Shown: positions 1 through 64,000 of the stretch, one piece after another | Position numbering within the stretch: position 1 is the stretch's first letter | How the letters are laid out: every line of letters begins with the position of its first letter | Source of the DNA: an uncultured Treponemataceae bacterium | GTDB taxonomy: Bacteria > Spirochaetota > Spirochaetia > Treponematales > Treponemataceae | Direction of reading: 5' to 3' | Assembly: GCA_964369735.1 (NCBI GenBank) | Contig: CAYJFX010000001.1 | Span: 346-64,345 of the forward strand | DNA: 64,000 bases | Notes under the pieces: generated by a model | Seen by the model: only the letters and a program-made list of their open reading frames with translations | What the model was told of the DNA's origin: nothing | Databases searched by the model: none | Position numbers and translations under genes: made by a program

Positions 1-1
1 T

Positions 2-742
2 AAAGCAGCAGGCGAATCAATGATTGTTCCTGAAAAATATTCTGTAAACAATATTACAGGTACGCTCAATATTTTAAACTCTGCAGTAAAACATGACTGC
101 AAATACATGGTGTTTTCTTCTTCGGCAGCAGTTTTTGGTGAACCCCAATACTTACCCATAGACGAAAACCATCCAAAAAACCCAGAGAACTACTACGGCT
201 TTACAAAACTTGATATAGAAAGTTATATGGATTGGTACGATAAACTTAAAGGGTTAAAATTCGCATCTCTTCGCTATTTTAATGCGGCAGGTTATGACCC
301 AGATGGAGTTTTAACAGGTTTAGAGCAAAACCCTGCAAACCTCCTACCTGTAATTATGGAAGTTGCTTGTGGCATGAGAAAAGAACTACAAGTATTTGGA
401 CAAGATTACGACACAAGAGATGGAACCTGTATTAGAGACTATGTACATGTTAAAGACCTTGCCATTGCGCATGTTAAAGCCCTTAATGTTATTTCAAAAA
501 CCAACGAAAGCCTAAAAGTAAACCTCGGAAGCGAAGTGGGCATTACGGTTACCGAAATGCTCGAGGCAGCACGGCGCATAACAGGAAAAGAAATACCTAC
601 AAAATATGTAGAGCGCCGAGCGGGAGATCCTGCTTGTCTTTATGCAACCTCTGCCTTTGCACGAGAAAAGCTCAATTGGAAAGCAGAAAACTCCGATGTT
701 GATACCCTCGTGCAATCAACCTGGAATGTGTATAATAAGTAG
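2..742 (+). CDS. galE: UDP-glucose 4-epimerase, 5' end cut by the window edge
   Basis: The frame is open from nt 2 (KAAGESMIVPEKY...). It has the SDR YxxxK motif (YGFTKLD) and a GalE-like C-terminal half (RYFNAAG, DYDTRDGTCIRDYVHV). Confidence 0.9.
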   Translation, partial: KAAGESMIVPEKYSVNNITGTLNILNSAVKHDCKYMVFSSSAAVFGEPQYLPIDENHPKNPENYYGFTKLDIESYMDWYDKLKGLKFASLRYFNAAGYDPDGVLTGLEQNPANLLPVIMEVACGMRKELQVFGQDYDTRDGTCIRDYVHVKDLAIAHVKALNVISKTNESLKVNLGSEVGITVTEMLEAARRITGKEIPTKYVERRAGDPACLYATSAFAREKLNWKAENSDVDTLVQSTWNVYNK

Positions 743-747
743 GAAAA

Positions 748-1974
748 ATGGAAAACTTTGATACAATACTTTCATTCATTGAAAAAAGCAAAGATACTAT
801 TATTGATTTACAAACAACACTCACCGCAAAAATCGCAATCGCCCCAGAAAGCGGTGGAGATGGTGAGCTTGAAAAAGTTCTTGCCTTAGAAGAATGGCTA
901 AAGGCGAATAACATTACTACCTTAGAGCGCTTTGATGCGCCCGATTCACGCGTATCGAGTGGCATTCGCCCAAATCTCGTTGCGACAATTGAAGGTGAAA
1001 GTGATGAAAAAACTATTTGGATTATGTCGCACACTGATGTTGTTCCAGAAGGGGAACTTTCTCAATGGGAACATAGTCCTTGGGAAGTAGTAGAAAAAGA
1101 GGGAAAGCTCTATGGAAGAGGCGTAGAAGATAACCAACAAGGCTTGGTTTCAAGTATTGTTGCCGCCCTTGCCTTTTTAAAACATAACATAAAGCCTGCT
1201 TTTACGGTAAAACTTCTTTTTGTTGCAGATGAAGAGGTTGGCTCAGCTTATGGAATTCAGTACCTTTTGCGAGAACACAATTTATTCCGAAAACAAGACC
1301 TCATTATTATTCCCGATGCAGGGGATTCAACGGGTGAAACAATAGAAGTTGCAGAAAAAACAGGCTTTCCTTTAAAATTTATTGTAAAAGGCCAACAAGT
1401 ACACGGTTCTCGCCCAGACTTGGGATCTAATGCCTGCATAGCAGCTTCAGCCCTTTCACTTCGTTTACATGACTTAGAAAAATTCTTTAACAAAACTGAT
1501 GATATTTTTGAATCGAACTATTCAACCTTTCAGCCAACAAAAAGAGAAGCTAATGTTCCAAATATAAATACAATCCCAGGAGAGGATGTTTTTTACATGG
1601 ATTGTAGAATACTTCCGTGCTATGAGCTTGAAGACATTCGAAAAGAAATTACAAAGCGAATAAGAGAAGTAGAAAAACAATACAATGTTAGCATTACGTG
1701 TGAAGAAGAGCGAACAAAAAAAACTCCACCAACACCTGTAGATGCGCCAGTTGTAATTGAACTAACAAGGGCTATAAAAGAGTTACGTGGAATCACTGCA
1801 CGTCCAATAGGAATAGGCGGTGGAACGGTTGGAGCCTTTTTACGACTTGAAGGATATAATGCAGTTGTATGGGCAACTTTAGAAGAAACAGCCCATATGC
1901 CAAATGAAAACTCGTCAATAAAAAACACAATAGAAGATGCAAAGGTATTTGCATACATTTTTGGAGGTCAATAA
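748..1974 (+). CDS. M20 family metallopeptidase (ArgE/DapE-like)
   Basis: M20 metal-site motifs are present: SHTDVVPEG, GRGVEDNQQG and FVADEEVGS. It starts 6 nt after the galE stop. Confidence 0.85.
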   Translation: MENFDTILSFIEKSKDTIIDLQTTLTAKIAIAPESGGDGELEKVLALEEWLKANNITTLERFDAPDSRVSSGIRPNLVATIEGESDEKTIWIMSHTDVVPEGELSQWEHSPWEVVEKEGKLYGRGVEDNQQGLVSSIVAALAFLKHNIKPAFTVKLLFVADEEVGSAYGIQYLLREHNLFRKQDLIIIPDAGDSTGETIEVAEKTGFPLKFIVKGQQVHGSRPDLGSNACIAASALSLRLHDLEKFFNKTDDIFESNYSTFQPTKREANVPNINTIPGEDVFYMDCRILPCYELEDIRKEITKRIREVEKQYNVSITCEEERTKKTPPTPVDAPVVIELTRAIKELRGITARPIGIGGGTVGAFLRLEGYNAVVWATLEETAHMPNENSSIKNTIEDAKVFAYIFGGQ

Positions 1975-1975
1975 T

Positions 1976-2578
1976 ATGAAAACAGTAAAAATTTTAGCTC
2001 TTTTGTGCCTAACAGCACTCGTATTTAGTTGTGCATCAACAAAGGTAGAACGCATTGATGCAGAAACTCAAACTGATTTAAGCGGGTATTGGAATGACAC
2101 CGATGTTAGACTTGTAGCAAACTCGCTCGTTGAAGAATGCGTTGCAGCCCCTGCTATTACCAACTATATCCAAAACAATGGAGAGCTCCCAGTTGTTATT
2201 GTTGGTACATTTAGCAATCAAAGTGATGAGCACTTGGATACATCTATTCTTTCTCAAAAATTTGAAGCAGCACTTATAAACAGTGGAAGAGTAGAGTTTG
2301 TTGCAGATGCAAGTCAACGTGATGAAATCAGGCAAGAACGTCTTGAACAACAAGAATGGGCAAGCGAAGAAACTGCAAGTAGACTAGCAAATGAAACAGG
2401 CGCAGACTTTATGCTCGTAGGCTCTGTAAAAACAATTGTAGATGCCATAGATAACGAAGCAACAAGAACTTATTATGTAACAGCTGAACTCATTGCTATC
2501 GAAACAAACCGCAAGCTTTGGGTAGGTGAAAACTCAGAAATTAAAAAGTTTATTACAAACCCTAAAACACGATTTTAA
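1976..2578 (+). CDS. LpoB-like (COG3417-type) lipoprotein
   Basis: I chose the ATG at 1976 because GGAGG lies 8 nt upstream; the track ORF starts earlier at 1937. Signal peptide with lipobox LVFSC. LpoB/TolB-N-like core (PVVIVGTFSNQSDEHLD, ADFMLVGSV, YYVTAELIAIETNRKLW). Confidence 0.75.
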   Translation: MKTVKILALLCLTALVFSCASTKVERIDAETQTDLSGYWNDTDVRLVANSLVEECVAAPAITNYIQNNGELPVVIVGTFSNQSDEHLDTSILSQKFEAALINSGRVEFVADASQRDEIRQERLEQQEWASEETASRLANETGADFMLVGSVKTIVDAIDNEATRTYYVTAELIAIETNRKLWVGENSEIKKFITNPKTRF

Positions 2579-2581
2579 TGT

Positions 2582-3988
2582 ATGTTTACACAATTGAGAA
2601 ACAATAAAAACCATTTCTCATCAACTCAAAGCCATTTTCTCCCTGGAAAATGGCTTAATATTTCTTTATCAATTATTTTTTGTGTATCTCTTTTTATACT
2701 AATCTCTTGTGCGTCTACGAGAGACTTTGAAAGCATCGATACACAAGTCGGTCAAGGGGACTTTTCAACAGCCTACATTTCATTAGAGTCTCAAAAAGGA
2801 ACCCTTTATAAACAAACTGATAAAGTATTATATGCTTTAGACTCAGGTATGCTTTCAAGGTATAATGGTGATTATGTAATATCAAATGAGCATCTTTCTA
2901 ATGCAGAACAACTTATTCAAGAATATTTTGCAATAAGCATAACTCAAACAATTGGTTCATATGTACTTAATGATACTATAGTAGATTATGCAGGAGAAGA
3001 CTTTGAAGATATTTACACAAACCTCTTCATGGCGCTCAATTACATTCAGCTTGGAAACACAGAGGGAGCCTTTGTAGAAATTAGGCGCTTTAATAATAAG
3101 CTACAGCTACTATCAACAAAATATGCACCAGCTTTAGAACATGCTCGTGCGCAAACACAACGAGAGGGCTATAACGCTGACTCTCTTTTGCCATCTGGAC
3201 AATCCTTTGAAACTATGGAGTTTTATGACTCAGCCTTTGCGCGATATGTAAGCCTTCTGTTGTACCGCTCTATTGGAAGAATGGACTCTGCGCAAATTGA
3301 TAAAAACTTTATAGAAAAAGCATTTACAAACCAAGCCCAACTTTATCCTTTTCCCGTTCCAAAAGCAGTTCAAGAAGAGTTCTCTATCCCAACTGACAAA
3401 GAGCGGCTCAATATTTTTTGTTATACGGGTACAGCCCCCGAAAAGCGAGAAGAAACAGTGAGGCTCCCAGGCCTAATTGACGATACATGGTTTAAACTAG
3501 CACTCCCTATTATGGAAAAAAACTCCTCCCGAGTATCGGCAATTCACATACAAGCAACAGATGAAGATAAAAATATTTATACAGGAAATCTTCAAGTCAT
3601 AGAAAGTGTAGAAAACATAGCAGTTGATACATTTCAACAAAGACAAGGTCTAATATACCTAAAAACAATCCTCCGCGCAATATCAAAAACTGCCGTAAAT
3701 GCGGGCGTTACAAGCGCGATGCAACAAAGTGACGCTGCGCAGTGGGCTTCTTTGTTTAATATTTTTGCAAATCTATTTACTGAATTTTCTGAACAGGCAG
3801 ATATACGATCTTCAAAATACTTCCCAGCTCTTGTTTGGGTAGGCGGAATAAACTTAGATGAGGGCTTGTATGACGTTAAGATTACGTGCTATGATGCACG
3901 TAATAATATTCTATATCAACAAATTAGTGAAAAAGTAATAGTTACATCAAATAACGTAAATCTAGTGGAGGCTGTATGTTTACAATGA
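2582..3988 (+). CDS. Large lipoprotein of unknown function
   Basis: 468-aa ORF with an N-terminal hydrophobic segment ending in lipobox LISC. It lies 3 nt after the preceding stop. I recognise no catalytic motif. Confidence 0.7.
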   Translation: MFTQLRNNKNHFSSTQSHFLPGKWLNISLSIIFCVSLFILISCASTRDFESIDTQVGQGDFSTAYISLESQKGTLYKQTDKVLYALDSGMLSRYNGDYVISNEHLSNAEQLIQEYFAISITQTIGSYVLNDTIVDYAGEDFEDIYTNLFMALNYIQLGNTEGAFVEIRRFNNKLQLLSTKYAPALEHARAQTQREGYNADSLLPSGQSFETMEFYDSAFARYVSLLLYRSIGRMDSAQIDKNFIEKAFTNQAQLYPFPVPKAVQEEFSIPTDKERLNIFCYTGTAPEKREETVRLPGLIDDTWFKLALPIMEKNSSRVSAIHIQATDEDKNIYTGNLQVIESVENIAVDTFQQRQGLIYLKTILRAISKTAVNAGVTSAMQQSDAAQWASLFNIFANLFTEFSEQADIRSSKYFPALVWVGGINLDEGLYDVKITCYDARNNILYQQISEKVIVTSNNVNLVEAVCLQ

Positions 3989-5025
3989 AAAAAAACAAAA
4001 TTAAATTAGGCGCACTTTGTGTTTTATGTGTTAACTTAGCCTTTTCGTGCACAAGTACATCTTCTACAAACACAAGCGCTCCTTCTTGGGTTACCGATGT
4101 ACATGCAGAATATGCAGAGTCTAATTATCTTGGAGCTGTAGGACACGCACAAGATCGCTCGACTGCAGAGGCAGAAGCAGTTGCAAATGTAAGCAAGATA
4201 ATAAGCCAACGTGTTCAAGCCGAAAGCACAGCAACGCAAAGCTTTGAAAACAATCTAACAGATCTTAATAGAAGTTATGAAACAACAGTCACAACAAGTT
4301 CCGTTCTTGATGAGATTATAGGTATAAAAATACAAGAGGTATGGACGGCTAAAGATAATACCGTATATGCCCTAGCTCTTATAGATAGAAGTGAAGTCGG
4401 GGGCTTCTATGCGCAAAAAATAAGAGAAAATGAAGATGCCATTAACGGATTATTAAATTTTATGATAGATAACGAAGCAACTTTTGAAGGTGTTGGAGCT
4501 GCCCAAAACGCACTAGCCATTGCCCTTGAAAATGATGCATATCTAAAGCTTCTTTCTATAATAAATCCTGCAATGTTTAAGTCAATTGATTTAGCGTATA
4601 AAAGCTCCAACGCCATTTCTGTCCTCATTCAATTAGAAAAAGAAAAAATATATATTGGTGTAAATATTTCAGGTGATGTTGACAGGCGAGTTTCAACATC
4701 ACTTAGCAACGCCTTCAAAAGTGTTGGATTTAAAAGTGAAAGTCTAACAGCACCTCGAAATCCTACCTCAAGTATGCCTTATATCTTGTATGGTGAACTC
4801 TTAATTTCGCCTTTTGAAATGTCTTCAAGTCAAAATAATAAGTATGTGCGATTTACATTAAACACAGAACTCGTTGATATTAAAAACAAAACCTTTTTAC
4901 CATGGGGCTTAACTGGGCGCGAAGCACATCTTACAGAAGATGAAGCAGCTCAAAGAGCGCTTCGCACCATAGAGGAAGAAATAAAAAAAGAATACGCAAA
5001 GGAACTACAAAGCCTTAGCTCTTAA
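3976..5025 (+). CDS. LPP20-domain lipoprotein
   Basis: Lipobox LAFSC. The mature N-terminus (PSWVTD..YLGAVGHAQDRSTAEAEAVANVSKIISQRVQAES) resembles the LPP20 lipoprotein fold. It overlaps the upstream gene by 13 nt. The start could instead be the MKKNK codon at 3985. Confidence 0.7.
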   Translation: MFTMKKNKIKLGALCVLCVNLAFSCTSTSSTNTSAPSWVTDVHAEYAESNYLGAVGHAQDRSTAEAEAVANVSKIISQRVQAESTATQSFENNLTDLNRSYETTVTTSSVLDEIIGIKIQEVWTAKDNTVYALALIDRSEVGGFYAQKIRENEDAINGLLNFMIDNEATFEGVGAAQNALAIALENDAYLKLLSIINPAMFKSIDLAYKSSNAISVLIQLEKEKIYIGVNISGDVDRRVSTSLSNAFKSVGFKSESLTAPRNPTSSMPYILYGELLISPFEMSSSQNNKYVRFTLNTELVDIKNKTFLPWGLTGREAHLTEDEAAQRALRTIEEEIKKEYAKELQSLSS

Positions 5026-5032
5026 AAACAAA

Positions 5033-5054
5033 GCCCTCAAGAATTCTTGAGGGC
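5033..5054 (-). terminator. Perfect 22-nt palindrome between convergent genes; a U-run follows only on the minus strand
   Basis: GCCCTCAAGAATTCTTGAGGGC. On the minus strand it is followed by TTTGTTTTT, so it fits a terminator for the radical SAM gene. On the plus strand there is no T-run. Confidence 0.6.
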
Positions 5055-5085
5055 AAAGTACGCAAGCTCTTTCACCGATATCTTT

Positions 5086-6750
5086 TTAATCATCAAAAAT
5101 TATTGTATATATCTCGCCAGTTCTTTTTTCAACTTCTTTACTCACCTCAACCGTACAGGAAAATGCTTCCGCATGCTTAACAAAATATTTTGGATCTTGA
5201 CTGTACGGACTTAATAGGTCATCAGGGTGGTAGTTAAGATGTACCGTAGACTCTGTTCCTTCTGCAATGTACCTAGATACTGCAGCATTTAAATCGATAA
5301 TATCAAGCGAAAACCGAATGAGATGTTTTACATTTGCCTTTGTATAGAGCCCTTTTATAAAATCTTTTTGTAATAAAACTATGTCATCAAACGAAAGGTT
5401 TTTATCCTTAGTTATGCCATTTGTCTTTATAAAACTCATAAATTCAATTATAATTTGCGAAGGCCTTTTTTGTAGTGGCTTTATTAAAGATAAAAACCAT
5501 GGCACCGCCCTTCCTTGAGTATAGAAAAGAGATGCAGCAAAAGAAAAAGTTTTAGCTTTTTCAATGTCGCTTTTTGAAAAAATTGGTGTCTCTAGTACTA
5601 AATAAGGTGCTTCTTTCATAAAAGAAAGCCTTAATTCCTCTGCCCTATCAAAAAGGTCTGTGCCAGGTAAAACTGCTAGTTGAAATATTTCAATATGGTT
5701 AGGATAGAGCTCTAATGCAAAGTCAATGCTTTTTAAAAATGATTCGTAGGTTTCTCCTGGCAAGCCATAAATTACATCAAAACCAAAAACAACCCCGGCA
5801 TCATTTAATAGGGCAATATTTCTAACAAAATCTTTTTTGTTAAACGGCCTGTTTACTAATGATAAAACTTTTTCATTAGAAGACTGAAGTCCTATTTGAA
5901 GCGAGCACAAAATTTTTGAAAAAGCTTGTACGAGGGATTTGTCTAAAAGCTCTGCCCTGCATTCAAAATGAAAAAAAATATCAGGAGCTTTCTTTTCAAT
6001 GTATCTAAGTAAGTCAAGAGCCCTGTTTTTATCAACATTATAGGTGGGATCTAAAACAAATACTTGTGCAATATCTGATGCAACAAAGTAATCTAGTTCT
6101 TCATATAGCCGTTTTTTAGGAAAATAGCGTACTTGTTTTTCACCTTTTGACTCATAACAATAGGAGCAAGAGTAGGGGCAGCCCCGTGCAAGCTCCCACA
6201 GAGCCCCTGAATATTTTGCTGCATCAAGTGTCCCATCTACATAGGGTGAAGATAGCAGTTCAAGATTGCATGGTTTTGCAAACAGTACTTTTTTTGTTGG
6301 CTTTTTACCCTCTTCGAAAAAATTTTTTACAACGACGCTTGTTGCATCTTCCCCTTCTCCACATATTACACAATCAAACACCATCTCTTTAGCTTTTTGA
6401 AAAAACTTTGCTTGTGCGGTAATTTCTGGCCCCCCAGCAAGCAAAAGGGTATCGGGGCACTTTTTTCTCACTATCTTGGCAGCCTCAAAAAGAGCATGCC
6501 TGTTCCAAACATACACAGAAAAGCATACAACATGCGCCTTTTTTTCAATTATTTCGGTTGCAATTATTTCAGCTTGTTTTTCAAAAGGTTTATTTTTTAG
6601 AGAGTCTTGCTCCGGCGAAAAATCAATTATTTCAACACTCACATCTTGTATGGAGTTTTTTATTGCGGAAGCCACACAAGCAGCGCCTAAAGGGAGCGCT
6701 TGTGGAGAGGTTTCTACAAGAAGTGTTGCACATATTACATGTTTCTTCAT
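5086..6750 (-). CDS. B12-binding-domain radical SAM protein (DUF4080-type C-terminus)
   Basis: N-terminal cobalamin-binding-like Rossmann segment, CPYSCSYC (CX3CX2C) radical SAM cluster motif, and a long C-terminal extension. Confidence 0.85.
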   Translation of the reverse strand: MKKHVICATLLVETSPQALPLGAACVASAIKNSIQDVSVEIIDFSPEQDSLKNKPFEKQAEIIATEIIEKKAHVVCFSVYVWNRHALFEAAKIVRKKCPDTLLLAGGPEITAQAKFFQKAKEMVFDCVICGEGEDATSVVVKNFFEEGKKPTKKVLFAKPCNLELLSSPYVDGTLDAAKYSGALWELARGCPYSCSYCYESKGEKQVRYFPKKRLYEELDYFVASDIAQVFVLDPTYNVDKNRALDLLRYIEKKAPDIFFHFECRAELLDKSLVQAFSKILCSLQIGLQSSNEKVLSLVNRPFNKKDFVRNIALLNDAGVVFGFDVIYGLPGETYESFLKSIDFALELYPNHIEIFQLAVLPGTDLFDRAEELRLSFMKEAPYLVLETPIFSKSDIEKAKTFSFAASLFYTQGRAVPWFLSLIKPLQKRPSQIIIEFMSFIKTNGITKDKNLSFDDIVLLQKDFIKGLYTKANVKHLIRFSLDIIDLNAAVSRYIAEGTESTVHLNYHPDDLLSPYSQDPKYFVKHAEAFSCTVEVSKEVEKRTGEIYTIIFDD

Positions 6751-6762
6751 AGGTTATTTACA

Positions 6763-8421
6763 CTATTCTTGACTAAATTCTGTATTATCAAAGAAAATCA
6801 CTTTAATTATGCCATCATCTGTTTCATAATAGGAAATATTTACCTCATCACCAACTTGGCTCAGAGATAACTCAACGCTTAGCTCTTGTGGAGCATAAAA
6901 GATTTTGTTTTCTATTCCCTCAAGAATGAAATTATAATTCTGTCCAAAGTCCCCTGTTTCAGATGCAATACGCAAAATATTTCCGCTAACTACTATTTCT
7001 TCACCGCTTTCTTCAACAAAGCTATTGGTAGCCCCTATGTCGCTATTATAATCTCTTAAAGCTTCTGTAATTGTATCCCCAGTTCCCACCAATGTTACAT
7101 TTTCAACAGAAACAAAGGCGTACTGCTTTATAAGACCTGAATTGTCTTTTAAAGTGATAAAATATGTTGGTATACCATTGTGATTAATTATGATAGGGGA
7201 TGTTGCAAAGTACCCAAATTGTTGTACCGCCCCTTGCGCAGAAAGCATTGCGGCATATTCTGTTGCACCACTAATTCTGTATAGTTTTGATTCCTTTGTT
7301 ACCATATCTACCATCAAAAACCCAATGGCAGATTCATCAGCTCCAACAGAGGTTAAGCCTGTAAATAGAAAACAATTTCCTTCTTGGTATACAATTGCCA
7401 TTTGACTGCTCGACATAAACTTATCTCTATTAGAAAAATTGAATATACCATGCACATATTGCCCTTGGTTGTTTATTTGATTTATTATATACTCTTCTGG
7501 TTGCACACGGTCTACCCAAGACGGTATATCGCTCATACTGTATTCTGCAATGTCACCTGTTGTTGCATTTAAAGTAATAACACCGGTTGCCTCAGGAAGT
7601 GAAAACAGCCAGCGGTTCTCATAGAGCGTAATTATCCAATACGCATCTCCTTCATCAGATATTTCAAAAGAATAATCTGTTAAACCACTAAATAATTGCC
7701 CTTTCAAAAGCCTAACATATCTATTAATATCATCAAAAAAATACGAATTGGGTTGGTACTTAATAGGAGTATTTACTAATTCTATATCTTGTAAATCTGT
7801 TGCAGAAACCTTTATATATCCTCGAGCACCAGACATATTACTAAACCACATAAAAAAACCTGAGTGATGAAGCGGTACAGCCCATACAAGCTCTCCGTTT
7901 ATTTGTTGTATTACTGGCTCACCGACAAATACTTGAGAGCCAAGACCAGGGTCTTCACCGAGCTTTCTATCTGCGAGAGTTCTTGCCAAAACTTTATCAA
8001 CAATAGGCACTTGGCTCAAATCAACCAATTGAACATCATCTGAAAAATCTGTTAAAACGCTTTCACCAAACTGATCTCTATACGCCCTATAATTAAAAAG
8101 TGCCATAGAAGCAATGGAAACGAGAAAAAAAGATACCCAAATAATTGCTAGTACAATTACTCTCTTTTTTGCCCTTTTTACCATCGGTCTAATATCAATT
8201 TTCTCCTGCCCCGAAGAAATAGCTACTAGGTTTAATCCACGCACTACTTCTAAAGAATTTATAACGAGATAGGATGTTATTACAATAAGCAATGTCCATG
8301 CACTTGAAGCATAGGAAAGATTTATAGCTATTGGATTTACAATATATGCTATTGCCCAAAAAAGTGTTAAAAGAATATTAAGGCTTCCTTTACTCCGTAA
8401 AATTCGCTGTTTTAATGTCAT
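6763..8421 (-). CDS. Membrane protein, unknown function (N-terminal TM helices plus a large extracytoplasmic domain)
   Basis: 552-aa ORF with 3-4 hydrophobic helices in the first ~110 aa, followed by a soluble domain. It lies 12 nt upstream of the radical SAM gene on the same strand. Confidence 0.65.
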   Translation of the reverse strand: MTLKQRILRSKGSLNILLTLFWAIAYIVNPIAINLSYASSAWTLLIVITSYLVINSLEVVRGLNLVAISSGQEKIDIRPMVKRAKKRVIVLAIIWVSFFLVSIASMALFNYRAYRDQFGESVLTDFSDDVQLVDLSQVPIVDKVLARTLADRKLGEDPGLGSQVFVGEPVIQQINGELVWAVPLHHSGFFMWFSNMSGARGYIKVSATDLQDIELVNTPIKYQPNSYFFDDINRYVRLLKGQLFSGLTDYSFEISDEGDAYWIITLYENRWLFSLPEATGVITLNATTGDIAEYSMSDIPSWVDRVQPEEYIINQINNQGQYVHGIFNFSNRDKFMSSSQMAIVYQEGNCFLFTGLTSVGADESAIGFLMVDMVTKESKLYRISGATEYAAMLSAQGAVQQFGYFATSPIIINHNGIPTYFITLKDNSGLIKQYAFVSVENVTLVGTGDTITEALRDYNSDIGATNSFVEESGEEIVVSGNILRIASETGDFGQNYNFILEGIENKIFYAPQELSVELSLSQVGDEVNISYYETDDGIIKVIFFDNTEFSQE

Positions 8422-8472
8422 TTTATTATCCTTTGTATATGATATAGGTATTATATCATATTATAAAAAAAA

Positions 8473-8490
8473 AGGTGCATTGTCGCACCT
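8473..8490 (-). terminator. Intrinsic terminator after the ABC transporter operon
   Basis: AGGTGC-ATTGTC-GCACCT hairpin flanked by an A9 run and a T8 run. Read on the minus strand it follows the ATPase stop codon and precedes a U-run. Confidence 0.75.
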
Positions 8491-8495
8491 TTTTT

Positions 8496-9224
8496 TTATA
8501 AAACTGATTGCAAAAATTGTTGTAATCGCGGATTTTTGGGCTTCCCAAAAATATCCTCGGGACTTCCTTTTTCTGCAACAATTCCTTCATCCATAAAATA
8601 TACTTCATCTGCAACTTCACGAGCAAAGCCCATTTCATGGGTAACAACAACCATTGTCATTCCCTCTTTTGCAAGCTGCTTCATTACTTCTAAAACTTCG
8701 CCTACCATTTCAGGGTCAAGAGCACTTGTAGGCTCGTCAAAAAGCATTACATCGGGCTCCATTGCAAGAGCTCTAACAATCGCTATCCGTTGTTTTTGGC
8801 CACCCGAAAGGCGTGATGGATACTCGTCCGCCTTATCAGCTAATCCCACTCGGTTAAGAAGAGCTATTGCTTTTTCTTTTGCTTGTTCTTTTGTCATTAG
8901 TTTGTGTGTTAACGGAGCAAGGGTAATATTTTGCATAACTGTAAGATGCGGAAAAAGATTAAAGTGCTGAAACACCATACCCATTTTTTGACGAAGGGCA
9001 TCGATATTTGTATTTTTGTCTGTTATGTCAGAACCTTCAAAAATTATATGCCCACCAGTTGGATCTTCTAAACGATTAAGACACCGCAAAAAAGTACTTT
9101 TCCCTGAACCCGAGGGGCCAATTACTACAACACGCTGCCCTTGGCGAATAGTTTCTGTAATATTTTTTAAAACTTGGAGCTCTCCAAAATTTTTATCAAG
9201 ATTTTTTACTTCTATCATGTTCAT
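8496..9224 (-). CDS. Polar amino-acid ABC transporter ATP-binding protein (GlnQ/ArtP-like)
   Basis: Walker [10 protein letters not shown], signature LSGGQKQR and Walker [12 protein letters not shown]. Confidence 0.95.
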
Positions 9225-9227
9225 AAA

Positions 9228-9962
9228 CTACCCCCTATCGCTTCTTGCCATACGCTTTTCAAGCACAGCAAATATCTTTGTTAAGCCGAGGGTCATGCAT
9301 AAGTAAAGTACGGCACAGCTAATTAGAGGAAACCATGCATTATAGGTAGCATTTCGAATCATATCGCCAGCCTTTGTTAAATCCATAACAGCAATAAAAC
9401 TTACAATTGATGTTTCTTTTACAAGTACAATAAATTCACTTGTATAGGTTGGAAGAACGGCCTTTGCCGCTTGTGGAAAAATTATCTTCATAAGTGTTTG
9501 CCAGCGAGTTAAACCTAGTGAGCGTCCTGCTTCCATTTGTCCAATATCGACACCTTGAATACCTGCTCTAAAAATTTCAGTGCAGTATGCTCCAGAATTT
9601 ATACCATATGCAAGAACCGCAACGGTAAGCCTATCCATACCAAGCGGTGCAAAAATTACAAAATAAAAAATCATTAACTGCGTAGCTAACGGGATGCCTC
9701 GTATAACTGTTGTGTAAACATTACCTATGCCGCGTGCAAGAGGATTTTTTGATATTTTTAAAATGGCAAAAACACAACCCAAAACAGTGCCTATTGCAAT
9801 AGCTGTTATCGCAATAAAAAGGGTTATGCCCAAACCTTCAAAAAGGAGCTTCCAGCGCTCCCCTGCTATAATAGTGTCATAAAAAGATTGAAACAATCGT
9901 GCCGTCCTTTTGCAATACTTTGCTATTGCATTTAAAATGACAAAAACCCCGTTGCAGCACAA
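9228..9962 (-). CDS. Polar amino-acid ABC transporter permease (His/Glu/Gln/Arg/opine family)
   Basis: Multi-TM protein with an EAA-loop-like segment, MEAGRSLGLTRWQTLMKIIFPQA. The track start is a TTG, so the exact start is uncertain. Confidence 0.85.
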   Translation of the reverse strand: MCCNGVFVILNAIAKYCKRTARLFQSFYDTIIAGERWKLLFEGLGITLFIAITAIAIGTVLGCVFAILKISKNPLARGIGNVYTTVIRGIPLATQLMIFYFVIFAPLGMDRLTVAVLAYGINSGAYCTEIFRAGIQGVDIGQMEAGRSLGLTRWQTLMKIIFPQAAKAVLPTYTSEFIVLVKETSIVSFIAVMDLTKAGDMIRNATYNAWFPLISCAVLYLCMTLGLTKIFAVLEKRMARSDRG

Positions 9963-9993
9963 AGGTACAACAGGGCGTGTTTATTTAGAAAAA

Positions 9994-10770
9994 TTATTTT
10001 CTTACAATAATAACTTGTTCTGATTCATAGTAAGGAACAGAAAAGTCAACGTTTTTCTTTCTTTCTTCAGTTACAGACATACCTGCTGCAACAAAATCAA
10101 TTACACCTGAATCTACGGCTGCAATAAGACTTTCAAAAGCCATATCTACAACTTCTAATGGTTGCCCTAAATCATTTGCAATGTATTGACCCATAGTAAT
10201 GTCAAAACCTACTACCTCGGTACCCTCAACATATTCAAACGGAGCAAAGGCGGCGTTTGTTCCAAGTTTTACTGGAGAACCACTTCCTGTCATTTCTACA
10301 GAAGGAATTACAATGTTTCCATCTGTAGGCATAAATGAAAGCACTAATGCTTCATAGCCACCATTTGCTTTTAATTCTTCAATAGTTGCATTGATTGAGT
10401 TAAGAAGTGCTGTGTTGCCTTTTTTAACTGCAATAGCATATTCTTCTCGTGCAAATTGATCTGTAACAATCATTAAATCATCGTTTCTTGCAACAATTTC
10501 TCTTGCAGGAAGCTCATCTAATACAACTGCATCAATTGCACCATTTTTTAAGTCTAATGCGGCATCTATTCCTGATTTAAAAGAAGCAATTTCTGCCCCT
10601 TCTACATTTTCTTGAACCCAAGCTTCACCGGTTGTTCCACCTTGAACACCAATTTTTTTACCTGCTAAATCTGCAGCACCGTTAATTACAACTTCATCGC
10701 TTGACCCACCAGCAAATACAAAAGCACTTGCAAGTAAAAGTACAATTAAAACGCTTAATACTTTTTTCAC
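9994..10770 (-). CDS. Amino-acid ABC substrate-binding protein (type 2 PBP), circularly permuted
   Basis: I placed the start at the GTG at 10770, which has AGGAGA 7 nt upstream and gives a signal peptide VKKVLSVLIVLLLASAFVFA. The usual C-terminal half (DLAGKKIGVQGGTTGE...EEYAIAVKKGN...) comes first. The usual N-terminal half (VKLGTNAAFAPFEY...GFDI...AAGMSVTEERKKNVDFSVPYY) comes last. Confidence 0.85.
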   Translation of the reverse strand: MKKVLSVLIVLLLASAFVFAGGSSDEVVINGAADLAGKKIGVQGGTTGEAWVQENVEGAEIASFKSGIDAALDLKNGAIDAVVLDELPAREIVARNDDLMIVTDQFAREEYAIAVKKGNTALLNSINATIEELKANGGYEALVLSFMPTDGNIVIPSVEMTGSGSPVKLGTNAAFAPFEYVEGTEVVGFDITMGQYIANDLGQPLEVVDMAFESLIAAVDSGVIDFVAAGMSVTEERKKNVDFSVPYYESEQVIIVRK

Positions 10771-10798
10771 GTTATTTCTCCTAAATTTTATTTTTCTT

Positions 10799-10827
10799 AT
10801 TATACTAATACTTATATAAATTGTCAA
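10799..10827 (-). promoter_or_regulatory. Consensus sigma70-type promoter for the ABC operon
   Basis: The minus strand reads TTGACA-17 nt-TATAAT, about 25 nt upstream of the SBP start. Confidence 0.65.
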
Positions 10828-10828
10828 T

Positions 10829-10860
10829 AAAATTTTGCATAAAAATACAAAATTTTGCAT
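10829..10860 (-). repeat. Two direct copies of a 12-mer just upstream of the -35 element
   Basis: AAAATTTTGCAT on the plus strand at 10829-10840 and 10849-10860 (ATGCAAAATTTT on the minus strand), 20 bp start to start. Confidence 0.6.
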
Positions 10861-10901
10861 ATTTATACAAAACAGCTGTGTTTACTTTTTTGATAATGTA
10901 T

Positions 10902-11399
10902 CTATTTTCTTGTATGCAGAGCTTCTACTACGGTAATCTTGCCCGCGGTTAAAACATATACCACAGCTCCCTCAAAAGTAGTACTTTGCACACTTTCGGC
11001 AAAATAATCGTTTTCATGCGAACCTTGTTCTGCCATGTCATCATATGAAATATCGCTTCCCATCATACTATCCCTTAGTAGATGCCCAGAAAGCTTTAGT
11101 ACATCTGCAGCCTCGGGAATATAAATCCACTTGTCACTTTCAATCTTTAAGTACCGTGTCCCCGCATCTTGGGCATTTGTGTATTCCATAAAAGAGGCAT
11201 TTTTTTCATCTTGTAAATAGCCGAAAAACTCTTTTGTTAGTGTTCGTCCTCGAGAGTGTATTTCCATTTCAGCTTTAAAAGTCATGGTAGAAAAATCACG
11301 CCCTTGGGCATTCACTTCTTTAAAAATACTTTGTGCATTTTGTGAAAAAGCCCCTCCAATTACGCTAATAAAAAAAACAACGAATAATATCTTCTTCAT
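10902..11399 (-). CDS. LolA-like outer-membrane lipoprotein-sorting family protein, apparently C-terminally short
   Basis: Signal peptide followed by family-like motifs (KWIYIPEA..LKLSG, MGSDISYDDM). It is only 165 aa, whereas I recall about 240-260 aa for this family. Confidence 0.6.
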   Translation of the reverse strand: MKKILFVVFFISVIGGAFSQNAQSIFKEVNAQGRDFSTMTFKAEMEIHSRGRTLTKEFFGYLQDEKNASFMEYTNAQDAGTRYLKIESDKWIYIPEAADVLKLSGHLLRDSMMGSDISYDDMAEQGSHENDYFAESVQSTTFEGAVVYVLTAGKITVVEALHTRK

Positions 11400-11577
11400 A
11401 ATTGTAGTGTACCGAAGTTTTTTTTAAGCACAAGTGTCTGAGTGTCAAATCCCGTGAAAAAACAAACATATGTCTTATTTTTGTTTTTTTTGCTTTTTGA
11501 GGTAGCCAAAAAGCCTATATCGTGTTATCCTTTTAATTAGGATAGCTTTTTTCATAAGCGTTTAGCTTGGAGTTGGT

Positions 11578-12633
11578 ATGGAATCAAACGAAAGTGTAGA
11601 TTTAGGTAAAAAAGTTTTTTTTCTCAACCCCCCTTTTGATTTTAAGAAAATTATCGTCCCTGTGTTATCTGATAAAGAATATGAAGTATGCGTTATAAAC
11701 TCTTATAAGCATGCAAAAGCAATTCTCCGTGCCCACAAAGACTCTGTATGCTTTGTCTGTATTGATGGTGAAATGCCCATCGACCATTGGTACAATTTTA
11801 TTGTTTCATTTAACGATGATGAGACCTTGTCAACAATCTTCCTAGGAGTAATGTCGGCTCATGCTAGAACGAGCGATAAAAATCACTTTTTACTAAATGC
11901 CTCCATTCCTGCTGGCTTTATTTCTCTTGTTGCGAAGAAAGATGATTTAATTTCCACTATAGAAGGAATTTTGAGAATAAATAATGCAAAAGGCGTTAGA
12001 AAGTATGTAAGGGTAGACTGTGGCTCTGACAAGCTTATTTCTGCACAGTGCATCCTCGCAGGCAGCCAGCATATCTTTCGCATTGAAAACATTAGTTCTG
12101 CAGGGCTTCTTTGTACCGCCCCTACAAATCTTGCCCCCGCAGTTACTGCTAACATGTTATTAAAAGACTTTTTACTCAATTTACGCTCTCAAAAAATACG
12201 ATGCAATACCGTTGTTTTAAAATCTTTTATAAATAATGGCAAACTGTTTATTGTACTTTTATTTACAAAAGGATTACCCTTTAATGCGAAGGCCTCCATT
12301 CAAGCATATATTAGGTTTTTCTTGCAAAACACTATTGAAACAGTTTTAGCAACAACACACCCCGATCAAACAGACTATTCAAAATTACACGAAGCAGCAA
12401 TTGCATCAAACATGAAAGAAGCTTTTCTTATCTCTGTTGATGAAGAAGAAGTTTTATACGCAGAGGATGAGAGCGCTGTTACCTATGCTGACGAGGGAGA
12501 AGAGCACAATATCTCCTCTGTTTCTTCGGCTCTTTTTAGCAATGATGACGAAGAACAATTTTTAAATCAAATGAAATTTTTAGAGGAGAATGACATCGAA
12601 GGAGATGTTCAACTCATTGATGATACAAAATAG
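11578..12633 (+). CDS. PilZ-domain protein with a receiver-like N-terminus and acidic tail
   Basis: PilZ-like elements RKYVRV ... ENISSAGLL (D/NxSxxG) in the middle. The last ~70 aa are rich in D/E. Confidence 0.65.
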   Translation: MESNESVDLGKKVFFLNPPFDFKKIIVPVLSDKEYEVCVINSYKHAKAILRAHKDSVCFVCIDGEMPIDHWYNFIVSFNDDETLSTIFLGVMSAHARTSDKNHFLLNASIPAGFISLVAKKDDLISTIEGILRINNAKGVRKYVRVDCGSDKLISAQCILAGSQHIFRIENISSAGLLCTAPTNLAPAVTANMLLKDFLLNLRSQKIRCNTVVLKSFINNGKLFIVLLFTKGLPFNAKASIQAYIRFFLQNTIETVLATTHPDQTDYSKLHEAAIASNMKEAFLISVDEEEVLYAEDESAVTYADEGEEHNISSVSSALFSNDDEEQFLNQMKFLEENDIEGDVQLIDDTK

Positions 12634-12637
12634 CAAG

Positions 12638-13372
12638 TTATTTGCCCAGTAAATCTCTTACAACCTCTCCTGCTATTAGAAGGCCTGCAACTGACGGCAC
12701 AAACGAGATGCTTGCTGGCGGATTACATTTTATGGGCTCCTCCTTTGAAAATAAAACCTTTACTTTTTTTATGTGGCGAGCCTTTAACTCCCGTCGCATA
12801 ACCCTCGCAAGAGGACAAACACTTGTCTTTTCTATTGTGGTTATTTCAAAAAGAGAAGGATTGAGCTTATTTCCCGTTCCCATAGAGCTAATAATTGGCA
12901 CATCAAAATGCTTTGCTTTTTCAATTAGCAATAATTTTGCACTTACTGTATCTATTGCATCTACAATGTAGTCGCATGTAGAAATTTCCTCATCTAATTG
13001 TCCTGCTGTTTTTAAATCATAAAAAACAGGATATTCTTTTATGCTAACTTTTGGTTGTATATCCAATATTCTTTTTTTTGCGCACTCTGTTTTAAACATC
13101 CCAATTGTCGAGTGTAATGCAAAAAGCTGCCGATTTAAGTTACTGGGGACTATAGTGTCATTGTCCACTATAACGAAAGCACCAACCCCCACTCTAGCTA
13201 GAGCTTCTACAACAAAAGAGCCAACTCCTCCTAGTCCAAAGACGGCAATCTTTTTTGAGCTCAACTCTTTTACTTTTGTAATGCCTAGAAGTTTTTCTGT
13301 CCTGCTAAACTGATCCTCTGTTGTTGCAATCGGTGTATTATCTTGTATTGTAATGGTTTCTCTGTTTTTCAT
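12638..13372 (-). CDS. tcdA: tRNA threonylcarbamoyladenosine dehydratase (ThiF/MoeB-like E1 fold)
   Basis: FGLGGVGSFVVEALARVGVG..IVDNDTIVPSNLNRQ nucleotide-binding motif. The 244-aa size is typical of TcdA/CsdL. Confidence 0.85.
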   Translation of the reverse strand: MKNRETITIQDNTPIATTEDQFSRTEKLLGITKVKELSSKKIAVFGLGGVGSFVVEALARVGVGAFVIVDNDTIVPSNLNRQLFALHSTIGMFKTECAKKRILDIQPKVSIKEYPVFYDLKTAGQLDEEISTCDYIVDAIDTVSAKLLLIEKAKHFDVPIISSMGTGNKLNPSLFEITTIEKTSVCPLARVMRRELKARHIKKVKVLFSKEEPIKCNPPASISFVPSVAGLLIAGEVVRDLLGK

Positions 13373-13414
13373 AGTTGCTAGCCTTAATTAAAAAAATAAA
13401 ATTTATATTTTCCT

Positions 13415-13434
13415 TGTGGAAAACTTGTGTAAAA
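13415..13434 (-). promoter_or_regulatory. Tandem pair of DnaA-box-like 9-mers
   Basis: TGTGGAAAA (13415-13423) and TGTGTAAAA (13426-13434). Their complements TTTTCCACA and TTTTACACA both fit TTWTNCACA. Spacing is 11 bp. Confidence 0.5.
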
Positions 13435-13590
13435 CATCTTAATGGTTTGCTGCTCGTTTGCATATTTAATATGATTTCATCTCTCCATCCTGTTTATAGA
13501 AAAAAAATCTCTTTTTCTTCTATAAATTAAAATACAATCATAGTATAATAAATCAATTTTTTTTAAGTCATTTTAAAAAAATTTTATGAT

Positions 13591-13639
13591 TTTTGCACCA
13601 AACCTTCTAAAATCCAACAGAAATGTCTAATTTTGCACA
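13591..13639 (+). promoter_or_regulatory. Two further DnaA-box-like 9-mers in the opposite orientation
   Basis: TTTTGCACC at 13591-13599 has one mismatch. TTTTGCACA at 13631-13639 is a perfect fit to TTWTNCACA. Both sit inside a longer repeat, TTTTGCAC[C/A]AAACC. Confidence 0.45.
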
Positions 13640-13836
13640 AAACCAAGGTTTTTTTGCTTGTTTTTTAGGTTATTAATAAAAAAAACCTTCCCCTTTTTTA
13701 AAAAGAAAAGGACACTCAAAAAACAGCATTTCGAAAAAAGGCTTATTTTTCTTTTTTTATAAAAGGAATACCTAAACATAAGTATAGCAAAAAAATAAAT
13801 ATTCTTCCAGTACCTCCAAATCACCTCCTCCCGCTC

Positions 13837-13856
13837 TGTGGAAAACTTGTGGAAAA
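13837..13856 (-). promoter_or_regulatory. Tandem pair of DnaA-box-like 9-mers, overlapping a possible glgX -35 element
   Basis: TGTGGAAAA at 13837-13845 and at 13848-13856, 11 bp apart. TTGTGG (13847-13852), a 17-nt spacer and TATAAA (13870-13875) could form a glgX promoter. Confidence 0.5.
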
Positions 13857-13915
13857 AATAAAACAGCTCTATAAAAGGTGTAACTTTTTTTATCTTTCTA
13901 TGTTATACTATTGTA

Positions 13916-16057
13916 ATGGCTACATTTAAAATTTCTTGTGGAACACCTATGCCCTATGGTTCAAGCATAAAGAACGGTGGTGTCAATTTTAGTATTTTTT
14001 CTCGAAACGGGACTTCCGTGAAAATTTTGCTATTTGAAAAAGAAGAAGATACCGTACCCTTTTTTTCGTATACGCTTGACCCTATAGTAAATAGAACTGG
14101 TGATGTTTGGCACATCCATATTGAAGGGGCAAAAGCTGGCACTCTTTATGTATATTCTGTCGAGGGGCCTTTTGCTCCTGAAAAAGGCCATCGGTTTAAC
14201 AAAGACTCCTTTCTTTTAGATCCTTATGCTAAGGCAATAACCTGCTCTTCCCTATTTAAATATATCCAAAGCAAAGAAGCTGTTTCGCCAGCGAAAGCAA
14301 GCCTTTTGAAAAAGGCTACTGAAAAAGAAGCGTTTCCGAAGGGAGTTGTTATTGACGACACAGAATTTAACTGGCAAGGTGATAAACCGCTCAACTACCC
14401 CCTTCGAAAAAGTATTCTTTATGAAACACATTTAAAGGGCTTTACCCAAAGCCCTTCGTCTGGCGTAAAAAACAAGGGAACCTATAAAGGTCTTATAGAA
14501 AAAATTCCATATTTTAAAGAGCTTGGTATAACAAGCATAGAGTTATTGCCCATCCAAGAATTTGATGAACATGAAAACTCAAACTCAAATCCTAAAACAG
14601 GAAAGGCTCTAACAAACTACTGGGGATACAGCACCATGTCCTTTTTTGCACCAAAAGCGTCTTATGCCTCTAATAAAAATCCAGGCCAGTGCGTTAATGA
14701 GTTTAAGGAAATGGTTAGAGAAATGCACAAAAATGGTCTTGAAGTTATCCTTGATATTGTTTTTAACCATACGGCAGAAGGGAATGAGAATGGCCCCACC
14801 ATTAATTTTAAAGGGTTTGATAATTCCATATATTATATGCTTGAGGATAACCAAAAGCAATACTATAAAAATTATTCTGGCTGTGGAAACACGCTAAACT
14901 GCAACCACCCTGTTGTAAGAACATTTATAATTGACTGTTTACGATACTGGGTATGTGAAATGCATGTCGATGGATTCCGCTTTGACTTAGGTTCAATTTT
15001 AGGACGGGACCAACATGGAAACCTTATGGAAAACCCTCCAATGTTAGAAAGAATAGCTGAAGAGCCAGTTTTACGAAACACAAAAATTATTGCAGAAGCA
15101 TGGGATGCGGGAGGAGCATATCAAGTTGGTTGGTTCCCCGGAGGACGCTGGGCAGAATGGAATGACCGCTACAGGGATGATATTCGATCTTTTTGGAGAG
15201 GGGATGCAAATTACACAAGCAGTGCAGCGACTAGACTTTCTGGAAGCTCTGATTTATACTTGCGTGATGGCAGAAAACCTTTTCACTCAATTAACTTTTT
15301 AACAAGTCACGACGGGTTTACTCTAAACGACTTAGTCAGCTATAACACAAAGCACAACGAAGAAAATGGTGAAGAGAACAGAGATGGGTCAGATCACAAC
15401 ATTAGTAGTAATTATGGGTATGAAGGCCCCACAGAAAACAAAGACATAGAAGCTCATCGCATGCAGCAAATAAAAAACTTTCTCTTAACTCTTTTTTTAT
15501 CGCAAGGAACCCCCATGCTCCTTGCTGGAGATGAATTTCGAAATACTCAAAACGGCAACAACAACTCCTACTGCCAAGACAATGAAATTTCTTGGATTGA
15601 TTGGACAAAAAAGGATCGCTACTCTGAGATTTTTCTTTTTGCACGGAAAGCCATTGCCTTTCGTTTGCATCATCCAGCTTTTTGTCGACCAGAGTTTTTT
15701 GTAGGCCAAGACCTTTCTTATAACAGCCTTCTTGATATAACCTGGTTTGGAGAAAATGGAGATATCATTGACTGGTCAAAGGAAAACAGAATACTTGCCT
15801 GCCGCATGGATGGTAGCCGAGCAGAAATATTTAGCGACCGAGACGACAACGACTTTTATCTTATGTTAAATTCTTCAAAAGAGGATATCCCGGTAAGAAT
15901 TTGCCAGCCTACATCTGAAAAAAAATGGTTTAGGGCTATAGACACTTCTTTCCCTACGCCAAAAGATTTTCTAAGCCCTGGCGAAGAAGATGTTGTAAAT
16001 TCGAATGAAGCTTACATGCTGCGATCCCATAGCATGGTTGTTTTATTGAGTAAATAA
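13916..16057 (+). CDS. glgX: Glycogen debranching enzyme (GH13)
   Basis: GH13 conserved regions DIVFNHT, GFRFDLGS, EAWD and FLTSHDGFTL, with an N-terminal CBM48-like segment. Confidence 0.92.
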   Translation: MATFKISCGTPMPYGSSIKNGGVNFSIFSRNGTSVKILLFEKEEDTVPFFSYTLDPIVNRTGDVWHIHIEGAKAGTLYVYSVEGPFAPEKGHRFNKDSFLLDPYAKAITCSSLFKYIQSKEAVSPAKASLLKKATEKEAFPKGVVIDDTEFNWQGDKPLNYPLRKSILYETHLKGFTQSPSSGVKNKGTYKGLIEKIPYFKELGITSIELLPIQEFDEHENSNSNPKTGKALTNYWGYSTMSFFAPKASYASNKNPGQCVNEFKEMVREMHKNGLEVILDIVFNHTAEGNENGPTINFKGFDNSIYYMLEDNQKQYYKNYSGCGNTLNCNHPVVRTFIIDCLRYWVCEMHVDGFRFDLGSILGRDQHGNLMENPPMLERIAEEPVLRNTKIIAEAWDAGGAYQVGWFPGGRWAEWNDRYRDDIRSFWRGDANYTSSAATRLSGSSDLYLRDGRKPFHSINFLTSHDGFTLNDLVSYNTKHNEENGEENRDGSDHNISSNYGYEGPTENKDIEAHRMQQIKNFLLTLFLSQGTPMLLAGDEFRNTQNGNNNSYCQDNEISWIDWTKKDRYSEIFLFARKAIAFRLHHPAFCRPEFFVGQDLSYNSLLDITWFGENGDIIDWSKENRILACRMDGSRAEIFSDRDDNDFYLMLNSSKEDIPVRICQPTSEKKWFRAIDTSFPTPKDFLSPGEEDVVNSNEAYMLRSHSMVVLLSK

Positions 16058-16106
16058 GCTTGTTTTTATATATATTTTGGTGTATAGTATAGAATGAGGA
16101 GTAACT

Positions 16107-18551
16107 ATGGTTTTTGATTCTAATATGTTTAAAGAACGAATTAAAGCTCGCCTAAAGCGACAATATGGCAAAGAAATTGATACCGCAACAATCAGGCAGA
16201 TATATGATGCGAGCGCTGCTTCTATCCAAGAAATGACAATGGACAACTGGATGAAAACTCGAAGCGCACATGAAAAAAAAGATGTTCGCTCAGTTTATTA
16301 TTTTTCTGCAGAATTTTTAATGGGTCGAGCTTTGGGAAATAACCTCATCAACACATTATTAAAAGACAATGTAATTTCAGCTTTGCAAGAACTTGGGATT
16401 GATTATAATATTATTGAAGACCACGAACCAGATGCAGCTCTTGGAAATGGAGGGCTTGGTCGGCTTGCTGCATGTTTCTTAGATTCTCTTTCTACTTTAA
16501 ACTATCCTGCTTATGGCTATGGAATTAGATATGAATATGGAATGTTTGAGCAGCACATTGAAAATGGGTTTCAAGTTGAATACCCCGATAACTGGCTTCG
16601 CCATAGAGATCCTTGGCAAATAAAGCGAAGTGATTTGTCTGTTCAAGTAAAACTTGGTGGCCGTGTTGAAGTTCAAAAAGACTCAGCTGGTGAAAACAAA
16701 TTTTCAGTAGAGGATGCAGAAATAATAACAGCCGTTCCATATGATACACCAATAGTTGGGTATGACACAAATACCATAAACACACTACGTCTATGGAGAG
16801 CAACATCACCAAATGGCTTTGATCTTCAACTTTTTAATGACATGCACTATAATCGCGCGGTTGAAAGAAAGAATGCAGCTGAAAACATATCGAGAGTGCT
16901 TTATCCAAATGACTCTGGCTCATCTGGAAAAACGTTGCGTTTAAAACAACAATATTTTTTCTGTTCTGCAAGCTTACAAGACCTTGTTCGAAAGTATACT
17001 TGCTCATATGGTACAGATTTTTCACACTTTTCAAAGTATCATGTGATTCAGCTAAATGACACTCACCCAGTTGTTGCAATTCCTGAATTAATGAGAATAT
17101 TAATGGATGATTACTCTATAGGATGGGATGAGTCTTGGAAAATTGTTACAGAAACATTTGCCTACACAAATCACACTATCTTAGCAGAAGCCTTAGAAAA
17201 GTGGCCTATAGATATTTTCCAAGCCCTTCTTCCGCGCATATATCAAATTATTGATGAGATAAACAGGCGCTTTACATTACTCTTGGTTGAAAAATTTCCA
17301 AACAATTATGCATGCCACAACCGCATGAGCATTATTGCCAATGGAATGATTCACATGGCATGGCTTGCAATACACACCTGCTTTAGTGTAAATGGCGTTG
17401 CCGCCTTGCATACGCAAATCCTTATAGATAGCGAGCTCAAGGACTGGGCTGAATTATACCCGAATAAATTTAACAATAAAACAAATGGCGTTACGCAAAG
17501 ACGATGGCTTTTAAGCGCAAACCCTCTTTTGTCAGATTTTATAACAAAGCGAATCGGCAATGGGTGGCAAAAAGATTTTTCATTGTTAAAAGGATTAGAA
17601 AAATATGCAGAAGATGAAGCATCTTTAAATGAATTAATGGATATCAAAAAAACAAACAAAAAAGCCTTTGCAAAATGGCTCATGGAAACACAAAATGAGT
17701 TTGTAGACCCAGATTCAATTTTTGATACCCAAATAAAGCGTCTCCATGAATATAAAAGACAACTTTTAAATATACTTCACATTATCTATTTATATAATAA
17801 AATAAGAGAGAACCCTGACTACAACCCTCCTGCGCGCACCTTCCTTTTTGGTGCGAAGGCAGCCTCTGGGTATCGCAGAGCTAAATCAATAATTAAGCTT
17901 ATAACTTCTATAGCCGATAAAATAAACAAAGACCCTCTTGTTAGGGGAAAGCTTCGAGTTGTCTTTATTCCAAATTATAGAGTAACTGCAGCTGAAAAAA
18001 TATTCCCCGCCTCAGATGTATCAGAGCAAATTTCAACTGCAGGAAAAGAAGCTTCTGGAACAGGGAATATGAAGTTTATGATAAATGGAGCTCTAACACT
18101 TGGAACACTAGATGGAGCAAATATTGAAATTGTTGAAGAGGCAGGTGAAGAGAATGCCTTTATATTTGGTTTAACTGCTCACGAAATTGCAACTATCGAA
18201 AAGGAACATAGTTATAACCCTCAACAATACATTCAAAGAAGCCCAGAACTAGCAAAGGTTTTGAATCAGCTTATTGATGGGACATTTGATTCGTCTGAAG
18301 GGTTGTTTAGAGAATTATATGATTCGTTGGTATATGGTGTTGAGGGCCAACGCCCTGATGTTTACTATGTGTTAGCTGACTTTGATGAATATTGTAATGC
18401 ACAAGAGAAAGTTTCAGAAGCATATATTGATAGGCTAGGCTGGGCAAAGAAAGTATTATTAAACATAGCCCGCTCAGGCAAGTTTTCATCAGACAGAACC
18501 ATTGAAGATTACGTAACAGATATTTGGAAATTAAATAAAATTGAAGTATAA
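16107..18551 (+). CDS. glgP: Glycogen/maltodextrin phosphorylase (GT35)
   Basis: PLP-site block EASGTGNMKFMINGALTLGTLDGANIEI and the 814-aa length. Confidence 0.95.
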   Translation: MVFDSNMFKERIKARLKRQYGKEIDTATIRQIYDASAASIQEMTMDNWMKTRSAHEKKDVRSVYYFSAEFLMGRALGNNLINTLLKDNVISALQELGIDYNIIEDHEPDAALGNGGLGRLAACFLDSLSTLNYPAYGYGIRYEYGMFEQHIENGFQVEYPDNWLRHRDPWQIKRSDLSVQVKLGGRVEVQKDSAGENKFSVEDAEIITAVPYDTPIVGYDTNTINTLRLWRATSPNGFDLQLFNDMHYNRAVERKNAAENISRVLYPNDSGSSGKTLRLKQQYFFCSASLQDLVRKYTCSYGTDFSHFSKYHVIQLNDTHPVVAIPELMRILMDDYSIGWDESWKIVTETFAYTNHTILAEALEKWPIDIFQALLPRIYQIIDEINRRFTLLLVEKFPNNYACHNRMSIIANGMIHMAWLAIHTCFSVNGVAALHTQILIDSELKDWAELYPNKFNNKTNGVTQRRWLLSANPLLSDFITKRIGNGWQKDFSLLKGLEKYAEDEASLNELMDIKKTNKKAFAKWLMETQNEFVDPDSIFDTQIKRLHEYKRQLLNILHIIYLYNKIRENPDYNPPARTFLFGAKAASGYRRAKSIIKLITSIADKINKDPLVRGKLRVVFIPNYRVTAAEKIFPASDVSEQISTAGKEASGTGNMKFMINGALTLGTLDGANIEIVEEAGEENAFIFGLTAHEIATIEKEHSYNPQQYIQRSPELAKVLNQLIDGTFDSSEGLFRELYDSLVYGVEGQRPDVYYVLADFDEYCNAQEKVSEAYIDRLGWAKKVLLNIARSGKFSSDRTIEDYVTDIWKLNKIEV

Positions 18552-18589
18552 TAAAATATGCGCCTTAAGCGCAATGTAGGAGAAAAAAA

Positions 18590-20215
18590 ATGCCACAAAA
18601 AAGATTTATGCATTCAAAAACAATAAGGCAAGACCTTTCAGAGCAAGAAAAAATACAACTCCCGTTCTTTACCACAGCGGCGTTAGCTGTTTTAGGTATT
18701 TTTGTTTTTATAATGCTTGCATTGTTTTCAGTTGGAGTAGTGGAAAGTGCCTTATTTATGGTTTTTGGAATGTTCTTTATGCTCCTTGCCTTTTTATTTT
18801 TTAGAAAAGGCGAAATCAAAAAAGGCTCCTCGATGGCCACTATAGGTTTTTTAGTAGCGCAAAGCATTGTTACATTTTTTCTAGATTTTGGCACAAACCC
18901 CTACGGGCTATACAGAATCCTTGCTCTTGCTTTGTTTTTGTTTCTTGCAAAATATCTTTTATCTTCTTCAATAAGAGAAATCGTTGCCTATGCTTTTGTT
19001 GCTACTACTATGTTTGTAAGCAAATCTATAATGTCATACAAGTTTATGAGTGAAGAAGATATAACCACCTATGTTGCGTGTATTGCCATTTCACTTGTTT
19101 GTTTAGTTTCTTCAACAATACTATTTGTTGCACTTTTTAAGATGTTTTCTGCTCTTAATGCATATGCAGACAAAGAAAAAAACAACGTGAAAAATGCACT
19201 TCAACAAATTACCGGTGTATTAACAGAAAGCAAGCAAGGACTGGAAGTTGGGCATGTTCTCTCACAGGAAACAGAGAATGCAACAATAGATTTGCAAAAA
19301 ATGGCTCACGTTTTTTCAACACTACAAACCTCCGCTAATGATTTAAGCCAAAATATCCTTGCCGTATTAGATCTTTTCACTACAATCGAAAAAAATTCAG
19401 CAGTTATGCAAGAGGGAACAAAATCTCAAAACTCCTCAATTACCGAAAGCTCTGTTGCTCTTACAGAGATATCAACAAACCTTTCAAGTGTAAATGAAAT
19501 AGCTTCCCAAAGAAGTCAAAACATGAATTCTCTTTTAGAATCATTGCAAAATCAAAAAACACTTGTTCAAGAAGCGCTACAAGAAGTTCAAAAAGTAAAA
19601 GAGTCCTCAACAAGTATTGGCGATTTTATTCACACAGTAGAAGATATTGCAAACCAAACAGGCCTTTTGGCTATGAACGCTTCAATTGAAGCCGCTCACG
19701 CAGGAGCAGCGGGTAAAGGGTTTGCGGTTATTGCACAAGAAATTAGAAAACTCTCTGAAGAAACTTCAAAAAATGCCGCCTATATTGGAGATGTTCTAAA
19801 GGGGAATGAGCAAACGGTTGAATCTGCGGCAAATGCCGTTATTTCTTTTGCCTCTCAAGCTGAAAAAAGCACCGAAGAGCTACAGGGCACCATTGCAGCT
19901 TTAGATGGAATTCTTATGGGAATTGCAGAAATGGACATTGGAACAAGAGGTGTTATGAACTCTATGCAATCAATTGTAGAAGCTTCAAGAACAAATGGTG
20001 AAATAGTTGATGATGTTTCTGGAAAAATTGTTCAACAACGCGAAATTATGGATAACATTTCTGTTTTTGCAAAAACTTTACAGGAAGAGGTTTCTTCTGC
20101 AAACACACAAATAACTAATGTACAAGGTTCCTTGGCAACTATCAAAACAACCTCAGACCAAAACGTTCAAGTTTCAAGTTCTGTTAACCAAGCTCTTGAA
20201 AACATTGATGTATAA
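18590..20215 (+). CDS. Methyl-accepting chemotaxis protein with a polytopic membrane N-terminus
   Basis: Highly conserved signalling hairpin [40 protein letters not shown]. The first ~190 aa are mostly hydrophobic helices rather than a periplasmic sensor domain. Confidence 0.9.
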
Positions 20216-20241
20216 AAAACTAGAGAAATAAATTAAAAAAA

Positions 20242-20260
20242 GCCCGTTTTAAAAACGGGC
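20242..20260. terminator. Bidirectional intrinsic terminator between convergent genes
   Basis: GCCCGTTT-TAA-AAACGGGC, preceded by A7 and followed by TTTTGCTTTTTT. Confidence 0.85.
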
Positions 20261-20283
20261 TTTTGCTTTTTTGCTGCAAGGTG

Positions 20284-21222
20284 TTAGTTTGAAAGACTCT
20301 TAACCATATCTATCACTCCCTGCTTGCCATTTTGACACAGAGCAGTTGCAAAGGGTCGGCCAAGCATCACTTCGTGTGCACCATATGCACTTGCAAGTTT
20401 AATATCATGGAAATCACGAATGCCCCCATCAACCCACAGTTGATCGCAGTATTTTTTTATTTCTTTTCCGTATGATATTAAAAACTCTGCTGTGCTTCCA
20501 ACTCTGTTTTCAACCCTTCCCCCATGGTTTGAAATAATGACTATATCAGGCTTTACTTCTGAAAGAAGTTCTATTTCTTCTGGGTTGAAAATACCCTTGA
20601 TAGAAAAGGGAACCTTTAAGCTTTTTTTAATTTCTAATAGTTGTTGTGCTGTTTTTTTTTCAAGATTTACTAAGTTGCGCATTGTGGCAATATTGTAAGA
20701 ATCTATATCTATACCAACACTTTCTGAAATACTTTCAGCCCATTCTATCCTTTCAAAAATGCGATTGTTAGGGTACGGCTTTATAAAAACGGCGGCTTTT
20801 GTGCTAGGATGCTTTTGTTGCCTTGCCTTCACAGCGGCTATGCCAGTTTGGAGCTTTATATCAGGGCATCCATCACCAATACTCAAAAGCGCCCCCGAAT
20901 CGCCTACTGCCTCTATAATATCAAAATAAAAGTCTTCTTCTGTTTCATAGCCTATGTTTTCAACAGCACCAGTCATCGGACCAAGGCGAATATTTGCAAG
21001 CGGATATTTTTCATAACAGTTTTCTGGAACCGGCGCGCTTTTCCATGCAGAACAGTTTAAAATAAAATTTATATTTTTATCAAAGCCCCCCATCCCAGGG
21101 AGCTCACCTAAACAACCATGTCCATCACAGTTATCACAAAAATGGCACTTTGAACTATGTATACTCATATTATGATTATCGGGTACAAATTCACTTTGCT
21201 TTACAGCGAAACTACTCGCCAA
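20284..21222 (-). CDS. FMN-dependent alpha-hydroxy-acid oxidising enzyme family protein with a Cys-rich N-terminus
   Basis: TIM-barrel FMN family C-terminus (WVDGGIRDFHDIKLASAYGAHEVMLGRPF). The N-terminus carries CHFCDNCDGHGC. The start could instead be the internal Met at 21168. Confidence 0.75.
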   Translation of the reverse strand: MASSFAVKQSEFVPDNHNMSIHSSKCHFCDNCDGHGCLGELPGMGGFDKNINFILNCSAWKSAPVPENCYEKYPLANIRLGPMTGAVENIGYETEEDFYFDIIEAVGDSGALLSIGDGCPDIKLQTGIAAVKARQQKHPSTKAAVFIKPYPNNRIFERIEWAESISESVGIDIDSYNIATMRNLVNLEKKTAQQLLEIKKSLKVPFSIKGIFNPEEIELLSEVKPDIVIISNHGGRVENRVGSTAEFLISYGKEIKKYCDQLWVDGGIRDFHDIKLASAYGAHEVMLGRPFATALCQNGKQGVIDMVKSLSN

Positions 21223-22297
21223 AGCAGGTTCCTACCGCTCGTCCTGCTAAAAGAACCCCATCCGTTAAGGGTACTTTTTTAGTTTTTCCTGCAACGCTAG
21301 TTAAATCGACACTATCCATAACACCATTTTTCATTACAACCATTCGCCCGAAATCTCCTCTTGCAAGCATATGTGCCGCCTCAACTCCAAACTGTGTAGC
21401 AAGAACTCTGTCATACGGGGTTGGAATTCCACCTCTCTGTACATACCCTAATACAGTTACCCGTGATTCGAGCTTTGTTGCTTCTTCTAACTCCTTTGCA
21501 ACCCTATATCCAATTGATTGGCTCATCTCTTTTCGTGCTTTTTTTAATTGCTTTTTTTCTAAAAGGGCTTCCTTTTCACTTAAAGCTCCCTCTGCAACAA
21601 CTACAATAGAAAAATTTTTCCCTTGCTCTTTACGTTTTTTTATATGTTTTGCAATTGAGTCTATGTTGTAAGGAATTTCAGGAATAAGAATAACATCCCC
21701 GCCCCCGGCAACCCCTGCGTAAAGGCCGAGCCATCCAGCTTTATGCCCCATTACTTCAATTATCATTATTCTATTGTGGCTATGTGCGGTTGAGTGCAAC
21801 CTATCAATTGCCTGTGTTGCAATATCTACTGCTGTATGAAAACCAAACGTAACATCTGTTTCTACAAGATCATTATCAATTGTTTTTGGTAGCCCTATGA
21901 TATTCAGCCCTTCTTCTTGCAAAAGTTTTCCCGTTGTATTTGTACCGTTTCCCCCAAGTACAACAAGTGCATCTAATTCCATTTCTTGATAGTTTTTAAT
22001 TATGCTTTCAACGGGAGTTAATCCTGTTACAGAATTTTTACTGGGGTTCTTAAAAGGCTTTTCGCGAGAGGTTCCCAAAATGGTACCTCCAAGGGTCAAA
22101 ACGCCAGAAAACTCCCTTGTGCGCAACTCTCGGTATTTTCCTTCGATAAGACCTCGGTAACCGTCTTCTATACCAATAACACGCATTCCATATTCATCTA
22201 TCGCAGTACGTGCAACACCCCTGATAGCTGCATTTAGACCAGGAGCATCCCCGCCAGCGGTTAAAATACCAAATTTTTTTACTGCTGTTTTTTTCAT
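21212..22297 (-). CDS. pfk: 6-phosphofructokinase (PfkA family; ATP vs PPi donor unresolved)
   Basis: FGILTAGGDAPGLNAAIRG, GGNGT, PKTIDNDL and MGHKAGW motifs. Confidence 0.9.
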   Translation of the reverse strand: MKKTAVKKFGILTAGGDAPGLNAAIRGVARTAIDEYGMRVIGIEDGYRGLIEGKYRELRTREFSGVLTLGGTILGTSREKPFKNPSKNSVTGLTPVESIIKNYQEMELDALVVLGGNGTNTTGKLLQEEGLNIIGLPKTIDNDLVETDVTFGFHTAVDIATQAIDRLHSTAHSHNRIMIIEVMGHKAGWLGLYAGVAGGGDVILIPEIPYNIDSIAKHIKKRKEQGKNFSIVVVAEGALSEKEALLEKKQLKKARKEMSQSIGYRVAKELEEATKLESRVTVLGYVQRGGIPTPYDRVLATQFGVEAAHMLARGDFGRMVVMKNGVMDSVDLTSVAGKTKKVPLTDGVLLAGRAVGTCFGE

Positions 22298-22380
22298 TGC
22301 GAACCTCTACTTAATATTTTTAAAGTATAGCACTTTCCCTCTTTCCACGCAAGGCATTTTTATGGTATTATGTTTTGATT

Positions 22381-24552
22381 ATGAAACATTTTAATTTTGC
22401 TTTTTTGTTACTCCTCTTTGTGTTATCTACATTTCTTTTTCCTGCCTTTTCACAGCGGGTTTCAACTCAAAGCACCCAAGCTACCCCATATACTCAAACC
22501 CTAATTGGTAATAAAAAGGGCCTTTTCCAAACAACATCTCCAAATTCAACTCCCCTTTGGAATGAAGGGTCTGTAGAAAAAATAATGTACAAAGATGGCT
22601 GGTATCTACTAACCTCAAAGGGAGTTATTTTTAGCAAAGATTTAAAACTCTTTGAACCCAGAAACAAAGGCCTTCCTTTTAGTACAATAAAAGAATATGA
22701 TGGGACAACCACAAGTTTTATTCAGCAAGTTCACCCATTGAAAGACCTAGAATTCCTTCCTGGAGACCCAAGAACTCTTGTAACGACAACAAAAGAAGAA
22801 GTTTTCATTAGCCGAAATGCTGGCTTAAGTTGGCAATCCCTCGGTTTTAGTGCCCGAACCCCAGGCGCAAAAGCTGTTGCTGTAGCAATGCTTCCCACAC
22901 AAAGCGGAGCAGAAGTTTTAACCGTTTTTCTATCACATGCAATTTATGGAGTAGCATATATACATCCAGATAGCTCGAACCCTACTTGGATAGATATTCC
23001 AGCTGGATTTGAGTCTATGCCAACACTTGATAACCCTGATGAGGTAGCAGATATTTTGACAGTTCAAGAAAAATCTACTGATGGAACAAGCAAAACGGGG
23101 GTGTATTTCTCACAAAGCTTTTTACCTCGATTATACAAGCTTCAATGGGAAGAAAAAAAAGTTTCTCTTATTGCATCCCAAAACACCCCTACAAACACGT
23201 GGGATAGCCTTGTAGCTGTAGGTTCTGAGTTATCGTTTGTAAGCATGGATGGAATCCAATTCTTTTCTCCTATTACAAACACTTTTGTTAACAAATCAAG
23301 TACGGTTAACTCTATTACTCAGTTTTTAAATACCCAAAGAGAACCCCCTCGATGTGTGTGGCTTTCTCCATCTACATCAGGGCTAAACACAGCCTTTGGC
23401 TTGAGTGAGCTTTGGATGACTCGCAACAACACTATTTCAGGCGAATACATTGCGGCTGCTTCCGAAAAAAGAAGCATTTATGTTCCCTCTGGACAAGTTA
23501 CAAGCCCTTCTGGTATTGAAAAATTTGTGTCAATTGTAGAAAACAACGACCTTAATAGCATAGTTATAGATATGAAAGATGATAAGGGCTTGTTGCGATA
23601 TCATACAAAAGACCCTTTAGTTGCAGAAAAGGCACATGTCAGCAGCTATGCCCTTGATGTTAATACCTTTATCAAAACTTTTAAGGAAAAAGATATTTAT
23701 TTAATCGCTCGTCTCGTTGTATTCAAAGATGCGAACTTGTATAAATATAATCAAAGAGAATATGCCGTGTGGGATAATAAAACAAACTATTCATGGCTTG
23801 GTATCCGTGATTATGACGAAGAGGACAATCCTACATACTATGATGAACACTGGGTTGACCCATATTCACATGAAGTATGGGAATACAATATAGCTATCGC
23901 AAAAGAACTCATAACCCTAGGGTTTGATGAAATTCAATTCGACTATATTCGCTTTCCAACAGATGGCCGCAACTTGTCTAATACTCTTTTTCGTTGGCAA
24001 GATGAGGGGATGGATAAAGAAAGTGCCCTGCTCTCGTTTCTATCTTATGCGAGAAAAAACATTGATGCACCTATTGGTATTGATATTTATGGTGTAAATG
24101 GTTGGTATCGCAGTGGATCAAGGACAGGCCAAGATGTCGAGCTTATAGCCCCTTATGTGGATGTTATTAGTCCAATGTCATACCCTAGCCACTTTGAGTC
24201 TATTTTTTTAGCTTACACACCAATAATTGAGCGCCCATACAGAATATACTTTTACGGAACGTATAGAAATGCTGTTATTGCCAGAAACCAAGTTATTGTG
24301 CGGCCTTGGCTTCAGTCTTTTTTTCTAAGTCACAATTCTTTTGATGAAGAGTACTATAGCAGTAATTATGTCCAAAGGCAAGTTTTTGGCGTGCGTGATG
24401 CAACCGACACAGGCTACATGTATTGGAACAATGTTGGTCGCTACGATGAGGTGCGTCCACATATTGGCAGTGCAGAAGAAAACACTCCTTACCCGTGGAC
24501 AAAGGCGGAAAGAGATATAGCCAACACAATACCAATTTTTTCCGGAAACTAA
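22381..24552 (+). CDS. Secreted protein with an N-terminal repeat/propeller-like region and a C-terminal putative glycoside hydrolase (DUF4015/GHL10-like)
   Basis: Signal peptide after the ATG at 22381. The C-terminal block (IVIDMKDD.G...YLIARLVVFKD...GFDEIQFDYIRFP) is typical of the DUF4015 TIM-barrel family. Confidence 0.75.
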   Translation: MKHFNFAFLLLLFVLSTFLFPAFSQRVSTQSTQATPYTQTLIGNKKGLFQTTSPNSTPLWNEGSVEKIMYKDGWYLLTSKGVIFSKDLKLFEPRNKGLPFSTIKEYDGTTTSFIQQVHPLKDLEFLPGDPRTLVTTTKEEVFISRNAGLSWQSLGFSARTPGAKAVAVAMLPTQSGAEVLTVFLSHAIYGVAYIHPDSSNPTWIDIPAGFESMPTLDNPDEVADILTVQEKSTDGTSKTGVYFSQSFLPRLYKLQWEEKKVSLIASQNTPTNTWDSLVAVGSELSFVSMDGIQFFSPITNTFVNKSSTVNSITQFLNTQREPPRCVWLSPSTSGLNTAFGLSELWMTRNNTISGEYIAAASEKRSIYVPSGQVTSPSGIEKFVSIVENNDLNSIVIDMKDDKGLLRYHTKDPLVAEKAHVSSYALDVNTFIKTFKEKDIYLIARLVVFKDANLYKYNQREYAVWDNKTNYSWLGIRDYDEEDNPTYYDEHWVDPYSHEVWEYNIAIAKELITLGFDEIQFDYIRFPTDGRNLSNTLFRWQDEGMDKESALLSFLSYARKNIDAPIGIDIYGVNGWYRSGSRTGQDVELIAPYVDVISPMSYPSHFESIFLAYTPIIERPYRIYFYGTYRNAVIARNQVIVRPWLQSFFLSHNSFDEEYYSSNYVQRQVFGVRDATDTGYMYWNNVGRYDEVRPHIGSAEENTPYPWTKAERDIANTIPIFSGN

Positions 24553-24571
24553 ATTTTAAGGAGGGTCAACT

Positions 24572-25507
24572 ATGATTCCATTATTTGATAGTTCGGTATA
24601 TGAGTGGGGGATGCATGTAATCCACAGCGTTCAAAACACAAAGAATGATTTTTTTACATATTTTATGATATGCATCAGTTTTTTATCTGATCCCCTTGCA
24701 TACCTTAGTTTGCTGCCAATTTTTTTTTGGTGCGTAGATGAAAAGAAAACCGCAAAAGTATCTTTGCTTGTATTATTTTCAGCTTCTATAAATACAAGCA
24801 TCAAAGATTTTTTATGTGTACCGCGTCCGTTTATTCAAGATCCAGCAGTTGGCCTCATTCCTGAAACAGGCTTTTCAACCCCCTCTGGCCATTCTCAAAA
24901 CTCTGCAGCTTTTTGGCCATATGCGGTGTTTTTATTTTCTAAAAAAGAAAACGGTCGCTCACACTTTGCAGCAAAAATATTTTTATCTGTAGCCCTCCCT
25001 CTTCTTATTGGCTTTTCTAGAATTTACTTAGGTGTTCTTTACCCTTCTGATGTTCTTTTAGGCTGGATGCTCGGTTTTTTAATTTCAATAGGGGCAATAC
25101 TCTTTGCACCATTCCTTGAGTCCTGTATAATCAAACTCCCGAGAGCTCTTAAAATACTTACTATTGGCGTTACTGCATTTATATTAAACTGGATCGGTCC
25201 ACACGACACATCAATGGCTGCAGCTTTTTTTGGACTTGGTATTGGATACATATACATTTGCGACACAGGCGGATATGATGCCAAAGCAGGCTCCCGCACT
25301 CAAAAACTTTTTAGGATAGTTTTGGGGCTTACTATCGTTGCGTTTATTTATATAGGCCTAAGTTTTATTTTTCCCGCAGAAGGTGAAGCAAATTATAATT
25401 TATTCCGCTTTATTCGCTATATGTTAGTTGGATTTACAGCAAGCTTTATTTTACCAAAATTGTTTATCGCTCTAAAAATTGGGTTTTCAAGGAGCAGCAA
25501 TGGGTAA
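24572..25507 (+). CDS. PAP2-family membrane phosphatase homologue, motif C3 His replaced by Leu
   Basis: C1 is KDFLCVPRP and C2 is PSGHS. C3 is SRIYLGVLYPSD, where the canonical form is SRx5Hx3D. The Leu codon CTT lies at 25037-25039. Confidence 0.8.
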   Translation: MIPLFDSSVYEWGMHVIHSVQNTKNDFFTYFMICISFLSDPLAYLSLLPIFFWCVDEKKTAKVSLLVLFSASINTSIKDFLCVPRPFIQDPAVGLIPETGFSTPSGHSQNSAAFWPYAVFLFSKKENGRSHFAAKIFLSVALPLLIGFSRIYLGVLYPSDVLLGWMLGFLISIGAILFAPFLESCIIKLPRALKILTIGVTAFILNWIGPHDTSMAAAFFGLGIGYIYICDTGGYDAKAGSRTQKLFRIVLGLTIVAFIYIGLSFIFPAEGEANYNLFRFIRYMLVGFTASFILPKLFIALKIGFSRSSNG

Positions 25508-26873
25508 ATACACCCCAGAAGAACCTATTGTCGCCATAGCCACCGCTCTTGCACCTTCAGCACTTGCAATAATACGATTATCTGGGCAGAATACTCTTTC
25601 CCTCTTGTCTCAGGTTTTTTCACGTCCAAAAGCTCTCAAAGAAGCTGCAGGCAATACGCTAGTGTATGGGTGGATTCAAGATGACGGAAAAAAAATTGAT
25701 GAAGTAATGGTTGGCATCTACCGAGCTCCGAAGAGTTTTACAGGTGAAGAAATGGCAGAAATTTTTTGTCATGGCGGCCCTATTACAGTAATGGCAATTT
25801 ATAACCTCTTACAAACAAAAGGCTTTCGTATTGCTGAAAATGGAGAATACACGTTCAGGTCTTACATAAACAGAAAAATAGATCTTACTCGAGCAGAAGC
25901 AATACATGAAATTATTGAATCGAAGACCGATGAGAGCAGGAGCCGTGCTGCTGGCAGGCTTTCTGGCAATCTGTATACAGAAATAGACGACATAAAAAAG
26001 CTACTGATAGAAACACTCGCTGATATTGAGGCCGAAGTCGAGTATCCCGAAGATGAAAATGCTGTTGCAAATGCATATAACCCTGAAAAGCTTTTTAAAG
26101 CCTTTGACCAGCTAACACAGATAGCACAAACTTGGAAAAGTGAAAAAATGTACCAAGATGGTGTGCGCATAGTATTATCTGGCAAAACAAATGCAGGAAA
26201 GTCAAGCCTTTTTAATATGATATTAAAAGAGGAAAGAGCAATAGTTTCCGATATACATGGCACAACTCGTGATTGGATAGAAAGTTGGGTTTCTCTTGGA
26301 GGAATACCTGCTCGTCTTTTTGACACTGCTGGCCTTCGAAAAACTGAAGACATAATTGAGCAAGCTGGCGTAGAACGCTCTCACGAGCTTGCCCAAGAGG
26401 CTGACCTTGTCTTATACCTTGTTGACAGTACGAAAGGGCTAGAAAAAGAAGAGCTTGCCACCATCTCATCTTTTTCAGCTCCCATAGTAGTTGTTTGGAA
26501 CAAAGCCGACAAAATAGAAAAAGAGCTACTAGATAGAGAAATGGAAAAATTTTCTTTTTTACAAGTTTGTACAAGCTCAAAAACCGGCCTAGGACTTGCT
26601 CCCTTGATTACTGCAATAAAGGAAGTAGTGCTAGGAAAAGAAAAAGTTGATAGAACTCAGGCGGGGCTTGGTTCTCAGCGCCAAAAGAAAGCTGTTGATG
26701 ATGCCCTAGAAGCCCTAAACTCAACAATAAGTGCAACAAAGCAAAACCTCCCCCTTGATGCAGTATCACAAGACTTAGAAGAAGCTCTTTTTCATCTTGG
26801 CGAAGTTACTGGAGAGGTAAGTCCAGATGACATTTTACAAAGCATCTTTTCTCGCTTCTGTGTGGGGAAATAG
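25500..26873 (+). CDS. mnmE: tRNA modification GTPase
   Basis: ATG at 25500 with AAGGAG 6 nt upstream. IVAIATA N-terminus, G-domain GKTNAGKSSLFN / DTAGLR / NKAD, and the C-terminal FCVGK motif. Confidence 0.93.
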   Translation: MGKYTPEEPIVAIATALAPSALAIIRLSGQNTLSLLSQVFSRPKALKEAAGNTLVYGWIQDDGKKIDEVMVGIYRAPKSFTGEEMAEIFCHGGPITVMAIYNLLQTKGFRIAENGEYTFRSYINRKIDLTRAEAIHEIIESKTDESRSRAAGRLSGNLYTEIDDIKKLLIETLADIEAEVEYPEDENAVANAYNPEKLFKAFDQLTQIAQTWKSEKMYQDGVRIVLSGKTNAGKSSLFNMILKEERAIVSDIHGTTRDWIESWVSLGGIPARLFDTAGLRKTEDIIEQAGVERSHELAQEADLVLYLVDSTKGLEKEELATISSFSAPIVVVWNKADKIEKELLDREMEKFSFLQVCTSSKTGLGLAPLITAIKEVVLGKEKVDRTQAGLGSQRQKKAVDDALEALNSTISATKQNLPLDAVSQDLEEALFHLGEVTGEVSPDDILQSIFSRFCVGK

Positions 26874-26874
26874 G

Positions 26875-27135
26875 TTATCTCTTTTTTGATTTAATAAGAG
26901 GAACCATTTTATCCTCTAGCTTATATTTTTTTATGATTATTTTTACTACTTTTTGGTAAATCAATGTACTTGCAACTACAGCTATGATAAAGATAAACGG
27001 TAGGATGGTTCCAAGTCTTTCTTCCAAAAATAGCCCCCCAACAATTGTTAGTAATACGATAATCACAATGGTAAGAAGAATATTAGCTAGCGTCCCAAGC
27101 AATAAAAAAAGAATTGTGTTTTGCATTTTTGTCAT
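26875..27135 (-). CDS. Small two-helix membrane protein
   Basis: 86-aa hydrophobic ORF that overlaps the lspA stop by 4 nt. No homology recognised. Confidence 0.5.
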   Translation of the reverse strand: MTKMQNTILFLLLGTLANILLTIVIIVLLTIVGGLFLEERLGTILPFIFIIAVVASTLIYQKVVKIIIKKYKLEDKMVPLIKSKKR

Positions 27136-27719
27136 AATGCTTCCTCTTTATCATTTTTTCCCTTTTTAAATTCGATAATAGCTTCCTTAATGAAAGACAC
27201 TAAAAGCAAGGCACCAGAAATAACAACAGACATATCTGCGACATTAAAAACAGGCCACCTTGTTAAGTACATACCTAAAAAATTAATATCGAAAAAGTCA
27301 ACATCAATAAAATCAACAACGCCTCCTGGCCGAAAAAAACGGTCTATAAGGTTTCCTAGCCCTCCGCCAACAATACCCCACAGACACCACTGTTGAAACC
27401 GACTAATTTCATCTGTTTTAAAATAATATACAATAACGCCAATTAAAACAACAAGAGGAAACCATCGCAAAAGAACAGCTCTTATAAAAGGAGCAAAATC
27501 GTACCCAAAACTAAAGGCAGCTCCAGTGTTCCAAACATGAGTAATTCTTAAAAACCCATCAAAAAAACTTGCATATATTGTGCCAAACTCAACGTTATTA
27601 AAAACAAGAATCTTAGTTATTTGATCTACAAGAATAATCCCTACAGCTAAAAAAACAGGTAATAGTTTTTTTACGTTACTCTTTTTTTCTTTCTTTTCAT
27701 GCATATCTAAATTATTCAC
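27132..27719 (-). CDS. lspA: Lipoprotein signal peptidase (SPase II)
   Basis: Conserved blocks NTGAAFS and VVDFIDV...WPVFNVADM. Confidence 0.9.
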   Translation of the reverse strand: MNNLDMHEKKEKKSNVKKLLPVFLAVGIILVDQITKILVFNNVEFGTIYASFFDGFLRITHVWNTGAAFSFGYDFAPFIRAVLLRWFPLVVLIGVIVYYFKTDEISRFQQWCLWGIVGGGLGNLIDRFFRPGGVVDFIDVDFFDINFLGMYLTRWPVFNVADMSVVISGALLLVSFIKEAIIEFKKGKNDKEEAL

Positions 27720-27764
27720 AAACGCTCCTACTTTTTTTATTATATACCTTTTGTTTAATAATGA

Positions 27765-28532
27765 CTATAACCCTGTGGGTACATCAATAAAGACGGTTTC
27801 TATATTCTTTTCATTGTTTAGTTTTTGAGAAAGAAGGTTAACACCAACTGTTTCTGTGTTATAATGCCCTCCTGCTATTACATTTATATAGCTTTCCTTA
27901 GCCACATGATATGACTCATGCGTTACTTCTCCTGTAATAAACAAATCAAGTCCTTTATCGCTTGCTTCACAAATAAAATCATCTGCTCCGCCTGAAACAA
28001 TGGCTACCTTTTGTATAGTTTTTTTCCCAAAGGGGAAAACTGTAGAAATATTTTGAGCTGGTTCAAGTAGTAAATTTTCCACTTCTCCTAGGCTTAGCTC
28101 GTTCTCAAAACTCCCTTGTACACCAATTGGCATTCCATTCCATGTGCCAAAAGGCTGCAAATTCTGTAATCCAAGTTTTCTTGCCAAGCCATAGTTGTTT
28201 CCAATTTCTTCATTTGCATCTAGAGGAATGTGGCATGCATAGAGGGCTATGTCATTCTCCAATAGTCGCCGAACTCTTGTATAGTAATTACCTGTAATAG
28301 TTTTCTCATGCCCCCAAAAAATACCGTGATGTACAACAAGAACTTGAGCATTGGAGCTGATGGCCTCATCGATTGTTTCAAGGCATGCATCAACAGCAAA
28401 GGCAACCTTTTTTATCTCTTTTGTTTCTGGTTTTTGATTTTGCACTTGTATGCCATTTTTTGATGGGTCTTTGTTAAAACTTTCTATGCTTAAAAGATCT
28501 TTAAAATACAAATCTAAATCAATCAAAGTCAT
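27765..28532 (-). CDS. Nif3-like dinuclear metal centre protein (GTP cyclohydrolase I type 2 homologue)
   Basis: Nif3 hallmarks VLVVHHGIFW, IALYACHIPLD and AGGHYNTE. Confidence 0.88.
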   Translation of the reverse strand: MTLIDLDLYFKDLLSIESFNKDPSKNGIQVQNQKPETKEIKKVAFAVDACLETIDEAISSNAQVLVVHHGIFWGHEKTITGNYYTRVRRLLENDIALYACHIPLDANEEIGNNYGLARKLGLQNLQPFGTWNGMPIGVQGSFENELSLGEVENLLLEPAQNISTVFPFGKKTIQKVAIVSGGADDFICEASDKGLDLFITGEVTHESYHVAKESYINVIAGGHYNTETVGVNLLSQKLNNEKNIETVFIDVPTGL

Positions 28533-28536
28533 GTAC

Positions 28537-29634
28537 TTACTCCTGTGTTATTTCCTCTATCCGTGATACAACCTGTCTTGCAAAGCGCAGGTGAGGCTTT
28601 TCAGTGTTTGCATATAATCGATGCTCTCTATATTCTTCTGCACTATCAAATTTACCAAGGTAAGCATCAAAAGGATTTAACAGGGCAAGATCTGCAATAT
28701 TTTCACCATAATAGTCGTTAAGTTTTGGGTCATCAGTCGAAGAAAAAACATCTCGAACAAAGCCTGGATATTTTTGTTGAGCGCTTAAGGCAATTCTCCT
28801 ATTTTCTCCTTCTGCAATTATAAGTACAGAGGTGTATTTTTGCCCGGCAATACTAAGAAGCGTTTCAAGCTCAAGGTCTTTATTGCTTAAAAAGGCTTCT
28901 TTTTGTTTTTCTTGCAATGTTGGTAGAAAATGCAAAACATATGGAGTGATTACTGGGTTAACTCTAACCTTTGAGTCTAATGAAGTCCCTGTTTTAGGTG
29001 CATCTGGAGCATAAAAATCACCCGCCAAAACGGGTACACCCAATTCTGCAATAGTACTTAGGCGTAGTGCAGAGTCAGAAGAAGTAACCCCTATTGGGCT
29101 TAAATATACTACAACTATATCACTTTCGTTTATGTTTATTGCTTCTGGACTTTCGCTATTTGAAAGAGAATATTCTGTTATTATAATATTGGTTTTATCA
29201 ATGATACTATCTTTTTCCACAAAGCCCCTGCTAAAAGAACCTGTGTATAAATCTCTTTTTTGGATATCTGTATTATATGAAACAGGCTTAAAAATCAAAA
29301 AAAAGACAATACAGATTAAGACACAAGAGGCCTCTATATATGATACAACACAAAAAAGTGTATTATGCCTGTCAGAATATAAACCTTGAGAAAGCCGATA
29401 AATTGATGCTATATTAGTAATTAAAACAAAAAGTGTAATAGCCTGACTTATCAATAAAAAAACACTTAGCCCAAAAATGAGAATAAGGAGTATGTTTAAA
29501 CAAAATGAAATTATTGCAAGAATGGACACCGTTTCTAAGTTTCGAGACTTTTTCAATAAAGGTCGTAACGTTACACATAATACGAGCGCCAATACAACAA
29601 GTTGACCAACAAGGGGGTTACTAAAAAAAAGCAT
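28537..29634 (-). CDS. Membrane protein, unknown function
   Basis: 365-aa ORF with 3-4 N-terminal TM helices and a soluble C-terminal domain. It lies 4 nt upstream of the Nif3 gene. Confidence 0.6.
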   Translation of the reverse strand: MLFFSNPLVGQLVVLALVLCVTLRPLLKKSRNLETVSILAIISFCLNILLILIFGLSVFLLISQAITLFVLITNIASIYRLSQGLYSDRHNTLFCVVSYIEASCVLICIVFFLIFKPVSYNTDIQKRDLYTGSFSRGFVEKDSIIDKTNIIITEYSLSNSESPEAININESDIVVVYLSPIGVTSSDSALRLSTIAELGVPVLAGDFYAPDAPKTGTSLDSKVRVNPVITPYVLHFLPTLQEKQKEAFLSNKDLELETLLSIAGQKYTSVLIIAEGENRRIALSAQQKYPGFVRDVFSSTDDPKLNDYYGENIADLALLNPFDAYLGKFDSAEEYREHRLYANTEKPHLRFARQVVSRIEEITQE

Positions 29635-29753
29635 AGTATATAATAATAAAAATACACAAATAAAACAACAGCCTTTTTATGTTTATTTCTAAATAGTACC
29701 AAAAATTAATATTAGGGTTTTTTCTTTTTACACCTTTACTTTTTTCTTATTTG

Positions 29754-29762
29754 TGCTATAAT
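29754..29762 (+). promoter_or_regulatory. Extended -10 element (TGCTATAAT) 7 nt upstream of the HDOD gene ATG
   Basis: TGnTATAAT match. No Shine-Dalgarno sequence lies between it and the ATG at 29770. Confidence 0.45.
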
Positions 29763-29769
29763 ATTAGAT

Positions 29770-31266
29770 ATGGCAGACTCAAGACTAGACACATCGAAAA
29801 TTCAAAAAGCGGTACAAGCTGGGATTCCGCTTTCTATTATGACTCATACACTTCCTCATGAAATGGAACTGTACATGGCAGAGGTTCTTGTTGCTTTTTT
29901 AAAAGAGCTTAACCAAGAGGCAATGTCAGAATATTTGATTTACTGTTTAAATGAGCTTACAACGAATGCAAAAAAAGCAAACACAAAGCGTGTTTACTTT
30001 AAAGAAAAGGGGTTAGATATAAACAATCTTGCCGATTATGATGCAGGAATGAAGAATTTTAAGACAGATACCCTTGATAATATTAAACATTATTTAAAAA
30101 TGCAACAAGAGCAAGGATACTACATTAAGCTCATTTTCCAACATAAAGCAGGAAAAATAAAAATAGAAATTCGAAATAACACACCTTTAACAATATTTGA
30201 ATACAAACGTGTACATGATAAAATTGCGCGTGCACAACGGTACTCTTCTGTTGATGACGCGTTTTCACAAATTTTGGACGACTCTGAGGGTGCAGGCCTT
30301 GGAATTATTATCATGATTCTTATGTTAAAAAAACTTGGCCTAACAGGTGATAGCTTTCAGGTTTTTTCAGAGAACAATGAAACAGTCTCTCGAATAATAC
30401 TTCCTCTCATGGGAGATGCACAAGAGAAAATTTCTTTGCTTTCATCTGATTTGGTACAAATGATTGACAAATTACCTCAGTTTCCAGAAAATATTCTTCA
30501 TATAAATAGCATGCTCAATGACCCTGATTTTAAACTATCAGATATAGCAAGAAGCATAAGTAGCGATGTTTCTCTTACTGCGGACCTTTTGAAACTTGTA
30601 AACTCTGCAGCGTTTTCATTATCTTCTCCATGTAGAAACATCCCTGATGCTGTCAAATTGGTAGGAACACGGGGAATTAAAAATTTGCTTTACTCTGTTG
30701 GGTCAATGAAATCTGTGGGAACGGTAACGGCTGAACAAAAGAAATTATGGCAACATAGTCATAGGGTTGCTTTTTATTCATATAATTTAAGCCGAAACTT
30801 TTTTTCAAAACAAAGGGATGTAATTGAAGATTCATATGTTTGTGGTCTATTGCATGATATGGGGAAAGGTGTTTTCTATTCGGCACAACCTCACTTCATG
30901 ACGAAGCTAAAAAATCTCAGCGAAGAAAAAACTATTGAACCTCATATGTTTGAAAAGCTACTTTCTGGGCAAAACCATGCTGAAATAGGCGCGTTAATTG
31001 CTGAAAAATGGAATTTTCCACCTGTAATTATAGAGACACTTCGTTTCCATCATGACCCTGACATTGCGAAACCTCTTTCAGCTGTTGTTTATTTTGCAAA
31101 CATGCTTGAAAACTATCAACATGGAGATATTGAGTACTATCAATTTGAAACAGATATTTTGGAATTATTTAAAATTACAAGTGAAGAGCAATTAGTACAA
31201 CTATCAGAAAAGCTTAAAGCTGCTTTTGAGGATGAGCAAGGAGATGGTGCGTCCATGCTTGTATAA
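29770..31266 (+). CDS. HDOD-domain signalling protein with an N-terminal GHKL-ATPase-like module
   Basis: N-box-like ELTTNAKKAN and G1-like DDSEGAGLG in the N-terminal half. HD-type motif GLLHDMGK and FHHDP in the C-terminal half. Confidence 0.75.
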   Translation: MADSRLDTSKIQKAVQAGIPLSIMTHTLPHEMELYMAEVLVAFLKELNQEAMSEYLIYCLNELTTNAKKANTKRVYFKEKGLDINNLADYDAGMKNFKTDTLDNIKHYLKMQQEQGYYIKLIFQHKAGKIKIEIRNNTPLTIFEYKRVHDKIARAQRYSSVDDAFSQILDDSEGAGLGIIIMILMLKKLGLTGDSFQVFSENNETVSRIILPLMGDAQEKISLLSSDLVQMIDKLPQFPENILHINSMLNDPDFKLSDIARSISSDVSLTADLLKLVNSAAFSLSSPCRNIPDAVKLVGTRGIKNLLYSVGSMKSVGTVTAEQKKLWQHSHRVAFYSYNLSRNFFSKQRDVIEDSYVCGLLHDMGKGVFYSAQPHFMTKLKNLSEEKTIEPHMFEKLLSGQNHAEIGALIAEKWNFPPVIIETLRFHHDPDIAKPLSAVVYFANMLENYQHGDIEYYQFETDILELFKITSEEQLVQLSEKLKAAFEDEQGDGASMLV

Positions 31267-32053
31267 GGATGCCAAAGGCAACTCCAACATTTAGAGAAGC
31301 CTTTATACCTGAAAGGGGAATAGAAACACATCCATATTCGGCTTTTTTTAATGCATCGGGACTTATTCCAAGTTCTTCAGAGCCAATAATAACAATTCCC
31401 GTCTGTGGAAATTCAAACTCATTTATTGGACATCCTCCCGTCTCGAGTGCAAAAATAGGAATATCTTTAGGAAGCTCGTCCAAAGACAAGCGCTTAGTTT
31501 CAATATACTTGGAGCATCCCATCGCAGAGCGCTGAGCCCTTTGATGATTTTCATCCGTACAAAAAGGCGACAACAGAACGCCTTCTAACCCAAAAGCCTC
31601 TGCACTTCTATATACAGATCCCAAATTAAATGGAGAGCGAATGTCTTCAGCATAAACAAATGTGTTTGGAAAAAAAGACCGTACCTCTGATGGGCTTGAA
31701 TGAGGAGCAACAACCAAATCCCACTCTGCAGGAAAAATTCCTATTATGTCTAACAGGCGATTTTTTGCATAATTGCATGTTCGCCTTTCATTAAAAGGTC
31801 TTTCATTTAAAAGTGCTTGTAATTCTTTTTTTGCATCTCCGGGCAGTTTGGGATCTTCAAGAACAAGATAGGCAAGCTTTTTTGTGTATTCTTCGCGCGA
31901 CATTGAAGCAAACTTTTTTAATGAATTTGCACCAATATTGTTATAATCACAATCTATTCCTGCTAAGTCACGCTCAAGCGCACCAAAACAAAGTGCAATT
32001 TTTCGCCGTTTAAGGCCAGGTTTTAATTGGAAAAGTTTTTCAGGATCAATCAT
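31214..32053 (-). CDS. SpoU/TrmH-family RNA 2'-O-methyltransferase
   Basis: SPOUT knot motifs IVIIGSEELGIS and IPLSGIKASLNVGVAFGILI. Confidence 0.8.
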   Translation of the reverse strand: MIDPEKLFQLKPGLKRRKIALCFGALERDLAGIDCDYNNIGANSLKKFASMSREEYTKKLAYLVLEDPKLPGDAKKELQALLNERPFNERRTCNYAKNRLLDIIGIFPAEWDLVVAPHSSPSEVRSFFPNTFVYAEDIRSPFNLGSVYRSAEAFGLEGVLLSPFCTDENHQRAQRSAMGCSKYIETKRLSLDELPKDIPIFALETGGCPINEFEFPQTGIVIIGSEELGISPDALKKAEYGCVSIPLSGIKASLNVGVAFGILIQAWTHHLLAHPQKQL

Positions 32054-32058
32054 GTTTA

Positions 32059-33207
32059 CTAGAATGCATTTTTTATTATTTCAAAAACATCATCCGCACA
32101 CATAGAGCGAGAAAAAGAATACATACCAGATAATTGTTCTGTGTTTTCTGCAACAAGTGCTAATTGCTCCATTGAAATAGAAAGATCTTTCAGCCTAGCA
32201 GGCAAATTGGTTACTGCAATCTTATTTCTGATTGCTTCAGACAAACTAGCAATAGCTTCCTCATCTGAAACTTCAGGGCTCATGCTATTTAATAGGCGTG
32301 CGATTTTGGCAACTTTATCTGTTTTATATTTTGAAACCTCTTCAACTATATGAGGGAGCAAAATAGCAGATGTTAATGAGCGCGAAATTTTTTGGCGTGC
32401 ATTAATGGTGAGACTTATTCCCGAACCCACTCCAATAGAGCTTGAAGCAGCTGCAAGGGAAATCATACTGGAAGCTTGTAATGCTAAAACTTCGCGAGAG
32501 GACATAGATGCTTCGTTTTGGTTTTCATTTAATACAGACCCTAATAAATCGAGAGCTTTTTCTATTAAACTATCTGAGAAAAAATTTGCTCTTTGTGATG
32601 TGTAAGCTTCAATTGCAATACACAAAGAGTGTAAAATCATCGACATTCGCTGACTTTCTGTAAATGAAACGGTCAGAGTTGGGTCAAAAACAGCAAGTCG
32701 ACATAGGCCTGCTTGCATTTTTAGCATTTTTACCTGCCGGCTTCGACCGTCAATAATAGGTGTTTTATCTGCGAAAATAAAAGGATCGCATAATGTCGTT
32801 GGAACACATATTACAGGTAGAGCTCCTGAGGTAGGAGCCATTCCTTCAATAAAATCATATATATCGTGCAATTCATGAAAAAGTGCAGCAGCGCTTCTAG
32901 CTACATTACTTATTTTTGTTCCCCCTACTGCAATAATCCCATGCACATGGGCTTCTCTACCAAGTGTAAACACTTGTTGTACTACATTCGCATCTGGGGC
33001 TGGCGGGATTTCGTCATAAACAAAAAAATCTATGCTTCGTTCTTGTAAAGCAGAGGTAATTTTTTCTGTAATTCCAAACTCTGTAAGAACAGGGTCGATT
33101 AATAGCATAAATCGTGTGCCCCACTCTTTTGCAAACTGCCCCAATCTACTGGAAGCATATGAGCCTAAAACAATGTTTGGAGACAGTTTAAAAACAAAAT
33201 CTGACAT
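32059..33207 (-). CDS. Iron-containing (group III) alcohol dehydrogenase family protein
   Basis: The 382-aa length, the GIIAVGGTK glycine motif and the overall Fe-ADH layout. Confidence 0.75.
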   Translation of the reverse strand: MSDFVFKLSPNIVLGSYASSRLGQFAKEWGTRFMLLIDPVLTEFGITEKITSALQERSIDFFVYDEIPPAPDANVVQQVFTLGREAHVHGIIAVGGTKISNVARSAAALFHELHDIYDFIEGMAPTSGALPVICVPTTLCDPFIFADKTPIIDGRSRQVKMLKMQAGLCRLAVFDPTLTVSFTESQRMSMILHSLCIAIEAYTSQRANFFSDSLIEKALDLLGSVLNENQNEASMSSREVLALQASSMISLAAASSSIGVGSGISLTINARQKISRSLTSAILLPHIVEEVSKYKTDKVAKIARLLNSMSPEVSDEEAIASLSEAIRNKIAVTNLPARLKDLSISMEQLALVAENTEQLSGMYSFSRSMCADDVFEIIKNAF

Positions 33208-33216
33208 AGTTTTTCT

Positions 33217-33504
33217 CTATAAGCCGAAGCTTTCCATTACCTTATCTGCAGCGGAAGAAATTACATCAGCATTCAAATATGCAGGATCTTGTATTTTTTC
33301 TTTTACTTGAGCAACACGATCCATTCGTACATCAGGTGTTCCTGCTGCGATTTCAGACAAATACATGTCTTCTGCCATAGCTCGTGCTTCACTAGAAATT
33401 TCTATACTATCATGGCCTGCAGGTAGTCTCTCGTTTACCGCATTTCTTTGAGTTTTTTGTACGTCTTTTAGAGGATCCAATCTCCCCAACTTGTCAATAA
33501 TCAT
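33217..33504 (-). CDS. flgM: Anti-sigma-28 factor
   Basis: 95 aa with the FlgM C-terminal signature DSIEISSEA...RMDRVAQVKEKIQDPAYLNADVISSAADKVM. Confidence 0.8.
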   Translation of the reverse strand: MIIDKLGRLDPLKDVQKTQRNAVNERLPAGHDSIEISSEARAMAEDMYLSEIAAGTPDVRMDRVAQVKEKIQDPAYLNADVISSAADKVMESFGL

Positions 33505-34253
33505 ACTTTTCTTCGCCTCTCTTTCTTTGGCATTTCATTTCTAAGTTTGAGTTTTTTTACGCCTGCAACAAAAACTGCAAATTCCCCAAGAATTTTTGTT
33601 CTGTTTGCAAACTCATTATAAACTTCTGCAGCCGTCCCCTCTACAACTTCTTCGTGCATTTTAGTAAGTTCTCGACCAACTAAAACACGTCTGTCACTAT
33701 CAATATCGGCAATTTCTGCCAAAAGTTTAACTATTCTGAAGGGAGATTCATAAAAAACAATCGCGTTTCCTGTTTCTAAAAGATCCTCAACCCGGCTCCT
33801 TCTTTTTCCAGGCTTCACAGGTAAAAAGCCTTCAAATACGATTGTTTTTCCACCTTCTCCCGCAATACTTACAAGAGCCGCAAAGGCACACGCTCCTGGA
33901 ATTGGCACAACAGTGTGGCCAGCTGCTCTCACTCGGCTAACTAAAATCGCACCAGGATCGCTTATTCCTGGAGTTCCTGCATCACTCGCAAAAGCAATAT
34001 TTTTACCCTCATCAAGGGCTGCAATTATTTTTTCTGAAACCTTCTCTTCATTCTGTGCTCGGCACGAAATCAAGGGCTTTCGAATGTTAAAGTGCGTTAA
34101 AAGCTGTAACGTTCGCCGAGTATCTTCTGCTGCAATACAGTCAACAGATTCAAAAATCTCAATTGCCCGATACGTAATATCTTTTAAATTTCCTATTGGT
34201 GTTGCAACTACATATAACTCTGCCACAATATAATTATACCCCTTTTTTTCCAT
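33501..34253 (-). CDS. rsmI: 16S rRNA (cytidine1402-2'-O)-methyltransferase
   Basis: LYVVATPIGNLKDITYRAIEI..AAEDTR and SDAGTPGISDPG motifs. Confidence 0.9.
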   Translation of the reverse strand: MEKKGYNYIVAELYVVATPIGNLKDITYRAIEIFESVDCIAAEDTRRTLQLLTHFNIRKPLISCRAQNEEKVSEKIIAALDEGKNIAFASDAGTPGISDPGAILVSRVRAAGHTVVPIPGACAFAALVSIAGEGGKTIVFEGFLPVKPGKRRSRVEDLLETGNAIVFYESPFRIVKLLAEIADIDSDRRVLVGRELTKMHEEVVEGTAAEVYNEFANRTKILGEFAVFVAGVKKLKLRNEMPKKERRRKV

Positions 34254-34454
34254 ATTAACAAGCGTTTGCTTAATAAATTGAAGATATTCTTGCCCAAACC
34301 GATAAAATATTTCCTTTTATTGCAAAAAAATGAAAATATTTTTAAAAAATTATTCCATTTTTTAAAAAAGCATGATATACTGTAAATGAAGTATTTTTGA
34401 AAAATAATATACTCTGAAAACAAGGCATGTGCGTTACAAAAAGAAGGAGTACCG

Positions 34455-35885
34455 GTGAGTAAGCGCGATTTCCCGAAAATACATTTTTATGATCAAGACT
34501 TTGTAGATATATACGATAAAACATGGGCTTGGGTTCAAGATTTTTGGAAGGATGGAAAAAAAGAAGAAACCTCCTTAGAGGGTTGTTTTGTATACCCATA
34601 TGAATCTAATTATATTGTGGACCAGCTTGAAACTATTTTTTCTTCTTTTTTTCTTGTGTATTCGAACAGAAATTTTCCCGCTCATCAGAACCTAGACTTC
34701 TTATACGCTCGGCAAGAAAAAAATGGTGCTATTCGCTGGAAATATGAGCTATCAAAAAAAGCCCCTGTTATGGACAGCACAAACCCAGAGGGAATAGGGC
34801 TTCCGCTTTTTGCTTGGGCTGAATTTAATCTATACCATAAAACGGCAAACAAAAAGCGCATAAAAGAAGTTATGCCGATATTACAAAAATACTCAACATG
34901 GATAGAAACAACTTTTAAAAAAGATAATAATTTATACTCTGTTCCAGTTGAAGCAAGTACTATGTTTAATTCTCCTCGTGACAAAACGGTTTATCCAATA
35001 GATTTTAATGCAACAATGGCTATAAATGCCTTATATATGGCGGCACTTGGAGATATAATTAATGATAAAGATTTAAACTTCCAGTATAAAAAACTATATT
35101 TTTCTTTAAAAACGCACATAAATGCTCAAATGTGGGACAATGAAACAGGCTTTTATTACGACCTCGATGCAAGTGGAAAAAAATTAATGCATAAAACGGT
35201 AGCAAATTTTTGGCCACTTTTAGCAGAAATACCAAATGAAGATAAAGCCGAAAAGCTTATTTCGTATTTATCAGACCCGAATTTTTTTGGAACTGACCAT
35301 CCCTTCCCCTCTCTATCTGTAGATCATAAAAAATTTAGTAAAGATGGAGAAGGATACAGAGGTAGTGTTTTTCCTGCATTTAACTTTATGATTATTAAAG
35401 GATTGGAAAAATATCAGCGGTATGATTTAGCAAGAGAGGCTTCTATTCGCCATCTTTATCATATGCTCGATGCATTATTTCCTGAGGGCTCAAACAAAAA
35501 AGGAGACCTTTGGGAAGCTTACCTTCCATTACAAGATGGTTATGCTAAAATGGCAAACAGCGAAACATTCCCTAAAAAAAGACATATCATTTTTGCAGGT
35601 TTATCCACAATAGCAATTATGATAGAAAACATAATTGGCCTTAACATCAGCCTCCCTCGTAAAACAGTAGACTGGACCATTCCAAATTTAGAAATGATGG
35701 GAATAGAAAACCTTTCTCTTACAAGAAATTTAATTACTATTCTTTCAAACAAAAGTTCTCGCGGATGGGAAATACAGATGGAAAGTGAAAAGCTTTATTA
35801 TTTTACTATTAACATCTTGGGTGAAAAGAAAAAGACACTCCCCATTCCTTCAGGAAAGTGCTCTATGCTTATTGATAAGCTATAA
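34455..35885 (+). CDS. (alpha/alpha)6-barrel glycoside hydrolase, GH63/MGH1/trehalase-like
   Basis: GTG start with AAGGAG 6 nt upstream. Family-like blocks include GFYYDLD, FWPLLAEIP and DLWEAY. Confidence 0.7.
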   Translation: MSKRDFPKIHFYDQDFVDIYDKTWAWVQDFWKDGKKEETSLEGCFVYPYESNYIVDQLETIFSSFFLVYSNRNFPAHQNLDFLYARQEKNGAIRWKYELSKKAPVMDSTNPEGIGLPLFAWAEFNLYHKTANKKRIKEVMPILQKYSTWIETTFKKDNNLYSVPVEASTMFNSPRDKTVYPIDFNATMAINALYMAALGDIINDKDLNFQYKKLYFSLKTHINAQMWDNETGFYYDLDASGKKLMHKTVANFWPLLAEIPNEDKAEKLISYLSDPNFFGTDHPFPSLSVDHKKFSKDGEGYRGSVFPAFNFMIIKGLEKYQRYDLAREASIRHLYHMLDALFPEGSNKKGDLWEAYLPLQDGYAKMANSETFPKKRHIIFAGLSTIAIMIENIIGLNISLPRKTVDWTIPNLEMMGIENLSLTRNLITILSNKSSRGWEIQMESEKLYYFTINILGEKKKTLPIPSGKCSMLIDKL

Positions 35886-35923
35886 TAGCCTTTCTTTAAA
35901 CGCTTTCGCTTTTAGGTTATAGT

Positions 35924-37450
35924 ATGAAAACAATTGAAGCTGTTATTGAATTAGGGTCAACAGGCGCTCGCCTAATGGTTTGCGAAGTAGATTCTGATGG
36001 GACATGGGAAATTATTGACAAATCAGAACAACCTCTCTCTTTAGGCTGGGACGTTTTTACGACTGGAGTTGTTAGCCGAGAAAGCTTATTGCAATGTTTA
36101 GAAATATTTGAAAGCTTTAGAGAGCAATTGGATGGGTGGAAAATAAAGCCTTTTCAAGTGAGATCTTTTGCAACAAGTGCTCTTCGTGAAGCTCAAAACA
36201 GAGATACATTTTTAGATCGAATTCTTGTAAAAACAGGGTTCCCTATAAAAGTTATTGACGGTATTGAAGAAAGCCGTCTAATGTACCTAGCAGTCTTGGA
36301 TGTTTTACGACAAGATATTCCCCGAAGACAGAACAAGAATTCGGTTATTCTTGAAATAGGTGGTGGATCAACAGAAATGATGCTATTACAACGGGACAAA
36401 ATTGTTACCGTGCATAGCTTGCGGCTAGGAACTGTTCTTATTGACCAGTACATAAAATCTATGGCTGGATCACAGAATGATACAAAACGTTACCTTGAAG
36501 ACTTTATAAAAAACACGGGTATTAACTTACACCTGGGAGCTCGACTTCAAAAAATTCACCAGTTTCTTACAATTGGAACAGAAGCTCAAATTATTGCAAA
36601 CCAAATAGGAAAATCTATCGGCTCTAGAACATGGTCAATCCCAAGAAAAGTTTTTTTAGCCTTTGCTGATGAAATAGAACAACTTTCACTTGAAGAAGTA
36701 GCTGCAAAATTTCAAATTGCATACAATCTTGTAAAATCTCTTCCCGTTGCGTTATTGATATATAAGTTGTTTTTAGAATTTACAATGGCGGAAGAATTTA
36801 TAGTTTTAGATACTACCATTCGTGAAGGTCTCATTTCTAGCAAGTTTTCTAACACCGCTTTTTTAGAAGAAAATTTTTTTACTCAAACACTAGCCTCTGC
36901 ATTAAACATAGGGAGAAAATTCAAGTTTGACGAAGCTCATGCGCAATATGTACGAAAAATGGCTCTAAAAATATATGATGCAATGCGATCTGAGCTAGGG
37001 TTTCAAAGTGATGACAGATTTTTACTTGAGGTTGCCTCTCTTTTACATGATGTAGGAACCTTTATTGGAGAAGCAAACCACGAAGTCCACAGCCACTACA
37101 TTATTTCACATTCAAACATATTTGGATTAGAAAAAGGAGCCTTAAACATAATAGCTCTTATAGCCCGCTACCACAGAGGTTCTGTTACGGTTCCTTTGGA
37201 AAAAGACTTTACCTCGCTGCCAAGAAAAGACCGTATGAAGGTTTTAAAACTTTCTGCAATACTCAGAATAGCAGATGCTCTTGACAGAGGACACTCCCAA
37301 CATATTCCAAATGTTTCTGTATATTTAAAAGAAAACATGCTTGTGTTAGAAATAAAAGAAATTAGAGACGTAAATTTAGAGAAGCAATCAGTTGCCAAAA
37401 AAAGTGATTTGTTTGAGTCGGCTTTTGGGTATACTGTGCTCATAACATAG
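35924..37450 (+). CDS. ppx: Exopolyphosphatase / GppA-family phosphatase with an HD domain
   Basis: ASKHA-fold N-terminus (IELGSTGARLMV, EIGGGSTE) and C-terminal HD motif LLHDVG. Confidence 0.88.
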   Translation: MKTIEAVIELGSTGARLMVCEVDSDGTWEIIDKSEQPLSLGWDVFTTGVVSRESLLQCLEIFESFREQLDGWKIKPFQVRSFATSALREAQNRDTFLDRILVKTGFPIKVIDGIEESRLMYLAVLDVLRQDIPRRQNKNSVILEIGGGSTEMMLLQRDKIVTVHSLRLGTVLIDQYIKSMAGSQNDTKRYLEDFIKNTGINLHLGARLQKIHQFLTIGTEAQIIANQIGKSIGSRTWSIPRKVFLAFADEIEQLSLEEVAAKFQIAYNLVKSLPVALLIYKLFLEFTMAEEFIVLDTTIREGLISSKFSNTAFLEENFFTQTLASALNIGRKFKFDEAHAQYVRKMALKIYDAMRSELGFQSDDRFLLEVASLLHDVGTFIGEANHEVHSHYIISHSNIFGLEKGALNIIALIARYHRGSVTVPLEKDFTSLPRKDRMKVLKLSAILRIADALDRGHSQHIPNVSVYLKENMLVLEIKEIRDVNLEKQSVAKKSDLFESAFGYTVLIT

Positions 37451-37460
37451 AAGGGGCTAC

Positions 37461-39620
37461 ATGGCAGCAAAAACAGATAAATCAAAATATCCTCTGTATA
37501 TTAACCGCGAGCTTTCTTGGATTGAGTTTAACGCACGTGTATTAAGCCTTGCGCAAAACAAAAAAATACCTTTATTTGAAAGGCTAAAATTTCTTTCCAT
37601 TGTTTCCTCAAATTTTGATGAGTTTTTTATGGTTAGAGTGGCAGGATTAAAAAGACAAGCCCGTCAAGAACTTGCATGGAAAGATATTTCTGGTTTTAGT
37701 GCAAAAGAACAACTCGAAGCTATCTCTAAACGTTCTCATGAGCTTTTTGACATTCAACATAAGCTTTTTAGCAATGAAATAATTAGTGAGCTAAAAAAAG
37801 AGGGAATTGTATACATCCACCCAAGCAATTTTTCTTCCAGCGAAAAACAGTATACAGAAAATCTTTTTAGGGAGCAAGTCTTTCCTTTGCTCACTCCTTT
37901 ACGAACCGAGAGTGAAAACGAGCTACCTCCTATAGCGAATTTAAAAATTCATGTTGCCTTTTTGCTTAATACAATAATTGATGGAACAGACTTATACTCC
38001 ACAGAAAAATCAGAAGAAAAAAGTGCTCCCTTGGCCTTTGTTCAAATACCATCGATGCTAGACAGAATTATTTGGCTACCATCCCGAGAGGGAGAACATC
38101 GTTTTTCGCTTCTAGATGATATAGTTATTTTATACGGGACAAGCTTATTTCCAGGATATTCTGTTGACCAAACGCTCGTATTTAAAGCTGTTTGCGATGC
38201 GGCATTTGCAGTTAATGAAGAAAGCGATGAAAACTTTATTAAAGCTATGGAAGATGTTCTTGTCGCCCGCAAAAAGTCAGTGCCTATTCGCTTAACATGT
38301 ACATCTACAGGGGGCGACATTGCAAAAATTTTAATTGCAAAAACAAGTCTGAAAGCCAGTGATGTTTATAGCACAGAAACTCCTTTTATTGATTTAAAAA
38401 GCTTTATTGCCCTTGATTCTTTGGAAGGATTTTCGCACTTACGCTATCCTTCTTGGAGAAGTTCTTATCCCGCTTCTCTTGAACAAAAACAGCCTCTTTG
38501 GGATGTCTTAAAGCAAAAAGATATTCTCTTGCATGTACCCTATGAATCATACGAACCAGTTTTGCAATTTGTAAATGATGCCGCAGAAGATGATGATGTT
38601 CTTTCGATAAAAATGACCTTATACAGGACAAGCGGTAACTCTCCTTTAATAAAAAGCCTTATAAAGGCAGCAAGAAATGGAAAGCAAGTAACGGTTTTTG
38701 TTGAAGTAAAAGCCCGTTTTGATGAAGAAAGGAACCTGTCTTGGGCAAATCTTCTTCAACAAGAAGGAGCTATAGTTATTTATGGATTAGCGCACTTAAA
38801 AGTTCACGCAAAATTACTTTTAGTTGTTAGGCGAGAACATGCAGGCTTTATTCGCTATGTACACATGGGTACAGGTAATTATAATGAAAAAACAGCTCGC
38901 CACTATGTAGATATGTCTCTTTTTACAACAAATACAGAAATTGCAAATGACGTAAACCTGTTGTTTAATATGATTTCCGGGTATTCTGCTGTTCAAAGCA
39001 TGAACAGGCTTTTTATGGCACCTGTTCACTTAAAAACAAGACTTTTGGCTATGATAGAAAGAGAAATTAAAAGCTCGACAAAAGAAAATCCAGGTCTTAT
39101 TATGGCAAAAATGAACAGTCTTGCTCATCCTGAAATTATTCGCGCTCTCTATAAAGCAAGTTGCAATCATGTAAAGATTTTGCTAAATGTTCGTGGCATA
39201 TGCATGCTTGTGCCAGGGGTTAAGGGCCAAAGTGAAAATATCAAGGTAGTTAGTATTGTTGATCGTTATTTAGAACACACAAGAATTTTTTACTTTCAAA
39301 ATGGGAGCTCAGAAGAAACGTATTTGTCTAGTGCAGATTGGATGCCACGAAACCTTGAAAAACGGGTGGAGTTAATGTTTCCTGTTTTACAACAAGATGT
39401 TGCAACAACAGTAAAAGAGGTTTTGCAAACATATTTTTTAGACAACCAAAATTCTTATACATTGAATGCAGATAGTACATGGACAAAAATTCCTTCAAAC
39501 AATGAACAGCCCTTGCGAAGCCAAGAACACTTTTATACTATTTATAAAAAAAAGGCATTAAAAGAAAGCAATAAAACAAAAAAAGCTTTTACTGTTAGAA
39601 GAAAGTCAAAAAATCGATAA
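37461..39620 (+). CDS. ppk: Polyphosphate kinase 1
   Basis: YINRELSWIEFNARVL N-terminus and two PLD-like HKD-type regions (KVHAKLLLV). Confidence 0.93.
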   Translation: MAAKTDKSKYPLYINRELSWIEFNARVLSLAQNKKIPLFERLKFLSIVSSNFDEFFMVRVAGLKRQARQELAWKDISGFSAKEQLEAISKRSHELFDIQHKLFSNEIISELKKEGIVYIHPSNFSSSEKQYTENLFREQVFPLLTPLRTESENELPPIANLKIHVAFLLNTIIDGTDLYSTEKSEEKSAPLAFVQIPSMLDRIIWLPSREGEHRFSLLDDIVILYGTSLFPGYSVDQTLVFKAVCDAAFAVNEESDENFIKAMEDVLVARKKSVPIRLTCTSTGGDIAKILIAKTSLKASDVYSTETPFIDLKSFIALDSLEGFSHLRYPSWRSSYPASLEQKQPLWDVLKQKDILLHVPYESYEPVLQFVNDAAEDDDVLSIKMTLYRTSGNSPLIKSLIKAARNGKQVTVFVEVKARFDEERNLSWANLLQQEGAIVIYGLAHLKVHAKLLLVVRREHAGFIRYVHMGTGNYNEKTARHYVDMSLFTTNTEIANDVNLLFNMISGYSAVQSMNRLFMAPVHLKTRLLAMIEREIKSSTKENPGLIMAKMNSLAHPEIIRALYKASCNHVKILLNVRGICMLVPGVKGQSENIKVVSIVDRYLEHTRIFYFQNGSSEETYLSSADWMPRNLEKRVELMFPVLQQDVATTVKEVLQTYFLDNQNSYTLNADSTWTKIPSNNEQPLRSQEHFYTIYKKKALKESNKTKKAFTVRRKSKNR

Positions 39621-39631
39621 GCTGTGTAAAT

Positions 39632-41539
39632 TTAACGTAAGTAGACCATTAGCAACATAACATCAGAGTTTCTGATTCCTGAAATCCTACTCGCTTGCCC
39701 GAGGGTTGTTGGGCGAATTTTTTCAAGTTTTTGTTTTGATTCATTTGATAAACTTGGAATGCTTGCATAATCAAAATTTTCCGGTATTTTAGCATTTTCC
39801 ATTTTATGCATTTTTTCAATGCGCTTGTCTTGCTTTTCTACATAATGTTTATATTTAAAATCTATTGCTGCAGCTTCAAGAATTTCATGTGGGTATATTT
39901 TTGAAAGCTCTCCACAAAAAAGCATTTCTTCTGTAGCCAATGTTGCGTCTTTTTCAAAGCGTGAAACTATTTCTCGCTTTTGCTCTAGTTTTTGAGACAA
40001 CCTCTCCATTTGTTTTTCAGTTTTTAATCCAACGGCATAAGCCTTTGAAAAAAGCCTCTCATCAGCTGTATCATGGCGTAGTTTAAGTCGATACTCTGCT
40101 CTCGCTGTAAACATCCTGTAAGGCTCTTTTGTTCCTAGCGTCACTAAATCATCAATTAAAACTCCAATATATGCTTCATCTCGGCCTAAAATTAAGGGGT
40201 TGTACGTGGGAGTATCTGAGAGCCTATCTTTATGACCTGCACTATGCACTTCTTTACCTGCAACATCAAGATATGTTGTATGCTCGCCACACAATGCCAT
40301 ATGTGCTTTTGAGTACAATGACGCATTAATTCCAGCAACAAGACCTTGCCCCGCGGCTTCTTCATAACCCGACGTCCCGTTAATTTGCCCGGCGGTAAAA
40401 AGACCTGCCACTTTTTTTGTTTCAAGGCTTGCAAATAGCTCTGTTGGATCAATATAGTCATACTCAACTGCATAGCCAGGACGCGAAATAATTGCATTTT
40501 TAAAGGCATCCATTGAGCGCAAAAACTTATCTTGAATATCTTCGGGCAAAGAGGAGGAAAACCCATTTAAGTACATTTCTTCTGTAAATAAGCTTTCTGG
40601 CTCTAAAAACAGCTGATGTCTGTCTCTTTCGGCAAAACGAACAACCTTGTCTTCAATTGAGGGGCAATAGCGAGGGCCAGTACCACTTATTTTTCCTGAA
40701 AAAAGTGGGGATAAGTCTATATTCTTGCGTATTATTTCATGGGTTATTTCATTTGTATAGGCAAGGTAGCAAGGAACCATGGGGCGGTCGACTAATTCAG
40801 TATCAAACGAAAAAGGGATAACTTTTTCATCTCCTTCTTGGATTTCTAGAGATGAAAAATCTATGCTTGGCCGGAGAATTCTTGGCGGTGTCCCTGTTTT
40901 CAATCGCCCCGTTGTAAAACCAAGCCTATTTAATGCCTCAGTTAAACCAAAGGCTGCTTGTTCCCCAAGCCTACCGCAGCTTTCGTCATATTGGCCTATG
41001 AAAATTTTTCCACCGAGAAAGGTACCTGTTGTTAATACAGCCGCGCGCACAGGAATTCTGCGCCCCCTTTGTGTTATCAAAGCCGTAATTTTTTGCTCGC
41101 GTGAATTTTGATTTTCAACTTGTGTTGTTTCTATATCAATAACGGTATCTTGGAGCATGTAAATATTTTCTTGTGATTCGAGGGTTTTTCTTGCAATATC
41201 GGCATATAAAATTTTATCGGCTTGGCTTCTGGGCGCTTGTACTGCAGGTCCCTTACTTTTGTTTAACAGGCGAAACTGTAACATTGATTGATCAATAATT
41301 TTACCCATTTCACCGCCGAGGGCATCTATTTCTCGAACTATGTTTCCTTTAGCAATCCCCCCAATAGAAGGATTACAAGAAAGTCGACAAATTGCATCAA
41401 TTGATTGTGTAATTACTATGGTCTTGTTACCCATTCGAGCAGAAGCCAATGCTGCTTCTAGACCAGCATGTCCTGCGCCAACAACAGCAACATCAAAAGA
41501 GTCATAAAATCCACATGTAGGAGCTTTTTGTTTATTCAT
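39632..41539 (-). CDS. mnmG: tRNA uridine 5-carboxymethylaminomethyl modification enzyme
   Basis: FDVAVVGAGHAGLEAA FAD motif, GQINGTSGYEEAAGQG, and a C-terminal GIRNSD-type helix. Start chosen at MNKQK; an ATG 12 nt upstream is also possible. Confidence 0.93.
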   Translation of the reverse strand: MNKQKAPTCGFYDSFDVAVVGAGHAGLEAALASARMGNKTIVITQSIDAICRLSCNPSIGGIAKGNIVREIDALGGEMGKIIDQSMLQFRLLNKSKGPAVQAPRSQADKILYADIARKTLESQENIYMLQDTVIDIETTQVENQNSREQKITALITQRGRRIPVRAAVLTTGTFLGGKIFIGQYDESCGRLGEQAAFGLTEALNRLGFTTGRLKTGTPPRILRPSIDFSSLEIQEGDEKVIPFSFDTELVDRPMVPCYLAYTNEITHEIIRKNIDLSPLFSGKISGTGPRYCPSIEDKVVRFAERDRHQLFLEPESLFTEEMYLNGFSSSLPEDIQDKFLRSMDAFKNAIISRPGYAVEYDYIDPTELFASLETKKVAGLFTAGQINGTSGYEEAAGQGLVAGINASLYSKAHMALCGEHTTYLDVAGKEVHSAGHKDRLSDTPTYNPLILGRDEAYIGVLIDDLVTLGTKEPYRMFTARAEYRLKLRHDTADERLFSKAYAVGLKTEKQMERLSQKLEQKREIVSRFEKDATLATEEMLFCGELSKIYPHEILEAAAIDFKYKHYVEKQDKRIEKMHKMENAKIPENFDYASIPSLSNESKQKLEKIRPTTLGQASRISGIRNSDVMLLMVYLR

Positions 41540-41541
41540 TT

Positions 41542-42453
41542 TTAATCCCATACAAAATGATATGGCGTTTCTTGATATACATAATTTATCCAGTTATAGT
41601 AGAATAGGTTTGCATTGCTTCGCCATGTAGATAAAGGAATCGTTGTAGCATCGTCATTTGTAAAGTAGTTCACTGGCATTTCTATATCAAGCCCTTTGCT
41701 AATATCACGTTTGTATTCGCCAGCAAGGGTGTCCGCATCATATTCAAAATGCCCTGTTACAAATATTTTTCTATCATCTTTTGATTTAACAAGCAAAACA
41801 CCCGCTTCATCAGACTCTGCTAAAATACACAAGTCTGTGTTTTTTTCAATATCACTTTTTCTAACCTCAGTATGTCTCGATTGAGGTGCAAAAAAAACAT
41901 CGTCGAAGCCTCGAAGCAGCGGTTCATTTTGCATGTTTTTCTTATGCGCAAATATTCCAAACATTTTCTTATCTAACGTATATTTGGGAATCCCAAAATT
42001 ATAGTAGAGGCCTGCTTGTGCTCCCCAACAAATATATAAGGTAGAAAAAACCTTTTCTTTGGCATACTCCATAATAGCTGTTAATTCATCCCAGTAATCA
42101 ACATCTTCAAACGGTATTTGCTCTACAGGGGCTCCCGTAATTATCATTCCATCAAAGCGTTGTGATAGCACTTGCTTTGAGTTAATATAAAACTTTTGCA
42201 AATGTTCTTCACCGGTATTTTTTGCTGTATGTGTTTCCATATGGACAAGAGAAATCTCTATTTGTAATGGAGTGTTCCCCAATAAGCGCAATAACTGTGT
42301 CTCTGTCGCTATTTTAGTTGGCATCAGGTTAACTATTGCAATTTTAAGAGGCCTGATATCTTGATGTGTTGCTCTTTCATCTGTCATCACAAAGATGTTT
42401 TCTGCTTCTAGAACTCCTCGTGCTGGCAAATCTGATTGTATTTTTATAGGCAT
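41542..42453 (-). CDS. metA: Homoserine O-acyltransferase (MetA family)
   Basis: Canonical N-terminus [11 protein letters not shown] from the ATG at 42453; the track ORF extends 24 codons further upstream. NLMP and CWGAQA blocks. Confidence 0.9.
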
Positions 42454-42501
42454 AACGGCTTTACTATAGCACATTTTACTATTTTTTGCTATACTTCCCA
42501 T

Positions 42502-43401
42502 ATGAAAATGCAACAAACAAAACAAGCTATTAAAAAACTAAAAACGCTCGTTGCCACCCCTTCATCCGATATTGATAAATTTCGAAGCGATATAGAAGAA
42601 ACATTTGCATCCCCCATTTTACCCAATCGAGTTGAGCTAGAGCAAACTATTATAAATGATATTGAATGTGAGGTATTATTGCCAGAAGTTTGTTCAACAT
42701 CCCAAATTCTTTTGTATGTACATGGAGGGTCTTTTGTTGGCGGTTCCCCTGAGTCTTGGAGGGGATTTTGTGCAACACTTGCCCATGCATCGTGTGCAAA
42801 GCTCATCCTTCCAAAGTATCGCTTAGCACCACAGCACCCGTACCCTGCAGGGTTTGATGACATTAAAGCAGTAATTAAAAAGTTATATTCTGAATCAAAG
42901 AATATTATTTTGCTTGCAGATGGCTCTGGCGCAAGTGTTGCCCTTGGTGTTCTTTTAAAAATAAAAGGTGCATTTAGAAAAAAAATAAAAGGCATCGTTC
43001 TTTTTTCACCATGGCTTAATGTTTCGGACGACTTAGAAAACCCAACATCCTTAAAACCAACCAAAGATAAAATTCTAACACCGCAAGCATTAAAGTGGTG
43101 TGCAGAAATGTATACTTATTCTGAAAATTTAAAAAGCCCTTTTGTTTCTCCTGTTTTTGCAGAACAATTGATGCTTGAAAATTTTCCTCCTGTCTACATA
43201 CAAGTTGCAAAAGGGGAGCTTATTGAAACTGATATACTATATTTTCAAGGACGACTTCGCAAATTTGGCATAAAGTGTGAAGTGGACCGCTGGGAAGGCA
43301 TGATGCACATGTTTCAACGAGCAGATGAGTTTTTAGAAGAAGCCCATTTAGCAATAGAAAAAGTTGGAAAATATATTAGAGATAAAGAGGATATACTATA
43401 A
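42502..43401 (+). CDS. Alpha/beta hydrolase fold-3 (HSL-like) esterase
   Basis: HGGSFVGG oxyanion motif. The nucleophile region is ADGSGASVA, a variant of GDSAG. Start chosen at MKMQQ. Confidence 0.75.
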
Positions 43402-44834
43402 TGGAATTAGTTTGTCCCGCAGGAAATATAGAGAAGTTACGATATGCATATGAATATGGAGCTGATGCGGCATATATTGGCTTAAAGAATTTTTCCCTCC
43501 GTGTAAAAGCAGATAATTTCCATGATGAGGAATTTTTAGCAATACGAGACTTAAAAAATAGGTTCCCAAAAAAACTCTTATTTTGTGCAATGAATATTAC
43601 TTTCCACAACAAAGACCTAGATGCTTTTTTAAGTGAAGTTGACTATTTTAAACAATATCCTTTTGATGCTTTTATTATTCAGGACATTGGCATGCTAAAC
43701 CTCATTCAAAAACACTTCCCAAACACGAAGATACATCTTAGCACCCAAGCAAATTGTATAAATAGAGAGGCCGTAAAGCTATATAAATCTCTAGGCTTTG
43801 ATAGAATAGTTGTAGGCAGAGAAGCTTCTTTGAATGAAATACGCGAAATAAAAGATGCAGTACCAGAGATGGAAATTGAAGCTTTTGGTCACGGAGCTAT
43901 GTGTATTGCCTATTCTGGTAGGTGCTTAATGAGTGCTTATATGAATGGAAGGAGCGCAAATGCTGGAGCCTGCTCCCACTCTTGTAGATGGGATTTTGAT
44001 ATAAAAACATCAAAAGAGTTAGCACAAAGCGGGGAACTTGTTTTAGAAGAAAAAAAACGCCCTGGAGAATATTTTCCTGTTTTTGAAGGAGAAAACTTTA
44101 CCGCTGTTCTCTCTTCTAAAGACCTTTGTATGATAGATTATCTTACAGACTTTAAAAAAGCAGGGGTTGATGCCTTAAAAGTTGAAGGCAGAATGAAAAG
44201 CCTTTATTACGTTGCCCTTGTTGCAAGAGCCTATAGAAAGGCTATCGATGCAAAAGAAGGTGTCATTACAGAAGAGACAGCAAAGCCCTTTGTATCTGAA
44301 TTATTTAACCTTCAGCATAGGGCTTTTGGAACAGGCTTTTATTTTGGTCCCGATGATGCAAATGAAACAACCTCAGGTGAATCTTCAGGTGAATATGAAA
44401 TGGCAGGAACAATTGATAAGCCATTAACAAGCGATGAAGCACAAAAAATTATTTTAGAAGGCATTAAAACAGTGGAAACCTTTGAAAAGCAATTGCAGTC
44501 TCTGCACCCTGATGCAAAAAAGGCGAAAGAAAAAGATTATTCCGACCACCCTGAAAAGGTTCCTCACGCACCAAAGGCGCAGCAAAACTGGGTATTTTAT
44601 CCCTTTAAGGCAATGAACAAAATAGAAGAGGGCGTTCCCTTTGAGTTTATCGGCCCAGATACAGATCGCTTAACCCTTGATAAAAAAAGTTATTGCTTTG
44701 TTAATCCTACTGATGGCACCATAATGCAATGGGTAAGCTACGGCCATGAGGCTCTATTATACACAAGCGAAACTTTAGGGGAAAATTGGATTATGAGAAT
44801 GAAAACAAATAAAGTGCGGACTGCAGCACGGTAA
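43401..44834 (+). CDS. Peptidase U32 family protein
   Basis: MELVCPAGN...GADAAYIG start and the U32 signature region EAFGHGAMCIAYSGRCLMS. Its ATG shares one nucleotide with the upstream TAA. Confidence 0.88.
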   Translation: MELVCPAGNIEKLRYAYEYGADAAYIGLKNFSLRVKADNFHDEEFLAIRDLKNRFPKKLLFCAMNITFHNKDLDAFLSEVDYFKQYPFDAFIIQDIGMLNLIQKHFPNTKIHLSTQANCINREAVKLYKSLGFDRIVVGREASLNEIREIKDAVPEMEIEAFGHGAMCIAYSGRCLMSAYMNGRSANAGACSHSCRWDFDIKTSKELAQSGELVLEEKKRPGEYFPVFEGENFTAVLSSKDLCMIDYLTDFKKAGVDALKVEGRMKSLYYVALVARAYRKAIDAKEGVITEETAKPFVSELFNLQHRAFGTGFYFGPDDANETTSGESSGEYEMAGTIDKPLTSDEAQKIILEGIKTVETFEKQLQSLHPDAKKAKEKDYSDHPEKVPHAPKAQQNWVFYPFKAMNKIEEGVPFEFIGPDTDRLTLDKKSYCFVNPTDGTIMQWVSYGHEALLYTSETLGENWIMRMKTNKVRTAAR

Positions 44835-44856
44835 AAATGCATAAAGGAAAAAAAAT

Positions 44857-45786
44857 ATGAATACAGCAATTTTATGGGATATAGAAAATGTTACCCCGCC
44901 CCTGGGGATGAATTATGTACAGATGATAAAAGACTCAATTTCTGAAGAAGGCCATATTAACTATGCGATGGCATTTGGAAACTGGAATGCAAAACATATA
45001 AGCGAAATATCAAAAGAACTTGCAGACAATAGCTTTGAGCTCTTACATGTTCCTCCGTCAGGAAAAGACAGCTCCGATATGGCAATGGTTGCTCGAGGGG
45101 TAGAACTAATTTTTCAATACCCCCATATAGAAAGATTTGTGCTTATTACAGGCGATGCAGACTTTCGCCCCCTATTACAAAGCTTAAGAAAATATGGTAA
45201 AAAAACCTTAGTTATTTGTGACGTTACAAGAAATGCCTCTGAAGACTTACTTAGAATGGCAGATGACTTCAAAGATTACAGGGATATTATTGATGCTACT
45301 GATTCAGCAGATAATAATGAAGATGCTGTAGCACATGAAAAATCTCTTTCTCGTGAGCAAAGTTTTGAGTTACTAGAAGACACTGTTTCTACGATGATAA
45401 AAGAAGGCAAAGAGCCTTTCTTAGGTGCTGTAAAAATACGTATGAAATTATTAAATTCGCGCTTTAATGAAAAACAGCTCGGGTACAGAACTTGGAAGGC
45501 CTTTATAAACGCCGCAATAAAAGTAACAGCTATAAAATTCTCAGAAGAGGAACATAATAAACTACAATTGCAAGCACAAACACAAAAAGGTCTCCCGAAA
45601 GAATTTACAGAATTATTATCAATCTTAAAAAGTGATGAATGGAAATCCTTTGCCGATGCAGCAAAGAATATTGACTATAAAAAATACGGTTATGCTCGCT
45701 TTAAAAAGCTAGCCCACGATGCAGAAAAACGAGGTCTTGTCCAATTAAAAAACACAGGGCTCATTTGGCACTTAAAAAAACGATAA
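44857..45786 (+). CDS. NYN (LabA-like) ribonuclease-fold protein with two OST-HTH/LOTUS-like C-terminal modules
   Basis: NYN acidic residues (AILWDIENV, KDSSDMAM, LITGDADF), then two ~70-aa helical modules ending GYRTWKAFI and GYARFKKLA. Confidence 0.75.
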   Translation: MNTAILWDIENVTPPLGMNYVQMIKDSISEEGHINYAMAFGNWNAKHISEISKELADNSFELLHVPPSGKDSSDMAMVARGVELIFQYPHIERFVLITGDADFRPLLQSLRKYGKKTLVICDVTRNASEDLLRMADDFKDYRDIIDATDSADNNEDAVAHEKSLSREQSFELLEDTVSTMIKEGKEPFLGAVKIRMKLLNSRFNEKQLGYRTWKAFINAAIKVTAIKFSEEEHNKLQLQAQTQKGLPKEFTELLSILKSDEWKSFADAAKNIDYKKYGYARFKKLAHDAEKRGLVQLKNTGLIWHLKKR

Positions 45787-45795
45787 GGAATAGCA

Positions 45796-46467
45796 GTGAA
45801 AGACTTAACATGGGAACATATACAAGGGGCAATCTTTGACCTTGATGGTACGCTCGTTGACTCAATGCAAGAATGGCAAAACATGGGGCACACTTATATA
45901 AAAATCAAAAATCTAGAACCCGAAGAAAAACTCAATGAAAAGTTATATCCTCTTACCATCATTCAAACAGCAGAATACCTCAATATCACATATGGTTTAA
46001 ATTTAGATAAAGAAACTATTATTAAAGAATGCAATGGCGTTATGGAGTCAGCATATAACACAACAGTGCCATTAAAACCCTTTGTAAAGGAGTTTTTGGA
46101 CCTTCTAAAAGAAAAAAATATTCCTATGTATGTGGCAACTGCAACAGATAGGCATTTAGTAGAAATGGCCTTAAGCAAACATGGAATTTCTAATTACTTT
46201 AAGGGTATTATTACTTCGACAGAGGCTGGGAGCGCAAAGGCAGAATCTCCTGCTATTTTTGACATGGCTAGAAAAACTCTATGCACTCCAGTAGAAAAAA
46301 CAATTATATTTGAAGATTCTTTTCATGCAATAAAAACAGCTAAAGAAGCAGGATACCCCGTTGCAGCCCTTTATGATTTAGCAGCCGCAAGAGATTTGGA
46401 AAAAATCAAAACCTTATCTGATTGGTTTTCTGATACTTTTGAAGCGTATGTAAAGGCCCTATTGTAA
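45796..46467 (+). CDS. HAD-superfamily phosphatase (subfamily IA)
   Basis: DLDGTLVDS motif I and FEDSFHAIKTAKEAG motif III/IV. GTG start. Confidence 0.85.
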   Translation: MKDLTWEHIQGAIFDLDGTLVDSMQEWQNMGHTYIKIKNLEPEEKLNEKLYPLTIIQTAEYLNITYGLNLDKETIIKECNGVMESAYNTTVPLKPFVKEFLDLLKEKNIPMYVATATDRHLVEMALSKHGISNYFKGIITSTEAGSAKAESPAIFDMARKTLCTPVEKTIIFEDSFHAIKTAKEAGYPVAALYDLAAARDLEKIKTLSDWFSDTFEAYVKALL

Positions 46468-47394
46468 GTTTTTTATTTCTTGCTCTGAAAGACCAGTGAG
46501 TTCAACAATGGTTTGTATCTCTAAGCCTTTTGCTAGCGCACTCTTTGCCAGTTTTATCTTTTCTTGTAGTACACCTTGTACTATGCCTTGTTCTAATCCT
46601 TCTTTATGACCTTCTGCATGTCCTTGAACTCTACCTTCCGCTCTACCTTCTTTTAAGCCTTCTTGTCGTGCTTCATATCTCTCATAATCAAGGGCAGCGG
46701 CTTGCCCGTTTAAAAATATTTCTCTTTTTTCATATTCACTTATTAAATCACTGTCAGATACAAAATATTCGTAGTCTCCTACTGCTTTCTTAAATACTTC
46801 ACCTCTCATGGCAATTACGTCCTTTTCTCTTTCAAAGTCTTTCGAGCCAAAATAGCTTAGCCATGTTTTTAGCTCATCCTCTTTTACTGCCATATGCATC
46901 TTTGGTAGTTCCAAAAAATGTATCTCCAGTTTATCGTTACTCACTTTTTTATTTTGCACACAATGTATCATATGTGACGTATGTGCAAAGTCTATATCAT
47001 CAAACATTGTAAAGTCAACTATGTTTATGCTTATTACTGGCATAAAGCGCCTTACTTCAATGCCGTTTTCATTTTTTATTCTTTCTGCTCGGTATGTTCT
47101 TGCCCAGTATTCTAATACACGGTCAAAAAAGGTTTTGTTTCCTTGTACTTGAACTTCAATAATTACCTTTTCACCTGAAGATGTAATAGCTTTAACATCG
47201 ACAATGGTTTCAGACTCCGTAGAATGTTCTTTTAGGTTGTACGGATTGGTCACCGTAACACTTGCAAACTCTTCTAGGTCGTTGTCTCTCATTACTGCGT
47301 TTATAAAGTTTAACAGTAATGGCTCATTTTCACGTTGTCCTAAAAGATACCGCGCAAAGTAGTCGTTCATACGTGAAATTTCTTTGTTATTCAT
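46459..47394 (-). CDS. Rpn/YhgA-like PD-(D/E)XK recombination-promoting nuclease (putative transposase family)
   Basis: N-terminal PDDEXK_2-like core (DVKAITSSGEKVIIEVQV) and a degenerate C-terminal EG/QG-rich segment (QEGLKEGRAEGRVQGHAEGHKEGLEQGIVQG). AGGAG lies 7 nt upstream of the ATG. Confidence 0.8.
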   Translation of the reverse strand: MNNKEISRMNDYFARYLLGQRENEPLLLNFINAVMRDNDLEEFASVTVTNPYNLKEHSTESETIVDVKAITSSGEKVIIEVQVQGNKTFFDRVLEYWARTYRAERIKNENGIEVRRFMPVISINIVDFTMFDDIDFAHTSHMIHCVQNKKVSNDKLEIHFLELPKMHMAVKEDELKTWLSYFGSKDFEREKDVIAMRGEVFKKAVGDYEYFVSDSDLISEYEKREIFLNGQAAALDYERYEARQEGLKEGRAEGRVQGHAEGHKEGLEQGIVQGVLQEKIKLAKSALAKGLEIQTIVELTGLSEQEIKNLQ

Positions 47395-47615
47395 AGTATA
47401 CTCCTATTTGAGGAATTTTTCAACCGTTTGTACAAGCAGTTGAGCAAGAAAGAATTTTTACATATTATTATTTTAGTAATTTTTGTGAGAAATTTGACTG
47501 ATTTTAGAAATTTTCGAGAATTTTTTAATTTTTATGTACGCTTTATAAGCGTAAAACTTTATCTTTTTTCTTGAAGAAAAGAACGTAAGCAAGCTTACTA
47601 TCACAAAAGACGTGT

Positions 47616-47721
47616 GGGGATGTTCTGATTCATCCCCCAGGCTTCCATAACGCCGTTCTTCTGCCTTTGGGCAGACAACCTTGGTGGTACACGGTACCGT
47701 TTTCAGATGTGAAAACAGTAC
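47616..47721 (-). other. GC-richer structured segment immediately downstream of the FGE gene (three hairpins)
   Basis: Minus-strand hairpins: a 12-bp stem at 47694-47721, a 5-bp stem at 47661-47674 and a 7-bp stem at 47616-47637, followed by CUUUUGUG. A 34-codon ORF (47630-47734) overlaps it. Confidence 0.4.
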
Positions 47722-47742
47722 AGTGTTCGTACATATTAATTG

Positions 47743-48723
47743 TTAATTGCTAACAGAACGAGCAACACGGAAGCCAAGAACGTTGTATCGAATGCTAGGA
47801 GTGTCGTTGTAGCGATCGACTACGCGCAAAAAAAACGAACCACCGTTCCAGCTACCGCCACGATACACACGGCTCGAGCCTCCAGTGTATGTGTCATAAC
47901 ACCATTCATACACGTTCCCGCTCATGTCATACAAGCCCAGTGCATTGTGTTTCTTTGTTCCTACATCTTTACTTCCGTAATTTGGATCAGGTGTAGAAGC
48001 ATTATATTCTCCATTATTCATCCAATACCATGCATAGTCTCTTAAATCTTTTGTAGGGTCATTATCGTCTATGCCATCTCCTTCATTAGTACGACTGTCA
48101 TTATCCAAATCATTGGGGTCTAAAACATCTGTTATTATGTTAACTCCTGCATGGCTGTTTCTTACTTCATTTTTTTCCCAGCCTGCGGCATACTCCCATT
48201 CCTTCTCTGTCGGTAAGCGGTAGCCATCTGCATTCTCATCATATGTTGCAGCATTCCATGTAGCATCATTTGCATCTGGTATCTCTTCTGCTGTTATTGT
48301 TGCAAAATTAACGCCTGTTACAGCGTATACAGGTGTTAAGTCTTCTTTTATACTCAACTTATTACAAAATGTTATCGCATCATACCAACTTACCCAATAT
48401 GCAGGTCTATCATCTCCAAGACCATATTCGTCAGATGGTACTTCACCGTCAGCTGTACCTGGCCAGTCTCCCATTACCTCTTTCCACTGCCCTTGAGTTA
48501 CTTCCGTTTCTGCTAAGTAAAAGTCTGCTACGGTTGTTAAGTTATCTGGGTCTATGGCAACTTCCCCAAAAGTATAGTCGCCCCCTTCTACCAGTATCAT
48601 AGGCATAAATGGTGGTGCAGGTGTTTCACTCCCACCATTTCCGCTGTCGGTTGGTTGTGGACAGCCCACTAATACTAAGCCAAGCACTACGGCTAGGCTT
48701 ATCACAACTACTAGTTTTTTCAT
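47743..48723 (-). CDS. FGE-sulfatase (SUMF1/DUF323) domain lipoprotein
   Basis: Lipobox LVLVGC. FGE-fold blocks include RPAYWVSWYDAITFCN, GYRLPTEKEWEYAA, GLYDMSGNVYEWC, RGGSW and LGFRVAR. AGGAG lies 7 nt upstream. Confidence 0.88.
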   Translation of the reverse strand: MKKLVVVISLAVVLGLVLVGCPQPTDSGNGGSETPAPPFMPMILVEGGDYTFGEVAIDPDNLTTVADFYLAETEVTQGQWKEVMGDWPGTADGEVPSDEYGLGDDRPAYWVSWYDAITFCNKLSIKEDLTPVYAVTGVNFATITAEEIPDANDATWNAATYDENADGYRLPTEKEWEYAAGWEKNEVRNSHAGVNIITDVLDPNDLDNDSRTNEGDGIDDNDPTKDLRDYAWYWMNNGEYNASTPDPNYGSKDVGTKKHNALGLYDMSGNVYEWCYDTYTGGSSRVYRGGSWNGGSFFLRVVDRYNDTPSIRYNVLGFRVARSVSN

Positions 48724-48842
48724 ATAAAACTCCTTTTAATTATCAATTGCTTAAAGGTTACAAAAGGAGTGCCTTCAACGAATAGCAGTTGTCCCCTTTG
48801 CACCTTTTTGCAATGGGGTTACTGTACTTTGGGCATAAAAAG

Positions 48843-48880
48843 AGCCACAAAATTTCGGGGGCTTCGCCCCGTTTGTGGCT
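48843..48880. terminator. Strong hairpin with U-runs on both strands
   Basis: AGCCACAAA..GGGGC-TTC-GCCCC..TTTGTGGCT. It is followed on the plus strand by TGTTTTTGTGCGCTTTTTT and on the minus strand by CTTTTTAT. Confidence 0.75.
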
Positions 48881-48939
48881 TGTTTTTGTGCGCTTTTTTA
48901 TTAGTTTTTTGATTTAGTTGTTTTAGTCGAGAGGTAGGT

Positions 48940-49008
48940 TTATGGCAAGTGCTGTGCTGTGCTGTGCTGTGCTGTGCTGTGCTGTGCTGTGCTCTTCATC
49001 TTACGCAT
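48940..49008 (-). CDS. Candidate 22-codon leader mini-ORF, MRKMK(STAQH)3LP, built on the microsatellite
   Basis: ATG preceded by GAGAGAGGAGAC (short SD spacing). The repeat supplies 15 of the 22 codons. Stop TAA at 48940-48942. Confidence 0.35.
   Translation of the reverse strand: MRKMKSTAQHSTAQHSTAQHLP
48949..48993. repeat. Perfect pentanucleotide microsatellite, 9 copies (GTGCT on plus, AGCAC on minus)
   Basis: Counted directly: 45 nt with no interruption. Confidence 0.97.
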
Positions 49009-49032
49009 GTCTCCTCTCTCTTTATGGTCTCT

Positions 49033-49061
49033 ATTGTAGCACGGTTTGGGGTATTTGGCAA
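49033..49061 (-). promoter_or_regulatory. Near-consensus sigma70-type promoter just downstream of the fhs stop
   Basis: The minus strand reads TTGCCA (49061-49056), a 17-nt spacer and TACAAT (49038-49033). Confidence 0.55.
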
Positions 49062-49074
49062 GGGTTTATTCCCC

Positions 49075-50760
49075 TTAAAACAAGCCCGAAATGTTTCCTT
49101 CGTCGTCTACATCAATAGAACAAGCGGCTGGTACCTTTGGTAAGCCAGGCATGGTCATAATATCGCCTGCTAAAACGACCACAAAGCCTGCTCCCGAATA
49201 CAATTGCACATCGCGAACAGGAAATACGTAATCTTTAGGGGCACCAAAAAGAGCCTTGTCGTGGCTTATGGAGTTTTGTGTTTTTGCAACACAAATAGGT
49301 AGGTTTACATATCCTGCCTCGGAGTACTCTTTTAGTTTTCGTAAGGCTAAAGGTGAAAACTCAACGCTCTTTGCCCGGTATATTGATGTTGCAAGCTTTT
49401 CAATTTTGGAGGTAAAAGGCTCTGAGAGCTCATATAAGGGCTTAAAATGGCTCTTTTTTGCTTCAATTGTACTCACAATTGTTTTTGCTAATAAAGAGGT
49501 TCCTTCGCCGCCTTTTTCCCAGCCTTCACTTAACACACATTCCACACCTTGGTTTTTGCAAAGTTCTGTAACAGCATTAACTTCTGCCTCTTTGTCTAGC
49601 ATAAATTTGTTAAGTGCAACAATTGCGGGAACACCAAACTTAGAAATGTTTTCAATGTGTGTTTGTAAGTTTTCAAAACCTTTTTTTACGGCTTCAACAT
49701 TTTCTTTTGATAAGTCTTCTTTTTTTACACCACCATGCATTTTAAGGGCTCTAATTGTTGCAACAATAACAACCGCGCTTGGCTCAATACCTGCACTTCG
49801 GCACTTTATATCCATAAACTTTTCTGCGCCCAAATCGGCAGCAAAGCCAGCTTCAGTTACCACATATTCTCCGAGGGCAAGCGCACTAAGAGTAGCATTA
49901 ACACTATTGCAACCATGCGCAATGTTTGCAAATGGCCCCCCGTGCACAAAAGCAGGTGTTTTTTCTAATGTTTGTACTAAGTTGGGTTTTATAACATCTT
50001 TTAAAAGAGCTACTATGGCTCCAGCAACACCAAGAGATTTAAGCGTTACAAATTGCTTTGAATAATTTTTTGCAATAATAATGGAGTTTATGCGTTCTTT
50101 TAATTCTTTTATGTTTTTTGATAGACATACAATTGCCATAATTTCACTTGCTACGGCAATAGAAAAATGATCTTCTCTTGTTACCCCGTCACCTCTTTCT
50201 CCAAGTCCCACAACAACATTTCTTAAAACCCTGTCGTTTAAATCAACACACCTTTTCCACGTTACCGTTTTTGGGTCAATGCCGAGTTCGTTTCCCTGCT
50301 GAAGATGGTTATCAATAAGGGCTGCAATAAGATTATTTGCAATAGAAATGGCATGAATGTCACCAGTAAAATGAAGATTTATGTCTTCCATAGGGACAAT
50401 TTGCGAATATCCACCGCCGCAGGCCCCTCCTTTTACCCCAAAGCATGGTCCTAAAGAAGGTTCTCTAAGTGCTATAATAGATTTTTTTCCTATTTTTCGA
50501 AGACCATCACCTAAGCCTACTGTTACGGTAGACTTTCCTTCTCCTGCTGGAGTGGGTGTTACGGCCGTAACAAGAATAAGCTTTCCTCTTTTTTCTAAAG
50601 GTGTACTTTGTAGTTCATGTAATTTTTTAAGCGATAACTTTGCCTTATATCTACCAAATGATTCTATATCTTCATCACAAAGCGAAAGATTTTTTGCAAT
50701 GTCTGCAATAGGTAGCATTTCATTTTTTTGAGCAATTTCAATGTCCGTCAGTGCTTTCAT
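49075..50760 (-). CDS. fhs: Formate-tetrahydrofolate ligase
   Basis: TPAGEGKSTVTVGL P-loop and EPSLGPCFGVKGGA. Start chosen at MKALTDIEIAQ, which overlaps the upstream gene by 23 nt. Confidence 0.95.
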   Translation of the reverse strand: MKALTDIEIAQKNEMLPIADIAKNLSLCDEDIESFGRYKAKLSLKKLHELQSTPLEKRGKLILVTAVTPTPAGEGKSTVTVGLGDGLRKIGKKSIIALREPSLGPCFGVKGGACGGGYSQIVPMEDINLHFTGDIHAISIANNLIAALIDNHLQQGNELGIDPKTVTWKRCVDLNDRVLRNVVVGLGERGDGVTREDHFSIAVASEIMAIVCLSKNIKELKERINSIIIAKNYSKQFVTLKSLGVAGAIVALLKDVIKPNLVQTLEKTPAFVHGGPFANIAHGCNSVNATLSALALGEYVVTEAGFAADLGAEKFMDIKCRSAGIEPSAVVIVATIRALKMHGGVKKEDLSKENVEAVKKGFENLQTHIENISKFGVPAIVALNKFMLDKEAEVNAVTELCKNQGVECVLSEGWEKGGEGTSLLAKTIVSTIEAKKSHFKPLYELSEPFTSKIEKLATSIYRAKSVEFSPLALRKLKEYSEAGYVNLPICVAKTQNSISHDKALFGAPKDYVFPVRDVQLYSGAGFVVVLAGDIMTMPGLPKVPAACSIDVDDEGNISGLF

Positions 50761-52435
50761 GTTTTTTTTCCTCAAATACATGTCCAATTATCGCTTTCGC
50801 AACGGTTTCTCCATCCATTGCAGAAGAAACGATTCCCCCAGAGTAACCTGCGCCTTCTCCTGCTGGGAAAACCCCTTTTAGCACTGGATTTTCACACGTT
50901 TGAGAGTGGCGTAATATTCGAAGAGGTGTAGAGGTTCTTGTTTCTGGCGCAATTAAAACCGCTTCTTCACACACAAACCCTTTCACCTTTTTATCGAACT
51001 CATGAAAAGCTTCTTGTAGTCTAAGCGAAATATGCTCAGGAAGCCATAAGTCTAAGCGAGAAGAAACAAGACCCGGAACATAAGATGTTTCAGGAAGTGT
51101 TTTTGAAAGCCGCCCTTCTAAAAAGTCTTTAAGCCTCTGTGCGGGGGCAGCCTGTGGATTTTTTGCCTTTCCTTTTTTTGCTTGGTTAAAAGCTTCTTCT
51201 TCTATGCTGTTTCTAAAGTTAAGCCCTGCAAGCACATCATTTCCAAACTCAGAAGGAATATCTTCAGGCCTTGTTTCAACAACAAAGGCAGCATTTGACC
51301 AAACAGAGTTTCTTTTTGAAGACGACATTCCATTTACAACAAGATGGTTTGATGCACTAGAAGAAGGAACAACAAAACCACCTGGGCACATGCAAAAAGA
51401 ATAGACACCGCGCCCTGCAATTTGAGCGGTAAGCTTATATTCTGCAGAAGGAAGGTTCGCCTCTTCATTTGACTGTCCGTATTGGATGTGGTCAATAAGC
51501 TCTCGAGGATGTTCTAATCGAGCCCCAATTGCAAAGGTTTTTGCTTCTAAAGCTTGCTGTAACACATAGAGTCTATTATCACTGGTAACGCTTGCATGCG
51601 CAAGAGCAGCTTTTGCAACGAGCCTATAGATGTCATCAGCAGAATGCCCTGTTGCAAGCAAGACATTTTGTGTTTCAATGCGTTCTTTTTTCTTTGTTTC
51701 TGTATGCTCAATTTGTACTGCTCTTATATGATGATTTTCATCAAAATCAAAATCTACACACTTTGTATTAAAAAGAATCTCTCCGCCAAAAGAGCGAATA
51801 GTTGCCGAGATAGCGCTAATTATTTCAGGTAGTTTTTCTGTTCCTATGTGTGGGTGTGAATCCGATAAAATTGATTTATCTGCGCCGTGATGATGTAGAA
51901 TTGACAAGATATGTGAAATATCTCCGCGTTTATTTGAACGGGAATACAATTTTCCATCAGAAAAGGTTCCTGCTCCCCCTTCTCCATAACAGTAATTCGA
52001 GTTTTCTTCAACCTTACCTGTTCTACTTATTTCTGCAATATCCTTCTTTCTTTGTGTTGCTTCATGACCTCTTTCAATAATTACTGGTTTAATTCCTTTT
52101 TCTAAAAAGGTAAGCGCTGCAAAAAGGCCTGCTGGCCCTGCCCCAATAATAAAAACTTTTTTTGTTGGGTCGGCCTCTTTCCATTCTGGGTCAAAGCTAT
52201 CTGATGGGGTTTCCCCTACATATACTGCATACCGAATATGAATCTTTACATCTTTGCGCCGTGCATCTATTGATTTTTTTTTGCATACAATTGCAGAAAC
52301 TTCTGAGCTTCCTACATATGTACCACTATCACTTAACATGCGCAATATTCTTTTTTTAACTAATTCTTTGTCATCCTCTTGTCCTGGAAAAAGAGTTAAC
52401 ATTACCTCATAAATCATATAAAAAGTATATATCAT
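50738..52435 (-). CDS. FAD-dependent protein (COG2509-type NAD(FAD)-utilising dehydrogenase)
   Basis: VFIIGAGPAGLFAAL dinucleotide motif and C-terminal GVFPAGEGAGYSGGIVSSAMDG. Three candidate ATGs lie within the first 12 codons. Confidence 0.85.
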   Translation of the reverse strand: MIYTFYMIYEVMLTLFPGQEDDKELVKKRILRMLSDSGTYVGSSEVSAIVCKKKSIDARRKDVKIHIRYAVYVGETPSDSFDPEWKEADPTKKVFIIGAGPAGLFAALTFLEKGIKPVIIERGHEATQRKKDIAEISRTGKVEENSNYCYGEGGAGTFSDGKLYSRSNKRGDISHILSILHHHGADKSILSDSHPHIGTEKLPEIISAISATIRSFGGEILFNTKCVDFDFDENHHIRAVQIEHTETKKKERIETQNVLLATGHSADDIYRLVAKAALAHASVTSDNRLYVLQQALEAKTFAIGARLEHPRELIDHIQYGQSNEEANLPSAEYKLTAQIAGRGVYSFCMCPGGFVVPSSSASNHLVVNGMSSSKRNSVWSNAAFVVETRPEDIPSEFGNDVLAGLNFRNSIEEEAFNQAKKGKAKNPQAAPAQRLKDFLEGRLSKTLPETSYVPGLVSSRLDLWLPEHISLRLQEAFHEFDKKVKGFVCEEAVLIAPETRTSTPLRILRHSQTCENPVLKGVFPAGEGAGYSGGIVSSAMDGETVAKAIIGHVFEEKKHESTDGH

Positions 52436-52508
52436 TATTACAAAATTTTCAAGAAAAATCGCATATTAAGAAAATTTTACTACGCATACAAGGAGTAAGA
52501 CACAAAAA

Positions 52509-52530
52509 AAAGCTACATACCTGCAGCTTT
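52509..52530 (-). terminator. Weak terminator-like hairpin after the cNMP-binding protein gene
   Basis: The minus strand has an AAAGCT-10 nt-AGCTTT stem followed by TTTTTTGTG. The stem is short and the loop is large. Confidence 0.35.
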
Positions 52531-52551
52531 TTATAACACTGTGCTTATTTA

Positions 52552-53811
52552 TTAAGTAGACCTCACACTTGCTTTTGTATCTACTATACGCCTCATGTCT
52601 ACAATATTTGCAACAATCATGTACGTATCATAAACTTCTAGCTTTCTTTTTTCGACAAATTTATTAACCTCATCGCGTGCAACATCAAAGGGAAGTCCAG
52701 CCCAATGAGCAAGATCTTGAATTGTTAAACTGAACTGCCTCGAGCGATCCCCCCCTTGCGGGTTTCTGTTCATTTCGTCAAACATTAGGAATACATCTGC
52801 TATTCTTGCTTGAAGATCTTCAATAACAAGAATTTTAAACCTTCGTTTTTGGTCATAAATTCGCTTGCAAAAAAGCTTGAGCAAAATAAGTGCAATTTGC
52901 GGATTTCCCATAATTAATACTTCAAAATTCTCTTTATTAAACTCAAGTACTTCAACCCGATTTAATGCAACGGCAGTTGCAGAACGAGGAGTATTTTCTA
53001 AAATTGCCATCTCCCCGAAAAACTCAGATGGTTTTAAAATATCTATATTCTTTTTAGATCCTTTTACGCATTTTACTAACTGAACTTGACCAGATTGAAT
53101 TAAATAAAAACTATCTCCTGGTTCATATTCAGATATAATCACCGCTTCGGGCTCAAAAGTTTTTGCAAAACGAGAAAAGGTAGGTAAGGAGAACTGCTTT
53201 AACGCAGAAGAATTTCCAGTAATTTCATCTTCCGAGTCACCCACATGCGCAACTTTTTTTGAACGCCCGCCTTGCAAGTCAAGGCGTCTCTTAGAAGATG
53301 CATATATTTTTGCAACTTCCTCTTTTTTTGATGTATTTGGAAAGCGCGACAAAAGTTTTGTACACACATCACAACATGCTTTATATTGCTCGTCATCAAA
53401 GAAGCTTTGTGCCACAGAAATCATTCCAGATACCTGATCAATATCAAGTTCGCTTTTCAGTATGGATTCAGTTTTTTTATGTATAGACCGTAATTGATTT
53501 GAAAAAACTTTTAACATTTTCATAATAACTTGTCTATTACCACTAAACATTTTTTCAAACTCTTGTACTGTTAGCGCTATAGCACTAGCTTCTGACACTA
53601 CGGTAGCAGTTTCTTCTCGCGGAAAGTGACCTAAGGATGATTTTACACCAAAGAATTCCCCTTCTCGTATATGTTCTGTTGCGGGGATGTTTGTTTCAAT
53701 ATCAGTGCTCGTTAATAGAACCATTCCCTTTTGGAGAATGAAAATCCGCTCATCCATATCGCCGGCGAAATAAATGATAGAACCTTTTGTGTACTGCATT
53801 GCCTTTGGCAT
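52552..53811 (-). CDS. Protein with two cyclic-nucleotide-binding (Crp/Fnr-type) domains
   Basis: Two copies of the cNMP beta-roll signature: GEFFGVKS...RETATVVS and SEFFGEMAIL...PRSATAVA. Confidence 0.82.
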   Translation of the reverse strand: MPKAMQYTKGSIIYFAGDMDERIFILQKGMVLLTSTDIETNIPATEHIREGEFFGVKSSLGHFPREETATVVSEASAIALTVQEFEKMFSGNRQVIMKMLKVFSNQLRSIHKKTESILKSELDIDQVSGMISVAQSFFDDEQYKACCDVCTKLLSRFPNTSKKEEVAKIYASSKRRLDLQGGRSKKVAHVGDSEDEITGNSSALKQFSLPTFSRFAKTFEPEAVIISEYEPGDSFYLIQSGQVQLVKCVKGSKKNIDILKPSEFFGEMAILENTPRSATAVALNRVEVLEFNKENFEVLIMGNPQIALILLKLFCKRIYDQKRRFKILVIEDLQARIADVFLMFDEMNRNPQGGDRSRQFSLTIQDLAHWAGLPFDVARDEVNKFVEKRKLEVYDTYMIVANIVDMRRIVDTKASVRST

Positions 53812-53894
53812 TTTTTACCTCTATGAATAGTATATCACATAATGTAACTTTTTTCATTATATCACAAAAATAAAATTTATGATATAGTTTTATT

Positions 53895-54743
53895 ATGATC
53901 GACTTACATACACATTCAAGTGCATCAGACGGCTCATTATCTCCTAGTGACCTTATTGCATATGCTGCAAAAAAAGGGCTAAACACCATTGCCCTTACGG
54001 ACCATGATACAATTGGAGGCCTTGAGGAAGCTCAAGAAGCTGCAAAGAAATACAACATTAACCTTATACCCGGCATTGAATTAAATATTCAATGGACCAC
54101 AGGAGAGTTTCACCTGCTTGGTCTCGGAATAAAATTTCCGAGTACTTCTCTACTAGATATTATCGCATTTTTACACAAAGCTCGCAATACACGAAACGCT
54201 GAAATTGTAAAAAAAATGCAAACTTATGGCATAAAAACCTCTCTCGAGGAACTAAAAGAACTTTTTTCAACCGACTCTTTAGGAAGGCCACATATTGCAG
54301 ATTATTTGGTTTCAAAAAAAATTGTAAAGACTCGCCAGCAAGCCTTTGATAAGTTTTTAGCAAGAAACCTCCCCTTTTATGTTCCAAGAGTAGGAGCAAA
54401 CTTGGATGAAGCCATCATTGCAATAAAAGATAGTGGTGGCATTCCTATCATTGCACACCCTTTATCGTTGTATCTTTCTTGGGGTAAAATAGAAGACGTT
54501 TTGCAGAACATTTTTGACAGAGGAGTTGAAGGGCTTGAAGCTTGGCACCCAGGTGTTAGAGTTGTCGAAGCTAAAAGGCTTGAAGAAATGGCAAAGCGTA
54601 TTGGCTTTTTTATTACAGCAGGCAGTGATTTTCACGGTGAGCATGTTCGTGCAGACAGAAAAATTGGAAGGACCAGTGGCGGAAATACTATTGACGAGCG
54701 CTTTTGGCTAGAAGAATTAAAACCAAAACTAGACTCCTTTTAA
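53895..54743 (+). CDS. PHP-domain phosphoesterase (TrpH/YciV-like)
   Basis: IDLHTHSSASDG, ALTDHDT, AHP and GSDFHG metal-ligand motifs. Confidence 0.88.
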   Translation: MIDLHTHSSASDGSLSPSDLIAYAAKKGLNTIALTDHDTIGGLEEAQEAAKKYNINLIPGIELNIQWTTGEFHLLGLGIKFPSTSLLDIIAFLHKARNTRNAEIVKKMQTYGIKTSLEELKELFSTDSLGRPHIADYLVSKKIVKTRQQAFDKFLARNLPFYVPRVGANLDEAIIAIKDSGGIPIIAHPLSLYLSWGKIEDVLQNIFDRGVEGLEAWHPGVRVVEAKRLEEMAKRIGFFITAGSDFHGEHVRADRKIGRTSGGNTIDERFWLEELKPKLDSF

Positions 54744-54839
54744 TAATTAAAGATTTTTTTATAAAAACTTCAAATTTTACAATTTTTTTCGCTCTAAAAT
54801 ACTAATATATAGTTAGATTGTATTTTATTGGAGAAAAAA

Positions 54840-56411
54840 ATGAAAGTAATCAGTTTTTCGCCCTTTGGATATGAAGGGGCTTTAGTTTCCATTGAAGTTG
54901 ATTTACGGCGAGGAATACCCCTCGTTGAAGTTGTAGGCCTTGCTGACAATGCTGTAAAAGAAGCTCGCGAAAGGATGCGTGCTGCGATACGAAATTCGGG
55001 CTTTGAATTTCCTCTCGAAAGGGTGTTAATAAGTTTGTCTCCTGCAGATGTTAAAAAAGAAGGAGCTGGCTTTGATTTGGCTATAGCCTTAGCTGTGCTA
55101 CAAGAAAAATTAAAAGTAGATAACGCAGAAGGAGGTTTGCAAAATTCCTTCCATGAAAACATAAGCCTTCTTGTCATGGGTGAGCTCGAACTATCTGGAA
55201 AAGTTCGCCCTGTACGGGGTGTACATGCTGCTTTGTCAACTTCAGCTGATCAAGGAATACAAGTGTGCATTATTCCAGAGGAAAATGCTCAAGAAGCGGC
55301 AGGGTTAAAAAACATTCGAATATTTACGGTAAAAACCCTACAGGACACGTATCGACTACTATTAAAACTACAATCAGAAAAATTTTTTGAAAAAATAATT
55401 GCAAAAGATGACTCTGCTGCTTTTGAAAAACCGACTGTTGAAGAGGTTATGTTTAACTCTATAAAGGATGGTTTTAATTACAGTAGTATAAAGGGGCAGC
55501 ACTCTTTTTTAAGATCGTTGCAAGTTTCAGCAGCGGGGCTACATAATATAATAGCGTATGGTCCTCCAGGATGTGGAAAAACCCTAGCCCTACAGCATTT
55601 TCAATCCCTACTTCCCCTTCTAACTAATGAACAGGCACTGCCTGTAACTCGTATTTATAGTTTAGCTGGAAAACTAAAGCCCGGTGAAAGCCTTATGACA
55701 GAGCCACCTTTTAGGATGCCTCACCAAAGTTCTAGTCTTGAAGGTATGATTGGTGGTGGACCCTATTGTAGACCTGGAGAAATATCTTTAGCTCATAACG
55801 GCATTTTATTTTTAGATGAAGCGTCTGAGTTTAGGGTTTCTGTATTGCAAACTCTTCGAGTCCCATTAGAAGATGGAAAAGTAACATTAAGTAGAGCTGG
55901 GCGGAGCACAGAATTTCCTGCGAGATTTCAGTTACTTATAGCATCAAATCCGTGTCCTTGCGGAAATTTTGGGTCCGCTGATAAGATTTGCTTATGTAGT
56001 ACACGTGCAGTTGAGCAATATTGGAGGCGCTTTTCTGCTCCTCTTCTTGATCGAATAGATATACGCATTTCACTCGAAAGAGCCAATTTAGAAGAACAGA
56101 ATGAACAAATAATAAGCACTGAGTTTTTGAGAAAAGATATAAAAACAGCAACAGAAATCCAAAGATCTCGCCAAGGAAAAGCTAACAGTCATTTAAGTGT
56201 TTCTGAAATAAAGGAACTTTGTTTTTTAGAAAAGAGCATAGAAAACTACTTACACGCAGAATCTTTACGCTACGGCTTTTCAGCACGAGGCTTGCATTCT
56301 TGCATAAAAGTAGCTCGAACCATTGCCGACATGAGTGCTTGTAAATCTATTACTCTTGAGCATATGCAAGAAGCTGTTTCTCTTCATAAAAATGAAGGCC
56401 TCATGTTTTAA
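54840..56411 (+). CDS. comM: YifB/ComM family Mg-chelatase-like AAA+ ATPase
   Basis: Lon-protease-like N-domain, Walker A GPPGCGKT, Walker B GILFLDE, and a CPCG..C.C zinc-like segment. ATG at 54840 with GGAGA upstream. Confidence 0.9.
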   Translation: MKVISFSPFGYEGALVSIEVDLRRGIPLVEVVGLADNAVKEARERMRAAIRNSGFEFPLERVLISLSPADVKKEGAGFDLAIALAVLQEKLKVDNAEGGLQNSFHENISLLVMGELELSGKVRPVRGVHAALSTSADQGIQVCIIPEENAQEAAGLKNIRIFTVKTLQDTYRLLLKLQSEKFFEKIIAKDDSAAFEKPTVEEVMFNSIKDGFNYSSIKGQHSFLRSLQVSAAGLHNIIAYGPPGCGKTLALQHFQSLLPLLTNEQALPVTRIYSLAGKLKPGESLMTEPPFRMPHQSSSLEGMIGGGPYCRPGEISLAHNGILFLDEASEFRVSVLQTLRVPLEDGKVTLSRAGRSTEFPARFQLLIASNPCPCGNFGSADKICLCSTRAVEQYWRRFSAPLLDRIDIRISLERANLEEQNEQIISTEFLRKDIKTATEIQRSRQGKANSHLSVSEIKELCFLEKSIENYLHAESLRYGFSARGLHSCIKVARTIADMSACKSITLEHMQEAVSLHKNEGLMF

Positions 56412-57802
56412 GTAGTTTCGATGAAATTAGCCCCAAGCGCATTCATTGTTTCAAAAAAATTCGGAAAAGATACTTCATAACATTCAAAGTCGTTTATAAA
56501 AAGTTCTTCTCCTTCTGGTAATCCTAACGCTAGACAAGAAAATGACATTGCCACTCGATGGTCATGATAGCTTTCTATTGTTCCTCCATGTAGTGCAAAA
56601 TTTTTATTTTTTGTTCCATCGCGTGCTATTGGCGAGTGTCCTTCTATCACTAAGAAATCCTGCCCCTCGGTAATTGTTGCTCCAAGTTTAGACAGTTCCT
56701 TTGTCATTACCGTTAACCTATCTGTTTCTTTCTTTCTACAGACTCCTATATCTTCTAAAATAATTCTCCCATCCACAAAGCAAGCAATTGCAGCTAGCGC
56801 GCATACTGCATCGGGGTATCCAGAGCAGTTTATACGAAGCTCTTCTTTCTCTTGCGGCACGGCAAGCCTGCCTTCTACCCAACCATTTTTTTCATTGTGA
56901 ATAGTAGAATGTTGCCCTCCTCGTATTGTAAGAGTTTTGTCATTTGAATTTAACTCAATATCTGCTCCGATTGATTGTAAGACTTCAACAATTGCATCAT
57001 CACCTTGTGTTCCAGAAGTATCTATCTTCTCAATAATTATATGGCTACCAGATACAAGTGCTGCAATTAGAGGAAAAGCTACACCCTCCCAATCAGAAGG
57101 GACAGGAACATTAAACCCTTGTATAGAATAAGGACCAGAAACGGAAATATGTTTATAATCTGGACTTATTGAAACAGGGATTCCAGCTCCTTCAAGCCAG
57201 TGTTTTGTCATTTTTAAATAGGGTGTTTCTTTTGGATCTGTTAGCTCTATTGTTGTATTACCATCAAGAAGGCTTGCAGCCATCATCATCCCGCTAATGT
57301 ACTGTGATAACCGTCCATCGGTTTTTATTGAGCTTGCCTTTATTGGACCTTCAATCAAAATAGGAGGGGAATCTTTTCCTGGGCGGCTTATGTGCACCGT
57401 TGCTCCTGCTTGCTCTAAAAGGTCTTTTAAGTGCATAACGGGGCGAGTTCGAATAGAGTTGTCCCCCGTAAAAATACTCCATCCTGAAAAAGTTGCCGCA
57501 ATAGGACTTAAAAAATACAAAACTGAACCTGAGTTCCCAACATCTATTATGTTGTCTGGAAGATGTATGTTTTCTCCAGCTCCTTCAACTTTCCAGACCT
57601 TTGGATTGGAAAAGTCTGCTTTTGCACCCAATATTTCAATTGCCTTTGCGCACGAAATGCAATCTTCTCCAGTTAATGGATTCTCTATTTCTGATTTCCC
57701 ATGGGCTATGGCTGCTAAAAGAAGAGCTCTAATTGTATGGCTTTTTGATCCAGGAACGCGTGTTCTTCCGCTTAAAGTTGCTTTTTTTGCTAATATTTTC
57801 AT
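56408..57802 (-). CDS. aroA: 3-phosphoshikimate 1-carboxyvinyltransferase
   Basis: VPGSKSHTIRALLLAA, RPV..L and DHRVAMSF blocks. Confidence 0.92.
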   Translation of the reverse strand: MKILAKKATLSGRTRVPGSKSHTIRALLLAAIAHGKSEIENPLTGEDCISCAKAIEILGAKADFSNPKVWKVEGAGENIHLPDNIIDVGNSGSVLYFLSPIAATFSGWSIFTGDNSIRTRPVMHLKDLLEQAGATVHISRPGKDSPPILIEGPIKASSIKTDGRLSQYISGMMMAASLLDGNTTIELTDPKETPYLKMTKHWLEGAGIPVSISPDYKHISVSGPYSIQGFNVPVPSDWEGVAFPLIAALVSGSHIIIEKIDTSGTQGDDAIVEVLQSIGADIELNSNDKTLTIRGGQHSTIHNEKNGWVEGRLAVPQEKEELRINCSGYPDAVCALAAIACFVDGRIILEDIGVCRKKETDRLTVMTKELSKLGATITEGQDFLVIEGHSPIARDGTKNKNFALHGGTIESYHDHRVAMSFSCLALGLPEGEELFINDFECYEVSFPNFFETMNALGANFIETT

Positions 57803-57855
57803 ACCTTATAATAGCATAGAATAAAAAAGCATGCACCTACTTTTATTAAAAAATT

Positions 57856-59910
57856 TTAAAAAAGAGGCTGTCTAAAACGCTTTACGTTTCGGGCCTGTCC
57901 AATTAATAGTGTTACAGTTGTTGTGTCTTCTTGTACAAGAGTGATGCTTGCATCACCATCTCTTTTTTCTACTTTTAAGGGTCTTCCTGTATACACATTA
58001 TTAGCACTTGTTATTTCAATCATATTAGAAGAAGAAATAGCTTGTTCCACAACTTGTATTTTTCCCATAAAGTCGATACCGCTCGCTTCTGTTTTTTCGT
58101 GCCTAACAGTTTCCCCTATCAATTGCTTTGGAGATATGATGAGCTTTCGCTGTATCCTCTCTAATAATCCTTCTTTTTGTTCTTTTGGCAAGTCCTGCTT
58201 TTCAAGTTCTTCTTTCATTTTTTTTATATGTCCTAAACCAACCTTATCAATTTCAGCTTTTTTTGGAGTAAAATCAAATGAAAGTGCTGCTTTTTTTTGA
58301 GCATTTATGAACGGTATCACAACCTCTTCTTTTTCGCCTTGCTTTACATTACCTATAAAATCTAGTGCACTTTTCTCTACAGCAGAAAGCAATTCTTCTT
58401 TCGTTTCAAAATCTAATAAATATATTCCAGGGGCAAGTATTTTTCTGATCCTTGAAGCAAGAATTGCACTGTTTTCAATGTGAACTATTTTTTCTGGTGA
58501 AACTTTCAGTATATATCCATGGTATAATGATGCTGAGTTATATGTTTCATACCATTCGTTAATTGAAAATATAAGATTTTGGGAAAGCGGCTTTCCTGAA
58601 GCTTTTTCTAAACGAGATAAAAGACTCTCGTTTGTTTCCCCTTTGTCAAAACTGCGCATGCAAGATACTCGTGTTATTTCAAAACGACATACCGTATCAT
58701 AACTAACAATGTTCATTGAGCGAACTAAAGGCAACATCATTTCGAGGGAGACAGCCTTAAGAAATGTTATAGAAAAACCTGCGTTAATACTAATAAAGGG
58801 CTTTTCTTCGCCTGTTGAATCTTTATCTGTACAACCTATCGCCGCCACATATATTTTCTTGTTTTGAGCATCGTTGCCAACCGCTTCTAAAAGCCCAAAA
58901 AAAATCATTTTTTCAACAATAAGTCCATCAGAAAAACCTTCTTCGTTTGATGCTCCTTGTGCTCTTTGTAGCATACTTGTAAAGTAGCCTTTTTTTTGTT
59001 CTGTTCTAGTATCTACTTGTGTGTTTTTTAATAAAAAAATCAACCTTAATAAAATTTCTTTAGAAACTCCTTCTTTAGGTATATTTTCCAAAAAAGTATT
59101 AAAGAATGCTGCATATTTTGCAAGTGCCTCTCGAGGAAATCGTCTAAAAGAGGCTATGCATATATATAGATTTTGTACCGCTTGGCTTAATTGACAAAAA
59201 GCTTCCCATTTTTTTTCGCTTGGAAAAAGAGCCGCGCCATCATGATAAAATAAACCTAGATTTACAAAGGAAGTATTAAGCGTTTCCAAAAAATCAATGG
59301 GGACTCCATAAAAAGATTTTTCTAAGATGGGGTGTACCTTTTTCTTAAAAGAACCGTCAGCACGACAAGCATCTGGGTATTCTGAAGTAAAGGCATACCA
59401 AGAACTGAATAACGATGCGCTCAACATTTTTTTTGTGTTTTTTGTTGAACCTCCTTCTTGTCTACTAACAGGAATTAAAGCTGATAGACTGAGGTACTCT
59501 TGCAAAGGCTGCTGTAAAAGGGGGTTTAATGTTAAATACTCTTTTTTTGTCCTATCATCAAAATGTCTGTATATGAGTAACCGTTCTTCCAAATTTGCTA
59601 TATAATCATACAAAAAAAAGGTTGTGTATTCTCCGCTAAAAAAGGTTAATAAAGTATCTGTTGTAATCTTTTCAAGATAGTGCACTGCGCTAAGAAAAAG
59701 AATGTCTTTCTCAGATAAAAGGCTTAGGATTATGTCTTTATGCTCATCTTTATATAAAAAAGAGATTAACTCTGTTACTAATCTTTCTTTGTTATATGGC
59801 GTTTTGATAACACCCACATATAAACGAACAATATTTAAAAAAGTGCTTTCTGGAAGGCGGAATAACGATTCTTTCCATGGTTCAAGGGCTTCAAGATTAT
59901 TATTGGTCAT
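57856..59910 (-). CDS. XPB-associated protein of unknown function with an XPB-N-terminal-like module
   Basis: The ATG at 59910 overlaps the XPB stop codon region (TATGACCAATAA). Residues around FEITRVSCMRSFDKGETNESLLSRLEKASGKPLSQNLIFSINEW mirror the XPB N-domain segment YSLSPLSLWNATSAGFTAEDVTAVLKQYSRFEIPQSVLVWVQE. Confidence 0.7.
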   Translation of the reverse strand: MTNNNLEALEPWKESLFRLPESTFLNIVRLYVGVIKTPYNKERLVTELISFLYKDEHKDIILSLLSEKDILFLSAVHYLEKITTDTLLTFFSGEYTTFFLYDYIANLEERLLIYRHFDDRTKKEYLTLNPLLQQPLQEYLSLSALIPVSRQEGGSTKNTKKMLSASLFSSWYAFTSEYPDACRADGSFKKKVHPILEKSFYGVPIDFLETLNTSFVNLGLFYHDGAALFPSEKKWEAFCQLSQAVQNLYICIASFRRFPREALAKYAAFFNTFLENIPKEGVSKEILLRLIFLLKNTQVDTRTEQKKGYFTSMLQRAQGASNEEGFSDGLIVEKMIFFGLLEAVGNDAQNKKIYVAAIGCTDKDSTGEEKPFISINAGFSITFLKAVSLEMMLPLVRSMNIVSYDTVCRFEITRVSCMRSFDKGETNESLLSRLEKASGKPLSQNLIFSINEWYETYNSASLYHGYILKVSPEKIVHIENSAILASRIRKILAPGIYLLDFETKEELLSAVEKSALDFIGNVKQGEKEEVVIPFINAQKKAALSFDFTPKKAEIDKVGLGHIKKMKEELEKQDLPKEQKEGLLERIQRKLIISPKQLIGETVRHEKTEASGIDFMGKIQVVEQAISSSNMIEITSANNVYTGRPLKVEKRDGDASITLVQEDTTTVTLLIGQARNVKRFRQPLF

Positions 59911-61669
59911 AAAGGTTTCCTTTTTCTGTATCTGGAATATCAGATATTTCATCAACTGAGGTTACCATTTTATATGAATATCCTTGCTCTGCTAAAAATT
60001 TTTGCCTGTTTGCACCAAAAATATCTTCTTCTGTGTTTCGTGTAATAATTGTAATAAAACGCGCTACTTTTTTTTTGGGTCTCAGAATTCTTCCGAGCCT
60101 CTGCGCTTCTTCTTGTCTACTACCAAACGTTCCCGATATCTGTATAGCCATTGAAGCATCTGGTAAGTCGATTGCAAAATTCGCCACTTTTGAAACTATA
60201 AGAAGTTTTATTTCACCTTTTCTAAAGGAATCATAAATAGCATCCCTTTGAGCATTTGGTGTTTTTCCTGTAATTATAGGCGCTTTTAATATTTCTGCAA
60301 GCTCACAAAGCTGTGTTAAATATTGTCCTATAATGAGTATTTTGTCATCAGTAAATTTATTAACTAGGGACATCACCGCTGGAATCTTTGCTGGATTTTC
60401 ACATGCAATTCTATGCTTCTGTCTCATCGTAGCTGTCGCATACGAAATTTGCGTTTCATTTGACATATCAAGTCTAAGCTCAATACATTCTGATTGTGCT
60501 ATCCATCCACTTTTTTCAAGTTCCTTCCAAGGAACATCATAGCGCTTGGGGCCGACAAGGCTAAACACATGTTTTTCAAATCCGTCTTCTCTTACAAGGG
60601 TTGCCGTAAGGCCAACTCGCCTTATTGCTTGTATTTCTGCAGTAATCCTAAATACTGGTGCTGGGAGTAGATGTACTTCATCATATATTATTAACCCCCA
60701 GTTTCGCTCATTAAACACATGAAAATGTGGAAAAGGCCCTTCTTTTTCAGGGCGCCATGTCAGTATTTGATACGTTGCAACCGTTACAGGCTGTATGTTT
60801 TTATTCTCTCCAGTGTATTCCCCTATTTTACTTTCTTCTAAATCTGTTTTATCTAAAAGTTCATTTTTCCATTGGTGAACAGCAGAAATATTTGTAGTTA
60901 AAATGAGTGTGTTCATCTGCAACTTTGCCATTAAAGACATACCAACAACTGTTTTTCCGGCACCACAGGGTAAGACAATTGTTCCATACCCTGTACCAGG
61001 TCCACCGTCTCCTAAAAAAGATTTTGTAGCCTCTTTTTGATATTCTCGTAAAACAAGCGGGACTCCACTTGTTGTTGTATCTTTTAAGTGTATCTCAAGT
61101 TTTTCTCCATCCCGAAGTGGAACTTCATCTTTTACAGGCCAGTATTGAGTAATAAGTTCTTGTTTAATTATTCCTCTGTCGATTAAAAGTAGCCTAAACC
61201 CATACACCCCATTTTTTAAGGTATTTTCAGGAAGAGGGGATAGATACTTTGTTAATTTATTGTTTGAACATATTTCTTTATATATTAAAAGATCTTCACA
61301 AACCAATAAAAGGGTTGTGCTTTTTGCTTTTTCGCTGTCTTCTTCATTATGAGGTGTATTATCATCAGGGATAAGCCGTAATTTACCAAAGCGAGAAGCT
61401 GTTTCTTGAACCCAGACAAGCACACTTTGTGGGATTTCAAAGCGAGAATATTGTTTTAAAACAGCTGTTACATCCTCTGCTGTGAAGCCTGCACTTGTCG
61501 CATTCCACAAAGAAAGAGGTGAAAGGCTATATGTGTGTAAGTGCTCTGGAGAGCTTTTGAGCTCAGCAAACGGAATGAGGGCATCGCGACAAACCTCTGC
61601 TAGGGGTGCATGCACATCCAACAAAAGAGTTTTATCACTTTGAACGATAAGAGGATTTGTATGTTGCAT
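59900..61669 (-). CDS. XPB/Ssl2 (ERCC3)-type SF2 DNA helicase
   Basis: Walker A CGAGKT, DEVH box, RED motif (TATLVREDG), motif VI QRLGRILR, and an N-terminal damage-recognition-like domain. Confidence 0.9.
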   Translation of the reverse strand: MQHTNPLIVQSDKTLLLDVHAPLAEVCRDALIPFAELKSSPEHLHTYSLSPLSLWNATSAGFTAEDVTAVLKQYSRFEIPQSVLVWVQETASRFGKLRLIPDDNTPHNEEDSEKAKSTTLLLVCEDLLIYKEICSNNKLTKYLSPLPENTLKNGVYGFRLLLIDRGIIKQELITQYWPVKDEVPLRDGEKLEIHLKDTTTSGVPLVLREYQKEATKSFLGDGGPGTGYGTIVLPCGAGKTVVGMSLMAKLQMNTLILTTNISAVHQWKNELLDKTDLEESKIGEYTGENKNIQPVTVATYQILTWRPEKEGPFPHFHVFNERNWGLIIYDEVHLLPAPVFRITAEIQAIRRVGLTATLVREDGFEKHVFSLVGPKRYDVPWKELEKSGWIAQSECIELRLDMSNETQISYATATMRQKHRIACENPAKIPAVMSLVNKFTDDKILIIGQYLTQLCELAEILKAPIITGKTPNAQRDAIYDSFRKGEIKLLIVSKVANFAIDLPDASMAIQISGTFGSRQEEAQRLGRILRPKKKVARFITIITRNTEEDIFGANRQKFLAEQGYSYKMVTSVDEISDIPDTEKGNLYDQ

Positions 61670-61679
61670 TAGATCCTTT

Positions 61680-62384
61680 TTAATCAGTTAAGCTAAATTC
61701 TTCCAGTTTTCCCATACCTTTTACTTGGTCGATAATATTAAAAATATCTATAGATGGGGGTACTCGAACAAAATACGTTATTACTATGTGCTTCTTTGTA
61801 AAATCTCTTGATATATCTGTGTTTACAATAACTAGTCCTTGTGAAATAAGCAAGGTGGCTATACCATCAACATCAACACGATTATTAAAAAAAGAAAACT
61901 CAAGCTTTTTTGACCTTCCCGCAGGGAAGTATTTTTCTTCTATTTTTTCAACGATGATTATTGCAGTAACAAGTAAAAAAACAGTTACAATTGCTGGAAC
62001 AATGAATCCAGCTCCTATTGCTAAGCCTACGGCTGCTGAGCTCCAAATTACGGCAGAAGAAGTTAAGCCTTTAATATTTAATCCTTGCAAAACAATAGTC
62101 CCTGCCCCTAAAAATCCAATACCGGAAACAACTTGAGCCGCTATTCTAGTGGGGTCGCCTGTACTCCCTGGAAGTTGAGTTCCTGCATAAATTGAAAGTA
62201 ACATTAATAATGTTGACGAAACGGTAATAATTGTTATAGTGCGAATTCCGATAAATTGATTTCTTTTTTGTCTTTCTGCACCTAGTATGGCACCACACAC
62301 AAAACTTACCCCAATCCTGGCAAGTGAAGCTAAGCTTGTTAACTCCGAGTTGAATAGCAATGTATATATATCATAAATTGACAT
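61680..62384 (-). CDS. mgtC: MgtC/SapB family membrane protein
   Basis: GAERQ...GIRT signature, 4-5 TM helices and a C-terminal ACT-like soluble domain. Confidence 0.85.
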   Translation of the reverse strand: MSIYDIYTLLFNSELTSLASLARIGVSFVCGAILGAERQKRNQFIGIRTITIITVSSTLLMLLSIYAGTQLPGSTGDPTRIAAQVVSGIGFLGAGTIVLQGLNIKGLTSSAVIWSSAAVGLAIGAGFIVPAIVTVFLLVTAIIIVEKIEEKYFPAGRSKKLEFSFFNNRVDVDGIATLLISQGLVIVNTDISRDFTKKHIVITYFVRVPPSIDIFNIIDQVKGMGKLEEFSLTD

Positions 62385-62393
62385 GGTTTATTC

Positions 62394-63101
62394 CTACCGT
62401 TTAAAAATGGGCCAGCCTGAAGAAGGTTTTGAACCCACTTGATACCAACGATTTGCAAGTTTTGCATCTACAATTGGCTTTGTTGCGGCACTCTCAGCAA
62501 ACGAAAAAAGCCAAGGGGAAAGTTCTGTAGACTCATCAATTGAGCTAGGACATTCAATAAGCTGAATTCCTATACTAGCCGCAGCATACTTTGTTGCAAT
62601 GCTTTCTGCAAACGCTCGAAAAGCCGAAGCTGCCGCTTCTACAAAAGGCCCTGCAGGAATTGTTTCTGTCCTTTTTTGTTGCTTTAATGCCTCTGTCAAC
62701 GATGGATGTGTTTTCAATACAAAACAAATATTTCCATAACCTTTTTTTATAAAACGCTCTAAAAGCTCAACGCTTAAATACATGTAACCGGCAAACAAGG
62801 TATCAATCCCACGAGAAATAACTTCTAAGCTCATTTTTTCAAAATCGTTAACATACAAAGCGGTATCAAAAATTAAAAATGCGGTATCTATATCTCCCAT
62901 TGTTGTTTCAGTTTCTAAAATAAGGGCTCGCGCTGAAAGTGGAGAGGAGCGATTCCATACAAAGCTTGGAGTTGGCGTTGCTGTTTTTTCTTTTTTATCT
63001 AAAAGGGTTACCATAACTTTAGCCCCACTATTTACGGCATAGTTGGCAATCCCTTCACAAAAGGGGTATTCTTTCCCTGCTATTAAATACGTTTTTTCCA
63101 T
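62394..63101 (-). CDS. Rossmann/SDR-like protein lacking the canonical cofactor and catalytic motifs
   Basis: The layout matches a short-chain dehydrogenase (NICFV..., ...AASAFRAFAESIA). It has no TGxxxGxG motif, and the YxxxK position reads EAAAS. Confidence 0.55.
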   Translation of the reverse strand: MEKTYLIAGKEYPFCEGIANYAVNSGAKVMVTLLDKKEKTATPTPSFVWNRSSPLSARALILETETTMGDIDTAFLIFDTALYVNDFEKMSLEVISRGIDTLFAGYMYLSVELLERFIKKGYGNICFVLKTHPSLTEALKQQKRTETIPAGPFVEAAASAFRAFAESIATKYAAASIGIQLIECPSSIDESTELSPWLFSFAESAATKPIVDAKLANRWYQVGSKPSSGWPIFKR

Positions 63102-63172
63102 ATCCTACAGTATATCACGCAACAGGTTTTTTCTCAAGTGCTTGTTTTCTTTTCTGCATTTTAAAATAAAAA

Positions 63173-63192
63173 AGCATGCCAAAAGGCATGCT
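63173..63192 (-). terminator. Intrinsic terminator after the symporter gene
   Basis: The minus strand reads AGCATGCC-TTTT-GGCATGCT followed by TTTTTTATTTT, 7 nt after the stop codon. Confidence 0.85.
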
Positions 63193-63198
63193 GAAAAA

Positions 63199-64000
63199 TT
63201 ATATAAAAGTTCTACTTGATTTTTCTGCTGTCATCTTTCCTCTCTGTGCTATAAAAAAGGAACAGAACATACTCACTGTAACATCTATAACCGTTGCAAA
63301 GGTGCAAATAATAAAAGCAACTGGCCTCAATAGAAGGTACCCTGCTTCAAAGCCGCGCCCGTAAAGAGAACATAAAACGGTAAGTGCAATAAAAGGCCCC
63401 CCTGCAGGTATCCCACCTAGAAAAAAAGAAGTTCCAACGCTTAAGGAAGTTATCCACAAAACATCAAAAAACGATATCTCTAAGCTTGAATAAGAGCGTA
63501 AAACAACAATAAAAGAAACTGCTACCACTAAGGCCGACCCACTTCTTATAAAAGCAGAAAAAATGGGGATAGAAACAGCGCCTATTTTTCTTTGCACTCC
63601 TAAACTATCTTTTGCATGGCGAAGCGTCGAAGAAAGAGCTAAGTTGGCATCGCCTGAAAACAATGCTAAAAGAATTGGACTCAAGCAAGCATAAAGTACT
63701 TTATAAGGTCTTGCCCTATTTGAAAAAAGTTTGAGTAAGGTTGGTAGTAAAACCAAAATTACAAGAAGGGTATCAACTGCAAGAAGAATTATTAATCCTG
63801 TATAAGCTCCAGTTTCTAATACATCGAAAAGTGCAATGAACCATGTACAAGAAATTGCTACAACTCCAATTGATAGAAAGTCTATAAAAAAACTTAATAT
63901 TGAGTAAGATATTTTTGATAAAGAATCAAAGACCGCGTATACTGGCTTTGCCCGTATTGGGTCAGAAGAAAAACTTGCTCCTAATAGGCCTGCTAATACA
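63199..64000 (-). CDS. Dicarboxylate/amino-acid:cation symporter (DAACS/GltP-like), 5' end beyond the window
   Basis: I translated the frame upstream of the track start (a TTG at 63756) and found it open to nt 64000. DAACS-like blocks include LALSSTL..KD.LGV and GGIPAGGPFIALTVL. Confidence 0.7.
   Translation of the reverse strand, partial: VLAGLLGASFSSDPIRAKPVYAVFDSLSKISYSILSFFIDFLSIGVVAISCTWFIALFDVLETGAYTGLIILLAVDTLLVILVLLPTLLKLFSNRARPYKVLYACLSPILLALFSGDANLALSSTLRHAKDSLGVQRKIGAVSIPIFSAFIRSGSALVVAVSFIVVLRSYSSLEISFFDVLWITSLSVGTSFFLGGIPAGGPFIALTVLCSLYGRGFEAGYLLLRPVAFIICTFATVIDVTVSMFCSFFIAQRGKMTAEKSSRTFI

Follow-up and report, generated by a model that had tools for sequence, protein, structure and literature searches.

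In Escherichia coli, the datA locus stimulates the hydrolysis of DnaA-ATP, an activity that requires an IHF site located between its DnaA boxes, and the core of DARS contains three closely set boxes, including oppositely oriented ones. Within E. coli oriC, the arrays R5M-tau2-I1-I2 and C3-C2-I3-C1 are made of 9-mers in the same orientation, 2 bp apart, to which DnaA-ATP binds cooperatively. DnaA boxes are also found within transcription units of this bacterium, in guaB and asnC/mioC, where they act as transcription blocks. In Bacillus subtilis, six clusters of boxes outside the origin, called DBCs, regulate neighboring genes and delay initiation; sda is regulated upward and ywlC, yydA, and dnaA downward (PMC3245932). 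Among spirochaetes, DnaA of Borrelia burgdorferi is a transcription factor that binds the 5' UTR of dnaX-ebfC (PMC9879097). The control of replication initiation in this phylum is almost unstudied, and a full-text literature search retrieved no paper that describes clusters of DnaA boxes outside the origin in Treponema. We describe here such a cluster, which with its four conserved 9-mers offers a compact target.

The 64,000-nt stretch analyzed (hereafter the window) corresponds to positions 346-64345 of contig C1 in a MAG of 2.03 Mb, 176 contigs, and 78% completeness, the closest named relatives of which are uncultured Treponemataceae. Between a tcdA-like gene and glgX lies a gap of 543 bp with a G+C content of 25.8%. 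According to the ORF map it is the longest gap of the window, as the first-pass annotation of this DNA had noted, the next ones being about 350 bp long. We aligned the locus with that of eight relatives of the same genus (nine genomes in total) and calculated identity for each alignment column. The genes and boxes are the following:

12638..13372, minus strand: tcdA-like gene of the ThiF family (Pfam PF00899, E = 1.8e-37), downstream of the DnaA-box module
13415..13434, minus strand: left tandem pair of DnaA boxes, TTTTACACA-AG-TTTTCCACA on that strand, 42 bp upstream of the tcdA ATG; 93% column identity in the nine genomes
13435..13772, no strand: AT-rich spacer; 56% column identity, with a pair-to-pair length of 366-431 bp in the genus
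13631..13639, plus strand: lone relaxed DnaA box TTTTGCACA, an exact consensus match
13837..13856, minus strand: right tandem pair of DnaA boxes, TTTTCCACA-AG-TTTTCCACA on that strand; 91% column identity
13916..18551, plus strand: glgX (13916-16057) and glgP (16107-18551), assigned by Pfam, divergent from the module

An Rfam scan of positions 12500-14500 (E <= 1) gave a chance match to U4 as its sole match, and the gap is therefore a spacer without a known RNA family.

Five exact matches to the relaxed consensus TTWTNCACA are present in the gap, four on the minus strand (13415-23, 13426-34, 13837-45, and 13848-56) and one on the plus strand (13631-39), and a sixth site at 13591-99, which reads TTTTGCACC, carries one mismatch. 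The minus-strand sites are arranged as two head-to-tail pairs in which the period is 11 bp, the 9-mers being 2 bp apart, and both pairs share the repeat TGTGGAAAACTTGTG, whose copies are separated by 422 bp. All these sites, with their coordinates and arrangement, had been correctly listed in the first-pass annotation. The lone plus-strand box is clearly common only to the closest relative (G007), and its one-mismatch copy sits within a 14-nt direct repeat. Yet another copy, TTTCTTGTGGAACACCTATG, is partial, shows 80% identity to the left one, and is located in codons 6-12 of glgX (13932-13951), making it the third. When the 543 bp were shuffled 20,000 times with dinucleotides preserved, we counted a mean of 0.107 boxes and a maximum of 3, compared with the 5 observed, and none of the shuffles contained 5 boxes or any tandem pair; a rough estimate made previously from composition was well under one chance box. 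With a genome-wide density of 0.218 boxes per kb, the tcdA-glgX cluster is the densest in the draft. The 20-nt tandem pair TGTGNAWAANNTGTGNAWAA has two exact copies in the draft, both in this gap; as the draft is 78% complete, this uniqueness holds for its assembled part. We rejected the possibility that the pairs belong to a dispersed repeat, given these two exact copies and the 31 matches with two mismatches or fewer, against 26 for the reversed control.

The two pairs are also conserved in the relatives, with 91-93% column identity compared with 55-59% in the flanking spacers. Their consensus in the genus is CTTGTGGAWAACTTGTGNAWAA, and variation occurs at W3 and N5 of TTWTNCACA; five relatives carry the perfect TGTGGATAA (that is, TTATCCACA). 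The same 11-bp tandem pair is present in the dnaA-dnaN spacer of two Treponemataceae genomes (G072 and G089), and the spacer of Treponema sp. HNW contains the same box variants, flanked by TTGTG. Among 151 Treponemataceae genomes, the exact tandem pair gave 141 matches, distributed over 84 genomes and 15 of the 18 genera, and its reversed control gave 2. The C-terminus of the MAG's own DnaA retains the canonical domain-IV motifs FARQ...GNKDHTTVMH, in which DHTTV is the DNA-contact motif. Taken together, the conservation of the sites, their pattern of variation, their presence at dnaA-dnaN, the family-wide excess, and the canonical DnaA strongly support the view that the window contains real, selected DnaA boxes.

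Another protein might nonetheless use these repeats as its operator, for instance a response regulator of the OmpR/PhoB type controlling glgXP and/or tcdA. Direct repeats of 11 bp are typical of winged-helix response regulators, and the minus-strand sequence TCCACA-N5-TCCACA of the window resembles the Bacillus PhoP repeats TT(A/T/C)ACA-N5. The linker (CT/CC/GT) is conserved beyond what DnaA alone would require, and work on Borrelia burgdorferi suggests that the specificity of spirochaete DnaA may be atypical (PMC9879097). Against this, the variation fits the DnaA consensus at W3 and N5 and many orthologues have a perfect TTATCCACA, the tandem pair recurs in dnaA-dnaN spacers, its spread over 15 of the 18 genera, among genes of unrelated function, fits a universal factor, and the base-contact residues of DnaA are canonical. 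The OmpR/PhoB-type site proposed in the first-pass annotation holds as far as the 11-bp repeats upstream of a predicted promoter are concerned; there is neither a coherent regulon nor, according to the Pfam annotation of the neighbors, a DNA-binding regulator gene adjacent to the module. We therefore regard an operator of this kind as improbable.

The earlier suggestion of a replication origin deserves closer scrutiny, since the cluster is the densest in the draft and the spacer between its two arrays is AT-rich, as would be expected of box arrays bracketing an unwinding element in a chromosomal or secondary origin. The dnaA gene of the MAG, absent from the window as already noted, is located on contig C155. 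On this contig (3161 bp) are a dnaA gene whose sequence is broken by a short run of undetermined bases (X residues in the translation), for which the genome search showed one internal TAA, and a single relaxed box downstream of it, the contig ending 120 bp further. As the dnaA contig is such a fragment with one relaxed box, the true dnaA-dnaN origin is probably unassembled. The polarity of replication can be read from GC3 skew, which in this MAG is free of coding-strand bias (t = -0.002) and bimodal among contigs. The 12 genes on the left of the element have a GC3 skew of -0.176+/-0.034 and the 10 genes in the first 15 kb on its right one of -0.134+/-0.031; the cumulative curve declines monotonically over the whole 64 kb, so that the element does not coincide with a skew minimum. 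Orientation-corrected whole-gene skew agrees with GC3 and shows the same polarity on both sides. In the complete HNW genome, the cumulative skew minimum is at dnaA whether raw, orientation-corrected, or GC3 skew is used; this result comes from a contiguous 540-kb analysis, which superseded ambiguous raw skew samples of 10 kb. The homologous two-pair module of HNW is located 135 kb from dnaA-dnaN.

The dnaA-dnaN spacers also have an organization of their own. In HNW the spacer contains four relaxed boxes together with a GC patch and a run of TAT/TAC trinucleotides, and the spacers of G072 and G089 likewise combine boxes, GC patch, and TAT/TAC run. By inspection of the sequence, neither pair of the window is adjoined by a DnaA-trio-like TAN trinucleotide run. 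The window does have a DnaA-box cluster, with five exact relaxed boxes of which four are conserved, but the boxes are not accompanied by an unwinding module: the GC-richer patch described at 13821-35 is present and is not kept in relatives, the AT-rich core is not conserved either, and the spacer corresponds to pepF coding DNA in other genera. The order of boxes, GC cluster, and unwinding element previously read in this region is therefore not real. Skew does not change sign across the element, a DnaA-trio or basal unwinding layout is lacking, and dnaA is elsewhere; the tcdA-glgX element is thus not oriC, and an origin of any other kind, chromosomal or secondary, is extremely unlikely at this position. 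Box clusters and AT-richness alone are an unsafe basis for calling origins.

The comparison with other genera accounts for the unusual composition of the gap. In HNW and OMZ 840, the gene order is tcdA<-pepF<-[pair]->glgX, pepF being an M3-family oligopeptidase gene, and a second pair is located within pepF codons ~126-132. The left pair of the window is orthologous to this embedded pair, and the right pair has orthologues upstream of pepF in HNW, OMZ 840, G094, G047, and G022. The module at the 5' end of pepF is also found in G094, G047, G082, G084, G067, G078, and G053, with or without glgX alongside, indicating that it travels with pepF-tcdA and not with glgX. In seven pepF orthologues sharing 50-95% amino acid identity, the codons TAC ACA AGT/ACT TTT/TAT CCA CA are fixed at their four-fold sites (ACA and CCA), and the flanking codons vary freely. 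Amino acid replacements among F, L, and Y within the boxes preserve TTWT. The fixed four-fold sites and TTWT-preserving replacements show selection on the DNA itself.

An intermediate arrangement is found in a genome of another genus (G022). There, an open pepF stump of 134 codons, homologous to PepF residues 10-135 (blastp 2e-13), ends at the internal pair and is directly followed by the tcdA ATG. The stop codon of the stump (L136:5003-5407) overlaps the tcdA start, ATGAAATCTGA. This genome thus captures pepF in the course of its loss, and the stump may still be translated, in coupling with tcdA. The arrangement in the window matches: tcdA is followed by a pair, then by about 420 bp, then by a second pair. 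When PepF of HNW and OMZ 840 and the G022 stump were searched by tblastn in the spacer of the window and those of its genus relatives, only the box pair itself was retrieved. It is thus synteny that points to a pepF remnant, since similarity to PepF is no longer detected, and the window spacer is most likely the decayed 5' end of pepF together with leader or former pepF-glgX intergenic DNA, not an unwinding element. In the scenario that we propose, the ancestral module would have been at the 5' end of a pepF-tcdA operon, with one pair upstream of the pepF promoter and the second ~380 bp inside the gene. A deletion in the lineage of the window genome would have removed pepF just past the internal pair, and the stump would then have decayed to AT-rich noncoding DNA, both pairs and the leftward promoter block being selectively kept. 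A decayed stump of this kind would explain why the gap was singled out as the longest and most AT-rich one. It would also make this odd "intergenic" DNA a gene remnant held in place by the signals embedded in it. The retention of the pairs after pepF loss and the dual-coded pair of pepF provide unusually clean comparative evidence of selection.

Two divergent extended -10 promoter-like elements flank the right pair. With the associated conserved blocks, the predicted promoter features are:

13773..13797, minus strand: conserved block reading TTTTTTTGCTATACTTATGTTTAGG on that strand, with 87% column identity, containing the extended -10-like TGCTATACT (13789->13781)
13878..13890, plus strand: conserved GTGTAACTTTTTT block, 87% column identity, at about -38 to -26 of the predicted glgX promoter
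13901..13909, plus strand: extended -10 TGTTATACT of glgX, 85% column identity, its last base 6 nt before the ATG at 13916

We interpret block 13773..13797 as a leftward promoter with a putative TSS near 13774, the former pepF promoter, which would now feed tcdA. The tcdA transcript would then presumably begin with a long 5' leader comprising spacer 13435..13772. On the other side, the distance from TGTTATACT to the ATG, 6 nt, does not vary among the nine genomes, and the same layout is found in HNW and OMZ 840. The glgX start lacks a Shine-Dalgarno sequence (window 13901-13918; the same is true at L074:3985-4003 and L020:3985-4003). Since the -10 element ends 6 nt before the ATG, the glgX-glgP mRNA is predicted to be leaderless. 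A consensus sigma-70 scan misses these extended -10 elements, and its matches are no more frequent than in shuffles. Two other candidates on the minus strand were discarded. A small ORF of about 50 codons downstream of the conserved block is not kept in G007, and a terminator-like hairpin at 13711-13686 was taken as a chance structure because its pairing is not kept in that genome either.

The position of the right pair relative to these elements bears on its possible role in transcription. Its center is at about -72 from the predicted leftward TSS and about -70 from the predicted glgX TSS. The distance between the pair and the leftward -10-like block is 47 nt in eight of the nine genomes and 46 nt in the remaining one, and this fixed spacing argues for a local role in cis. 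The distance to the glgX -10 varies from 46 to 52 nt across the genus, and the near edge of the pair is ~84 nt from the predicted glgX TSS in HNW and ~107 nt in OMZ 840. The distance to the putative -10 of pepF also differs between genera. These variable distances make activation by strict contact with RNA polymerase doubtful and, together with the similar modules found in unrelated contexts, cast doubt on a role restricted to the promoter of a specific gene.

Two-pair modules indeed occur elsewhere. In a second type, the pairs are ~160-245 bp apart, some loci having one exact pair only, and the module is flanked by a STAS-domain/zinc-ribbon gene on one side and by two genes of unknown function on the other. 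This type was identified in HNW at 769 kb (L105:3948-4185, 768.9 kb) and in many genomes of another Treponemataceae genus (loci of this type are L129-L133, L142, L146, L148, and L153). Other two-pair modules are located within the 3' end of a transglutaminase/TPR gene in G014, G128, G132, and G062. This gene (1286 aa) contains up to four 11-bp-phased box-like 9-mers (L106:14253-15004 in G014; L138, L139, and L147), and the arrays are kept although the host proteins are only 37% identical; in G014 and G102 the array is 11 kb from dnaA. Genomes contain one to three modules. That such modules turn up in unrelated contexts speaks for a function of DnaA at chromosome level, besides any local one.

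Box-rich sequences of a different kind were also observed in the draft. The second densest cluster (G000:C83:620-1220) consists of three tandem units of ~190 bp upstream of a thioredoxin gene, each with a bidirectional-terminator-like hairpin, CCCTTGTACAACGTACAAGGG, followed by GGAGGAGTGTAGTGTGGATAACAATTG with a perfect DnaA box. The 20-mer TCTGTGTAATCTGTGGATAA occurs on at least four contigs (C3:26066, C3:32004, C13:1737, C99:289, and C161:1314), one copy ending in GGAAAA, and could be part of a mobile element or dispersed repeat with a DnaA-box-like end.

The distribution of the modules raises the question of whether the window locus is a pure sink or inactivation site for DnaA, like datA or a DBC, which would tune initiation, play no role in the expression of its neighbors, and lie beside promoters by coincidence. 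Modules recur in three unrelated contexts (the 5' end of pepF, the STAS-domain gene, and the 3' end of the transglutaminase/TPR gene). Conservation extends most widely for the pair within coding sequence, not for the promoter-proximal one; the module outlived pepF, and its distances to promoters differ between genera. In complete genomes, modules are located from 11 kb to ~770 kb from dnaA, several being origin-proximal as are the B. subtilis DBCs (PMC3245932). Nevertheless, a module has only four conserved boxes, a genome has one to three modules, the 47-nt spacing to the leftward -10-like block is fixed in the genus, and no IHF-type site was recognized: none resembling WATCAANNNNTTR was seen by eye in 13773-13797, although the specificity of the spirochaete HU/IHF homologue may differ. 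The B. subtilis DBCs, moreover, do both jobs, which makes a "pure" sink hard to sustain. We consider an exclusively titrating locus rather unlikely. A slightly broader proposal, to which we give only tentative credit, is that the two-pair modules of Treponemataceae are loci dedicated to the control of replication through the buffering or inactivation of DnaA, a spirochaete counterpart of datA and DBCs whose value would be sufficient to constrain synonymous sites and amino acid choice and to outlive a host gene.

The reading that we favor, and hold to be probable, is that the locus is an extra-origin cluster of the B. subtilis DBC kind, where DnaA would bind cooperatively to two pairs coupled to the leftward tcdA promoter, and which would probably also act as a DnaA sink. 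It has several consensus boxes clustered outside oriC, and these are conserved beyond the neutral background. DnaA would occupy the right pair and the left pair, the latter 42 bp upstream of tcdA, within the presumed leader. Through upstream contact, looping, or a roadblock, the transcription of tcdA, and possibly of glgXP, would be coupled to the level or nucleotide state of DnaA, and the module would in addition serve as a sink as in B. subtilis. A weakness of the sink component is that four conserved boxes are few beside known titration loci. Among the functions listed in the first-pass annotation, DnaA titration and/or control of tcdA is supported by a selected, non-origin module that follows pepF-tcdA rather than glgX. 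A DARS-like site does not fit, as all four conserved boxes have the same orientation and form two head-to-tail pairs 422 bp apart.

Like datA, which lowers the initiation potential of E. coli, the locus is a chromosomal DnaA-box cluster outside the origin. Its pairs resemble the arrays of E. coli oriC by their single orientation and 2-bp separation; unlike these arrays, which are in the origin next to the DUE, the module is embedded in one replichore and shows no unwinding signature. As in guaB, asnC/mioC, and Borrelia dnaX-ebfC, the left pair is downstream of a predicted promoter, in presumably transcribed DNA. It differs from these cases in being dual-coded with the PepF motif F/L-Y-T-S/T-F/Y-P-Q and in its retention past the loss of the gene. 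The closest parallel is with the B. subtilis DBCs. Unlike them, the window cluster has four conserved boxes organized as two strict 11-bp pairs ~400-500 bp apart, one of which was originally in coding sequence, and it belongs to a different phylum, Spirochaetota. Like them, its boxes are clustered outside oriC, conserved in relatives, and next to predicted promoters. In B. subtilis, genes for tRNA modification lie beside several of the DBCs: ywlC (tsaC), gcp (tsaD), and thdF (mnmE). The window module flanks tcdA, whose product we take to act on t6A, a parallel that we offer as a lead. If DnaA regulates tcdA, the link between DnaA and genes of the tRNA t6A pathway in B. subtilis would extend to a distant phylum.

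Follow-up and report, generated by a model that had tools for sequence, protein, structure and literature searches.

The DNA analysed here, a stretch of 64 kb from a Treponemataceae bacterium (the window), carries on its minus strand fhs, the gene of formate-tetrahydrofolate ligase (49075-50760 in the open reading frame list; Pfam FTHFS, E = 4e-261), followed by the gene of a TvpA-like lipoprotein of 326 amino acids (47743-48723, ATG at 48723). Thirteen nucleotides separate the fhs stop codon from the -35 element of a sigma-70-type promoter (49033-49061), which is formed by TTGCCA (49061-49056), a 17-nt spacer and TACAAT (49038-49033), agrees with the consensus at 10 of 12 positions and is TG-extended, with the TG at 49041-49040 ahead of the -10. 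It is the top-scoring promoter-like site across 47600-50900, and transcription is predicted to start near 49026. A purine-rich Shine-Dalgarno (SD) region, GAGAGAGGAG at 49011-49020, characterized by its sequence, by a survey of SD spacing and by folding, precedes a mini-ORF of 22 codons (48940-49008) with the peptide MRKMK(STAQH)3LP, MRKMKSTAQHSTAQHSTAQHLP. Its SD motifs GGAG and GAGG lie 2 and 4 nt from the ATG, unusually close by comparison with the 5-7 nt found in most genes of the window. This short leader ORF holds a tandem repeat of a non-triplet unit, a perfect (AGCAC)9 at 48949-48993 (TRF: period 5, 9.0 copies, 100% matches), which is the sole pentanucleotide repeat of at least 15 nt within the window. 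The tract is clearly non-random, and it is proposed here to be a hypermutable switch. Next come an A-rich spacer (48881-48948) and a predicted intrinsic terminator, the candidate attenuator (48835-48880), in which a two-tier hairpin (48880-48843) is followed by CUUUUUAU down to 48835; the hairpin folds at -20.7 kcal/mol and its inner stem was picked up by the terminator scan. The terminator so predicted would lie 59 nt past the stop of the leader ORF and ahead of the lipoprotein gene, whose distal 5' untranslated region (48724-48834) includes the SD AAGGAG at 48735-48730. The promoter, the mini-ORF with its nine perfect units (seen in the ORF list and by TRF), the strong hairpin with its U-run and the good SD of the lipoprotein gene had all been described in the initial annotation, and each was found as described.

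The lipoprotein bears the lipobox LVGC and an FGE-sulfatase domain of C-type-lectin fold (Pfam PF03781, E = 2.6e-38), and its best sequence match in the PDB is 2Y3C, the variable protein 1 of T. denticola (TvpA), with E = 2.4e-38. The FGE label first given to the gene does not hold in its enzymatic sense. Formylglycine-generating enzymes have a catalytic cysteine pair in their C-terminal part, and the C-terminal segment of the window lipoprotein, RGGSWNGGSFFLRVVDRYNDTPSIRYNVLGFRVARSVSN, contains no cysteine. Judged by its sequence, the product is TvpA-like, with TvpA as its closest solved relative, and not a true FGE enzyme, and the case suggests that the enzyme annotation of treponeme FGE-domain lipoprotein genes is misleading. 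TvpA of T. denticola and other DGR variable proteins have the FGE-sulfatase/C-type-lectin fold (PMC4891356). The two proteins belong to one family but would vary in different ways, since in TvpA a retroelement diversifies the C-terminal variable region, whereas the variation predicted for the window lipoprotein is an ON/OFF change set at the leader. No DGR template repeat for the lipoprotein gene was found within the window, and the lipoprotein ORF is intact, has a canonical SD and contains no repeat.

The consequences of a change in repeat number were followed by simulating the reading frames. With nine units, the number sequenced, the leader ORF stops at 48940 (TAA at 48942-48940), 59 nt short of the hairpin, and with eight units it stops at 48923 (TAA at 48925-48923), 42 nt short of it; for 8, 9 and 11 units the stops fell 42-59 nt ahead of the stem. 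With 10 units, and also with 4, 7 and 13, the frame ..TCHKPTSRLKQLNQKTNKKAHKNKPQTGRSPRNFVALFMPKVQ is open through the spacer and crosses the hairpin, and for 7, 10 and 13 units it ends at the TAA of 48819-48821, 24 nt past the stem. The leader stop can thus be moved beyond the terminator by a change in the number of units, and the frames predicted earlier for 8, 9 and 10 units hold, with the eight-unit stop moved from about 48921 to 48923. Taken alone, the open third frame of the window is not beyond chance: at least one frame was open to the end of the terminator in 35% of dinucleotide shuffles of the region past the repeat, and the chance of one given frame being open across the spacer was 0.12.

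The interpretation towards which the evidence leans slightly is that 49061-48723 is a 5' leader acting as a phase-variable transcription attenuator of the TvpA-like surface lipoprotein gene. Transcription would begin at the TG-extended promoter, and the first ~190 nt would comprise the short ORF with (AGCAC)n and then the intrinsic terminator, placed inside the 5' untranslated region. With n = 8 or 9, ribosomes would halt 42 or 59 nt short of the hairpin, which would then form, and most transcripts would end at about 48835, the low or OFF state predicted for the sequenced nine-unit allele. If slipped-strand mispairing added or removed a 5-nt unit, the frame would shift. With n = 7, 10 or 13 the ORF would cross the hairpin and the U-tract to 48819, ribosomes trailing the polymerase would block the hairpin, and transcription would enter the lipoprotein gene, the ON state. 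In this scheme we infer the transcription start, the translation of the mini-ORF, termination at the hairpin, the hypermutability of the repeat and the effect on expression, and we assume Treponema promoters, transcription-translation coupling and terminator efficiency.

Three related Treponema MAGs, GCA_964370315.1 (L001, L082 and L083), GCA_964372135.1 (L084) and GCA_964622185.1 (L085), contain five homologous leaders, each ahead of a paralogue of the lipoprotein gene. The promoter and the start of the upstream ORF are common to these five and the window (alignment and nhmmer), and paralogues with a protein identity of only 40-52% have almost the same signal-peptide DNA. The upstream neighbour gene differs at each of the five loci. 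Because homologous starts precede paralogues with differing upstream neighbours, the module is, on the alignments, taken to belong to the lipoprotein gene and not to fhs. No leader beyond these six was returned by nhmmer over all compared DNA, and BLAST of the leader against the window gave no second copy. Looked up as exact proteins among contigs, the lipoprotein and the fhs product led only to the source contig, and no second genome of the species was found. Metagenome DNA was scanned twice, once for the start of the mini-ORF together with its repeat and once for the conserved DNA of the signal peptide, with 0 matches each time; a 48-amino-acid N-terminal query for further leader-family proteins likewise returned nothing, and the signal peptide SLAVVLGLVL was absent from the 224 proteins compared, the six known members aside. 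The profile search with the six family proteins was dominated by multi-domain FGE proteins. The best matches to fhs in the genome collection were Treponema fhs genes of 65-73% identity (L002-L008), none with a related downstream region, and the upstream regions of four FGE paralogues with different signal peptides (L086-L089) were unrelated to the leader.

The pentanucleotide repeats of the window, L001, L082 and L083 fall into the same columns of the alignment and differ in unit and number, being AGCAC x9 in the window, AGTTC x4 in L082, ATTCT x3.8 in L001 and AGTTC-ACTTC-AGTTC in L083 (9, 4, 3.8, 3 and 0 units across the paralogues). In the window and nine Treponema loci, about 124 kb together, perfect pentanucleotide repeats of at least three units numbered only three, all in these leaders. 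Folding energies range from -21 to -27 kcal/mol for the homologous hairpins of L001, L082 and L083 (-20.7 to -26.9 with the window included), and the outer stem keeps its pairing through the double changes CCAC/GTGG, CCGC/GCGG and CCTC/GAGG; this covariation was taken from the individual folds, and the automatic alignment misplaced the 5' arm of the window. The upstream ORFs of L082 and L083 cross the terminator and that of L001 ends inside the 3' arm, all three in a single frame with respect to the aligned hairpin (GIKTAK / GIKTAN / DIKTSK), which is the 10-unit frame of the window. In L082, a change by one or two units brings a stop 25-29 nt ahead of the hairpin. The chance of one given frame being open across the spacer was 0.58 in L001, 0.25 in L082 and 0.35 in L083, and since the loci are homologous these chances are not independent, so that an open frame across the terminator is statistically weak evidence. 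The earlier proposal that the repeat number sets the frame and the coverage of the terminator gains comparative support from the five homologous leaders and is, overall, partly supported.

The hairpin is the first terminator past the fhs stop, about 195 nt downstream, and it might serve fhs. In that case the repeat would be a neutral microsatellite in the fhs 3' untranslated region, the mini-ORF would be untranslated and the lipoprotein gene would have a non-consensus promoter of its own, and that the open third frame of the window is not significant alone would agree with such a reading. Between hairpin and gene, no site with at least 9 of 12 consensus matches was found in the window, L001, L082 or L083, although Treponema promoters are poorly defined and a promoter in 48834-48724 may have been missed. 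Nevertheless, the same promoter-repeat-hairpin module precedes paralogues with unrelated upstream genes, the repeat position is conserved across the paralogues, and a separate terminator-like hairpin closely follows the upstream gene of L083 (scored on the opposite strand; its stem is palindromic). Moreover, the gap from terminator to ATG is only 36-42 nt in L083 and L001, which together with the absence of promoter-like sites there indicates that the lipoprotein gene would have to be transcribed through the hairpin, a conclusion for which consensus sites only were considered. Assignment of the hairpin to fhs is accordingly regarded as very unlikely. The attenuator reading is supported by the conserved position of a repeat with differing unit, the covarying hairpin, the shared read-through frame and the lack of a promoter-like site after the hairpin.

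In the minimum-energy fold (-21.1 kcal/mol, z = -2.5) the SD region can pair with CCUACCUCUC at 48938-48929, and the helix 49018-49011 / 48938-48929, with a start-codon stem, can sequester the SD and start of the mini-ORF. This fold favours the alternative that the leader is a real attenuator or 5' untranslated element in which the repeat acts through RNA length or structure, for instance by a helix that hides the SD and start and closes the repeat loop, with no role for the frame, or that the region gives a separate sRNA; promoter to terminator would yield a discrete RNA of ~190 nt. It would also suit L001, where the stretch from the homologous -10 to the repeat is free of ATG; its only ATG before the repeat overlaps the homologous TG-extended -10, a start that would need an upstream promoter at 502-530. 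On the other side, Rfam 15 returned no credible family, only VrrA on the opposite strand (17.7 bits, E = 2.6), below its gathering score of 50, and a non-triplet period of 5 nt is kept in four paralogues despite the differing unit. In each of the four the frame that crosses the terminator is open, and the hairpins of L082, L083 and L085 are crossed by their upstream ORFs. L084 and L085 share the promoter and the start of the ORF but not the repeat, the spacer or the outer stem, and in them the lipoprotein gene follows directly on the promoter and ORF start. From this junction it follows that the leader promoter would serve the lipoprotein gene, and the stand-alone sRNA, raised initially as the alternative, fits poorly; the repeat-terminator block appears to behave as an optional regulatory insert. 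A role of the repeat through RNA structure or an sRNA is considered unlikely.

The start of the window mini-ORF, ATGCGT, aligns in frame with an internal Met-Arg of the paralogues' upstream ORFs, and the window lacks the -10-adjacent ATG that its relatives use. Promoters of the leaderless type (TGnTAnnnT 5-8 nt before ATG) precede 7 of the 51 long ORFs of the window against a background of 0.6%, and this enrichment makes the ATG that lies 6-7 nt past the -10 in L082-L085 a credible translated start. The window is also the sole member of the leader family with its upstream ORF out of frame. These two peculiarities would be expected if the leader were a decayed relic, in which an ancestral ORF read constitutively through the hairpin, as in L082 and L083, until expansion of the repeat broke the frame and left the gene permanently attenuated or silent. 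Decay agrees badly, however, with the perfect and uninterrupted tract of 45 nt, which is typical of an actively slipping repeat, with the SD and in-frame ATG of the window leader and with an intact lipoprotein ORF behind a canonical SD, and a relic is thought quite unlikely. The window allele could still be a dead OFF allele, and the 3-4 units of the relatives are too few for frequent slippage, so that these may be fixed ON alleles.

A phase-variable attenuator of this kind is not without precedent, contrary to the statement in the initial annotation that no attenuator with a simple sequence repeat in its leader peptide had been described. The mechanism, in which a pentanucleotide repeat within the leader peptide acts together with a terminator behind it, was proven by experiment in S. 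gallolyticus (Danne et al. 2014, PLoS Pathog, PMC3894217), whose pilus loci pil1 and pil3 are the only cases of repeat-driven leader-peptide frameshifting plus attenuation in the literature searched. The order of elements is the same as that predicted in the window, namely promoter, ribosome-binding site and ATG, a leader ORF filled with repeats, its stop, a stem-loop terminator and the gene of a surface structure, and in both an out-of-frame change of the repeat extends the leader peptide through the hairpin. The distance from leader stop to terminator is 39 and 33 bp in pil1 and pil3 and 59 nt in the window, and the hairpins have stabilities of -18.7 and -28.2 kcal/mol against -20.7. The systems share no sequence homology and belong to Firmicutes and Spirochaetota, respectively; the repeats are GCAGA x22 and x13 in one and AGCAC x9 in the other, and a pilus operon is controlled in the first whereas a TvpA-like lipoprotein gene would be in the second. 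Both out-of-frame states are ON in S. gallolyticus, but in the window only one of the two reads through, so that one frame in three would be ON, and the relatives of the window leader appear to use leaderless upstream ORFs. The window leader is probably a new, non-homologous instance of the pil1-type switch.

Other systems share single features with the leader. In the pyrBI operon of E. coli the leader ORF spans an intrinsic terminator, as proposed for the window, and a ribosome close behind the polymerase prevents the hairpin; coupling is there set by UTP-dependent pausing of the polymerase, a physiological signal, and not by a heritable change of repeat length as would be the case here. The Mycoplasma vlp and vsp genes encode paralogous lipoproteins that share a conserved 5' module of promoter and signal peptide with a simple repeat, a likeness extended by the nearly identical signal-peptide DNA of the Treponema paralogues, but their repeat lies in or near the promoter and alters transcription initiation, whereas that of the window begins 40 nt after the -10, inside an ORF and with no promoter-like site flanking it. 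This position also sets the leader apart from promoter-spacer phase variation, in which the repeat is placed between the -35 and -10 elements or immediately ahead of them. The opa genes of Neisseria, with which pil1 and pil3 have been compared (PMC3894217), contain coding repeats of the pentamer CTCTT, and slipped-strand frame shifts of a pentanucleotide give stochastic ON/OFF states of a surface-protein family. In opa the repeat belongs to the coding sequence of the regulated protein, in the part for its signal peptide, and affects the translation of that protein itself; in the window it precedes the lipoprotein ATG by 226-270 nt, in a separate ORF before a terminator, and the lipoprotein ORF is untouched.

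Taken across the family, the leaders would fit a spirochaete lineage that independently evolved a pil1-type switch and uses it as a portable 5' module that paralogous TvpA-like lipoprotein genes have acquired, lost or adjusted, with units that turn over (AGCAC, AGTTC, ATTCT) at a fixed position and upstream ORFs that are often leaderless, a scenario to which we give an even chance. If the switch is real, the window would be a second and unrelated instance of the design, which would then be convergent and a general solution and not a peculiarity of S. gallolyticus. Such a switch would be recognisable from its sequence as a promoter ahead of a short ORF whose repeat unit is not a multiple of three nucleotides, with a terminator and the gene of a surface protein behind it, and systematic searches for it would therefore be practical. 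In metagenome-assembled genomes the assembled repeat number represents one state of the population, and the raw reads could show a mixture of ON and OFF. A protein family so far noted for hypervariation driven by a retroelement, TvpA being known as a DGR target, would gain ON/OFF switching, and the finding would point to a new layer of treponeme surface variation.

The first leader element past the fhs stop (49077-49075), in minus-strand order, is a promoter-like site, TTGCCA-17-TACAAT with a TG before the -10 (49061-49033), which has a consensus score of 10/12 and is the top-scoring site within 47600-50900. A purine-rich SD precedes a mini-ORF of 22 codons (MRKMKSTAQHSTAQHSTAQHLP, ATG at 49008), and the perfect (AGCAC)9 at 48993-48949 (TRF: period 5, 9.0 copies, 100% matches) is the sole pentanucleotide repeat of at least 15 nt within the 64-kb window. 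An A-rich spacer leads from the repeat to a two-tier hairpin (stem 48880-48843, -20.7 kcal/mol) followed by CUUUUUAU, and the lipoprotein gene (326 aa), with AAGGAG and its ATG at 48723, follows 111 nt past the hairpin and U-run. Each element named in the initial annotation, namely promoter, mini-ORF, AGCAC x9, spacer, hairpin with U-run and SD/ATG, was found again as claimed. In simulations of the repeat number, the mini-ORF with 9 units stopped at 48940, with the hairpin 59 nt further on, and with 8 units at 48923, with the hairpin 42 nt further on; 7, 10 or 13 units kept it open through the stem and U-tract up to a stop at 48819. The 9- and 10-unit stops reproduce those first proposed, while the 8-unit stop had been placed at about 48921. 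By itself the window gives little proof of anything except the repeat: in a shuffle test, 35% of the shuffles retained at least one open frame up to the terminator end, and the SD-to-ATG gap of the mini-ORF is only 2-4 nt, against 5-7 nt in most window genes.

The source organism is a Treponema without a close relative in collections. Identity of its fhs to those of species representatives reaches 73% at best (70% in full-length comparison), and nothing related lies downstream of the matched fhs genes in those representatives. Among 5.8 billion proteins the lipoprotein had more than 52% identity only to itself, and two metagenome scans gave no matches. The next-best homologues have a near-identical signal peptide (MKK..SLAVVLGLVLVGCPQP), and the upstream DNA of their five loci in three related Treponema MAGs (L001, L082 and L083 in GCA_964370315.1, L084 in GCA_964372135.1, L085 in GCA_964622185.1) could be aligned with the window, defining a homologous leader family of six members. 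The initial annotation had proposed a search for the same leader before other FGE-lipoprotein paralogues; besides these five, the paralogues with other signal peptides have upstream regions unrelated to it, and an nhmmer comparison of all DNA analysed returned the six leaders and no further copy.

The promoter is common to all six, the relatives having CTTGAAAAA..TGCTAyAcT where the window has CCTTGCCAAA..TGCTACAAT, and ranked best on the coding strand in L082 and L083 and second-best in L001, the three loci scanned. The pentanucleotide repeat occupies identical alignment columns in four members, as AGCAC x9 in the window, AGTTC x4 in L082, ATTCT x3.8 in L001 and a degenerate AGTTC-ACTTC-AGTTC in L083; across the window and nine Treponema loci (~124 kb) only three perfect pentanucleotide repeats of at least 3 units exist, all in these leaders. 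In the same four members an A-rich spacer separates the repeat from a strong hairpin (-20.7 to -26.9 kcal/mol) followed by a U-run; the outer stem of the hairpin keeps its pairing by double changes (CCAC/GTGG, CCGC/GCGG, CCTC/GAGG). L084 and L085 are without repeat, spacer and outer stem; the upstream ORF of L084 continues in frame into the lipoprotein ATG, and that of L085 crosses a small remnant of the hairpin. L082 has about 185 nt between leader terminator and lipoprotein ATG, with a second, AT-rich hairpin and U-run (AAAAAGACAATGTCAAAAACTGAAGTTTTTTGATTGTCATTTTT) at 2440-2490, immediately before the SD.

The module accompanies the paralogues regardless of their upstream neighbour and hence, judged from the alignments, is part of the lipoprotein gene and not of fhs. 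It is consequently very unlikely that the hairpin is merely the fhs terminator and the repeat neutral; moreover, the gene upstream of L083 has its own terminator-like hairpin just downstream, a palindromic stem scored on the opposite strand. The distance from U-run to ATG is only 36-42 nt in L083 and L001, and a promoter scan of the hairpin-to-gene stretch in the window, L001, L082 and L083 found no promoter-like site. Transcription of the gene therefore probably has to pass the hairpin, which is predicted to lie within the lipoprotein 5' UTR.

In this family, translation across the hairpin appears to be the rule. L082 and L083 have upstream ORFs that pass the terminator, in L083 with a stop overlapping the lipoprotein ATG, and the ORF of L001 stops within the 3' arm of the hairpin. 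With the hairpins aligned, all three ORFs share a single frame (GIKTAK / GIKTAN / DIKTSK), the one that the window has with 10 units, and a simulated change of one or two units in L082 places the stop 25-29 nt ahead of the hairpin. Per locus, a given frame has a chance of 0.12 to 0.58 of crossing the spacer without a stop, the loci being related and not independent, so that the pattern is statistically modest, yet coherent. The window has by far the longest repeat and is the sole out-of-frame member; that its allele is a dead relic with a broken frame seems improbable.

We lean towards reading the leader as a repeat-controlled, frame-dependent attenuator of the lipoprotein gene, a reading that takes in the anatomy, frames, homology and covariation observed here. 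Transcription would start from the shared promoter, the promoter-proximal short ORF would be translated, and a frame leading ribosomes into the hairpin would block the terminator and allow transcription of the lipoprotein gene. When the ORF stops 42-59 nt short of the hairpin, the hairpin would fold and most transcripts would end near 48835. Slippage of the putatively mutable 5-nt repeat would toggle between hairpin-covering and early-stop frames and thereby alter expression, the assembled 9-unit allele being low or OFF and those with 7, 10 or 13 units (n = 1 mod 3) ON. Alternatively, the length or structure of the RNA could mediate the effect of the repeat, or a separate sRNA could arise from the region. 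A predicted helix in which the SD and start of the mini-ORF pair with the sequence right after the repeat (-21.1 kcal/mol, z = -2.5) speaks for this option, which we consider doubtful. The arms, 49018-49011 with 48938-48929 and 49008-48999 with 48950-48941, leave the repeat as a closed loop and sequester the SD and start codon. The initial interpretation is thus partly supported, the frame-switch mechanism being plausible and backed by the relatives.

In L082-L085 an ATG 6-7 nt past the -10 starts a conserved MNT(T/I)x(R/C)(C/S)xNK.. ORF, a distance implying leaderless mRNA. The window ATGCGT is in frame with an internal codon pair of this ORF, ATGCGT (Met-Arg) in L084 and L085 and ATACGT (Ile-Arg) in L082. 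Such a start is credible because 7 of the 51 long window ORFs lack an SD and have TGnTAnnnT 5-8 nt before their first ATG, for which the background is 0.6% (for example the ATGs at 29770, 42502, 13916 and 53895 on the plus strand, and 57802 and 63101 on the minus strand); leaderless mRNAs seem to be frequent in this Treponema.

The lipoprotein has a Pfam FGE-sulfatase domain. True FGEs carry their catalytic cysteine pair in the C-terminal segment; that segment of the lipoprotein contains no cysteine, and the best solved relative is the T. denticola variable protein TvpA (2Y3C, E = 2.4e-38), so that the name FGE lipoprotein, although it matches the domain, is misleading. Lipoproteins of the TvpA type, surface proteins with a C-type-lectin fold, are targeted by diversity-generating retroelements (PMC4891356); within the window no template repeat for the lipoprotein gene was found. 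The signal-peptide DNA, AGCCTAGCCGTAGTGCTyGGCTTAGTATTAG, is nearly identical across genomes and paralogues (window 48723-48660, L001 785-850, L083 826-880, L082 2501-2560), with mature parts only 40-52% identical, and this uniformity suggests a shared 5' cassette that gene conversion or recombination has homogenised. Downstream of the FGE/TvpA-like gene, the window (46459-47394, minus strand) and three other Treponema MAGs (L084 2828-3694, L085 3315-4217, L087 2821-3725) have a gene of the PDDEXK_2 / Rpn type (recombination-promoting nuclease, transposase-like), which follows directly in the window and in L085 and after one further gene in L084 and L087; the pairing may be linked to recombination among lipoprotein paralogues. 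Imperfect 12-nt tandem repeats at 46563-46650, in the C-terminal part of the Rpn-type gene of the window, encode a EGRAEGRVQGHAEGHKEGLEQG segment. A different repeat, with motifs such as TAATTCCTAATGGTGG.GGGTAAAGCGAGGGAGAAA and AATCTGTGGATAA..TGACCA(A/G)TCTT(G/A)GTGG, occurs in several intergenic copies around other FGE and Lcl_C lipoprotein genes of related MAGs (L086 7230-7520, 9700-9900, 11190-11800; L087 100-380, 1730-2100).

The initial annotation knew of no described repeat-in-leader-peptide attenuator, which was wrong. In S. gallolyticus pil1, a promoter and an RBS and ATG leader ORF with 22 GCAGA repeats precede a terminator and pilA (Danne et al. 2014, PMC3894217). The leader ORF stops 39 bp ahead of the stem-loop terminator (-18.7 kcal/mol). 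When a repeat is gained or lost out of frame, the leader peptide extends into or beyond the hairpin and pil1 transcription increases, a model confirmed with mutants of the ATG and the stop codon and by deletion of the terminator; pil3 shares this design, with 13 repeats, and the switching rate is 5e-3 per cell per generation (PMC3894217). In its predicted layout, the window leader agrees with this part for part, including the pentanucleotide unit, stop-to-hairpin distance and hairpin stability. However, it has no sequence homology to pil1, belongs to a different phylum, reads through in just one of the two out-of-frame states, has a lipoprotein as cargo and has relatives with apparently leaderless upstream ORFs. 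More distant analogies are pyrBI attenuation, where an ORF runs through the attenuator, Neisseria opa, whose pentamer repeat is intragenic, and the variable lipoprotein families of Mycoplasma, whose conserved 5' module bears a repeat. A full-text literature search found the mechanism in no other organism and no report for Treponema. The window leader is probably an independently evolved further case of this switch type. ON/OFF switching of a TvpA-like surface protein would be biologically sensible and, if true, a mechanism known from one species would be generalised and made searchable.
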